From: Candidatus Micrarchaeota archaeon
GTDB lineage: Archaea > Micrarchaeota > Micrarchaeia > Micrarchaeales > Micrarchaeaceae
DNA: 27,758 bases
Assembly: GCA_021793035.1 (NCBI GenBank)
Contig: JAJYTM010000001.1
Coordinates: 1 to 27,758 of the forward strand
Reading direction: 5' to 3'
Both the position numbers and the translations under genes were made by a program. A model generated the notes under the pieces. The model saw nothing but the letters and a program-made list of their open reading frames with translations, had not been told where the DNA came from and searched no databases. Every line of letters starts with the position of its first letter. Positions within the stretch are counted from its first letter, which is position 1. Positions 1 through 27,758 of the stretch are shown here, piece after piece.

Positions 1-1600
1 TCTCGACCTTGTCAACAACGAAGTAGTTGAGCCTGCTATATGCCGAAGCGTTGACTGCAAGCGCGTATTTGTCGTCATAGCTGCATATGCCAGCAACCCT
101 GCCGAAGAATCCCGCATCTATCTTTTCGTGCAGGCCCTTCTCTATCCTGTCGTAAGCATTGCCCGAAAGCGCCAGCTGCTCCCTAACCCCCAGCTTTTCA
201 GCGTCAGCCTTCGACCTCTCCTCCACGAGAGCCTCTATATTCTTCTGCAGCGCCAGCACCTCCTTCATTATCCTTCCTTTTTCTGAATTGCTGGATTCGA
301 GCTCCTTCCTCTTTGCATCAATGAGCTTTGCGAACTCCCTGAGCTTCGCTTCTGCGTTCCCCTCATCATGCTCCAGTCCATCAACCGACTTGCTTATCCT
401 ATCGATATCGGCATTGAGCAATGCCTTCTTGTTGCTCAGCTCGGATATCATGCCTGCATACGAATTCAGCCTTTCCGCCGATGCCTTGTACTCTGAAGAT
501 ATGGTCTCAGAATCGTCAGCGCCTTCGCCCTGCGCCGCAGGCACCTGCATATCCAGTTCTGATGCCTTCGCTTCGCTCTCTTTGATGCTGGATTCGTCCT
601 CCTTGAGCTTTTCCTCTATGCTGGATGCATCTGCAGCTAGCTGCCTGCCCCTCTCGCCGAGCTCCTTCACGCTTTTCTCTATGGTGCCGAGCTCGGAGCC
701 CCTGACTGCAATATCCCTGTTCAGCTGCTCAAGGAGCTTGTTGATGGAGCTTGCCCCTACGGAGCTCTCGTTTATCTTTTTCGACAGGGCATCCCTCTTT
801 TGCGAGAAATCCGATACGCTCACATCTATCTCCATCAGTCTCGCGCCAAGAGACTCCTTGCTCTTCCTGCCGGCTTCATAATCCCTTACCGCGCTGTTGT
901 ATGCGGCTAGCACCTCGTTCTCCCTGCGCGTCAGCAGCGAATAGTTCAGGCGCTTTGCCATGTCGCTAAGCTTCGCGTACTGCTCCGCCTGCTCCTTCTC
1001 CCTCTCTAGCTCCGCCATGAACCCGATGCGCTCGTTAAGGACCATCTGCGCCGCGCCGATTTTGGTCTCGACCTTGTCAAGCTCCTTCAGCGCAGCGTCC
1101 TTCTTGACATCGAACTCCTTTATGCCCGAAGCTATGTCTATGAGCTCCCTCCTCTCCCTTGCGTTCAAATCCAGGAGCTTTCCTATTTCGCCCTGCGTTA
1201 TTGTGTTGGTCTCGTTTATGTTGCTCTCCTTCTCGTTGAGGAACGATACGAGCTCCTGCCTTGTGACCCGCTTGCCGTTCAGCCTATAGACGATCTTGTT
1301 GTTCCTTATCGTGCGCAGCACCTCCGCAGGCATGTCCCCTCCGAGCACCGCCTTGACATATGTCGGGTGCATCTCCTTGTCCTTTTCATTGCCCCTGGTG
1401 TCATTTATGAGCTGCGTGACGTTCGTTGCCCTGAGCCTGCGCAGGGATTGTTCTCCGAGAACGAAAAGGAGCGCGTCGCATATATTCGACTTTCCAGAGC
1501 CGTTAGGGCCGGCGATGCAGTTGAAGCCCTGGCTGAACTGTATGTTCGCATGCTTGAAGGATTTGAAGTTGTGGATTACAAGCCTTTCAACGTGAAGCAT
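1..1600 (-). CDS. smc: Chromosome segregation protein SMC, 5' part (533 codons in window; continues beyond the left edge)
   Basis: Manual reverse-strand translation from ATG at 1600: MLHVERLVIHNFKSFKHANIQFSQGFNCIAGPNGSGKSNICDALLFVLG (Walker A GPNGSGKSN). A long charged coiled coil follows, then hinge-like GFFGRVAGICSYDDKYALAVNASAYSRLNYFVVDKVE at the window edge. GGTG lies 5 nt upstream of the ATG. Confidence 0.95.
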   Translation of the reverse strand, partial: MLHVERLVIHNFKSFKHANIQFSQGFNCIAGPNGSGKSNICDALLFVLGEQSLRRLRATNVTQLINDTRGNEKDKEMHPTYVKAVLGGDMPAEVLRTIRNNKIVYRLNGKRVTRQELVSFLNEKESNINETNTITQGEIGKLLDLNARERRELIDIASGIKEFDVKKDAALKELDKVETKIGAAQMVLNERIGFMAELEREKEQAEQYAKLSDMAKRLNYSLLTRRENEVLAAYNSAVRDYEAGRKSKESLGARLMEIDVSVSDFSQKRDALSKKINESSVGASSINKLLEQLNRDIAVRGSELGTIEKSVKELGERGRQLAADASSIEEKLKEDESSIKESEAKASELDMQVPAAQGEGADDSETISSEYKASAERLNSYAGMISELSNKKALLNADIDRISKSVDGLEHDEGNAEAKLREFAKLIDAKRKELESSNSEKGRIMKEVLALQKNIEALVEERSKADAEKLGVREQLALSGNAYDRIEKGLHEKIDAGFFGRVAGICSYDDKYALAVNASAYSRLNYFVVDKVE

Positions 1601-1661
1601 CTATACACCAGGTCGCCTAATCGCCTAAAATGATTAGGTATGGAAATATTATTAATAGCAT

Positions 1662-2768
1662 TTAAGCCTTTTCAGGCGCGTTCTTCTTGGCGTTCGGATT
1701 GTTCTTTGCCATCCTGAGCGCTATCACATACTCCAGGTGCTGCCCCAGTACAATTCCTACAAACTTGCCCCTCTTCTTTACTGCAAGCAGACCAATGTTC
1801 TCGGTAGCCATCATCTCGAGCGCCTTTGACAGCTTCGCGTTCCAGTCTACCGATGGCAGGGGCACGCTGGCCTCGTACGCGGTTGTGCTCGGCAGCTTGC
1901 CGAACGCGCCCTGCGGCTGCAGCTTTGTGACCAGCCTTATGCTGCCGCCGTCCTTTATGATTATTATGTGCGTGCGCTCCCGCATCATTATCTTGTACAG
2001 CTGCTCCATTGACGCATTCTTCTCGACTGCTGCGTAATTGCTGCTCATCACGTCCTTTACGTGCAAGTCAGATGTGTACTCCTTCATGTATGCGTTCTGC
2101 ATCTCGGCCTTCGCGCCTCCGTACAGGTACATCGCTATAAGGACGTCCCAGAACACAATGAACTCCTTCTCGAACAGGGAGTAGTTCACAAGCGCGGCCG
2201 CATATATTATTGTGCCGACTATGAGCAGCACCACGACTACGTTGCTCGCCTTTACCGTTATCTGCGTGGCCCTCAGGTAGCTGCGCTTCCTCTGCAGATA
2301 GCTCCTGAAAACCCTTCCACCGTCAAGCGGGAATCCCGGTATGAAGTTGAATGCGCCGAGAAGTATGTTGATGAGGAACAGGAACTGGACCAGCTGCTTC
2401 ACTATGCCCGCAGGTATGTACACGACCATTACGCCGAATACAAATCCCAGGAACATGCTCATCAGCGGGCCTACTACGGATATCCTGTACTCGAGCTCTG
2501 GCGCTATGTCATCGGTATCCATGACGGAGGCGCCGCCTATCGGCAGCAGGACTATCTTCTTTATGTTTATGCCGTTCCTCTTCGCGGTTATCGAATGCGC
2601 GAGCTCGTGTATGAATACGCATACGAACAAAAGCACTATCACTAGGAACAAGTATATCAGCGCCGGAGTAACGGCTAGTAGGAACAGCCCGAGCAGGAGC
2701 AGCACTACGAATGTCCAGTGCAGCTGCACCTTGATGCCGAATACATTCCCAATATACGGTGAATCCAT
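1662..2768 (-). CDS. Site-2 protease (M50 zinc metalloprotease) with C-terminal CBS-like domains
   Basis: HELAH (HExxH) and NFIPGFPLDGG (NxxPxxxLDG) motifs, several TM segments, CBS-like C-terminus (VKDVMSSNY...LLAV...FVGIV). Start set at MDSPY (2768) after GAGGT; the ORF track uses 2792. Confidence 0.92.
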   Translation of the reverse strand: MDSPYIGNVFGIKVQLHWTFVVLLLLGLFLLAVTPALIYLFLVIVLLFVCVFIHELAHSITAKRNGINIKKIVLLPIGGASVMDTDDIAPELEYRISVVGPLMSMFLGFVFGVMVVYIPAGIVKQLVQFLFLINILLGAFNFIPGFPLDGGRVFRSYLQRKRSYLRATQITVKASNVVVVLLIVGTIIYAAALVNYSLFEKEFIVFWDVLIAMYLYGGAKAEMQNAYMKEYTSDLHVKDVMSSNYAAVEKNASMEQLYKIMMRERTHIIIIKDGGSIRLVTKLQPQGAFGKLPSTTAYEASVPLPSVDWNAKLSKALEMMATENIGLLAVKKRGKFVGIVLGQHLEYVIALRMAKNNPNAKKNAPEKA

Positions 2769-2866
2769 GCTACCTCTATAGTATTGCAGCATAAAAGACT
2801 AAAAGTATAGCGGGGCATTTGTGCAGCGACATAAAAGATTATTAATGCAGAACGTTCATTATCAAT

Positions 2867-3619
2867 GTGAAAGACATAAAGTTCGTATACGAGCACCCTG
2901 CCGCAATCATACATGCCAACGGCCGGGACCGGCTTGTCATAGGCGACCTGCACATCGGCGCCGAGAAGAAGCTTATAGACAAAGGAGTTAAGCTATACAA
3001 CGCGACCAGCATAATGGCAAAGGAGATAGTCTCAATAGCTTCTGAATTTGACATCGGCGAGATAATAATGCTCGGGGACATAAAGGACAGCATAATGCAC
3101 CCCGAGCACGGCGAGCTCATGAGCATAAAAGGATTCTTCAACGCCCTTGAAGGGTATAAAGTAAAGATGGTCAGGGGCAACCACGATGCGTACATAGGTG
3201 AGATAACGGGAATCGAACCTGTCGACGAACTGCTCATAGGGAGGTTCGCACTGCTGCACGGGAACAGGTGGCCCACGGAGCCTGCCATGCGGAAAAGCTA
3301 CATAATGACAGCGCACAACCACATATCGGTGTCGTTCAAGGACAAGCGAGGCGGATACTACCAATACAAGGCATGGATGATAGCAAAGCTGAACCCAGAG
3401 GAAGCGGCAAAGCGCTACGAGCGCTTCAACAGGAACGCGAAGCTGGTCATGATGCCTGCGTTCAACGAGCTCATAATGGGCATGCCGATAAGCAGGCATG
3501 ACAGCGACAACATCAACCCGCTGGTGCGCAACAAAATCTTCGACTATGCAGGCGGCACCGTATACAATCTCGCGGGAGAGAACCTGGGCAGGCTAAGCAA
3601 AATAAGCGAACCAGTCTAA
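2867..3619 (+). CDS. Calcineurin-like metallophosphoesterase (archaeal COG1407-like)
   Basis: GDLHIG, LGDIKD, RGNHD, LHG and AHNH motifs in the canonical order; C-terminal MPAFN. Confidence 0.85.
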   Translation: MKDIKFVYEHPAAIIHANGRDRLVIGDLHIGAEKKLIDKGVKLYNATSIMAKEIVSIASEFDIGEIIMLGDIKDSIMHPEHGELMSIKGFFNALEGYKVKMVRGNHDAYIGEITGIEPVDELLIGRFALLHGNRWPTEPAMRKSYIMTAHNHISVSFKDKRGGYYQYKAWMIAKLNPEEAAKRYERFNRNAKLVMMPAFNELIMGMPISRHDSDNINPLVRNKIFDYAGGTVYNLAGENLGRLSKISEPV

Positions 3620-3816
3620 TTCGTGCCCTCCGCTCTCAATATGGTTATCGGTATCACGCCCTTGCCGAATTCAAGCTCGGCGAGCATTACCGGATCAACT
3701 ACTCCCTCTGGCACCTTTATGAGCGGCGGTGCGCCGTATGCCAGCTCAAGGGCCCTCGCACCGACAATCCTGGCCTTTTCGTACTTTGTATAGCTTTCTT
3801 CCATAGGGATCATCAT
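3616..3816 (-). CDS. rpoK: DNA-directed RNA polymerase subunit Rpo6 (K)
   Basis: YTKYEKARIVGARALELAYGAPPLI signature. The ATGA overlap with the upstream reductase stop supports a start at 3816 (alternative 3804). Confidence 0.95.
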   Translation of the reverse strand: MMIPMEESYTKYEKARIVGARALELAYGAPPLIKVPEGVVDPVMLAELEFGKGVIPITILRAEGTN

Positions 3817-5258
3817 ATAGGGTTTGGCTTAAATCTTTCCTTGACTTCGTGCATCTCTTTCTTTACGCGCTCCTTCCAAGCGTCGAATTCTTTTGGCGAA
3901 GCGGGATAATTGCCGTAAAGTGCGCTGAACTCCTTCATCTTGTTTATTACGAACAGAAGGTTCGAGAACGCAGATATATTCCTGGCGCCCTTAAGTGCGA
4001 ATTTGAACTTCGAAACCATGCTAAGCTCCGGCGTCTTGCCGTAGCTGATGCTCTCAGCCTCCTTCGACGTAAGGAAATTCTTCATCCCGTAGTTTATTAT
4101 ATCATCGTTGAGCGACTGCAGGTATATCCTGAATACTTCGAGCCCTGCGGTCTTGTTACCATATTCCTTGTTGAATTCAACATTGTACCTCCACAGGCCA
4201 TTGACGCTGACATCCCCCGCCTCTATTGCTTCTGCGGCGTTCTTGCCTGCAAGTATGCCCGCCACCAGGGCTGGCCCTATCCCTCCAGCGCTTATCGGGT
4301 TAGGCATAGCCATGCTGTCCCCGGCACCCATATAGCCGTTGAAGACCAGGCTTTCCATCTGCCTCCTCACCGCTACCGACCAGTATCCCTTCCCATTGTT
4401 GAAGTCGTTGTCCAGCACCGGGTTCTTTATCACTGGATTTGACCTCACATATTCATCCATAAGCGTGTGCAGGGTATCGTTCTTGCCGAGTTTCTCATTC
4501 CTTATGTCAAGGCTGCGCTTCTGCACACCGATGCCTATATTGACCCGCTTGCCGTTCTTAGGGAATACCCACCCATAGCCTCCTGGTGCCATCCTCTGGT
4601 TCAGGTGTATGAGTGCATTGTCCGGATCATAGTAATTCTTGTCCTCGTGGTCCACTTCGAATGAGTATATGTACCTGCCGGTGGATTCAACGTCATCGAT
4701 GTCTATCATCTTATCTACGAAATTGTTCTCAGGCAGCCTCCTCCTCAATGTAGTTGCTATGCCAAGCGCATCTATGACAATCCTGGCCCTGAACTCCTTG
4801 TGCTCTTTCTTGCTGTCCTTGCCGAATACACCTACAACGAAATTGTCCTCTATTACGGGCCCCTCTACCTCAAACTCCTGCACATATTCGGCCCCGCTTC
4901 TTATCGCCATGTCGAGGAGCTTCTGCTCGAACAATGGCCTGTTGAGCACATAACCCTTACCCTCAAAAAGGAAACGCGATTCAAGGTCAGGCGAGAGGGC
5001 GTATACACCATCAACCTTCTTGTCCAGCTCAGGATAGTCAAAGTCCATATCTATGTAAGATTTTATGAACTGCAGGTGCCCATCGGCAACGGCATCGCCG
5101 CATACCCAGCCCCAATTGGTCTTCTTGCCCGCTTCTTCCTTCCTGTTCCTGTCCAAAAGCAGTACACGTAGACCCTTGCGTGCAGCCATGGTTGCCGCTA
5201 ACGATCCAGACATGCCGGAACCTGCCACTATTATATCATATGGTTTGTTATCTGCCAT
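3813..5258 (-). CDS. Geranylgeranyl reductase family FAD oxidoreductase (DGGGPL reductase-like)
   Basis: Rossmann motif IIVAGSGMSGSLAA, VCGDAV, LNRPLFEQKL, PGGYGWVFPK (PxxYxWxFP) and GAGDSMAMPNPISAGGIGPAL. Start MADNK at 5258 (ORF track 5267). Confidence 0.85.
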   Translation of the reverse strand: MADNKPYDIIVAGSGMSGSLAATMAARKGLRVLLLDRNRKEEAGKKTNWGWVCGDAVADGHLQFIKSYIDMDFDYPELDKKVDGVYALSPDLESRFLFEGKGYVLNRPLFEQKLLDMAIRSGAEYVQEFEVEGPVIEDNFVVGVFGKDSKKEHKEFRARIVIDALGIATTLRRRLPENNFVDKMIDIDDVESTGRYIYSFEVDHEDKNYYDPDNALIHLNQRMAPGGYGWVFPKNGKRVNIGIGVQKRSLDIRNEKLGKNDTLHTLMDEYVRSNPVIKNPVLDNDFNNGKGYWSVAVRRQMESLVFNGYMGAGDSMAMPNPISAGGIGPALVAGILAGKNAAEAIEAGDVSVNGLWRYNVEFNKEYGNKTAGLEVFRIYLQSLNDDIINYGMKNFLTSKEAESISYGKTPELSMVSKFKFALKGARNISAFSNLLFVINKMKEFSALYGNYPASPKEFDAWKERVKKEMHEVKERFKPNPI

Positions 5259-5365
5259 AATATGCACTCACTTTGCCTGATTGAAAAGCGAATAAAGCAA
5301 CAAAGCAATATAAGTAAGAAACATTAAATATTTATTTCTGTGGCTGTGCAACGCAGTAGATGATG

Positions 5366-5468
5366 TGCGGGGGGTGAGATTCGGACTCACGAAGGTGCTA
5401 GACCACAGGATCTTAAGTCCTGCGCATTTTTCCGTGGCCTGAGCCAAACCAGACTTTGCTACCCCCGC
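5366..5468 (-). tRNA. tRNA-Leu(UAA) with a 19-nt intron in the D-loop (intron 5429-5447, position about 20/21)
   Basis: Reverse complement: GCGGGGG TA GCA AAGTCTGGT [TTGGCTCAGGCCACGGAAA] AA TGC G CAGGA CTTAAGA TCCTG TGGTCTAGCACCTTC GTGAG TCCGAAT CTCAC CCCCCGC A. All stems pair after intron removal. Long variable arm, A73, CCA not encoded. Confidence 0.92.
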
Positions 5469-5476
5469 CCATATGT

Positions 5477-6214
5477 TCATGCATACATCGACGGGCCTGT
5501 CGAAGGCTGCGCCTCTATGTCGTGCGGCGACTGCTTGCTCTTCTCGAGCAGGTCGCGTATCCTGGCCTCAACCTCCTTGGCCTCTTTGTCGAGCTCGCCC
5601 ACATCTATGTCTATGTCGAGTATCTTGTTTATCTTCTCAATCGCTAGCTCTGCATACCTGGGGTCTATCATCTCCGGGTTGACCTGCACCAGCAGGTTTA
5701 TGTCGCTGGTGCTGTCTATGGCGGCCCTCATAATCAGGCATGCACTTATGCCCGTAGCAACTCCCTCGCCTATCTTCTTAATGCCCGCAGCATCAAGAGT
5801 TTTGCTGAGCTTCGGCAATGACACTATGCCGAACACCGAATCGCCATCGGGCTTTTCTACCGGTACTCCGCTGAGCGATATGGTCATTGAGAACTTGTTC
5901 TTCTTTATGAACTCATTGAGCGAGTCCGCTATATGGTATATCGAAGCTTCCTTGTTGGGGCTGGTCTCGGCGAACAGCGCCGCCATCTTGTATTTCTTGG
6001 AATAATAGAGCCTGACTGGCGGCAGCGGCATATCGTTGTGTATGGATACCAGCGGCGGCAGCAGCTCGCTGTCCACATATCCAACGTAATCCATCGAGAG
6101 CTTGTTCACGATGTAGCTTATGGCCATAGGCCCTACGAGACCTGCCCCTGGGAACCCTTCTATAAATGTGCAACCGCTAAAGTCTATCTGCTTCAAAAGC
6201 TTTATCTCTACCAT
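5477..6214 (-). CDS. Proteasome assembly chaperone PAC2 family protein
   Basis: FIEGFPGAGLVGPMAISYIV, LPPLVSI, PPVRLY, ISLSG, IDPRYA and IDIDVGELDKEAKEVE motifs. Start MVEIK at 6214 (ORF track 6223, TTG). Confidence 0.9.
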   Translation of the reverse strand: MVEIKLLKQIDFSGCTFIEGFPGAGLVGPMAISYIVNKLSMDYVGYVDSELLPPLVSIHNDMPLPPVRLYYSKKYKMAALFAETSPNKEASIYHIADSLNEFIKKNKFSMTISLSGVPVEKPDGDSVFGIVSLPKLSKTLDAAGIKKIGEGVATGISACLIMRAAIDSTSDINLLVQVNPEMIDPRYAELAIEKINKILDIDIDVGELDKEAKEVEARIRDLLEKSKQSPHDIEAQPSTGPSMYA

Positions 6215-6370
6215 ATATATCAATAGTTCTGCTGATAGAACATATAAAAAATGTAGCTAAAATAATCAGTTACTGGCAGCAACGTGAGCGTTTCTCTGCG
6301 CGTTATTGCTAAATCGGAACATATTTATATCTCATAAAAGTGCGGTTTTTATGACGATAGACGACGATAC

Positions 6371-6395
6371 TTATTTAAATCTATATTATTTATAA
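6371..6395 (+). promoter_or_regulatory. TATA-box-like AT-rich promoter of the 74 aa basic protein
   Basis: TTTAAAT (6374-6380) and TTTATAA (6389-6395) lie about 15-37 nt upstream of ATG 6411. Confidence 0.55.
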
Positions 6396-6410
6396 GATAA
6401 ATGTGATTAA

Positions 6411-6635
6411 ATGGCTGAAAGAGTAGGAAGCGAAGCAATAGAGAGAGAAGACGGCTACCTCTATTATCTTGGGAAGGATGGATACGCTTGGAGAACCCCT
6501 ATGAAGTCCAACAAGCGCGGAAGGAAGCAGAAGGTTGGATCTGAGAAGATACAGAGGGCTGACGGATACCTGTACTTCATAGACAAGAAGGGCTACATAG
6601 CAAGGACCAAGATGAACAGGAGGGGAAGGAGGTAA
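6411..6635 (+). CDS. Small basic protein with an internal tandem repeat; function unknown, candidate nucleic-acid binder
   Basis: 74 aa, 20 K/R versus 9 D/E. Two 28 aa repeats share 17 identities (VGSExIxRxDGYLYxxxKxGYxxRTxM). Host-like codons, with its own promoter and T-rich terminator. Confidence 0.85.
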   Translation: MAERVGSEAIEREDGYLYYLGKDGYAWRTPMKSNKRGRKQKVGSEKIQRADGYLYFIDKKGYIARTKMNRRGRR

Positions 6636-6640
6636 ATAAC

Positions 6641-6687
6641 TCTTTTTGTTTAAATCTTTTTCTTTAATCTTTTTCTGTTTTTTTCTT
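6641..6687 (+). terminator. Archaeal oligo-U terminator tract
   Basis: tctttttgtttaaatcttttctttaatctttttctgttttttttctt-type T runs begin just after the stop at 6635. Confidence 0.7.
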
Positions 6688-6778
6688 GCGCGGCCAATGC
6701 GCGCTTTGTAAATGCATAAACACATCAAAAAGGCAAATTATAAATCCACACATGTACAAATATCATACCGGAGCTGCA

Positions 6779-7351
6779 ATGATTATCGATGAAATAAAGA
6801 TTGAAGCCTGCAAAGGCGTTTACATGCCGCGCGAAGACTCGTACCTGCTTGCCGCGGCTACCGAGAAATATGCGAGCGGCAGGGTGCTCGACCTGGGCAC
6901 CGGGAGCGGAATAAATGGGATAGTAGCAGCAAAGAAAGGCTGCGACGTGACGTTCGCGGACGTCAACAGCCTGGCGCTTTCATGTGCCCGACGCAATGCC
7001 GAGCTCAACGCAGTGAAAGGCGAATTCGTGAGCACCGACCTATTCAGCAACATAAACAAGAAATACAACACCATACTGTTCAATCCGCCCTACCTGCATT
7101 CCAAGCCTCTCCACGGAATAAAGAATCCGGATGGCGAGGACATTGCCGTGAACGGCGGAACGGACGGCCGCGAGCTGATTAACTCTTTCCTCAACACATA
7201 CCGGGATTACGTGCTTCAGGACCATACAGTGCTGCTTCTTGAAAGCTCGCTTAACAGGTATGGCGAGGACGTCAAGAGGCATAATGCCGAGATAATAAGC
7301 ACAAAGCCCTTCATGTTCGAGACCCTCGTGGTGCTGAAGATAAGTGATTGA
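6779..7351 (+). CDS. HemK/PrmC (Mtq2)-like class I SAM methyltransferase, probably for release-factor glutamine methylation
   Basis: VYMPREDSYLL, VLDLGTGSGI, ILFNPPYL and GGTDGRELI motifs. Start MIIDE at 6779 after GGAG (the ORF track start at 6686 crosses a terminator). Confidence 0.85.
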   Translation: MIIDEIKIEACKGVYMPREDSYLLAAATEKYASGRVLDLGTGSGINGIVAAKKGCDVTFADVNSLALSCARRNAELNAVKGEFVSTDLFSNINKKYNTILFNPPYLHSKPLHGIKNPDGEDIAVNGGTDGRELINSFLNTYRDYVLQDHTVLLLESSLNRYGEDVKRHNAEIISTKPFMFETLVVLKISD

Positions 7352-7840
7352 ATGGCAGCAAATGTTGAATTTGTGGGCATGGAAAAAGATGAAGATACGT
7401 CTATGATTATAGGCCATGCAGGATTCATAAAAACGGTCGAGGACCTGTATGAGGCACTTACAAATGCAGTGCCGCAGATAAAATTCGGCCTCGCATTCGC
7501 CGAAGCCAGCGGCAAGCGCCTTCTGAGGAGCGATGGCAACGACGGGCAGCTGGAAGAGCTGGCCCAAAGGAACCTGATGGCGATAAATGCTGGCCATACT
7601 TTCCTAATAATGTTCAAAAACGCCTACCCCATAAATGTAGTAAAGCACGTGCGCGATGTGAACGAAGTCGCGGCACTTTATTGTGCCACAGCCAATCCTG
7701 TTTCGGTTGTGATAGCGGGCGGCAACGGCAAGAGGGCCGTGATTGGCATATCGGATGGAGACACAATGCTCGGCATAGAGGGAGAGACTGACAAGAAGGA
7801 GCGGCATGACCTGCTGCGCAAAATAGGCTATAAGGAGTAA
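7352..7840 (+). CDS. Adenosine-specific kinase / AMP-binding family protein (COG1839)
   Basis: FIKTVEDLYEAL, FGLAFAEASGKRLLRSDGND, AGHTFLI, NAYPINV and CATANPV motifs. Confidence 0.9.
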   Translation: MAANVEFVGMEKDEDTSMIIGHAGFIKTVEDLYEALTNAVPQIKFGLAFAEASGKRLLRSDGNDGQLEELAQRNLMAINAGHTFLIMFKNAYPINVVKHVRDVNEVAALYCATANPVSVVIAGGNGKRAVIGISDGDTMLGIEGETDKKERHDLLRKIGYKE

Positions 7841-7846
7841 TGAAGC

Positions 7847-9475
7847 CTATAACGTGCCCCTGCCTTCTCTCTTCGCTATGCTGGCCTTGACGAACTCCAC
7901 AAATAGAGGCGCAGGATGACTTGGTGTGGACTTCAATTCAGGATGCGCCTGCGTGCCTATGCCAAACGAATCTTTCCATTCCACGGTCTCGACCAATCTG
8001 TCCATGGGTGTAGCGCTCGATATGACGAATCCATGGTTCTCCATATCATCCATGTACTTGTTATTGAACTCATACCTGTGCCTATGCCTCTCATGGAAGA
8101 CATCGCTTTTGTAGGCCCTATAAGCAATTGAATCCTTCTTTAGTATCCTCCCCTCCCATCTGCCCAGCCTCATGGTCGCGCCTTTGTACTCCTGCCGCCG
8201 CTGCGAAGGCAATGTGTATATGACTTTGTAACGTGTCTTGGGATCAAATTCGGTAGAATTGGCGCCTTTCATGCTGCACACATTCCTCGCATATTCTATT
8301 GACATGAGCTGCATGCCTAGGCACAGGCCCAAGTAAGGCGTCTTGCTCTCGCGGGCATATGATATCGCATTAATCATGCCCTCTATGCCCCTCTTCCCAA
8401 AGCCCCCCGGCACTATTATCCCATCCAAGTCCCCAAGATAATTGCGCGCATCCTCTCTCTCGAGCGATTCAGACTCTATCCATCTTATATTGACCCTCGA
8501 ATCTAGCGCCGCGCCGGAATGCACCAGTGCCTCCTTGACGCTTATGTAAGCATCGCGCAACTCCACATATTTGCCGATTATGCCTACATTAACCTCTTTT
8601 TTCGGATGCAGCAAAGCATCATTGAGCTTCTTCAGCCTGTTCAGCTTCCCCCTCGATATACTTCTCTTGCGCAGGCCCAGCTCTTCTATGAGCATCTTGT
8701 CAAATCCCTGATCCATGAAATGCAGAGGTATAGTGTAAAGGTGCGACATGGTGGAATCATCAAATATGTGCGATTCGTCAATATTCGTGAAAAGAGAGAG
8801 CTTCATCTTGGTCTTTTTCTGCAGCTCCCCCTCAGTCCTGCAGAAAAGGAAAGTTGGCTTTATGCCAAGGGCCATCATCGCCCTATACGCTATCTGTGTC
8901 GGCTTTGTTTTCTGCTCCCCTACCACATCGAGCAGCGGCAGGTAGGTCAGTGACGCAAATACCACCTTTTCCTTAAGCATGAGCTGCCTCATTGCCTCAA
9001 CGAAATAGCTGTTCTCTATGTCTCCAATGGTTCCGCCTACCTCTATGACCATTACGTCGAGGTCGTTCTTCTCCGCAATCCCCTTTATCCTTGTCAGAAT
9101 TTCGTTTGTGAGGTGCGGTATTATCTGCACATCTTCGCCAAGATACTCGCCTTTCCTCTCTTTCTTTATTATGGTGCTGAACAGCTTGCCCCCTGTTATA
9201 GAAAGATCGCCGAAAAGGGGCTTTTCAAGGAACCTCTCATACATGCCGAAATCCATATCGACTTCGCTCTTGTCGTCAAGCACAAAGACCTCGCCATGCC
9301 TGTAGGGGTTCATGGTGCCGCAATCGTAATTGAGATATCCGTCGAATTTTACTGGCAGCACCTTATACCCGTACATATCGAGTATTTTCAATATAGAAGA
9401 AGTTATCAAGCCCTTTCCCATGCCGCTCATGAGCGACCCCGTCACAACAACAAATTTGGTTCGCATGTAAATCAT
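7847..9475 (-). CDS. pyrG: CTP synthase
   Basis: KFVVVTGSLMSGMGKG, NPYRHGEVFVLDD, EVGGTIGDIE, KTKPTQ; glutaminase domain PGGFG, GLCLGMQ, RHRHRYE, HPE. Alternative start 9466. Confidence 0.97.
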   Translation of the reverse strand: MIYMRTKFVVVTGSLMSGMGKGLITSSILKILDMYGYKVLPVKFDGYLNYDCGTMNPYRHGEVFVLDDKSEVDMDFGMYERFLEKPLFGDLSITGGKLFSTIIKKERKGEYLGEDVQIIPHLTNEILTRIKGIAEKNDLDVMVIEVGGTIGDIENSYFVEAMRQLMLKEKVVFASLTYLPLLDVVGEQKTKPTQIAYRAMMALGIKPTFLFCRTEGELQKKTKMKLSLFTNIDESHIFDDSTMSHLYTIPLHFMDQGFDKMLIEELGLRKRSISRGKLNRLKKLNDALLHPKKEVNVGIIGKYVELRDAYISVKEALVHSGAALDSRVNIRWIESESLEREDARNYLGDLDGIIVPGGFGKRGIEGMINAISYARESKTPYLGLCLGMQLMSIEYARNVCSMKGANSTEFDPKTRYKVIYTLPSQRRQEYKGATMRLGRWEGRILKKDSIAYRAYKSDVFHERHRHRYEFNNKYMDDMENHGFVISSATPMDRLVETVEWKDSFGIGTQAHPELKSTPSHPAPLFVEFVKASIAKREGRGTL

Positions 9476-9592
9476 TTGCTAATAAGTAATAAATACTTTT
9501 TCAAATTACAGTACCACGCCATACATGCTTAATATATCATGCTCTTCCTGCAGCATTAACGGCATGGCGCGTAAAACTGGGAGCAGCAAGAC

Positions 9593-9617
9593 TTATTAAA
9601 TGATAAAACGATTATCA
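9593..9617 (+). promoter_or_regulatory. TATA-like box followed by an inverted repeat (candidate operator) upstream of the aldo/keto reductase
   Basis: TTATTAAA at 9593-9600, immediately followed by TGATAA-AACGA-TTATCA at 9601-9617; probable ATG at 9621. Confidence 0.5.
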
Positions 9618-9620
9618 CCT

Positions 9621-10541
9621 ATGCAATACGTGAAATTCGACCATACTGACGAGAAAGTCAGCGCTATCGGGGTCGGCACATGGAAGCTTGGCAAAAATCC
9701 AAAAGCCGAACTGCAAGCGCTGCGATATGCCCTATCAAAGGGCGTCAATTTCATAGACACTGCAGAAATGTACGGCACCGAAGGCTTGGTCAGCTCAGCC
9801 ATCGAGGGCACGGATAGGAAATCGCTGTTCATAGCCACAAAGGTTTCGCCGCATAATTTCCATTATTCAGATGTCATGCGCGCGTGCGAGGCAAGCCTGT
9901 CAAGGCTCGGCACTGACTACATAGACCTGTACCAGCTTCATTGGCCGAACCATTCAATTCCTATACGCGAGACGATGTCTGCCATGGAAAAGCTTGCAGA
10001 AGAGGGCAAGATAAAGCACATAGGGGTCAGCAATTTCTCCGTGAGAGAACTGCAGGAAGCGCAGGCCGCGATGAAAGAGCACAAAATCGTATCCGACCAG
10101 GTCGAATACAGCGTATTTGTGCGGTCCACAGAGAGAGAAGGATTGCCAGAGTACTGCCGCAAGAACGGCATAGCCATAATAGCGTACAGCCCGCTGGCGC
10201 GAGGCTTCATATCAAGGGGCGGCGATTCCAGAATAAGCGAAGCCCTGGGTTCGATAGCGAAAAAGCACAGAGCGTCTGCCGCTCAGGTAGCATTGAACTG
10301 GCTAGTATCAAAAGGCAATGTGATACCCATACCAAAGGCGTCAAGCCCGGAGCACATGAAAGAAAATGTTGCCTCTACAGAATTTACGCTGGATGCTGCC
10401 GATATCGCAGAAATAGACGGCACCGCCAACCGCAGGAGACCTATAGGCGGCGTGTTCAGGCCTTTGCTGAAGAAGAATGCGGCATGGTCGAGGATAATGA
10501 CAAAGATGAACAGCAAAAACGAAAAAAACAGACGGTGCTGA
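9621..10541 (+). CDS. Aldo/keto reductase
   Basis: IGVGTW, FIDTAEMYG (catalytic Asp/Tyr), FIATKV (Lys), YIDLYQLHWP (His), IGVSNFS, AYSPLARG, IPIPKAS. Start MQYVK at 9621 (ORF track 9600). Confidence 0.95.
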   Translation: MQYVKFDHTDEKVSAIGVGTWKLGKNPKAELQALRYALSKGVNFIDTAEMYGTEGLVSSAIEGTDRKSLFIATKVSPHNFHYSDVMRACEASLSRLGTDYIDLYQLHWPNHSIPIRETMSAMEKLAEEGKIKHIGVSNFSVRELQEAQAAMKEHKIVSDQVEYSVFVRSTEREGLPEYCRKNGIAIIAYSPLARGFISRGGDSRISEALGSIAKKHRASAAQVALNWLVSKGNVIPIPKASSPEHMKENVASTEFTLDAADIAEIDGTANRRRPIGGVFRPLLKKNAAWSRIMTKMNSKNEKNRRC

Positions 10542-10543
10542 GA

Positions 10544-12943
10544 TTGGAGAGAAATGAGGGTAGCATAAGCGATGCTCAAAAGGCAATCCGAGAGCAGGGC
10601 GCGTCGCTAAAGAAAGGGCTAACAGATGCAGAAGCATCAAAGAGGCTGGAGAAATACGGCCCCAACGAAATTGTAGAGAAAAAGGAAAGCGCAATAGTGC
10701 TGCTCGCCAGGAAATTTTACGGCCCTATACCTTTTATGCTCGAAATAGTAGTAATACTTACCTATTTCCTAAAGGAGTTCAAGGATTTCTATATAATACT
10801 GGCATTGCTGATATTCAATGGCATGGTCAGTTTCATAGAGGAGAAAAGTGCAGACAACTCTATAGAGCTGCTCAAGAACAGGCTGCGTGTAAGTGCACGG
10901 GTCCTAAGGTCTGGCGAATGGTCGATAAAGCCTGCAAAGGACATAGTACCTGGAGACATAATACGCCTGCGCATGGGAGACGTAGTGCCTGCCGATGGAG
11001 TTGCTGTATCATCGGACGGCTTGAGGGCTGACCAGTCCGTCCTGACGGGCGAAACCATGCCATCCAAGAAAGGCGTAGGAGACAAGGTCTATTCTGGCTC
11101 GGTGATAACCGGCGGCGAAGGACTCTGCGTTGTCACTGCCACTGGCTATGGCACATATTACGGCAAGACAACAAAGCTTGTGCAGGAAGCCAAGCCCAAG
11201 CTGCACCTCCAGGCATTGATAGTCGATGTGGTGCGCTACCTTATAATGATGGACTTGGTGCTCGTATCGCTGCTCTTCATAATAGCAACATACCTGTTTG
11301 GGTATTCACCCCTAGAGCTGCTGCCTTTCATACTCGTAGTGGTCATAGCGTCAGTGCCTGTGGCTTTGCCTGCAGCATTTACCGTTACTATGGCTACCGG
11401 CACAGAGAAGCTTGCAGCAAAATCCGTGCTTGTCACTAAGCTCGAAGCGATAGAAGAGGCCTCAACGGTAAACGTGATATGCTTTGACAAGACTGGCACT
11501 ATAACGGAGAACAAGCTCGAAGTCAAGGAAGTTTTCGCAGTAAACGGGGCTAGCGAGCGCGACATAATGCTCGCCGCATCCCTATGCTCGAGAAGGGCAG
11601 ACAACGATCCGATAGACAATGCGGTTCTCGACTATGCGGCGAAGCTCGGCGTAAAGGCATCAGATTACGAGATAAAAAAATTCATGCCTTTCCAGCCGAA
11701 GACCAAGGAGGCGAGCGCGACAGTGCAGCACGGGGGCAAAAGGTTCACGGTATCGAAGGGCGCTGTGCCTGTCCTGCTCTCAGACATACATACAGAAGGC
11801 AAAATCGCTTCGCTATTAAACCGCAAAACCGAGGAATTCTCAAAGAGCAAGTTCAGGACAATAGCCGTTTCGACATATGTTTCGGGCAAGCCCAAGATAA
11901 TAGGCATAATAGCGCTGTACGACAAGCCCCGGAAGGACTCCAAGGAGCTGATAAAGGAGCTGAAGTCGCTTGGCATAAGGGTGAAGATGCTCACCGGCGA
12001 CGACGTAAACATAGCAGAGGAGATAGCCAAGGAAGTAGGCATAGAGGGCAGTGTCATGAGCGTGAACGAGCTGAAGGGCAAGACCGAGGACCAGGTCAAG
12101 GACATGATAGACAGTACCGAGGTCTTCGCCGAGATATACCCTGACGACAAGTTCACCATAGTCAAGGCGCTGCAGGACAAGGGCTACAGGGTGAGCATGA
12201 CAGGGGATGGAGTCAACGACGCCCCCGCATTGAAGCAGGCCGAAGTGGGCATAGCAGTTGAGAATGCTACGGATGTAGCCAAGAGCGTTGCGGCGATTGT
12301 CCTGGAGAAGAGCGGCGTGGAGGTCATAGTTGACATGATAAAGGAAAGCAGGATGATATTCGAGCGCATGATGACCTATACAATAACCAAGATAACTAGG
12401 GTGATACAGATATTGTTCTTCATATTCATAGCGTTCATGCTCCTCAGGTCGATGCCCATCCTGCCGTTCGAGCTCATACTGCTGATATTCACAAACGACA
12501 TAGTCAACATAAGCGTTGCTACAGACCATACCAAATACTCCATCAAGCCCGATGTGTGGAAAGTCGGATCGCTGATTAACATCTCGCTCCTGCTCGGCGT
12601 ATCGATGCTTGCAGTGTCGCTTGCATTCATACCAATTGCAAGATACCTGGTTCTCGGCCTGGCGGCATTCCAGACCTTCGCATTCCTTATGATAAACGTG
12701 ACAGACAATATACTGTTCTACGGCATAAGGGCGCGCTCCAAGGCATTCGGCATCAGGCCCAGCTCCAAGCTCGTTGCGGCTTCCATAGGCGGCGTGCTGT
12801 TCGGCATACTAATATCCTACTACGGAATAATAGTGCATCCGATAGGTGCATATACAATACTCGTGCTCCTGGTCGCTGCAGGCGCATTCATGGCGCTGTT
12901 CAACGTTGCACGCGTATACATATTCAAAGCGCACAACGTGTGA
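10544..12943 (+). CDS. P-type ATPase, P3A (plasma-membrane H+-ATPase-like) subfamily
   Basis: KYGPNEI, FYGPIPFMLE, DIVPGDII, DQSVLTGET, IASVPVALPA, CFDKTGTIT, DPID, MLTGD, GDGVNDAPALKQAEVGIAV and TM6 FTND. Start assigned to TTG 10544, 6 nt after GGTG and 2 nt after the reductase stop; the 9941 start in the ORF track is considered an artefact. Confidence 0.92.
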   Translation: MERNEGSISDAQKAIREQGASLKKGLTDAEASKRLEKYGPNEIVEKKESAIVLLARKFYGPIPFMLEIVVILTYFLKEFKDFYIILALLIFNGMVSFIEEKSADNSIELLKNRLRVSARVLRSGEWSIKPAKDIVPGDIIRLRMGDVVPADGVAVSSDGLRADQSVLTGETMPSKKGVGDKVYSGSVITGGEGLCVVTATGYGTYYGKTTKLVQEAKPKLHLQALIVDVVRYLIMMDLVLVSLLFIIATYLFGYSPLELLPFILVVVIASVPVALPAAFTVTMATGTEKLAAKSVLVTKLEAIEEASTVNVICFDKTGTITENKLEVKEVFAVNGASERDIMLAASLCSRRADNDPIDNAVLDYAAKLGVKASDYEIKKFMPFQPKTKEASATVQHGGKRFTVSKGAVPVLLSDIHTEGKIASLLNRKTEEFSKSKFRTIAVSTYVSGKPKIIGIIALYDKPRKDSKELIKELKSLGIRVKMLTGDDVNIAEEIAKEVGIEGSVMSVNELKGKTEDQVKDMIDSTEVFAEIYPDDKFTIVKALQDKGYRVSMTGDGVNDAPALKQAEVGIAVENATDVAKSVAAIVLEKSGVEVIVDMIKESRMIFERMMTYTITKITRVIQILFFIFIAFMLLRSMPILPFELILLIFTNDIVNISVATDHTKYSIKPDVWKVGSLINISLLLGVSMLAVSLAFIPIARYLVLGLAAFQTFAFLMINVTDNILFYGIRARSKAFGIRPSSKLVAASIGGVLFGILISYYGIIVHPIGAYTILVLLVAAGAFMALFNVARVYIFKAHNV

Positions 12944-13024
12944 TAGGGTTGGCGCTATACTAAAATATACTCATTTGAAACCAAGCTTTTTATTCATGCC
13001 ATGCGCTATAATGCGGGTGAGTAT

Positions 13025-14128
13025 ATGAAGCACTTGAATAGCAAGGCATACTATTTTCCATTATACCTGGTAGCAGCTATGGTCGCATTCATGGCGATAT
13101 CCTCAGGCTATGCATATGCTTCCGGAATCGGCGCATCGCAGATACAGATCAATCCAAGCACGGCAAGCGTGCATGCAGGCAGCTCCACTTCAATTGGATA
13201 TACCGTAAGGCTCACAAGCGGCACCACTTGGGGCACAACCATAAGTGCAGCAGACGCTTCACAGCTGTCTTCTGATGGCATAGGCATATCATTCAGCAAT
13301 TCCTATGCGGATCCCACTTATTCTGGCACGATGACGATAACCACGTCAAGCTCGACAAAGGCAGGCACATACAACGTGACCCTTGAGGCTACTGGCGACG
13401 ACCCGTCTACCAGCACCACCACACTTTCATTGGTAGTATTGGCTCCGTCAAGCAGCTCCTCAACGACCACTACGACTGTGCCGCCAGTCGGCGTGCCTTC
13501 GTTTGACCTGATAAACAAGTCCACAAAGCTAATAAACGCGTCTGTCGGCGGCAATATTTCTATAGGCAACCTTCTATCAGCAAGAATCCGGCCCGGGACA
13601 TATGCGTTGATAAACGGGAGCATGGTTTCATCATACAACTTCTCATTGGCGCTGTTCGCCAGCTCAAACGTCACTAGCCCGCCAAACGAGAGCAGCTATG
13701 TGCCTGGAGGCGCTTATGCGTTCGAGGTAAACAACCAGGTAACTCCAAGCATAGAATTCGTAAACTCGTCCGGAAAACCATATGCTGTGATAAGCACTGT
13801 TGCGGCAAATAAAAGCACAACGACATGGACATTCCTCGGAGGCACGTTCAACGGCACAGCTTACAAGGGCGGCAAGTATGCCTTCGCAGATGTATGGAAC
13901 CATGTGAATTCAACTGCCATGGTAAACACGCAGTTCGTCAAGCCCGTTATGTGGGTATTCGAGACCAATACATCCGTGCCTGCATCATCAACCACTTCAA
14001 TAACCACCACTGCGCCTAGCACTCCAACACCGCCTACCCGACCGTCATACACTATCTATTACTTGGCTGCTGCAATAGTAATAATCATAATAGCCATAAT
14101 CGCAGTGCTGCTACTGAGAAAGAAATAA
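13025..14128 (+). CDS. Secreted, C-terminally membrane-anchored surface glycoprotein of unknown function
   Basis: Signal-peptide-like N-terminus (AYYFPLYLVAAMVAFMAISSGYAYA), two beta-rich domains separated by S/T linkers, 13 N-x-S/T sequons, P/T linker, C-terminal TM helix ending RKK. GGTGA precedes ATG 13025. Confidence 0.85.
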   Translation: MKHLNSKAYYFPLYLVAAMVAFMAISSGYAYASGIGASQIQINPSTASVHAGSSTSIGYTVRLTSGTTWGTTISAADASQLSSDGIGISFSNSYADPTYSGTMTITTSSSTKAGTYNVTLEATGDDPSTSTTTLSLVVLAPSSSSSTTTTTVPPVGVPSFDLINKSTKLINASVGGNISIGNLLSARIRPGTYALINGSMVSSYNFSLALFASSNVTSPPNESSYVPGGAYAFEVNNQVTPSIEFVNSSGKPYAVISTVAANKSTTTWTFLGGTFNGTAYKGGKYAFADVWNHVNSTAMVNTQFVKPVMWVFETNTSVPASSTTSITTTAPSTPTPPTRPSYTIYYLAAAIVIIIIAIIAVLLLRKK

Positions 14129-14140
14129 TCGTGGTGCGCA

Positions 14141-14578
14141 ATGAGCCTGCCAAAACTTTTGTATATGCCTATAGCAATAGAAATAATAGCAGGTTTGTAC
14201 CTGCTCCTATTTGACAAGCTGCTGTTCAGCATGGGCCTGCTTCACTGGTTCGGATTGCTTCTCTTCATACTGCTTAACATGATACTGCTGCTCGGCAGCA
14301 TTGGCAAGCTCAGGGGAACGGAACGCACATACATGGGGCTCATGTCAGGAGTAAATATCCTGGGCTTCATCCTGTTCGTTCTCGATGCCGCGCTGGGCCT
14401 TCCGTTCACCAAATTTAACCCAGGGATAAGCCTCAACTCGAATATAGGATGGTCATACCTATTCGGGTTCGGTACCAATGCGGTGTCATCATTCGGCACC
14501 TCTCTTGGATTCACCGTGCTGCTGCTGACAGCGCTCATATCTGGCATTTCGTTTGCATACCTGTCGCGAAAGCGCTAA
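14141..14578 (+). CDS. Hypothetical integral membrane protein (about 4 TM)
   Basis: 145 aa with four hydrophobic segments; starts 12 nt after the surface protein gene, GTGGTG upstream. Confidence 0.8.
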   Translation: MSLPKLLYMPIAIEIIAGLYLLLFDKLLFSMGLLHWFGLLLFILLNMILLLGSIGKLRGTERTYMGLMSGVNILGFILFVLDAALGLPFTKFNPGISLNSNIGWSYLFGFGTNAVSSFGTSLGFTVLLLTALISGISFAYLSRKR

Positions 14579-14657
14579 ATTCCGCAACTAAGCAAAACAT
14601 ATTAAATTATTCGCTCTTAATACTACTACCTATAGCTTATGCTCATCAGTGATGCAC

Positions 14658-15164
14658 ATGGGTGCTTATAAAAACATAAGAGAGACTCTAATAAACGAGT
14701 ACAAGGCGAGGGATGACCTCTACAAAAGGAAGATTGCTGAATGGTCCGGCGAACAGACCGTCACCAGAATCGAAAAGCCCTCCAACATACCGAGAGCCAG
14801 GGAGCTTGGCTACAAGGCAAAGGAAGGCCTACTGGTGGTGAGGGTCAAGGTTGTCAAGGGAAAGCGCAAGAGGCCCAAGGCAGACGGAGGCAGGAAACCA
14901 TCGAAGTCGGGAAGGTTCTACGCAAGGGCAAAGTCATTGCAGTCCATAGCAGAAGAGAGGGCTGCAAGGAAATTCACCAACTGCGAAGTCATAAATTCAT
15001 ATTCCGTTGGGCAGTCAGGAACCCACTCGTTCTATGAAGTGATTCTTGCGGACAGGCAGAGCCCCGCGCTCAGGAAAGATAAGGAATACAGGAATCTTGT
15101 CGGCAAGCGCGGAAGGGCTTTCAGGGGCATGACGAGCTCCGGAAGGAAGCATGCGCAGAAGTGA
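14658..15164 (+). CDS. rpl15e: 50S ribosomal protein eL15
   Basis: MGAYK start, RIEKPSNIPRARELGYKAK, GRKPS, SLQSIAEERAARKF, EVINSY, GRAFRGMTSSGRK. Confidence 0.95.
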   Translation: MGAYKNIRETLINEYKARDDLYKRKIAEWSGEQTVTRIEKPSNIPRARELGYKAKEGLLVVRVKVVKGKRKRPKADGGRKPSKSGRFYARAKSLQSIAEERAARKFTNCEVINSYSVGQSGTHSFYEVILADRQSPALRKDKEYRNLVGKRGRAFRGMTSSGRKHAQK

Positions 15165-15168
15165 TTCG

Positions 15169-15405
15169 ATGCCTGGCGGCACGTACTCAGCAACGCTGCA
15201 CATCTCAAAACTGCAAGGCTTGGACTACTCAAAGATAATAGACATAAAGAGCAAGTACAAGCGCAGCAGCATATCCGTCAAAGGCGGCAAATCATCAATA
15301 GAATTCAGGATAGGCGCGGAAGATCCTGTGGCTCTGAGGGCATCGGTGAACGCCGTGATGCGCACCGTAGAGATAATAGAGAATGCCTACAAGGCAAAGA
15401 TATAG
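15169..15405 (+). CDS. pcc1: KEOPS complex subunit Pcc1-like protein
   Basis: About 78 aa with the Pcc1 pattern RSSISV...IEFRIGAEDPVALRASVNAVMRTVEII; follows rpl15e by 4 nt. Confidence 0.75.
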   Translation: MPGGTYSATLHISKLQGLDYSKIIDIKSKYKRSSISVKGGKSSIEFRIGAEDPVALRASVNAVMRTVEIIENAYKAKI

Positions 15406-15470
15406 GCCCGGGCAAAATCCGGTCCGAAAGCACCGAGAGGGAGCGAGGTAAAATATTCCGCAATTCGACA

Positions 15471-15488
15471 AAAGTAAAAATATATAAA
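15471..15488 (+). promoter_or_regulatory. BRE/TATA promoter of the uL3 operon
   Basis: A-rich AAAGTAAAAA followed by TATATAAA (15481-15488), about 115 nt upstream of the rpl3 ATG. Confidence 0.65.
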
Positions 15489-15603
15489 TGTGCTGGTGTA
15501 AAAGATATATGACTGCTGATATATTCCTTATTTCAGTCAGGCTTGGCAGATCGGCTGCTGCCATGTGAAAGTTTGCTTAAGTACGAATTAGAAGTGTTTA
15601 TCT

Positions 15604-16563
15604 ATGACTAGAGGATCGCTGCAATATTGGCCGAGGAGACGTGCCACAAGGCGCCTGCCAAGGATAAGGTCTAGGCCCAGGCATGGCACGCATCTTGGCG
15701 ACATAATAGCCTACAAGGCGGGCATGACTAGCGTATCCATGATAGACGATTCTGAATCTACCACAAAGCAGCAGGAGATAAGCAGGGCATGCACAATACT
15801 GGATATTCCAGCAATGGAGATGTATGGCCTGCGCTTCTATGCAAAAGATGACATAACCGGCTACAAGAAGGCAGTAGCAGAGCTGTACAACAAGGAGATA
15901 GCGCAGAAGCTCAAGATAAAATCGGTAAAGAACGATGAAAGCAAACTCGATTCGTTCAGGGAGCGCCTTTCGGAATTCGTAGACGTAACCGCTCTTATAG
16001 CCGCATACCCAAAGACGCTCAATGTGGAGCAGAACCATCCAGAGAGGTTTGAGACAAGCGTCAATGCGAAGAGCATCGAAGACAAATTCTCGTTCATAAG
16101 CTCCCACCTGGGCAAGGAAATAAGGGCAGGAGAGATATTCAAGCCCGGCGAGTACATAGACTTGGTGTCCATATCAACGGGCAAAGGATGGCAGGGAACA
16201 ATAAAGCGTTTCGGCACAGCGAGGCTGAACCACAAGGCGACGCAGAAGGTAAGGCACATAGGGGTCATGGGATCCATGGGTATTGGAAGAGTGCTGTACA
16301 CCGTGCCGCATGCAGGACAGATGGGGTTCAACTACAGGACTGAGAGGAACAAGCGCATACTTAAGATTTTCGACAAGGAGGAGACCGCAAGCCTGAACAG
16401 GGCCGGAGGCTTCAACAACTATGGGACCATAAGGGGATCTGCAATACTGCTCGACGGATCGGTTCCTGGGCCGGCCAAGAGGCTGGTGAGGATAAAGGAG
16501 AGCAACGGCAACATCAACCTGAAGGGCATAAAGGAGCCGAAAATAGTCGAAATAAACAGGTAA
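15604..16563 (+). CDS. rpl3: 50S ribosomal protein uL3
   Basis: RGSLQYWPRRRA, AYKAGMT, YIDLVSISTGKGWQGTIKRFG, GQMGFNYRTERNKRILKI, GSVPGPAKRLVRI. Confidence 0.97.
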   Translation: MTRGSLQYWPRRRATRRLPRIRSRPRHGTHLGDIIAYKAGMTSVSMIDDSESTTKQQEISRACTILDIPAMEMYGLRFYAKDDITGYKKAVAELYNKEIAQKLKIKSVKNDESKLDSFRERLSEFVDVTALIAAYPKTLNVEQNHPERFETSVNAKSIEDKFSFISSHLGKEIRAGEIFKPGEYIDLVSISTGKGWQGTIKRFGTARLNHKATQKVRHIGVMGSMGIGRVLYTVPHAGQMGFNYRTERNKRILKIFDKEETASLNRAGGFNNYGTIRGSAILLDGSVPGPAKRLVRIKESNGNINLKGIKEPKIVEINR

Positions 16564-17384
16564 TGATAATGGTTTCTGTCAATATATACAGTGTGGACGG
16601 CAAAGAAGCAGGCAAGATGGAATTGCCCAAGGTCTTCGAGAAGACCGTCCGCGAGGAGCTCATAAGAAGGGCTGTTGTAGCGGAGCAGAGCATGAGGCTG
16701 CAGCCGCAGGGGCACTACCTCCTGGCAGGAATGCAGACAACAGCGAAGTACTATGGAAGATATGATGCATCATGGAGGACCGGAAGGCATATGGGTATCG
16801 CAATAAGGCCGAGGGAAAAGCTCGGAGGCGGAAGGCAGGGCCAGGTCAAGCGCATACCGTCTGCAGTGAAGGGAAAGAGGGCTCACCCGCACAAGATAGA
16901 GAAGCGCCTCGCCGAATCCATGAACAACCGCGAATACCAAGCCGCATTGGCAAGCTCGATATCCGCCAGCGCGAAGCACATGCTCAAAGGCATAACCACT
17001 CCAATAGTAGTGGACAATGCAATCGAATCGCTCAAGAGCACAAAGGATATAATCAAGATGTTCAAGGGCATGCAGATGCAGAACATGCTAGAAGAGGGCA
17101 GGAAGAAATACATTAAGAAGGGCCTGCGCAGGAGCTCGAGGAGAGTGCATTACAAGAACACTGCGGCTTTGATAGTCAACTCGGACAAGGGGGTTGTAAA
17201 AGCTGCGAGGAACATACCTGGCATAAGTGTTTGCACAGTTGACAAGCTGACTGTGAATATGCTTGCTCCTGGCGGCAATCCAGGCAGGATATCAATATGG
17301 AGCGCGGACGCGGCAAAGAATGTAGAAAGCAGGATAAACGGTCTAACGCTCAAGACCCAGGCCAAATACTATATGTCGGATTAG
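16563..17384 (+). CDS. rpl4: 50S ribosomal protein uL4
   Basis: ELPKVF...REELIRRAV, KGKRAHP, KAARNIPGI, LAPGGNPGRISIWS; TAATG overlap with rpl3. Confidence 0.96.
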   Translation: MIMVSVNIYSVDGKEAGKMELPKVFEKTVREELIRRAVVAEQSMRLQPQGHYLLAGMQTTAKYYGRYDASWRTGRHMGIAIRPREKLGGGRQGQVKRIPSAVKGKRAHPHKIEKRLAESMNNREYQAALASSISASAKHMLKGITTPIVVDNAIESLKSTKDIIKMFKGMQMQNMLEEGRKKYIKKGLRRSSRRVHYKNTAALIVNSDKGVVKAARNIPGISVCTVDKLTVNMLAPGGNPGRISIWSADAAKNVESRINGLTLKTQAKYYMSD

Positions 17385-17390
17385 GTGTTC

Positions 17391-17645
17391 ATGATGTCAG
17401 TTTTAAGATACCCGCTCGCAACAGAAAAAGTCGTAGGCCTGATAGACAGGCAGAATACAATAACATACGTAGTCAACCACGATGCCACAAAGAGCGAGAT
17501 AAAGAGCGACTTCGAGAAGAGGTTCAACGTCAAAGTAAGCAGGGTAAATACTGTAGAGATGCCGAAGAACTTCAAGAAGGCATTTATAAAGCTAGCTCCG
17601 AATTATAAGGCAGGGGACGTAGCTGTGAAATTGAAATTGGTGTAA
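17391..17645 (+). CDS. rpl23: 50S ribosomal protein uL23
   Basis: RYPLATEK, NTITYVV, ATKSEIK, FNVKVSRVNT, KKAFIKL; GGTG precedes ATG 17391. Confidence 0.96.
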   Translation: MMSVLRYPLATEKVVGLIDRQNTITYVVNHDATKSEIKSDFEKRFNVKVSRVNTVEMPKNFKKAFIKLAPNYKAGDVAVKLKLV

Positions 17646-17649
17646 TCGC

Positions 17650-18366
17650 ATGGGCAAAAAGCTTAGGCAGCAGAGGAGGGGCAAAGGCTCCAACGTGTAC
17701 ACGAAATTGCCTAACACGTTCGACGTCACTGTAAAGTTTGCGCACGACATAGAGGCCAAGAAGACCGGAGAGGTGATTGCGCTGTTCAACAGCACAGGCC
17801 ACACCGTGCCTATAATGGAGGTGCAGTACGAAGACTTTTCGCAGGGCATGCTAATAGCCCCGGAAGGCATAGCCATAGGCGACAAGATCTCGATAGGATA
17901 CAAGAATGTATTCTCACTGGGCAGCGTAATGAAGCTCTCCGACATACCAGAGGGTATACCAATATACAATATAGAATCAAAGCCCGGTGACGGAGGGAAG
18001 ATGGTCCGGGTAGCAGGCGCAGCAGCATACATAAAGGCGCACATAGGCGATACAGCAACTGTCACTATGCCATCAAAGGCCAGCATAGTTCTGCCAAACG
18101 AGTGCAGGGCGCAGCTCGGTGTCATAGCCGCAGGAGGAGTGCTCGACCAGCCGCTCGTAAAGGCGGGCAAGAGCCATTACATTTACCACGCCCTCAACAG
18201 GACATGGCCAAGGAACAGGGGAGTCAAGATGAGCCCTGTTGACCATCCGTTCGGAGGCAAGCAGCACCACAAGGGTAAGAGCAGCATGACTTCAAGGAAC
18301 GCACCCCCAGGAAGGAAGGTGGGACACATAGCTGCAAGGCGCGTAGGAAGAAAGAAGAAGGGATAA
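17650..18366 (+). CDS. rpl2: 50S ribosomal protein uL2
   Basis: MGKKLRQQRRGKG, IESKPGDGGKMVRVAG, WPRNRGVKMSPVDHPFGG, APPGRKVGHIAARRVGR. Confidence 0.97.
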   Translation: MGKKLRQQRRGKGSNVYTKLPNTFDVTVKFAHDIEAKKTGEVIALFNSTGHTVPIMEVQYEDFSQGMLIAPEGIAIGDKISIGYKNVFSLGSVMKLSDIPEGIPIYNIESKPGDGGKMVRVAGAAAYIKAHIGDTATVTMPSKASIVLPNECRAQLGVIAAGGVLDQPLVKAGKSHYIYHALNRTWPRNRGVKMSPVDHPFGGKQHHKGKSSMTSRNAPPGRKVGHIAARRVGRKKKG

Positions 18367-18367
18367 A

Positions 18368-18760
18368 ATGGTAGAAAGAATCGCTTATAAAGGCTTGATG
18401 GGCGACCAGGTAAAGGCCCTGCCCAACGATGAGTTCAACAGGATGATAAAGTCAAGGGCCAGGCGCTTCCTGAAGAGGAACTCATTGAACTACCGCATGC
18501 TCAACGAGAAGATCGAGGAGTACAGGAAAAAAGGCATAGACAAGCCAATAAAGACGCATCTCAGGGAGGCAGTAATAGTGCCGCAGTGGATAGGCCTCAA
18601 GTTCAAGATCCACATGGGCAAGGAGTTCCAGGAGATCGCAATAGCGCCCAACATGGTTGGCAGGAGGCTTGGAGAATTCGTCTATACGAGCAAGCGCGTG
18701 CAGCATTCCGCTCCAGGAATAAGGGCTACGCGCGGAAGTAAATTCCTATCGGTGAAGTAA
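18368..18760 (+). CDS. rps19: 30S ribosomal protein uS19
   Basis: IKTHLREAVIVPQWIG, HMGKEF, MVGRRLGEF, HSAPGIRATRGSKFLSVK. Confidence 0.96.
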   Translation: MVERIAYKGLMGDQVKALPNDEFNRMIKSRARRFLKRNSLNYRMLNEKIEEYRKKGIDKPIKTHLREAVIVPQWIGLKFKIHMGKEFQEIAIAPNMVGRRLGEFVYTSKRVQHSAPGIRATRGSKFLSVK

Positions 18761-19471
18761 TTGGAGTATTCATTCAACAGGGACAAGTCCGAAATAATAT
18801 TCGCGCACATGAAGGACATAAACGCGAGCTACAAGGACCTGTGCAATGTGTGCGATTCCGTGAGGTACAAGAGCGTGCCTGAAGCGATAGCCATACTCGA
18901 TTCCGTCAAGGAGGGCACGCCGCTTCTTTTCAGGAGGCACAACAAGGGCATGGGCTCAAGGCACGAGCTCGGAGGCAAGAAAGGCAGGTACCCGATAAAG
19001 TGCGCTTCGATAGTCAAGAAGGCAATAGTGAACGCATCTGCCAACGCATCGAACAAGGGCCTTGATCCGGATAACATGTTCGTGGTGCATGCGACAGCCA
19101 ACAAGACAACGATAAACCGCAGGTATCCGTCGAAAGGCATACTATACCATAGGTCGGGGGGCTACGGCTATTCATCGGCAAGGCGCAGCGACCTCGAGTT
19201 TGCCAAGCTTGAACTAGGGATAGCTACCGGAACTGAAAAAGGGCTCAGCCAGAAGATGCTTAAGGCAGTGGAACGCAGCAGGAAGTATCTCGAGAAGATT
19301 GAAAAGCAGAAGCCTAAGGCGAAGGCGGCGAAAGCTGCATCGAAGGGCAAGGCGCTCACTTCTCCTGCAGGGCCTGCAAAGTCTGCTAAGAAGCCTGTGC
19401 ACCCGGAAATGCAGAAGAGGCCTGAGCCCGTGAAGACAGATGCGAACGCGCAGGAGGATAAAAAAGTTTAA
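18761..19471 (+). CDS. rpl22: 50S ribosomal protein uL22 with a loop insertion and a ~80 aa C-terminal extension
   Basis: TTG start after GGTGA; SYKDLCNVC, GRYPIKCA, NASANASNKGLD; position between rps19 and rps3. Confidence 0.93.
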   Translation: MEYSFNRDKSEIIFAHMKDINASYKDLCNVCDSVRYKSVPEAIAILDSVKEGTPLLFRRHNKGMGSRHELGGKKGRYPIKCASIVKKAIVNASANASNKGLDPDNMFVVHATANKTTINRRYPSKGILYHRSGGYGYSSARRSDLEFAKLELGIATGTEKGLSQKMLKAVERSRKYLEKIEKQKPKAKAAKAASKGKALTSPAGPAKSAKKPVHPEMQKRPEPVKTDANAQEDKKV

Positions 19472-19482
19472 TGAGGCATTGC

Positions 19483-20106
19483 ATGGCTATAGAGAATAAA
19501 TTTCTGAATGATTCTATAATAAAGCATAGTATATCCAAGTTCATGGAGCAGTCGCTTACCAAGGCGGGCTTCTCCAGGGTAGAAGTGCAGAAGACTCCCG
19601 TGATAACAAGGATAACCGTCTATGTTCTGAACCCAGGAAGGGTGATAGGCAGGGGCGGCAAGACCATAGACGCGCTGACAGACCAGGTCAAGGAGCTGTT
19701 CAAGATGCAGAACCCGCAGATAAGCATAGTCGAGGTGGAGAACCGCATGCTTGAGCCGCTTCTCGTGGCTAAGGACATAGCGCAGAAGCTCGAGCGCGGT
19801 CTCAACTTCAGGAGGATACAGCAGAGCTACCTCAAGAGCATAATAGCCAACGGCGCATTGGGGGTAGAGATAATAATCGGCGGGAAGCTCGTCGCCAAGA
19901 ATGCGAGGGCTAAATCGATAAGGAAGAGCGTTGGGTACATACCTAAGGCCGGAGACGTGACCAACCTGGTCAGGGTTGCCTATGCAACAGCGTACCCGAA
20001 ATACGGCGCCATAGGGATAAAGGTTAGGATAGTGCCGCCAGGCACTAAGTTCCCAGACCGGGAGATAAAGGCAGTGGAGGTTCCGAGATCCATACTCAAC
20101 GGGTGA
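19483..20106 (+). CDS. rps3: 30S ribosomal protein uS3
   Basis: AGFSRVEVQKTP, PGRVIGRGGKTI (KH domain), GALGVEIIIGGKL, KYGAIGIKVRI. Start MAIEN at 19483 after GAGG. Confidence 0.96.
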   Translation: MAIENKFLNDSIIKHSISKFMEQSLTKAGFSRVEVQKTPVITRITVYVLNPGRVIGRGGKTIDALTDQVKELFKMQNPQISIVEVENRMLEPLLVAKDIAQKLERGLNFRRIQQSYLKSIIANGALGVEIIIGGKLVAKNARAKSIRKSVGYIPKAGDVTNLVRVAYATAYPKYGAIGIKVRIVPPGTKFPDREIKAVEVPRSILNG

Positions 20107-20218
20107 ATGGGTCGATGCAAAATCGCAATAAACGGTTTGCAGCGGAATCTCTTTATTCGTTGCCTAAAAAGTCTGTCTTGGAATGCGCGGTTCACTGCGT
20201 CACGTTCCAAAATGTGTG

Positions 20219-23200
20219 ATGGTTACTATGCTTCTAGCCTTCGAAACGGGGTTCATAGCCTTCTTTACGATGTTCATACCTGGGGTGCTTCTAGCATACG
20301 CATTGCTCAGGAAGACCGGGCTCCACACATTTGAGAAGCTCGTCATAGGGTTCATATTCGGCCTCATAGCGCCAGCAACGCTTACATGGATAGATGCATA
20401 TTTAATGCCGTACATCCACATATTCGCATTCTCATTGCCCCTATTCGAAGCCAACGCGCTAATAATAACAATAGTCGCTGCACTGATCTGCTGGAAGGAA
20501 GGCGTATTCAACGACCTCTCGCAGTATGTCAATGCAAAAGCAAAGCGCGCTGTAGAGGAGCGGCAGATAAAATCGGCAGAGCACGCCGAATCGATGGAGC
20601 TCTCTGAGCTAAGGTCAAACCTGAGGGGCTTCGAGAAGGCGCAGTCAATAATCAAGCAGCATGAAGATGAGGAGAGAGCGCTGAGACAGAAGCAGGAAGC
20701 AGAGCTGTCGCACACTTCCGGCCTTGGAGAAGAAGAAAGAGCAAGAATATCAGAGCTGCACAACAAGGCGCTAACGGACCTCATAGGCAAGCACGTCTCG
20801 GAGGAGAAGGGCATGCTCGCCGCGCTCAAGAGGGAGCAGGAGGAAATAGAGCTCAAGAGCAAGTCCGCCGAGGCATCGCCTCGCCATTCTACACCAACAT
20901 GGGTGTGGTGGGTGCTGCTGCTGTTCATGGTAATTACATTCGCTACGCGCATGCTCAGCGTTCCAATAACCCCCGCATTCTTCGAATTTGATCCGTATTT
21001 CGATATGCTCGCGACAGAGCATCTTCTGACTTTCGGATACCAGCCGCTGCTGTCGCATTCGGCGTGGCCAATATTGGCAAACGGCTCGGTCCTGAGGATG
21101 CAGCCCCTTATCCCATACCTGGAGGCTTATTGGTACTCTCTCGCCAACTATCTCGGCCCCCACTTCACCACGTTCAACACTACGCTTATGAGCTATGTTG
21201 GCGGTGTGTATCCGCCAATCACAGCCGCGCTTCTCGTGTTCGTAATATTCATGCTGCTTTACAATGAGTACGATCCTTATGTAGGCCTCATAGGCGCTTC
21301 TTTCGCCATGGCAATGCCGATACTGTTCACTACATTCGTATCCGGGGAGCAGCTCCTGGAGCCATGGGGCATATTCACGTTATTCTTCTTCTTTGCAGCG
21401 TACATGCTCGCAGTAAAGAACATGAAAAGCACGAGGCTTGCCATATTTGCAGGGATAGCGTTCGCATCTACCTTCTTGGGCGCCCACTACTATACGGTAG
21501 ATGCGGGGGTATTGACTCTGTACATCATACTGCAGGGAGTGATAAGCTACCTGAGAGGAGATCTAGGCAAGGATTTCTACAAGATGAATGCCATCGTGAT
21601 AATAGTCATCGCAATATTCCTTGCATTCTATTCGCCGTACCACGCGACGCTGAGCGGGCGCATACCAACAGTGCTTGGAATACCGATAACAGTGAGCGGC
21701 CCGCTCGCAGCATTGATACTCGTAGCTGTCATAGACTACCTGCCAAGGATTCTCAAGCAGTACCATGTGCTGTTCAATAGGATAGACTTGAAGATGAAAG
21801 TGCTGTGGCTCGTGGCAATAGCGATAATGGTGCTCGCGCTGCTCGCCGCTACGCCTCTGGGCACCCCAGTAAAAGGCTACCTTAGCCTGAGCACGAAGTT
21901 CACCACGCCATCGACTCCGCTTTTCATGACAGTGCAGGAGTTCGAGCCGACAGGGCTGGCGTACAACTTCGGCGCGGCTGGGCTCGGCATAATCGCATCT
22001 AGCATGTTCGGCGTGCCGCTTTTCGTATGGTTCCTATCGGCATTGGCGATAATACTCATATGCATCAGCATATACTACCGCAGAAGCAATACCGGCATAT
22101 TCTACCTTATGATTGCACTACCGCTAATGGTCGCTGCTTTCTCCGAGGTCAAGTACATACCGCACTTCGGCGTTGCATACATAATGCTCCTCGGCATAGT
22201 GATAGGAGAGGTAGCGGTGCTGGCAGGGAACAACTTCAAGCTCAAGCATGAGACAGACGAAAGCATATCGGCCCTGATAAAGCGGGCCTATACGGAGCAC
22301 AAGGACCTCATGTATTTCGTGTTCAGCATAGCGCTGTTCTTCTTCTCGCCGATAATTGCTATAATATACCTTCTATTCATACTTTTCACGCACAGGACCG
22401 AGAACAGGAACTATATGTGGGCGCTTCTCGGCTTCTTCTTGATCGTAGAAATTGCAGGGGCAGTGTTCGGGCACCCGATATACGGCGAGAGCTATTCGCT
22501 TATAGAAGCCGTGGGGTCAACGACCCTTTACTACGGCTCCCCATCTACTGCATGCTCATCCCTGAGCAGCGGCGGCAATTCTGTAGGGCTTGACCTATAC
22601 TGCAACGTCGTTCCGACATACTGGCTGTCGGCACTGTCATGGATGAAGAGCAACATAGGCCCGAACGGCCCTAGGGTCATGTCCTGGTGGGACTATGGCG
22701 ACTGGATAAACTGGTTCGGCCAGACGCCTACCGTAACGAGGGGCGACAACGCAGAGCCCACAGAGGACTTCGCAGTCGCAGCCAACTACGTGCTCGGCCC
22801 GAAGGACAATTACACCCCTGCTGTCATGGACAACTTCATGAACACCAATCAGACCAAGTACATAGTGTTTGACCAGGGCCTAATACAGAAATGGGGTGCC
22901 TTGGATTTCCTTGCATGCATACACATAAACGAGACATCAAGGGCATTTGCGATAGCCGAGGGCAAGCTGCAGAATCCTCCAGTTCCATACGCTCTGGGCA
23001 ACTCGCCATGCGAGCTGGCCCACGATCCGCAATACGTGCTTGTGCCATTGCCTACGCTAATACCAACCATAGAGAAGCCTACGATAAATGAATACTGCTC
23101 AATATCAAATTCGAGCACCCAGTATGCGTACTCCTATCTTGTGAACAACAATTCACTCACAAACCAGTCCGTCTGCATCGACCTGAATCCGACTAACAGC

Positions 23201-23581
23201 GGCGCATTCAAGGTCTATTACCAGAACGGCACCCAGATGAATGCGTACGTACAGGCAATCACCCAATCGCCCCTCGGGGAGACCGCGCTGGCAAACGGAG
23301 GCCCACTATACCTGGAGTACCTGATGGTGTACACGCCGAACGGCCCCAACGACACCATAACAAATGCTCCATCGGAGTTTTACTTGTCAAACTTCTACAA
23401 AGGGTTCTTCTTCGGGAAGCTGCCAGGGTTTACGCAGGTATATCCGGCAAACGCAACTGGCATAAACTTCATCAACAACACATATCCGATACGCATACTA
23501 GCGCTTGACAATTTCACCGGCCAGCTTCCACCGAAGGCATCAAAGCCCAGCTATGTTGTGAACAACTATACGTTCCCATGA
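20219..23581 (+). CDS. aglB: Oligosaccharyltransferase AglB (STT3) with an N-terminal membrane plus coiled-coil extension
   Basis: EFDPYF, MTVQEFEP (TIxE-like) and SWWDYGDWI (WWDYG) motifs; multi-TM core and sequon-rich extracellular C-terminal domain. Start uncertain (20219 or 20228). Confidence 0.93.
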   Translation: MVTMLLAFETGFIAFFTMFIPGVLLAYALLRKTGLHTFEKLVIGFIFGLIAPATLTWIDAYLMPYIHIFAFSLPLFEANALIITIVAALICWKEGVFNDLSQYVNAKAKRAVEERQIKSAEHAESMELSELRSNLRGFEKAQSIIKQHEDEERALRQKQEAELSHTSGLGEEERARISELHNKALTDLIGKHVSEEKGMLAALKREQEEIELKSKSAEASPRHSTPTWVWWVLLLFMVITFATRMLSVPITPAFFEFDPYFDMLATEHLLTFGYQPLLSHSAWPILANGSVLRMQPLIPYLEAYWYSLANYLGPHFTTFNTTLMSYVGGVYPPITAALLVFVIFMLLYNEYDPYVGLIGASFAMAMPILFTTFVSGEQLLEPWGIFTLFFFFAAYMLAVKNMKSTRLAIFAGIAFASTFLGAHYYTVDAGVLTLYIILQGVISYLRGDLGKDFYKMNAIVIIVIAIFLAFYSPYHATLSGRIPTVLGIPITVSGPLAALILVAVIDYLPRILKQYHVLFNRIDLKMKVLWLVAIAIMVLALLAATPLGTPVKGYLSLSTKFTTPSTPLFMTVQEFEPTGLAYNFGAAGLGIIASSMFGVPLFVWFLSALAIILICISIYYRRSNTGIFYLMIALPLMVAAFSEVKYIPHFGVAYIMLLGIVIGEVAVLAGNNFKLKHETDESISALIKRAYTEHKDLMYFVFSIALFFFSPIIAIIYLLFILFTHRTENRNYMWALLGFFLIVEIAGAVFGHPIYGESYSLIEAVGSTTLYYGSPSTACSSLSSGGNSVGLDLYCNVVPTYWLSALSWMKSNIGPNGPRVMSWWDYGDWINWFGQTPTVTRGDNAEPTEDFAVAANYVLGPKDNYTPAVMDNFMNTNQTKYIVFDQGLIQKWGALDFLACIHINETSRAFAIAEGKLQNPPVPYALGNSPCELAHDPQYVLVPLPTLIPTIEKPTINEYCSISNSSTQYAYSYLVNNNSLTNQSVCIDLNPTNSGAFKVYYQNGTQMNAYVQAITQSPLGETALANGGPLYLEYLMVYTPNGPNDTITNAPSEFYLSNFYKGFFFGKLPGFTQVYPANATGINFINNTYPIRILALDNFTGQLPPKASKPSYVVNNYTFP

Positions 23582-23589
23582 GCGTTAAA

Positions 23590-23608
23590 AAGAAAGAATT
23601 AAATTAAT
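23590..23608 (+). promoter_or_regulatory. BRE/TATA-like promoter of tRNA-Ile
   Basis: Purine-rich AAGAAAGAA followed by TTAAATTAAT, about 35-45 nt upstream of the mature tRNA 5' end. Confidence 0.5.
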
Positions 23609-23643
23609 GTTTGGTGTCAATCTTACTGCTCAATTCTGATAGT

Positions 23644-23718
23644 GGGCTTGTAGCTCAGCCTGGTCAGAGCGGCGGTCTTATAAGCCGTAGGTCGAGAGTT
23701 CAAATCTCTCCAGGCCCA
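23644..23718 (+). tRNA. tRNA-Ile with anticodon UAU (TAT at 23679-23681), intronless
   Basis: GGGCTTG TA GCTC AGCCTGGTCA GAGC G GCGGT CT TAT AA GCCGT AGGTC GAGAG TTCAAAT CTCTC CAGGCCC A. Complete cloverleaf, C4-G69 and A73 as in archaeal tRNA-Ile; CCA not encoded. Confidence 0.95.
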
Positions 23719-23822
23719 CTAATATATTGTGGTTATATAAACACCAGCAAGGAAAATAACGGCAGTAGTATTGTGCTCAAACTCGCAGAGGCCAGCCAAT
23801 CTGCGTGCATTTGCCCAAACTG

Positions 23823-24548
23823 CTACAGGTTTTCAAGCTTTTGGGCCATCGCCTTTAAGTCGTCGACTTTCTTTGAAATTTCCCCCGCTTTCTCGTTTAA
23901 GAATGCGACGCACTGCCCGGTATTTGGGTATTTCTGGTCACTCGGGTATTTTTTGGCTTCTGGAGAAACTGCAACCAGGGGCTTTTTTACATCAAACGGA
24001 AAGGTGTCTGCCGTTTTGCCTGATGGGCCTATAAGGGCTTTGAGAACACCCGAACCAAGCCGGTTTCCGAAAGATATGCCCAGCTCTCCAAATATTAGGC
24101 TCTCAGCGCCAAAGATTGATTTTTCCTGCCGTACCCTCATTAAGAGTTCAATGCTATGTATCTTGGTTCTGTGCTGGGATTCCTCGGCGAGCGCCTTTCC
24201 TTTGTCCAGCCCCGCAGCATCCGCACGCCCCAGGGCATCCTTGGCGTAGCCTATGACTTTCTTTGCATAGTCATAGTCGTAGACCATCTCAAAAATTGGC
24301 CATGCAGGCGTTTTGACGAACATTACTTTCCTTTCTTTTTGCATCACGAACAGCCGCAGGTCTGTAACTATAAATTGGTCCTCAATCCTTGTTCGCGAGT
24401 TCCCCCCTAAAGACGTACTGGCAGAGGCAAAAGCAACGTAGGAAACCTTGTCCGAAATGAACATTACTTTCTCCCCAGGCTCCAAGAAATCCTCGTAAGT
24501 CTTGCCGCCTTTATAGTCGCTCAGCCCGTATTCTTTCATAACTCCCAT
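23823..24548 (-). CDS. Hypothetical protein, possibly with a PH-like N-terminal domain
   Basis: 241 aa ORF. FLEPGEKVMF...FIVTDLRLFVMQK resembles the L-x-x-G-E...l-T-d-x-R-l pattern of prokaryotic PH domains (recognised by eye only). Upstream TATTTAAATA. Confidence 0.7.
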   Translation of the reverse strand: MGVMKEYGLSDYKGGKTYEDFLEPGEKVMFISDKVSYVAFASASTSLGGNSRTRIEDQFIVTDLRLFVMQKERKVMFVKTPAWPIFEMVYDYDYAKKVIGYAKDALGRADAAGLDKGKALAEESQHRTKIHSIELLMRVRQEKSIFGAESLIFGELGISFGNRLGSGVLKALIGPSGKTADTFPFDVKKPLVAVSPEAKKYPSDQKYPNTGQCVAFLNEKAGEISKKVDDLKAMAQKLENL

Positions 24549-24732
24549 TCAACCAATTTTGGTATATGGAGCTAATATTTAAATAATTATCGCTCGTTGT
24601 AGGAGTAGAAATTTGACAATAGCCATGGGGTGAATGCAGGCATACAAAACAAATATCAAGTTTCTAGTAGGGGAGTTTAATGGGTTGCTATGCTCATAAT
24701 TTGACTGCCATTTGGGATGGGGGTTGGGTTCG

Positions 24733-25032
24733 ATGAATAGAGCAGAAAAAGTCATTCTTGTAAAGTTCATTGCAGGAGCGGCGATTATCGGGGTTCTTTC
24801 GATTTTTGTGCATAGCTTAATATGGCTTATGCCTATTTACCTGGTTGGATGGTTTTCTTGGTTAATGCTGAAGGCAGTAGCGGCATTTGTCAGCTTCTTT
24901 TTTGAGAAAATTGGACTCGGAGATAGTACTATCCTCAGGACAATCGCAGTAGTGATTATTTGGGGAATCATTGAATTAATAGTGGTGATCGCCTTGGCCT
25001 TGACCCTGCCAGCGTTGCTCATGCCACATTAG
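24733..25032 (+). CDS. Small hypothetical membrane protein (about 3 TM)
   Basis: 99 aa, strongly hydrophobic; ATT/TTT-rich codons unlike flanking core genes. Confidence 0.65.
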   Translation: MNRAEKVILVKFIAGAAIIGVLSIFVHSLIWLMPIYLVGWFSWLMLKAVAAFVSFFFEKIGLGDSTILRTIAVVIIWGIIELIVVIALALTLPALLMPH

Positions 25033-25112
25033 GTGCGGCGCGTGTTGCAGCAGACCAGAAAAGAATTTAAATATGTGCTTCAATATGGCTTATATCAGGA
25101 AGGTGGAATTAG

Positions 25113-25352
25113 ATGGCATCTTTGGGGGTTTGGGTCGGGATAATATACGAGATTTTCATAGTGGCACTGATGATAGGCGCTGGGATATTCATGCTCACCT
25201 TTGGCGGAACATGGAGCTGGATGGGTGCCGGTATTCTGGCGCTCGGCATCATAGTCGGCTATTTCACATACCGAAGCTACCACAAAGCCTTCGCACAGGG
25301 CCGCGAAGTGAAAGCCAAGCTCGGCAATATCAAAAAACCGTGGGAGCAGTGA
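25113..25352 (+). CDS. Small hypothetical membrane protein (2 TM plus basic tail)
   Basis: 79 aa with two hydrophobic helices followed by YRSYHKAFAQGREVKAKLG; preceded by GGAAGGTGGA. Confidence 0.65.
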   Translation: MASLGVWVGIIYEIFIVALMIGAGIFMLTFGGTWSWMGAGILALGIIVGYFTYRSYHKAFAQGREVKAKLGNIKKPWEQ

Positions 25353-25517
25353 TCGGCACTCCGATACGCTTCGGCTTTGGTGCTTTGAACTCGGGCACCA
25401 TCTTAGGTCAATTGTTGAAACGAACCTTGAAACTGTGAGGCACCCCGCAGAATTTATTCATAGTAAGGTGTTAGTAATATATTGTGGGGTGTTCAGTAGC
25501 ATCACCTGGTAGATGAC

Positions 25518-26282
25518 ATGAGGATAAAATTCGTTTGCGACAGGTACTGCGGCGTCGACCAAAGCAGAGTACACAGGTTGGCGAGCGATGCCGGCATAAA
25601 GCCTTCGGATTCCGACTATGATGCAGTGGTGATAGTCGGAGGCGACGGCAGCTTCCTCAACCACGCTTTGGATTACGGGGAGCCTGTGCTGCCCATAGAG
25701 GGGGTGCACAAAGGGCTCCTCAAGAGCGTCGGCATTCTCACAGAACACAAGTTCTCGGATCTTCCTATGCTGCTGCGCAAACTATCAAAAGGGCAATTCA
25801 AGGTCGTGTCAGAGCCGGTGCTGGAGCTCAGGCATTCCGGCAATGTATACAGATCTATCGGAGACTTCTACGTTGAAAGAATAGGCACCAAAGAAGCAGT
25901 CAGGTATGAGGCAGTCATAACCGACGGCACAAACAAGACCGTCAGTTATGCGATATCAAACGGCTTCATAATCACCACGCCCTTGGGCTCTACAGGCTAT
26001 TTCTCATACCCAGACATGCTTGAGCACCGCCGTCCAAAGCGCATAGAAGGCCTCGGTTTCGCTCACATACTGCCTTCTACTGTAAAGGATACGGTAAATG
26101 GCAGGGTTGTTACATACGGGGTACGCAGGACCTTTTCAATAAATGCAAAGATCGATGTACTCCTGGAACGGAATGTTGCTTATCTGTTCGGCATACCAAA
26201 AAGGAATTCAGGAATAAAGCTGACCAACGGCCACATAAGCGCAAAGGCAATCAAAGGAGGCATGAAGAAGATAATAATCTGA
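25518..26282 (+). CDS. Divergent NAD(+) kinase-like protein
   Basis: VVIVGGDGSFL (GGDG motif), PVLPI, NGFIITTPLGSTGY (TPxGSTxY motif). The canonical NE/D motif and the GGP segment are not recognisable. Confidence 0.75.
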   Translation: MRIKFVCDRYCGVDQSRVHRLASDAGIKPSDSDYDAVVIVGGDGSFLNHALDYGEPVLPIEGVHKGLLKSVGILTEHKFSDLPMLLRKLSKGQFKVVSEPVLELRHSGNVYRSIGDFYVERIGTKEAVRYEAVITDGTNKTVSYAISNGFIITTPLGSTGYFSYPDMLEHRRPKRIEGLGFAHILPSTVKDTVNGRVVTYGVRRTFSINAKIDVLLERNVAYLFGIPKRNSGIKLTNGHISAKAIKGGMKKIII

Positions 26283-26373
26283 TGAATGTCAAGCGCTTGC
26301 AAACACATGAATAAATAAATTGCATGCTGTGTGTGATTGAGCAGAAATACGAATATTTGGCGAAAGGTAAAGC

Positions 26374-27315
26374 ATGATAAACCTTTATAATCCGCAGAAC
26401 GTTGGGCTGATAAGCGCCCTTGTCATATCGTACTTATTAGGGCTAGTTCATGGCATCACCCCGGACGAGCACACGTGGCCCATAACCTTCTCATACGCCA
26501 TAGGCAGCTATAGCGTTAAAGGCGGCGCGAAGGCGGGCCTGGTGTTCTCAAGCGGTTTCACGATTCAGCGCGCAATAATGTCAGAGATAGCCTATCTAGC
26601 GCTGGCTGGCATATTTATGACCAGCGTTGCGTTCGGCATTACGTACATAGCTGTAGGGGCGGCGATGTTCGGTGCAGGCGTATACATAAAGAACAAAAAG
26701 ATATACCCGCATTGGCACTGGCTAGAAGAGAGAATGTCATACGTAACAGGCATACACAAGCCCGGCGACAAGATACAGAAGAAGGAGATGGAGCACAAGC
26801 TCAATCCAGTGATGGAAGAGGGAAAGAGCCTCAAGCCTGTGCCATCAAAGCTCGCGTTCGCGCACGGCCTAATAGCGGGCTTCGGCTTCGGTGCATTCGC
26901 GCTCATACTGTATACAGTAATAGCACCGGTAATGCCGAACGTATGGTTCGGCTGGATTCCCGGATTCCTATTCGGGATTGGCACCATGACCATGCAGGTA
27001 ATCTTCGGAAGCATTTTCGGAGCCTGGCTCACAAAAGTTAAGAAGCTCACCATAAAAGGCATGCAATACCTAGCGAGGTACATAAGCTCAAATGTGCTGT
27101 ACTATGGCGGATTAGCATTTGCTGTTGCAGGCGCATTAATACTTAAGTTCCCGCAGATACTGTCATATGGGGTAATAACGCCGATAAAAGTGCATAACCT
27201 TCACGACCTCGGCGTGGGCTTCTTCATAGTAATATTCGTTGTAGTGATTATAGGCATAGTGTCATATATAGAGGGAATGAAAAAGGTAGAAAAGTTGGGA
27301 TATACAAAATCATAG
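26374..27315 (+). CDS. Multi-pass membrane protein, UreH/NicO/DsbD_2-like (possible metal permease)
   Basis: GLVHGITPDEH in the first TM block, His-containing central loop (HWHW, HKPG, EHK), AHGLIAGFGFG, about 7-8 hydrophobic segments. Confidence 0.6.
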   Translation: MINLYNPQNVGLISALVISYLLGLVHGITPDEHTWPITFSYAIGSYSVKGGAKAGLVFSSGFTIQRAIMSEIAYLALAGIFMTSVAFGITYIAVGAAMFGAGVYIKNKKIYPHWHWLEERMSYVTGIHKPGDKIQKKEMEHKLNPVMEEGKSLKPVPSKLAFAHGLIAGFGFGAFALILYTVIAPVMPNVWFGWIPGFLFGIGTMTMQVIFGSIFGAWLTKVKKLTIKGMQYLARYISSNVLYYGGLAFAVAGALILKFPQILSYGVITPIKVHNLHDLGVGFFIVIFVVVIIGIVSYIEGMKKVEKLGYTKS

Positions 27316-27331
27316 GATTTGTGTGATATGG

Positions 27332-27758
27332 ATGGAAGAGCATGATTTCAATTTTGAAGCGATGGGCAGCATGCGCAATGCTTCATTCAACGAGGACGAG
27401 ATAATTGGATTCCTTGGGATAAAGGAGCACATGAGCGTACTTGACCTGGGGGCTGGAGACGGCTTTTTCGCCAAGATGTTCGTGAACAGGGGCGCAGAAG
27501 TCACCGCGGTGGACAGAAACAGCAAGTATTTTGAGGATATGAACAAGCTTGGGATAGCCACAAAAGACGGCGACATATGCGCGTTCAATGAAGGTAAATA
27601 TGATCTGGTGTTCATTGCTAACGTCTTGCACGATCTGGACTGCCATGCAACTTTATCCAACAACTTATCAAAGATGGCGAAAAACGAATTGGCAATACTT
27701 GAGTTCAAGGAGGATACGCCTTTCGGTCCTCCGTCGGATATAAGGCTGAGTCCAAAAG
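27332..27758 (+). CDS. Class I SAM-dependent methyltransferase, 5' part (runs off the right edge)
   Basis: Manual translation: MEEHDFNFEAMGS...MSVLDLGAGDGFFA...VTAVD...YDLVFIANVLHDL...ILEFKEDTPFGPP. Absent from the ORF track because it has no stop in the window. Confidence 0.88.
   Translation, partial: MEEHDFNFEAMGSMRNASFNEDEIIGFLGIKEHMSVLDLGAGDGFFAKMFVNRGAEVTAVDRNSKYFEDMNKLGIATKDGDICAFNEGKYDLVFIANVLHDLDCHATLSNNLSKMAKNELAILEFKEDTPFGPPSDIRLSPK

Follow-up and report, generated by a model that had tools for sequence, protein, structure and literature searches.

A conserved two-repeat mini-protein of Micrarchaeota as a candidate nucleic-acid-binding architectural protein

The known small archaeal chromatin proteins (Alba, Sul7d, Cren7, MC1, HTa and histones) span a handful of folds, and to our knowledge the chromatin of DPANN archaea is essentially unstudied. 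The locus described here raises the question of whether a short stand-alone gene of a Candidatus Micrarchaeota archaeon (GenBank assembly GCA_021793035.1, contig JAJYTM010000001.1) encodes a further protein of this kind. The DNA that was analysed, referred to as the window, is the stretch of 27,758 nucleotides at positions 1 to 27,758 of the forward strand; it represents one contig of a 662-kb assembly that comprises 94 contigs and is 74% complete. An earlier note, made from the sequence of the window, had proposed that the gene product is a chromatin or RNA-binding protein built from two repeats. The features of the gene, its product and its surroundings are collected in Table 1.

Table 1. 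The two-repeat protein gene, its flanking signals and the other genes of the window
Feature	Position	Strand	Basis or remark
CDS of the 74-aa basic two-repeat protein	6411..6635	+	stop TAA 6633-6635
Repeat 1	residues 4-31 of the 74-aa protein		
Basic linker	residues 32-40 of the 74-aa protein		
Repeat 2	residues 41-68 of the 74-aa protein		
RRGRR tail	residues 70-74 of the 74-aa protein		
PAC2-family gene (proteasome-assembly-chaperone-like), divergent upstream neighbour	5477-6223	-	Pfam PF09754, E 6e-39
Putative promoter region, with two GACGATA words (6353-6359, 6363-6369) directly upstream of the TATA-like box	6353..6380	+	read from sequence
TATA-like box TTATTTAAAT	6371-6380	+	read from sequence
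Shine-Dalgarno-like GTGAT, 4-8 nt ahead of the ATG	6403..6407	+	read from sequence
Oligo-T tract (T5, T5, T5, T7), putative archaeal intrinsic terminator	6643..6684	+	read from sequence
Geranylgeranyl reductase-like, adenosine-specific kinase-like and CTP synthase genes			
P-type ATPase and eL15 genes; operon uL3-uL4-uL2-uS19-uL22-uS3			
tRNA (one)			

Translation of the CDS gave exactly the 74 residues that the earlier note had quoted. The two 28-residue repeats described there were recovered, with 17 of 28 positions identical; when the protein was shuffled 2000 times, the best self-match had a mean of 5.3 (sd 0.95) and a maximum of 11. The protein also proved to be as strongly basic as had been stated, since 20 Lys and Arg residues against 9 Asp and Glu give a net charge of +11 and a pI of 10.2. 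Nine of its residues are aromatic and nine are Gly. The sequence conforms to the pattern of a family with two tandem units of about 30 residues, [KR]-[VI]-G-x-E-x-[IV]-x-[RK]-E-x-G-[YF]-[LIM]-Y-[YF]-x-x-K-x-G-[YF], and in an alignment of 51 members G61 is invariant, while G15, L17, Y18, G24, G52, Y55 and K59 are at least 90% conserved. The CDS is a genuine protein gene of a tiny symbiotic Micrarchaeota archaeon.

The gene stands alone: the PAC2-family gene upstream runs in the opposite direction, and a small methyltransferase gene, the next in the same orientation, starts at approximately position 6776. The 187-nt spacer upstream of the CDS has a GC content of 30%, and the oligo-T region past the stop codon one of 29%, as compared to 50% for the window. 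The consensus tCGACGATA.aTATttAAa, which probably acts as the promoter, is shared by 50 of 63 orthologous loci in the two closest families, and GACGAT[AT]-N2-6-TATA has a single occurrence in the 662-kb genome, at this locus. Orthologous loci of 62 other Micrarchaeota gave 106 matches to TATA-like words, of which 78 lie at -45 to -36 from the ATG. A Shine-Dalgarno-like word (GGTGA, GGAGG and similar) occurs at -20 to -3 in 59 of these loci and in 15 of 16 Thermoplasmata loci, and 51 of the 62 have a run of T5 or more no further than 50 nt past the stop. We infer that the oligo-T tract functions as a terminator; a scan of the locus for bacterial-type hairpin terminators found none, which is the expected outcome for an archaeal terminator of the oligo-T type. 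The monocistronic gene with an AT-rich promoter and an oligo-T tract that the note had described was therefore confirmed, and its signals are conserved in the 62 Micrarchaeota loci.

Across the family, the two-repeat gene is mostly a single-gene unit in varied neighbourhoods. In the closest families the neighbours are PAC2, DUF192 and aldehyde dehydrogenase genes, in the Lutacidiplasmatales they are amidohydrolase and class II ribonucleotide reductase genes, and elsewhere they vary; no conserved functional partner was found among the gene neighbours across the family loci. Single-gene organisation is one criterion for nucleoid proteins (Hocher et al., bioRxiv 10.1101/2021.07.08.451601).

In order to place the conservation of the protein on a scale, its identity to the window's copy was compared with that of ribosomal protein uL2 in the same 40 genomes. 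The two-repeat protein is 62-80% identical within its own family (uL2, 53-73%), 73-80% in the sister family (uL2, 56-62%) and 53-65% in other families (uL2, 43-53%), so that it lies above uL2 at every depth by about 10-20 points. Judged from these alignments, selection on the two-repeat protein is very strong. The codon score of its gene, 0.085, is the highest of all 677 ORFs of the genome (mean -0.056, sd 0.078) when measured against the seven ribosomal-protein genes of the window, a small reference set for a short gene, and only 0.5% of random 74-codon windows reach this value. By its codon usage, the protein looks highly expressed. A stand-alone gene, conserved expression signals and ribosomal-protein-like codon usage together fit an abundant protein.

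Scans of the 74-aa protein against Pfam, NCBIfam and PHROGs gave no match above cut-off, and a search of PDB sequences with the single sequence returned nothing below E 0.4, which bears out the earlier description of the family as uncharacterised. Literature searches on its motif words and on Micrarchaeum proteomics found no mention of the two-repeat family. At E up to 10, the Pfam scan listed just DUF5050, DUF1408 and DUF3116, each below its cut-off, and gave no match to Sul7d (PF02294), Cren7 (PF11520), Alba (PF01918), MC1 (PF05854), HU/HTa (PF00216) or archaeal histone (PF00808). Ribosomal protein families were likewise without a match in Pfam or NCBIfam, and eL19, at E 2.8, was the one ribosomal protein named among the listed PDB sequence matches.

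An AlphaFold2 model made with the family alignment was all-beta (pLDDT 91.9, pTM 0.75), with four main strands (residues 16-20, 26-30, 53-57 and 63-67) and two short bridges. The two beta-hairpins that had been anticipated from the sequence are thus present in the prediction, and an all-beta structure of this kind contrasts with histones and HU, whose folds are helical. Foldseek comparison of this model with the PDB gave a best E of 0.32 at a TM-score of about 0.28, an exhaustive structural search (VIA) against 48,161 representative chains gave a best Z of 2.6, and Foldseek against the BFVD viral models gave a best E of 0.39. A naturally occurring relative with four repeats and a zinc ribbon at its C-terminus was modelled as one unit (pLDDT 73.7, pTM 0.66) and reached a best E of 0.039 with Foldseek and a best Z of 2.9 with VIA. 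The structure-search matches listed did not include Sul7d, Cren7, Alba, MC1 or OB folds, and a search of the ESM Atlas returned unnamed look-alike clusters alone. These negative results remove support for membership in the Sul7d, Cren7, Alba, MC1 or histone families; they do not by themselves prove a new fold. For Cren7, Sul7d, CC1, MC1 and Alba, with which the earlier note had suggested a comparison, there was no sequence match and no such protein among the structure matches listed. As modelled, the fold is probably new, and the family would be new among small basic archaeal nucleic-acid-binding proteins.

A known fold that came up in the searches is the beta-propeller, in which four-stranded blades close a ring; on this reading the protein would be a two-blade fragment of a PQQ/BamB-type propeller that assembles into a ring-shaped oligomer. 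A PDB search with the 51-member profile had the designed 'Cake' propellers (6tji and others), which are derived from a PQQ-like propeller, as its sole match, with a summed E of 1e-8. The two share the word D-G-x-L-Y-x-[IV]-x-x-D-G, and the repeat period of 37 residues is close to the 40 residues of a 'Cake' blade. The best Pfam row, DUF5050, is a propeller-like family (E 0.021), and the top Foldseek rows were BamB chains and the 74-residue two-blade fragment 2yms. However, a single 'Cake' blade matches at chance level (i-Evalue 64-290), the DUF5050 score is 14.5 bits against a cut-off of 27, and the TM-scores to propellers are 0.27-0.30 with an rmsd near 10 Å. The protein, which is cytoplasmic and highly basic, contains no more than two repeats and lacks a hydrophobic inner strand, the would-be inner strand A being the Lys/Arg linker; its monomer was modelled confidently as a closed unit. 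A homolog search with a six-repeat relative (P0151), carried out as a closed-propeller test, found none; a precomputed annotation links this relative to PF27482, a family that the Pfam version scanned here does not contain. In a multi-repeat relative the hairpin word GY-x-Y-F-x-D-x-x-G also weakly matches Cache domains, and we therefore read the similar D-G-x-L-Y-x-I-x-x-D-G as a common hairpin pattern and not as a sign of homology. Membership in the PQQ-like or DUF5050 families was rejected on the sub-threshold score, the blade i-Evalues and the TM-scores to BamB, and we regard a propeller origin as very improbable.

In eukaryotes, WW domains serve as binding modules for proline-rich peptides. 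The sequence of each repeat can be read as a three-stranded meander of about 30 residues, as in a WW domain, and repeat 1 contains G-x-x-Y-Y ... W-x-x-P; one repeat of the four-repeat model aligned to the WW domain 1wr7 over 33 residues with a Z of 2.2, which is at noise level. In contrast to WW domains, the first conserved Trp is missing, repeat 2 has neither Trp nor Pro, and there is at most one Trp per repeat. The WW family (PF00397) was rejected, as there was no Pfam match and the two conserved Trp residues are not both present.

Identities of 72-86% to the 74-aa protein were found for more than 300 proteins, which are 73-107 aa long and all unnamed; the closest come from metagenome-assembled genomes labelled Candidatus Micrarchaeota or Micrarchaeia. 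With E up to 1e-3 as the limit, an exhaustive HMMER search collected 412 clusters defined at 50% identity. The protein was found in 259 of 301 sampled Micrarchaeota genomes (about 86%) and in 153 of 176 high-quality ones. It is near-universal in most Micrarchaeota families (72 of 74, 51 of 54, 22 of 23, 64 of 65 and 14 of 14 genomes) and was not found in three others, represented by complete genomes (f9, 0 of 7; f10, 0 of 15; f14, 0 of 5). The genome samples include the unpublished G029, G198 and G388, one genome each per tally, and no specific claim rests on them. In the two closest families the protein has 74-80 aa and ends in RRGRR, with some orthologs lengthened to 133 aa by K/R/S/A-rich tails; the remaining Micrarchaeota families have a 71-aa form ending in MKNA. 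This 71-aa form also occurs in 17 of 121 sampled Thermoplasmata genomes, among them AcS11-62, AcS5-107, AcS5-34 and SubAcS15-120, which are assigned to Ca. Lutacidiplasmatales (Table 1 of PMC9287336). In a tree of 100 sequences and 70 columns, 15 of 16 Thermoplasmata sequences fell in one clade (support 99/94), whose position relative to the Micrarchaeota families received support of 88/32; no direction of transfer is claimed.

Relatives with 31-65% identity are encoded on 19 IMG/VR viral contigs; some of them consist of a single repeat, measure 45-50 aa and have a Lys-rich tail. The genes next to these viral relatives encode DNA helicases (phrog_16, five times) and several DNA methyltransferases. 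The basic charge, the K/R/S/A tails, the viral helicase and methylase context and the fusion of the module to a C2H2 zinc finger in one relative (L125) all appear compatible with nucleic-acid binding, and the 74-aa protein probably coats DNA or RNA. We tentatively favour, as quite possible, an abundant architectural protein that binds nucleic acid and that most likely serves in chromatin as a nucleoid-associated protein.

The distribution of the protein was compared with that of other chromatin proteins. In families that lack the two-repeat protein, all five Micrarchaeota genomes tested carry a canonical histone (63-69 bits), and in four families without a histone hit all seven sampled genomes carry the two-repeat protein. 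Among the 121 Thermoplasmata genomes, 17 carry the two-repeat protein and 18 carry HU/HTa, with zero overlap. These patterns hint at a role in chromatin, but they track a few lineages and do not represent independent events. An Alba gene was found in 39 of 41 sampled Micrarchaeota and in all 17 Thermoplasmata carriers, and complementarity with Alba was rejected on this ground. Histone-fold genes occur in most carriers of the two-repeat protein, and the genome to which the window belongs encodes a divergent histone-fold protein with a basic tail. Because most carriers have Alba and most have histones, their set of chromatin proteins shows no vacancy for a further member, which counts against a role in chromatin, and the comparison of phyletic patterns that the note had called for yielded no clean complement to histones and Alba.

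Fused and paralogous forms show that the module is not restricted to the small basic protein. A 183-aa paralog, encoded on the minus strand at 424-975 of another contig of the window's own genome, has an N-terminal two-repeat domain 64% identical to the 74-aa protein, and a C-terminal part with two long hydrophobic stretches that leave room for about three membrane helices. Other relatives have C-terminal zinc ribbons (P0121-P0124), a zinc ribbon and membrane helices (P0145), an M48 peptidase (P0152) or beta-solenoid repeats (P0181), and in one case (P0147) up to about eight repeats lie on the tail of a large membrane protein. The repeat cores of the fused and multi-repeat relatives have a net charge of -1 to +7, as compared to a mean of +10 to +14 for the stand-alone proteins, in some of which K/R/S/A-rich tails raise the charge to +35. 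High charge is therefore special to the free form; the fold is a general module, and the high positive charge was gained by the stand-alone subfamily.

The presence of the module on cytoplasmic parts of membrane proteins and with a peptidase fits a general binding module and counts against a role in chromatin. It would suit a beta-hairpin adaptor for a protein or another non-nucleic-acid ligand, acting for example with the PAC2 chaperone or, like the fused relatives, on the cytoplasmic side of the membrane, and the lower charge of the fused cores, the joined zinc ribbons and solenoid repeats, and the divergent PAC2 gene, which is kept in 52 of approximately 64 Micrarchaeota loci, point the same way. 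The PAC2 linkage is missing, however, in other Micrarchaeota families and in all 16 Thermoplasmata loci. The HbYX motif marks proteasome binders, and the sequence of the 74-aa protein has no C-terminus of this type. Furthermore, strong positive charge and K/R tails were gained precisely by the stand-alone forms, and codon bias and conservation as extreme as those seen here would be unusual in an accessory adaptor. We consider an adaptor of this kind improbable.

The conservation above uL2 and the ribosomal-protein-like codon usage would also suit a protein that works on the ribosome or on RNA. It could be an RNA chaperone, a factor in ribosome assembly or hibernation, or a ribosomal protein particular to the lineage, and its basic linker and tail would contact rRNA. 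In one genome (G023) the order is uL4, uL23, uL2, paralog, uS19, uL22, uS3, and the paralog, of 72 aa, is separated from uL2 by 41 nt and from uS19 by 9 nt; in another (G015) a 75-aa paralog lies 21 nt ahead of uS19-uL22-uS3. These ribosomal-operon paralogs belong to a well-supported clade (99/96), and in two cases in other families an S6e gene adjoins the two-repeat locus. The occurrence of the paralog before uS19 in two genera and of two loci beside the S6e gene points towards translation and counts against a role in chromatin. Arg-rich tails are typical of ribosomal proteins, and the 74-aa protein has one; uL6 chains recurred in both fold searches, yet at chance level. On the other hand, only 2 of 4 examined loci of the paralog clade are in the operon and the main copy never is, no ribosomal protein family was matched, and the viral relatives adjoin genes of DNA metabolism. 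Because the protein was not found in whole Micrarchaeota families or in 104 of 121 sampled Thermoplasmata genomes, it cannot be a core ribosomal component. A function on the ribosome or RNA is in our estimate unlikely, although it has to be weighed.

These results bear on the profile of an abundant small archaeal DNA-binding protein into which the earlier note had fitted the gene product. The expression signals, codon usage, charge, tails, viral context and zinc-finger fusion agree with that profile; the ligand may be DNA, but also RNA or the ribosome. It also counts against a role in chromatin that the predicted model resembles no known DNA-binding fold.

The closest functional analogues of the two-repeat protein are Sul7d (Sso7d/Sac7d) and Cren7 of Crenarchaeota, although membership in either family fails on sequence and is unsupported on fold. 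Like the two-repeat protein as predicted, they are abundant, strongly basic all-beta proteins of about 7-9 kDa with exposed aromatic residues, and they are lineage-restricted and encoded by single genes with strong expression signals. Sul7d and Cren7 bind double-stranded DNA non-specifically in the minor groove and kink it. By analogy, the two-repeat protein may also place a beta-sheet face and basic residues on DNA. It differs in having no sequence match to Sul7d or Cren7, which are not among the Foldseek or exhaustive-search matches listed, in its predicted tandem hairpins and basic linker as opposed to a single SH3-like barrel of five strands, and in its hosts, which are Micrarchaeota and Lutacidiplasmatales rather than Crenarchaeota.

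A second comparison is offered by WP_019177984.1 of Methanomassiliicoccus luminyensis, a candidate nucleoid protein that makes up 1.34% of the proteome and is reported to have orthologs in Methanomassiliicoccales, Sphingomonadales and Rhodobacterales (bioRxiv 10.1101/2021.07.08.451601). It too is a basic protein of 74 aa w​ithout a known domain, encoded as a single-gene unit, in the class Thermoplasmata. The named carriers of the two-repeat protein belong to other lineages (Micrarchaeota and Ca. Lutacidiplasmatales), and the reported distribution of WP_019177984.1, which includes Sphingomonadales, suggests a different family; the two are probably distinct. WP_019177984.1 nevertheless shows that a mini-protein without a name can be a major candidate for a chromatin component.

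In the architectural role that we tentatively favour, the 74-aa protein would bind nucleic acid without sequence specificity, as a new structural type of chromatin protein. Each repeat of about 30 residues is predicted to form a Tyr/Trp-rich beta-hairpin with a short strand ahead of it, and both repeats are predicted to pack as one small pseudo-symmetric all-beta module. The linker KSNKRGRKQK, the RRGRR tail and exposed aromatic residues would grip the phosphate backbone and the bases of DNA. The very small chromosome may in this way be coated, bent or compacted by the protein beside Alba and divergent histones, with a mode of action like that of Sul7d, Cren7 or MC1 but without kinship to them. 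A more far-reaching proposal would make proteins with two, or in some viruses one, aromatic hairpin units and Lys/Arg tails an unrecognised class of archaeal chromatin protein with an unseen fold, acting as a major DNA packager in Micrarchaeota, Ca. Lutacidiplasmatales and some viruses and partly replacing canonical histones and HTa; from the sequences in hand we hold this to be doubtful.

With conservation above that of uL2, the top codon signature of its genome, a presence in about 86% of sampled Micrarchaeota and no name, domain or recognisable fold, the two-repeat protein is among the most prominent unknowns of these reduced genomes. Binding to the ribosome would make it a new ribosomal component confined to its lineage. 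Binding to DNA would make it a new structural class of chromatin protein, and would open a way to study how DNA is packaged in ultra-small symbionts and in their viruses.

The TATA box of the window gene is abutted by two GACGATA words (window 6353-6380), and the consensus tCGACGATA.aTATttAAa was found to be conserved in 50 of 63 orthologous loci. This promoter word occurs only once in the entire 662-kb genome. The GACGATA/TATA element may act as a regulatory or BRE-like sequence specific to this gene.

Paralogs of the two-repeat protein were located within the main ribosomal-protein operon, immediately 5' of uS19, in two genera that belong to the same family as the window's genome (G023 and G015; see the table). 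The ribosomal operon of G015 is broken between uL2 and uS19, where a 158-aa ORF has been inserted along with two genes for KaiC-like ATPases. The uL2 gene of the window was used as the conservation yardstick for the two-repeat protein, and seven window ribosomal-protein genes (eL15, uL3, uL4, uL2, uS19, uL22 and uS3) served as the codon-usage reference.

A further paralog, 183 aa in length, is encoded in the window's own genome (G000), and its two-repeat domain has 64% identity to the window protein. This paralog is predicted from its sequence to be a membrane-anchored copy, because the two long hydrophobic stretches that follow the domain would suffice for about three membrane helices. The same contig carries a 111-aa ORF with a weak histone-fold match and a C-terminal tail rich in Lys and Arg, possibly a divergent histone with a tail. 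Among the Thermoplasmata carriers of the two-repeat protein, the open frames that contain the Alba match are unusually long, at 88-211 aa and mostly above 120, and the Alba scores are below those of most other genomes of the class; carriers with these long frames include G301, G312, G351, G359, G367, G374, G381, G395, G413 and G419, among others.

Features located in the window and in contig stretches holding relatives
Feature	Location	Strand	Remark
eL15, uL3-uL4-(uL23)-uL2-uS19-uL22-uS3 operon	window 14649-20103		
tRNA gene (one)	window 23644-23718		
Operon paralog	L087 3182-3400 (G023:C1)	+	between uL2 and uS19
Operon paralog	L088 3187-3414 (G015:C6)	-	directly upstream of uS19
Two KaiC-like ATPase genes and 158-aa ORF	L088 4061-5530 (G015:C6)	-	interrupt otherwise conserved ribosomal operon
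183-aa paralog	L002 424-975 (G000:C8)	-	N-terminal two-repeat domain
111-aa ORF	L003 1360-1695 (G000:C8)	-	PF00808 (histone fold) weakly matched at 16.7 bits, under the cut-off
193-aa zinc-finger fusion	L125 3590-4171 (G002:C3)	+	N-terminal C2H2-type zinc finger, C-terminal two-repeat module

Two contigs may be mis-binned: L077, labelled Methanothrix sp., encodes a two-repeat protein almost identical to that of L071, a Micrarchaeota-type MAG, and L083 (G304, 3.7 Mb, labelled Thermoplasmata) is placed with Micrarchaeota families in the tree. PF27482.1 is entered in the precomputed domain table for the six-repeat relative P0151 (354 aa) yet is outside the Pfam copy scanned in this analysis, and part of the repeat may therefore already be covered by a very recent Pfam family.

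The zinc finger of the 193-aa fusion matches Pfam zf-H2C2_5 weakly (E 9e-5). IMG/VR contigs encode forms of the module that have a single repeat and a Lys-rich tail (L141/L142 and L145, 45 aa; L143, 50 aa), one of them ending at its C-terminus in a run of ten Lys, and these forms suggest that a lone hairpin unit is able to function as a dimer.

Follow-up and report, generated by a model that had tools for sequence, protein, structure and literature searches.

The window analysed here, a stretch of 27,758 nucleotides from Candidatus Micrarchaeota archaeon, encodes an AglB protein that is predicted to have 16 transmembrane (TM) helices, if its core has the canonical 13. Sequence comparisons and structural models point to a previously undescribed 16-TM form of a known enzyme, the functions of whose extra parts we infer. 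The textbook form of AglB, PglB and STT3 has 13 TM helices, and the prokaryotic oligosaccharyltransferases (OSTs) are, to our knowledge, taken to consist of one subunit, with no accessory parts. The protein described here carries ahead of its STT3 core a three-TM module followed by a charged helical region (Table 1). We propose that the module is integral to the AglB membrane domain and obligatory there, and that the charged region forms a dispensable cytoplasmic arm, a reading which, taken as a whole, we hold to have a probability of about 0.6. A preliminary description of the same DNA had already noted the additional N-terminal module; this observation is confirmed, and the interpretation then placed on it is partly supported. 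No earlier description of a three-TM plus hairpin architecture in AglB was found in the literature.

Table 1. Coordinates of the aglB gene, of its parts and of the upstream elements in the window
Feature	Position	Strand	Remarks
uS3	19471..20106	+	Closes the r-protein cluster; next gene upstream of aglB
TATA-like TTTATT	20152..20157	+	uS3-aglB spacer; conserved in a same-genus relative
aglB ORF	20219..23581	+	1120 aa plus stop; divergent STT3/AglB oligosaccharyltransferase, three extra N-terminal TM helices
3-TM module	20219..20503	+	Residues 1-95; hydropathy, conservation, AF2, topology, dN/dS
TM-a	20222-20305	+	Residues 2-29; invariant P21-G22
TM-b	20327-20404	+	Residues 37-62; G44xxxG48 motif
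TM-c	20435-20497	+	Residues 73-93
Charged helical linker/predicted hairpin	20504..20899	+	Residues 96-227; composition, AF2, conservation
Linker helix 1	20504-20623	+	Residues 96-135 (AF2: 96-120 and 125-135)
Linker helix 2	20633-20713	+	Residues 139-165 (AF2: 139-164); turn at 166-170 after it
Linker helix 3	20729-20872	+	Residues 171-218
Canonical STT3 TM1	20900..20956	+	Residues 228-246; AF2 helix 227-245; TIGR04154 alignment from residue 231
EL1 catalytic motif FEFDPYFD	20981..21004	+	Residues 255-262; D258 invariant
EL5 TIXE/SVSE-type motif TVQE	21929..21940	+	Residues 571-574; T571 and E574 invariant
WWDYG motif	22685..22699	+	Residues 823-827; C-terminal external domain; invariant in 73 homologues

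The product of the open reading frame is a divergent AglB/STT3 protein with all the catalytic motifs, and this assignment rests on the motifs and on the fold. The EL1 Asp, the TIXE/SVSE-type Glu, the WWDYG motif and a DK-like motif are common to it and to AglB/STT3; its EL1 motif (FDPYF) and its best PDB sequence matches are STT3A-like. The full-length AlphaFold2 (AF2) model (pLDDT 88.6, pTM 0.86) has the STT3 fold, a multi-TM domain with a C-terminal mixed alpha/beta domain, and its top Foldseek matches were STT3A, yeast Stt3, AfAglB-L and PglB (probability 1.00, E 3e-16 to 4e-10); the core fold is the same as that of archaeal AglB (A. fulgidus AglB-L, PDB 3WAJ/7E9S) and of STT3A, STT3B and Stt3 (E 3e-16 to 5e-12). 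The curated Pfam cut-offs were missed, with 20.5 bits versus 23 for STT3-PglB_core and 19.3 versus 27 for AglB_core-like. With TIGR04154 (archaeo_STT3, the archaeosortase A-associated subfamily) the score was 56.7 bits versus a cut-off of 450, so the protein is not a member, and this alignment served solely to place TM1.

Positions 2-479 of the TIGR04154 profile align to AglB residues 231-715, and positions 204-690 of the family profile align to residues 19-474 of human STT3A. Since the one alignment begins at about residue 230 and the other at profile position 204, some 200-230 residues precede the canonical TM1; the EL1 motif lies ~200 residues further in than in the solved STT3 proteins. 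In the solved enzymes TM1 starts at about residue 10-20 (at ~72 in STT3B, whose tail is outside the alignment), whereas here three TM helices and a hairpin of ~130 aa come first, and TM1 starts at residue 228 instead of within the first ~20 residues as in the canonical 13-TM architecture of AglB. Kyte-Doolittle hydropathy, with three hydrophobic segments in residues 1-95 and the next one from W228 (nt 20900), agrees with the AF2 model and the alignments on the ~95-aa hydrophobic block with three extra TM helices that the preliminary description had placed before the core. The extension, there judged atypical of AglB/PglB/STT3, indeed has no counterpart in any solved or modelled member. An internal duplication of STT3 helices was considered as the origin of the extra helices and rejected (hhalign probability 0.3%).

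The gene occupies a single open frame of the window (20183/20219-23581, plus strand). By comparison with relatives its start is placed at 20219 and not at 20183, because the upstream ATG is absent from a same-genus relative and stop codons lie just upstream in other genera. The TTTATT in the spacer may be a promoter of its own for aglB. The earlier statement that the charged region and the STT3 core that follows it are read in one frame is borne out. It could be argued that an annotation or assembly artefact has produced the extension, either by joining two genes or by a wrong start, and that the true AglB begins at about residue 220; some database entries are indeed short N-terminal pieces. 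Contig ends and frameshifts in assemblies account for these pieces, however. In ~150 genomes the frame runs on uninterrupted, save for a single internal stop in one genome, and there is no conserved Met ahead of TM1. Relative to the same-genus genome, dN/dS was 0.029 for the module, 0.113 for the linker and 0.033 for the core, and purifying selection across the N-terminal region means that it is not a chance open frame. The artefact reading is effectively refuted.

Within the module P21, G22, L29 and G48 are invariant, and G44 is so among the 49 long-linker sequences. Nearly invariant are E39 and, in or next to the acidic, K/R-free external loop 58-78, the conserved residues W57, E59, S72, L75 and N79. 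As judged from the sequence comparisons, the module and the catalytic core evolve equally slowly. The number of K plus R per loop is 0 in the N-terminal tail, 2.4 in loop a-b, 0.03 in loop b-c and 2.4 after TM-c; the predicted topology has the N-terminus of the module outside and the charged region after TM-c in the cytoplasm. This location excludes the direct role at a cell-contact site that had been suggested for the charged region. The pLDDT of the module is 91-98 in the full-length model and 82-93 when it is folded without the core, the core adding most at residues 51-90; this rise is consistent with a contact between module and core, the pLDDT of a TM helix being a local measure and no proof of docking. 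Linkers of only 13-17 aa occur in homologues, and TM-c must therefore lie near TM1.

The module was detected, as a single copy in each case, in 150 of the 201 sampled Micrarchaeota genomes (56/56 in f1, 33/35 in f2), which answers the question, raised in the preliminary description, of how widely it occurs among Micrarchaeota AglBs. The frames that bear it are ~900-1150 aa long in nearly all of these genomes, and the shorter ones are mostly cut by contig ends. Some of the apparently negative genomes have divergent forms: among five that were checked, three encode a divergent three-TM N-terminus before EL1, the fourth, cut by a contig end, retains TM-c and the fifth gave no AglB match. When 1.84 billion representatives were searched with a single sequence, the module did not turn up outside Micrarchaeota, and it is phylum-specific only in the sense of being absent elsewhere by that search. 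From these genomes the module is seen to be conserved across the phylum and always fused in frame.

The preliminary description had suggested that the extension may be a fused accessory subunit, scaffold or localisation module, docked for example to the translocon or to ribosomes. Spelled out, the fusion proposal would mean that a once independent membrane protein, small and bearing a coiled coil, became joined to AglB and now attaches the enzyme to the ribosome or the Sec translocon, so that glycosylation takes place co-translationally. The cytoplasmic position of the hairpin makes such a contact geometrically possible. A search with the module profile for free-standing copies, however, returned eight short proteins, none of them a credible standalone gene. 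They are either contig-end pieces or located on frameshifted long-read contigs, and those on long contigs are frameshift artefacts, since neighbouring genes (Cpn60, HisRS, uL3) are likewise fragmented. The exception is the singleton P0141, on a 3.6-kb contig, in which the module is joined to a different C-terminus; it would favour a fusion but has no homologue whatever. Residues 1-226 show no similarity to the OST accessory subunits, either in sequence (PDB, Pfam) or in fold (Foldseek), and their membership of that group is not supported; this holds for Ost3/6, DC2, DAD1, Ost4 and Ost5 and extends to every Pfam and PDB entry. Pfam and NCBIfam searches with residues 1-235 gave noise only, and Pfam scans of 24 module sequences (E<=10) no consistent family, DUF6077 appearing in 3 of the 24 with a best E of 0.026. 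The module profile had no match among PDB sequences at E<=10, and a Foldseek search with the model of residues 1-226 had none at E<2.5. ESM Atlas scores for residues 1-100 were at most 0.85, with DUF6541, DUF6077 and DUF1616 as leads only.

The position of aglB behind the r-protein operon, the other argument for docking, stands as far as the window is concerned. It also holds at all 11 loci of the window's family, and in the metatranscriptome runs, which do not contain this genome, RNA-derived contigs of relatives span uS3-aglB, which is weak evidence in the same direction; among the module-bearing loci of other families, by contrast, the adjacency is missing in 18 of 18. It persists, moreover, in the two family members that lack the hairpin (L014 and L016). 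As far as these loci show, the position behind uS3 belongs to the gene order of one family; being so limited and independent of the hairpin, it lends no support to docking at the ribosome or translocon. With the hairpin also lost some nine times (see below), we regard the fusion and docking proposal as distinctly unlikely.

Residues 96-227 consist to 36% of D, E, K and R. Their conserved positions are R132, L135, H148, E152, L155, E162, H192, E195 and E196, of which R132, H148 and E196 are invariant, and there is a weak internal repeat. In the model folded without the core pLDDT is 91-96 for residues 131-210; in the full-length model it dips at 120-123 and 216-221. The preliminary description had called the region a long charged coiled coil; charged and, by prediction, helical it is, but a periodicity of ~3.5 is confined to residues 125-164, residues 171-218 have no clear heptad signal, and the models predict an intramolecular helical hairpin, which is the better term. 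Among homologues the length of the linker is bimodal, either 108-136 aa (49 sequences, length tightly held) or 13-50 aa, and the short linkers have no sequence relation to the long ones; the hairpin within the long form takes up ~100-120 aa. Mean column identity is 0.40 in the linker and 0.68-0.69 in its flanks. A FastTree phylogeny requires 10 changes of linker-length state, and branches with good support make at least nine of these unavoidable; linkers are long in the basal ingroup branches and short in the outgroup. The likely history is therefore a single early gain of the hairpin, which on this tree is ancestral to the main clade, followed by about nine losses, a count that is approximate, given a single tree method, long outgroup branches and possible recombination between lineages. 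Its repeated loss and its dN/dS of 0.11 make the hairpin look accessory. All of the ~230 extra residues are thus real, but they do not form the single module first described: they comprise two parts, a retained three-TM module and a repeatedly lost hairpin.

What the hairpin does may be conceived in several ways. It could be an oligomerisation element: the hairpins of two or more AglB molecules would associate as a four-helix bundle, which metal- or pH-dependent contacts of conserved His and Glu might stabilise. Its helices are long and amphipathic, with the periodicity and internal repeat already mentioned; H148, E152, H192, E195 and E196 are distributed over both arms, and the fold search, although without a significant match, ranks coiled-coil hairpins and designed helical-bundle oligomers highest. 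Nonetheless, many lineages dispense with the hairpin, the heptad signal does not extend to helix 3, and the characterised AglB and PglB function as monomers, so that this role seems unlikely. A flexible spacer, a tolerated loop expansion without function of its own, would agree with the repeated loss, the low conservation relative to the flanks and the two dips in pLDDT; but the linker dN/dS is far from 1, and the narrow length range, the three invariant residues and the confident helices make a mere spacer very unlikely. The Oxa1/YidC/DUF106 superfamily likewise combines three TM helices with a cytosolic coiled-coil hairpin. Identity with it was rejected: its order is TM-hairpin-TM-TM and the order here is TM-TM-TM-hairpin, and neither Foldseek nor the HMM searches gave a match.

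Our preferred reading, an obligatory module with a dispensable arm, would have the three TM helices built into the membrane domain, presumably packed against the STT3 core on the side of TM1. The GxxxG helix and the acidic external loop (W57, E59, N79) would then sit on the outer face of the membrane and could there steady the core or shape a site for the lipid-linked oligosaccharide or the substrate. The hairpin could serve docking, oligomerisation or regulation rather than catalysis. Typical AglB topology comprises 13 TM helices, and Methanocaldococcus jannaschii AglB, with 15 TM helices, has two extra internal ones, added by an insertion of ~70 aa (PMC5131992); it provides a precedent for the addition of TM helices to the 13-TM plan in an archaeal AglB. 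Its addition is internal, however, whereas that of the Micrarchaeota is an N-terminal three-TM module with a cytoplasmic hairpin and phylum-wide.

In eukaryotic OST the small subunits (the C-terminal TMs of Ost3/6, DC2/OSTC, DAD1/Ost2, Ost4, Ost5/TMEM258) place a few TM helices beside STT3, but they are separate polypeptides and the likeness is one of analogy only: the Micrarchaeota module, unrelated to them, would act in cis as they act in trans. It is a long shot that the module is a cis-encoded, independently arisen analogue of these subunits and that, in addition, the hairpin tethers AglB to the ribosome-SecYE translocon; were it true, the long-linker Micrarchaeota would glycosylate co-translationally and so offer a prokaryotic parallel to the way STT3A, DC2 and Sec61 are arranged.

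Micrarchaeota are host-dependent, lipid-scavenging cells. That a whole archaeal phylum should keep a 16-TM AglB, with extra helices constrained like the active site, suggests an added need of the membrane domain, for instance stability in foreign lipids or the handling of the lipid carrier or substrate. The repeated losses of the hairpin provide a natural deletion series which would make this testable. As to annotation, such AglBs miss the cut-offs of the curated HMMs, and most of them carry the label "hypothetical".

The AglB of the window exemplifies a 16-TM architecture, phylum-wide in the Micrarchaeota, in which an obligatory N-terminal module of three transmembrane helices is joined by an optional cytoplasmic hairpin. 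Its gene lies in the single long open reading frame (20183-23581, forward strand) immediately 3' of uS19-uL22-uS3, of which uS3 ends at 20106. Sequence comparison places the start at 20219 and not at the ATG at 20183, because that ATG and the following 36 nt are unconserved in a genome of the same genus whose coding sequence is elsewhere close to the window's, and because ten other genera of the family carry in-frame stops within a few codons 5' of the equivalent Met. In the resulting protein, P0001, the hydrophobic module is followed by a charged region (residues 96-227, 36% D, E, K or R) and the next TM segment begins at W228 (nt 20900); the boundaries of hydrophobic block, charged region and TM1 in the preliminary description coincide exactly with these.

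P0001 is an AglB/STT3 whose first 227 residues are extra. The curated HMMs merely graze it (20.5 bits against Pfam STT3-PglB_core, below the cut-off of 23; 56.7 bits against TIGR04154, cut-off 450); the catalytic signature is nonetheless complete, and it is invariant across 73 homologues. With the AlphaFold2 model (pLDDT 88.6, pTM 0.86), Foldseek retrieved human STT3A, yeast Stt3, A. fulgidus AglB-L and PglB at a probability of 1.00 (E 3e-16 to 4e-10). Two alignments locate canonical TM1 near residue 228: residues 231-715 fall on positions 2-479 of TIGR04154, and positions 204-690 of the family profile align to residues 19-474 of STT3A. In the sequence of its TM domain, P0001 resembles eukaryotic STT3A (E 1.6e-12) more closely than it does any archaeal AglB of solved structure; these AglBs match P0001 through C-terminal domains only. 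The motif FDPYF in EL1 (external loop 1) is of the eukaryote-like type.

Every one of the full-length homologues, more than 100 in number, has the 3-TM module. Its consensus is roughly IPGxLLAxALLKKTxLxxFE, then GFIFGLIAPATLTWxESYL, FSLxLFExNA and finally G; P21, G22, L29 and G48 are invariant (as is G44 among the 49 long-linker sequences) and E39, W57, E59, S72, L75 and N79 nearly so. A single-sequence search detected the module in 150 of 201 genomes sampled over the phylum, once per positive genome, in open frames of ~900-1150 aa in nearly all cases; most of the shorter frames are truncated at a contig end. Four of five "negative" genomes examined do contain AglB: three have a divergent three-helix N-terminus ahead of an EL1 motif at about residues 130-150, and the fourth is truncated by a contig end with TM-c still there. 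An internal stop in a module-bearing frame occurs in a single genome. Relative to the same-genus genome, the module has a dN/dS of 0.029 and the core one of 0.033. It is exceedingly improbable that the extension is an artefact. AglB typically has 13 TM helices, the exception being that of M. jannaschii, with two extra internal helices (PMC5131992), whereas the extra helices of P0001 are N-terminal. A literature search for an N-terminal AglB extension of the 3-TM plus hairpin kind found no paper describing one; the Micrarchaeota enzyme is an undescribed new variant, of moderate interest, within a known family.

Mean K+R counts per segment over 73 sequences agree with the positive-inside rule (see table). 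The predicted topology is N-out, with three helices, a cytoplasmic linker and a TM1 running from inside to outside, the canonical STT3 orientation; the hairpin is thus cytoplasmic, and the conserved W57/E59/S72/N79 loop would lie at the outer membrane face.

Features of P0001 and predicted topology of its N-terminal segments
Feature	Position or size	Strand	Mean K+R	Predicted side	Remark
P0001, aglB product	20219-23581; 1120 aa	+			three hydrophobic segments in residues 1-95
EL1 motif FEFDPYFD	residues 255-262 (window 20981-21004)	+			D258 invariant
TVQE	residues 571-574	+			part of invariant catalytic signature
WWDYG	residues 823-827	+			part of invariant catalytic signature
N-tail			0.0	outside	
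Loop a-b			2.4	inside	
Loop b-c			0.03	outside	about 2 acidic residues
After TM-c			2.4	inside	
Before TM1			1.8	inside	

The preliminary description had taken the extension for a possible fused accessory subunit. No standalone module family was found. An exhaustive phmmer search with residues 1-235 over 1.84 billion cluster representatives gave 30 hits only, all matching at the extreme N-terminus of the hit protein; those that are full-length, and most that are fragments, continue into AglB, and the named hits are Micrarchaeota. A module profile run against proteins of 55-175 aa returned eight. Two, on long contigs, are frameshift artefacts, because the adjoining Cpn60, HisRS and uL3 genes in those long-read assemblies are likewise chopped up; the remainder were rejected as contig-end fragments. 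In contigs L017 and L018 (ENA ERZ25039480 and ERZ25039587; 172-352 kb) most genes, including Cpn60, HisRS, uL3 and AglB, lie in pieces, a breakage typical of uncorrected long-read indels and a source of false "short proteins" in databases. The lone exception is P0141 (L019:2726-3304, 192 aa), which joins a convincing module to an unrelated Gly/Thr-rich C-terminus; its gene is divergent from a neighbouring Wzm/Wzt-type ABC exporter, and a putative lipoprotein comes next downstream. P0141 is a singleton for which no homologue was found. Its 3.6-kb contig could be chimeric; alternatively, the module could have a second, rare use. Comparison of the extra N-terminus with eukaryotic OST subunits, Pfam, PDB sequences and PDB folds revealed no similarity, and no sign was found of an origin by internal duplication of STT3 helices. 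That a former separate subunit, docking to the translocon, was fused to AglB is quite unlikely; the original observation was correct, and its interpretation is partly supported.

Module and linker are two parts with different histories. The linkers form a bimodal set by length: 49 sequences have 108-136 aa and 24 have 13-50 aa. In a tree of the core only, rooted on a divergent short-linker outgroup, the basal ingroup branches are long-linker and 10 changes of linker state are required, of which well-supported branches force at least nine. In sequence, the short linkers have no relation to one another. The simplest reading is one early gain of the hairpin and about nine independent deletions. 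The long linker is constrained (dN/dS 0.113), although constraint on its flanks is three to four times stronger, and conserves R132, L135, H148, E152, L155, E162, H192, E195 and E196. An inert spacer is very unlikely. AlphaFold2 predicts helices at 96-135, 139-165 and 171-218 (pLDDT 91-96 across 131-210), and hhalign pairs residues 143-162 with 176-195 as a weak internal repeat (probability 70%). A PDB fold search with the hairpin-containing model gave nothing significant (E at least 2.5); the nearest folds were antiparallel coiled-coil hairpins, among them the actinobacterial RNAP beta-prime insert and the LSD1 tower. The hairpin may be an accessory arm for docking or oligomerisation; as an oligomerisation element as such, it is an unlikely candidate. 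His/Glu motifs (QHEDEE, LHNK, KHVSEE) recur at window 20654-20818 (residues 146-200), and the His and Glu at 148, 152, 192, 195 and 196, conserved over 49 sequences, may cluster between the arms, where they might bind a metal or sense pH.

The module itself would be a built-in stabilising or site-shaping element. Because the linkers of some homologues are only 13-17 aa long, TM-c is forced near TM1; this, a GxxxG motif in TM-b and the gain in pLDDT of residues 51-90 (82-89 without the core, 92-97 with it) suggest that the module packs against the TM1 side of the STT3 core.

The gene does lie directly behind the r-protein genes, as originally noted. All 11 loci from the window's family, across several genera, keep the uS3-aglB order, including those of members that lost the hairpin, L014 and L016 (frames of 1028 and 1025 aa). 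In other families of the phylum, none of 18 loci has uS3, uL22 or uS19 within 3 kb upstream. The adjacency is absent in other families with the module and kept without the hairpin; therefore the module predates it, the hairpin is independent of it, and it is no functional argument. At window positions 19471-20218 the r-protein cluster ends with uS3 and its spacer; uL29 is absent, and family-wide aglB occupies its place. A TATA-like TTTATT (20152-20157) in the spacer, conserved in the same-genus relative, may be aglB's own promoter. RNA-library contigs of relatives reach from the 3' end of uS3 into the AglB core; this is weak evidence and may stem from DNA carry-over.

The window's genome encodes a second STT3-like paralogue (L002:1240-3735, contig C81; 831 aa), with an EL1-like FFEPDGFYHY, IWPDGS where WWDYG is expected, and a charged N-terminal tail of ~55 aa without the 3-TM module, as well as a third GT-C protein (L005:1141-2904, 587 aa). 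Some Micrarchaeota AglBs carry an extra C-terminal extension of ~550 aa (P0112, 1669 aa; an open frame of 1705 aa on G151:C22), for which the precomputed Pfam match is PF13573.

Follow-up and report, generated by a model that had tools for sequence, protein, structure and literature searches.

How does an archaeon read AUA as isoleucine with a tRNA whose anticodon is encoded as UAU, and what keeps the U at position 34 (U34) from reading AUG as well? The question is raised by a tRNA-Ile(UAU) gene in a stretch of 27,758 nucleotides from a Candidatus Micrarchaeota archaeon, the whole of which is called the window here. The first-pass annotation had presented the gene as a rare, possibly new exception through which the lineage may have replaced or supplemented the TiaS (agmatidine) system. 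The high frequency of AUA, the top codon, and the lack of all known wobble-U base modifiers in the window's order make AUG avoidance by U34 an unusually sharp question. Considering the evidence below, we hold it very likely that this single-copy tRNA decodes AUA as isoleucine without TiaS, with a U34 that is most likely base-unmodified or only ribose-methylated.

The sole tRNA that ARAGORN reported in the window is tRNA-Ile(tat) at 23644-23719. The Rfam model RF00005 spans 23644-23718 over its full length (positions 1-71) and scored 71 bits against a cut-off of 29 bits (E 7e-14), and the 75-nt tRNA folded into a standard cloverleaf at -27.3 kcal/mol, so the intact cloverleaf and the anticodon loop CU-UAU-AA of the first-pass annotation were confirmed. 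The 7-nt anticodon loop, CTTATAA, has U33 and A37. The anticodon arm contains a G27.U43 pair, and its stem is closed by a U31.G39 wobble pair (23676 with 23684); T31 was present in 116/116 of the tRNA-Ile(UAU) genes matched in the survey described below, whereas the tRNA-Ile(GAU) of relatives has G31-C39. The Ile-type identity elements claimed for the gene received indirect support, as the acceptor stem, T arm and A73 match those of tRNA-Ile(GAU) from a same-genus genome and from G100, a closed relative of 928,770 bp in the same family as the window's genome. Overall identity to the relatives' tRNA-Ile(GAU) is ~84%, including 31 identical bases at the 3' end, while the acceptor stem of the elongator tRNA-Met differs from that of tRNA-Ile(UAU).

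Table 1. Features at and next to the tRNA-Ile(UAU) locus of the window.
Feature	Position	Strand	Description or basis
AglB/STT3-like gene, upstream neighbour	20183..23581	+	1132 aa; ORF list, weak STT3 core match
Candidate archaeal TATA box, AT-rich (AATTAAATTAAT)	23598..23609	+	Read from sequence
tRNA-Ile(UAU) gene	23644..23718	+	75 nt, intron-less, discriminator A at 23718, no encoded CCA
Anticodon arm GCGGT/CTTATAA/GCCGT	23672..23688	+	Read from sequence, fold
Anticodon TAT (U34 A35 U36)	23679..23681	+	ARAGORN, fold

The distribution of the gene was surveyed in 151 Micrarchaeota genomes from 20 families, 133 of which are at least 90% complete. The 75-nt query matched 146 of the 151 genomes. 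Among the best 30 loci in relatives, TAT was found in 30/30; 12 loci were 100% identical, and the stems of the others (acceptor, anticodon and T) differed by compensatory changes. When we searched with a strict pattern for the 5' half of the tRNA through the UAU anticodon, exactly one match per genome was found in 116 of the 151 genomes and in 13 of the 20 families, and the reversed pattern, used as a control, gave 0 matches. An apparent restriction of the gene to two families was rejected as an artefact of a pattern ending in CTTATAA (55/151), which is blocked by an intron after nt 37; leaving out the final A, and so allowing for an intron directly after nt 37, raised the count from 55/151 to 116/151. 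The 35 unmatched genomes may have a tRNA with a divergent D arm or with additional introns. Based on its presence in at least 116 genomes and in 13 families, the gene is a trait inherited phylum-wide and not a rare exception. Co-occurrence with TiaS loss, for which the first-pass annotation had suggested a survey, extends over the same sample, with the UAU 5' half in 116/151 and TiaS in 0/151.

The trait was published in 2011. Fujishima et al. (2011, NAR 39:9695; PMC3239211) described tRNA-Ile(UAU) in ARMAN-2, -4 and -5, without tRNA-Ile(CAU) and without TiaS homologues, and their splicing substrate was the ARMAN-2 pre-tRNA-Ile(UAU), whose intron at 37/38 is 25 nt long. ARMAN-2 (Candidatus Micrarchaeum acidiphilum), ARMAN-4 and ARMAN-5 belong to the same phylum as the window's genome, and ARMAN-2 probably to the same family. 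They share with the window's lineage the UAU anticodon, the absence of TiaS and of tRNA-Ile(CAU), and the proposed role of the tRNA as AUA decoder. In contrast with ARMAN-2, the window's gene has no intron, and the ARMAN paper covered three genomes without discussion of U34 enzymes or codon usage. In a survey of 167 genomes (PMC6000648), tRNA-Ile(UAU) was listed for just two archaea, Nanoarchaeum equitans and Candidatus Korarchaeum cryptofilum, and was regarded as a species-specific gain in each. Both resemble the window's lineage in being archaea with a genomic UAU anticodon for AUA, but they belong to other phyla, and their species-specific gains differ from the phylum-wide inheritance in Micrarchaeota. 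As such, the view of the gene as a rare, possibly new exception does not hold. The tRNA-Ile(UAU) gene is ordinary for Micrarchaeota, where TiaS-independent AUA decoding is already known; it is an example of a known alternative to agmatidine, and this alternative is the rule for the whole phylum.

To compare wobble-U modification enzymes, the genomes were divided into the window's order (families f1 and f2 together with the window's genome, G000; 71 genomes), which is probably Micrarchaeales, and the rest of the phylum (80 genomes). In profile (HMM) searches, which could still miss very divergent enzymes, Elp3 (TIGR01211) was found in 0/71 genomes of the order versus 78/80 elsewhere, Cbf5 (TruB_N, PF01509) likewise in 0/71 and 78/80, and the TIGR00269 thiolase domain in 0/71 and 63/80. 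We take TIGR00269 to be the domain that marks PP-loop thiolases of the NcsA/TtuA type. TruA/Pus1 (PF01416) was found in 0/5 genomes, including the window's own, and in 13 controls. The single PP-loop (PF01171) match in G100 was considered as NcsA or TilS and rejected, since the protein is ThiI. The enzyme searches proposed with the first-pass annotation thus returned neither TiaS in the 151 genomes nor Elp3 in the 71 of the order. These profiles point to an order-wide loss of wobble-U and H/ACA modification machinery. A literature search on Elp3 and Cbf5 in Micrarchaeota or Micrarchaeum, and on TiaS in DPANN, returned nothing on enzyme losses. These losses and the intron pattern described below are the only parts of this analysis that may be new, and we put them forward as a hypothesis.

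Given that Elp3 (xm5U), an NcsA/TtuA-type thiolase (s2U), and Cbf5 and TruA/Pus1 (pseudouridine) were not found, U34 of the window's tRNA is most likely base-unmodified. Since TiaS and tRNA-Ile2(CAU) were not found in the phylum, gene content and codon data show that U34 reads AUA through ordinary Watson-Crick pairing to the third A of the codon. On the same data, AUU and AUC are read by tRNA-Ile(GAU), and AUG by the initiator and one elongator tRNA-Met(CAU). Because AUA is the top codon, the single-copy tRNA-Ile(UAU) is the major and not a minor isoleucine decoder. With a base-unmodified U34, AUG would be kept out because an unmodified U.G wobble is weak and because tRNA-Met(CAU) competes, and features of the tRNA, such as the conserved U31.G39 pair, or of the ribosome may form a further barrier.

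The closest functional precedent is bacterial. In Mycoplasma mobile, U34 of tRNA-Ile2(UAU) is unmodified, with both IleRS and the ribosome adapted to the UAU anticodon (Taniguchi et al. 2013, PMC3575796); the avoidance of AUG was explained by the ribosome and by competition with tRNA-Met (PMC3575796). As in the window's lineage, there is no C34-modifying enzyme. For an order that lacks known wobble-U enzymes, M. mobile is the best functional parallel. However, M. mobile is bacterial and its IleRS is of the bacterial type; for the Arg865 determinant of that enzyme, no counterpart is defined in IleRS of the archaeal type. While the state of U34 was shown directly in M. mobile, in the window's order it is the gene content alone that suggests a U34 which is most likely base-unmodified, or at most ribose-methylated, as in M. 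mobile.

The alternative that survives best is that U34 or U36 does carry a modification, made by some other enzyme, which keeps AUG from being read. Possible modifiers are box C/D-guided Um34 (fibrillarin), pseudouridine placed in the anticodon by Pus7/TruD, or a further enzyme. Two closed relatives, G100 and G042, have fibrillarin, and TruD/Pus7 is present in the window's genome (C61:5637-6869) and in relatives; as a lead only, the loop U34-A35-U36-A37-A38 is similar, with regard to position 36, to the context UNUAR that Pus7 targets. The rank of AUA as top codon also counts for a modified U34 or U36, since selection for accuracy should be strong. On the other hand, we know of no enzyme acting on U34 of an archaeal tRNA-Ile(UAU), and the three usual systems for wobble-U modification and guided pseudouridylation (Elp3, Cbf5 and TIGR00269) are those found in none of the 71 genomes of the order. 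Furthermore, the UAU anticodon of M. mobile works unmodified (PMC3575796). We therefore regard such a modification as a serious but minority possibility, and a base-unmodified or only ribose-methylated U34 as the preferred reading.

The intron at 37/38 follows the same division of the phylum. Counted over the genomes matched by the 5'-half patterns, tRNA-Ile(UAU) is intron-less in 37/65 genomes of the window's order but in 0/51 of the rest, where all 51 matched genes are interrupted directly after nt 37. Elongator tRNA-Met is intron-less in 0/55 and 2/28, respectively, so that its 37/38 intron is kept in 81 of 83 genomes. Presence and absence of the tRNA-Ile(UAU) intron are mixed inside several genera of the order, which indicates that the change happened more than once, and the fixed intron of elongator tRNA-Met in the order (55/55) argues against general intron shedding there. 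The background frequency of introns is low in three genomes from outside the order, in which Rfam tRNA matches longer than about 90 nt numbered 7/45, 6-8/36 and 7-10/35. The part of the phylum with Elp3, Cbf5 and the thiolase thus has a fixed tRNA-Ile(UAU) intron, and in the order where these three were not found the intron is labile.

Eukaryotes offer a comparison for such an intron. Their cytosolic tRNA-Ile(UAU) has a pseudoU-A-pseudoU anticodon, whose pseudouridines are reportedly made by Pus1 on the intron-containing precursor (Szweykowska-Kulinska 1994; Motorin 1998). Eukaryotic and Micrarchaeota genes have in common the use of UAU for AUA, and the 37/38 intron is shared by all matched Micrarchaeota genes from the rest of the phylum. 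The same logic does not extend to the window's gene, which is intron-less and for which TruA/Pus1 was found in none of five genomes, nor to the 37 of 65 matched genes of the order that are without the intron. We speculate that the intron serves an intron-dependent modification of the anticodon in other Micrarchaeota, and that the window's order reads its commonest codon with a bare U34. If so, this would be an archaeal parallel to the eukaryotic pseudoU-A-pseudoU logic; elsewhere in the phylum, the intron-dependent modification would keep an Elp3-type modification from promoting AUG misreading, and the tRNA-Ile(UAU) intron would have become dispensable only in the window's order, which would have lost every known wobble-U route. 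Because the association between intron and enzymes goes back to a single evolutionary transition, we consider this proposal rather unlikely as it stands. In families f6, f8 and f11 (G043, G030, G078, G050 and G134), tRNA-Ile(UAU) is also interrupted in the T arm, and ARAGORN missed four of these five genes. The intron of the G050 gene holds a partial copy of the anticodon arm (GGTCTTATAC).

Whether the UAU tRNA replaced the TiaS system or supplements it depends on the enzyme and on the number of CAU tRNAs. The TiaS domains PF08489 (FLD) and PF22641 (catalytic TCKD) were found in 0/151 Micrarchaeota genomes, including the window's own, a same-genus genome that is 92% complete and several single-contig genomes, whereas both were found in 4/4 controls (Methanocaldococcus, Haloferax, Sulfolobus and Methanosarcina). 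The window's genome comprises 662 kb in 94 contigs and is 74% complete; the initiator is its one assembled CAU tRNA, and neither tRNA-Ile(GAU) nor elongator tRNA-Met was assembled, so the absences rest on relatives. We therefore took the tRNA census from the closed G100, combining ARAGORN, Rfam matches and hand parsing of intron-bearing genes. G100 has about 45 tRNAs, including tRNA-Ile(UAU) and an intron-bearing tRNA-Ile(GAU). Two of them are CAU tRNAs, namely the initiator, which has A1-U72 and an anticodon stem with three G-C pairs, and one elongator, which is interrupted by a 42-nt intron. No third was found in this closed genome; the count of CAU tRNAs that the first-pass annotation had proposed thus gave no Ile2. 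Across the phylum, an elongator-type CAU 5' half was matched in 83/151 genomes and never twice in one. Multiple and non-canonical introns make tRNA detection in the phylum imperfect, so a hidden CAU tRNA is conceivable. ARAGORN alone misses or mislabels many intron-bearing tRNAs, with Ile-GAU and elongator Met both given as 'Ser(aga)' and Thr as 'Ser'.

A supplementary role would require a TiaS and tRNA-Ile2(CAU) system in the unassembled quarter of the window's genome. The incomplete assembly and its lone CAU tRNA, the initiator, leave room for such a system. However, both TiaS domains were found in none of the 151 genomes, the CAU tRNAs of closed G100 number only two, and a second elongator-type CAU 5' half was seen in no genome, which makes a merely supplementary tRNA very improbable. 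A complete TiaS plus tRNA-Ile2(CAU) system, which the first-pass annotation had named as the finding that would speak against its proposal, was not seen in any of the 151 genomes. Taken together, the lack of TiaS and of a third CAU tRNA indicates that the UAU tRNA has replaced the agmatidine system, and of the two options originally offered, replacement is the one that stands. In G100, ARAGORN labels Ile-GAU, Met, Thr-UGU and Thr-CGU wrongly as Ser. The elongator tRNA-Met of this genome, with its 42-nt intron, lies 14 nt from tRNA-Gly(UCC) (367376-367580), and two copies of tRNA-Gln(CUG) lie 1.3 kb apart (411556-413015).

In long ORFs of the window's genome, ATA accounts for 10,200 of 13,837 isoleucine codons (74%) and for 5.84% of all codons, which makes it the top codon. 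When orthologs of the window's genome and G100 were compared, ATT and ATC positions faced ATA most often (27-28%) and ATG rarely (about 4%). In uS3, 23 of 24 isoleucine codons are ATA, and these positions align mainly with I, V and L in uS3 of Thermococcales ribosomes of known structure; one of about 22 positions faces M. These comparisons indicate that AUA is used and behaves as isoleucine in the window's genome. In principle, an anticodon with U34 could pair with AUG as well as with AUA, and AUA might have taken on another meaning (Met, for instance, as in mitochondria), with a tRNA that is not an Ile tRNA; but between orthologs ATA is replaced much more often by ATT and ATC than by ATG, the uS3 positions face mainly I, V and L, and the tRNA body is like tRNA-Ile(GAU) and unlike elongator tRNA-Met, so that reassignment is scarcely credible. 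At 48.6% GC, the window's genome uses AAG for 72% of Lys, CAG for 80% of Gln, AGG for 55% of Arg and TTC for 73% of Phe codons. Most split boxes favour G-ending codons, and Ile favours ATA.

The reality of the gene was assessed with metagenome contigs. In contigs from three independent DNA studies (X4, X6 and X14; mine tailings and sediment), no alternative letter was found at 23679-23681, and the C at 23679 that the first-pass annotation had named as a sign of assembly error was absent. The only variants within the tRNA were 23673 C>T and 23687 G>A, which are the partners of a single anticodon-stem pair, so that C28-G42 becomes U-A in co-occurring strains. Assembly or sequencing error and chance match were excluded by these concordant independent contigs and by the compensatory stem changes in relatives, and the sequence comparisons argue that the gene is real and under purifying selection. 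An erroneous T at the first anticodon position or a decaying pseudogene has a negligible chance, given the agreement of independent contigs with a compensatory pair as sole change, the identical sequence in 12 other genomes, the compensatory stem changes across 30 loci and the full Rfam score of 71 bits. One mine-tailings contig of run X4 carries 34 extra letters exactly after nt 37 (23682/23683), which indicates that intron-bearing and intron-less versions of the gene co-occur in one sample. In the sole RNA run, metatranscriptome X20, only a relative's tRNA was found, inside short contigs with flanks, and such contigs are no proof of transcription.

The tRNA begins 62 nt downstream of the AglB-like gene (Table 1). 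In a flank alignment, the 3' end of this gene adjoins the tRNA in the same-genus genome too, and a shorter conserved stretch of the AglB end lies beside the tRNA in two other genera (G100 and G023). The flanks diverge in relatives while the tRNA itself stays 97-100% identical, and conservation is lost directly 3' of the tRNA, even in comparison with the same-genus genome. A search across the window for a repeat of the tRNA 3' end (att site) found none, so the variable region at 23719-25450 is without a visible att duplication. On the 5' side, the AT-rich box is located some 36-46 nt before the first nucleotide of the tRNA; as a candidate TATA box, it would imply a short 5' leader. Comparable AT-rich boxes are found upstream of the orthologous tRNA gene in relatives.
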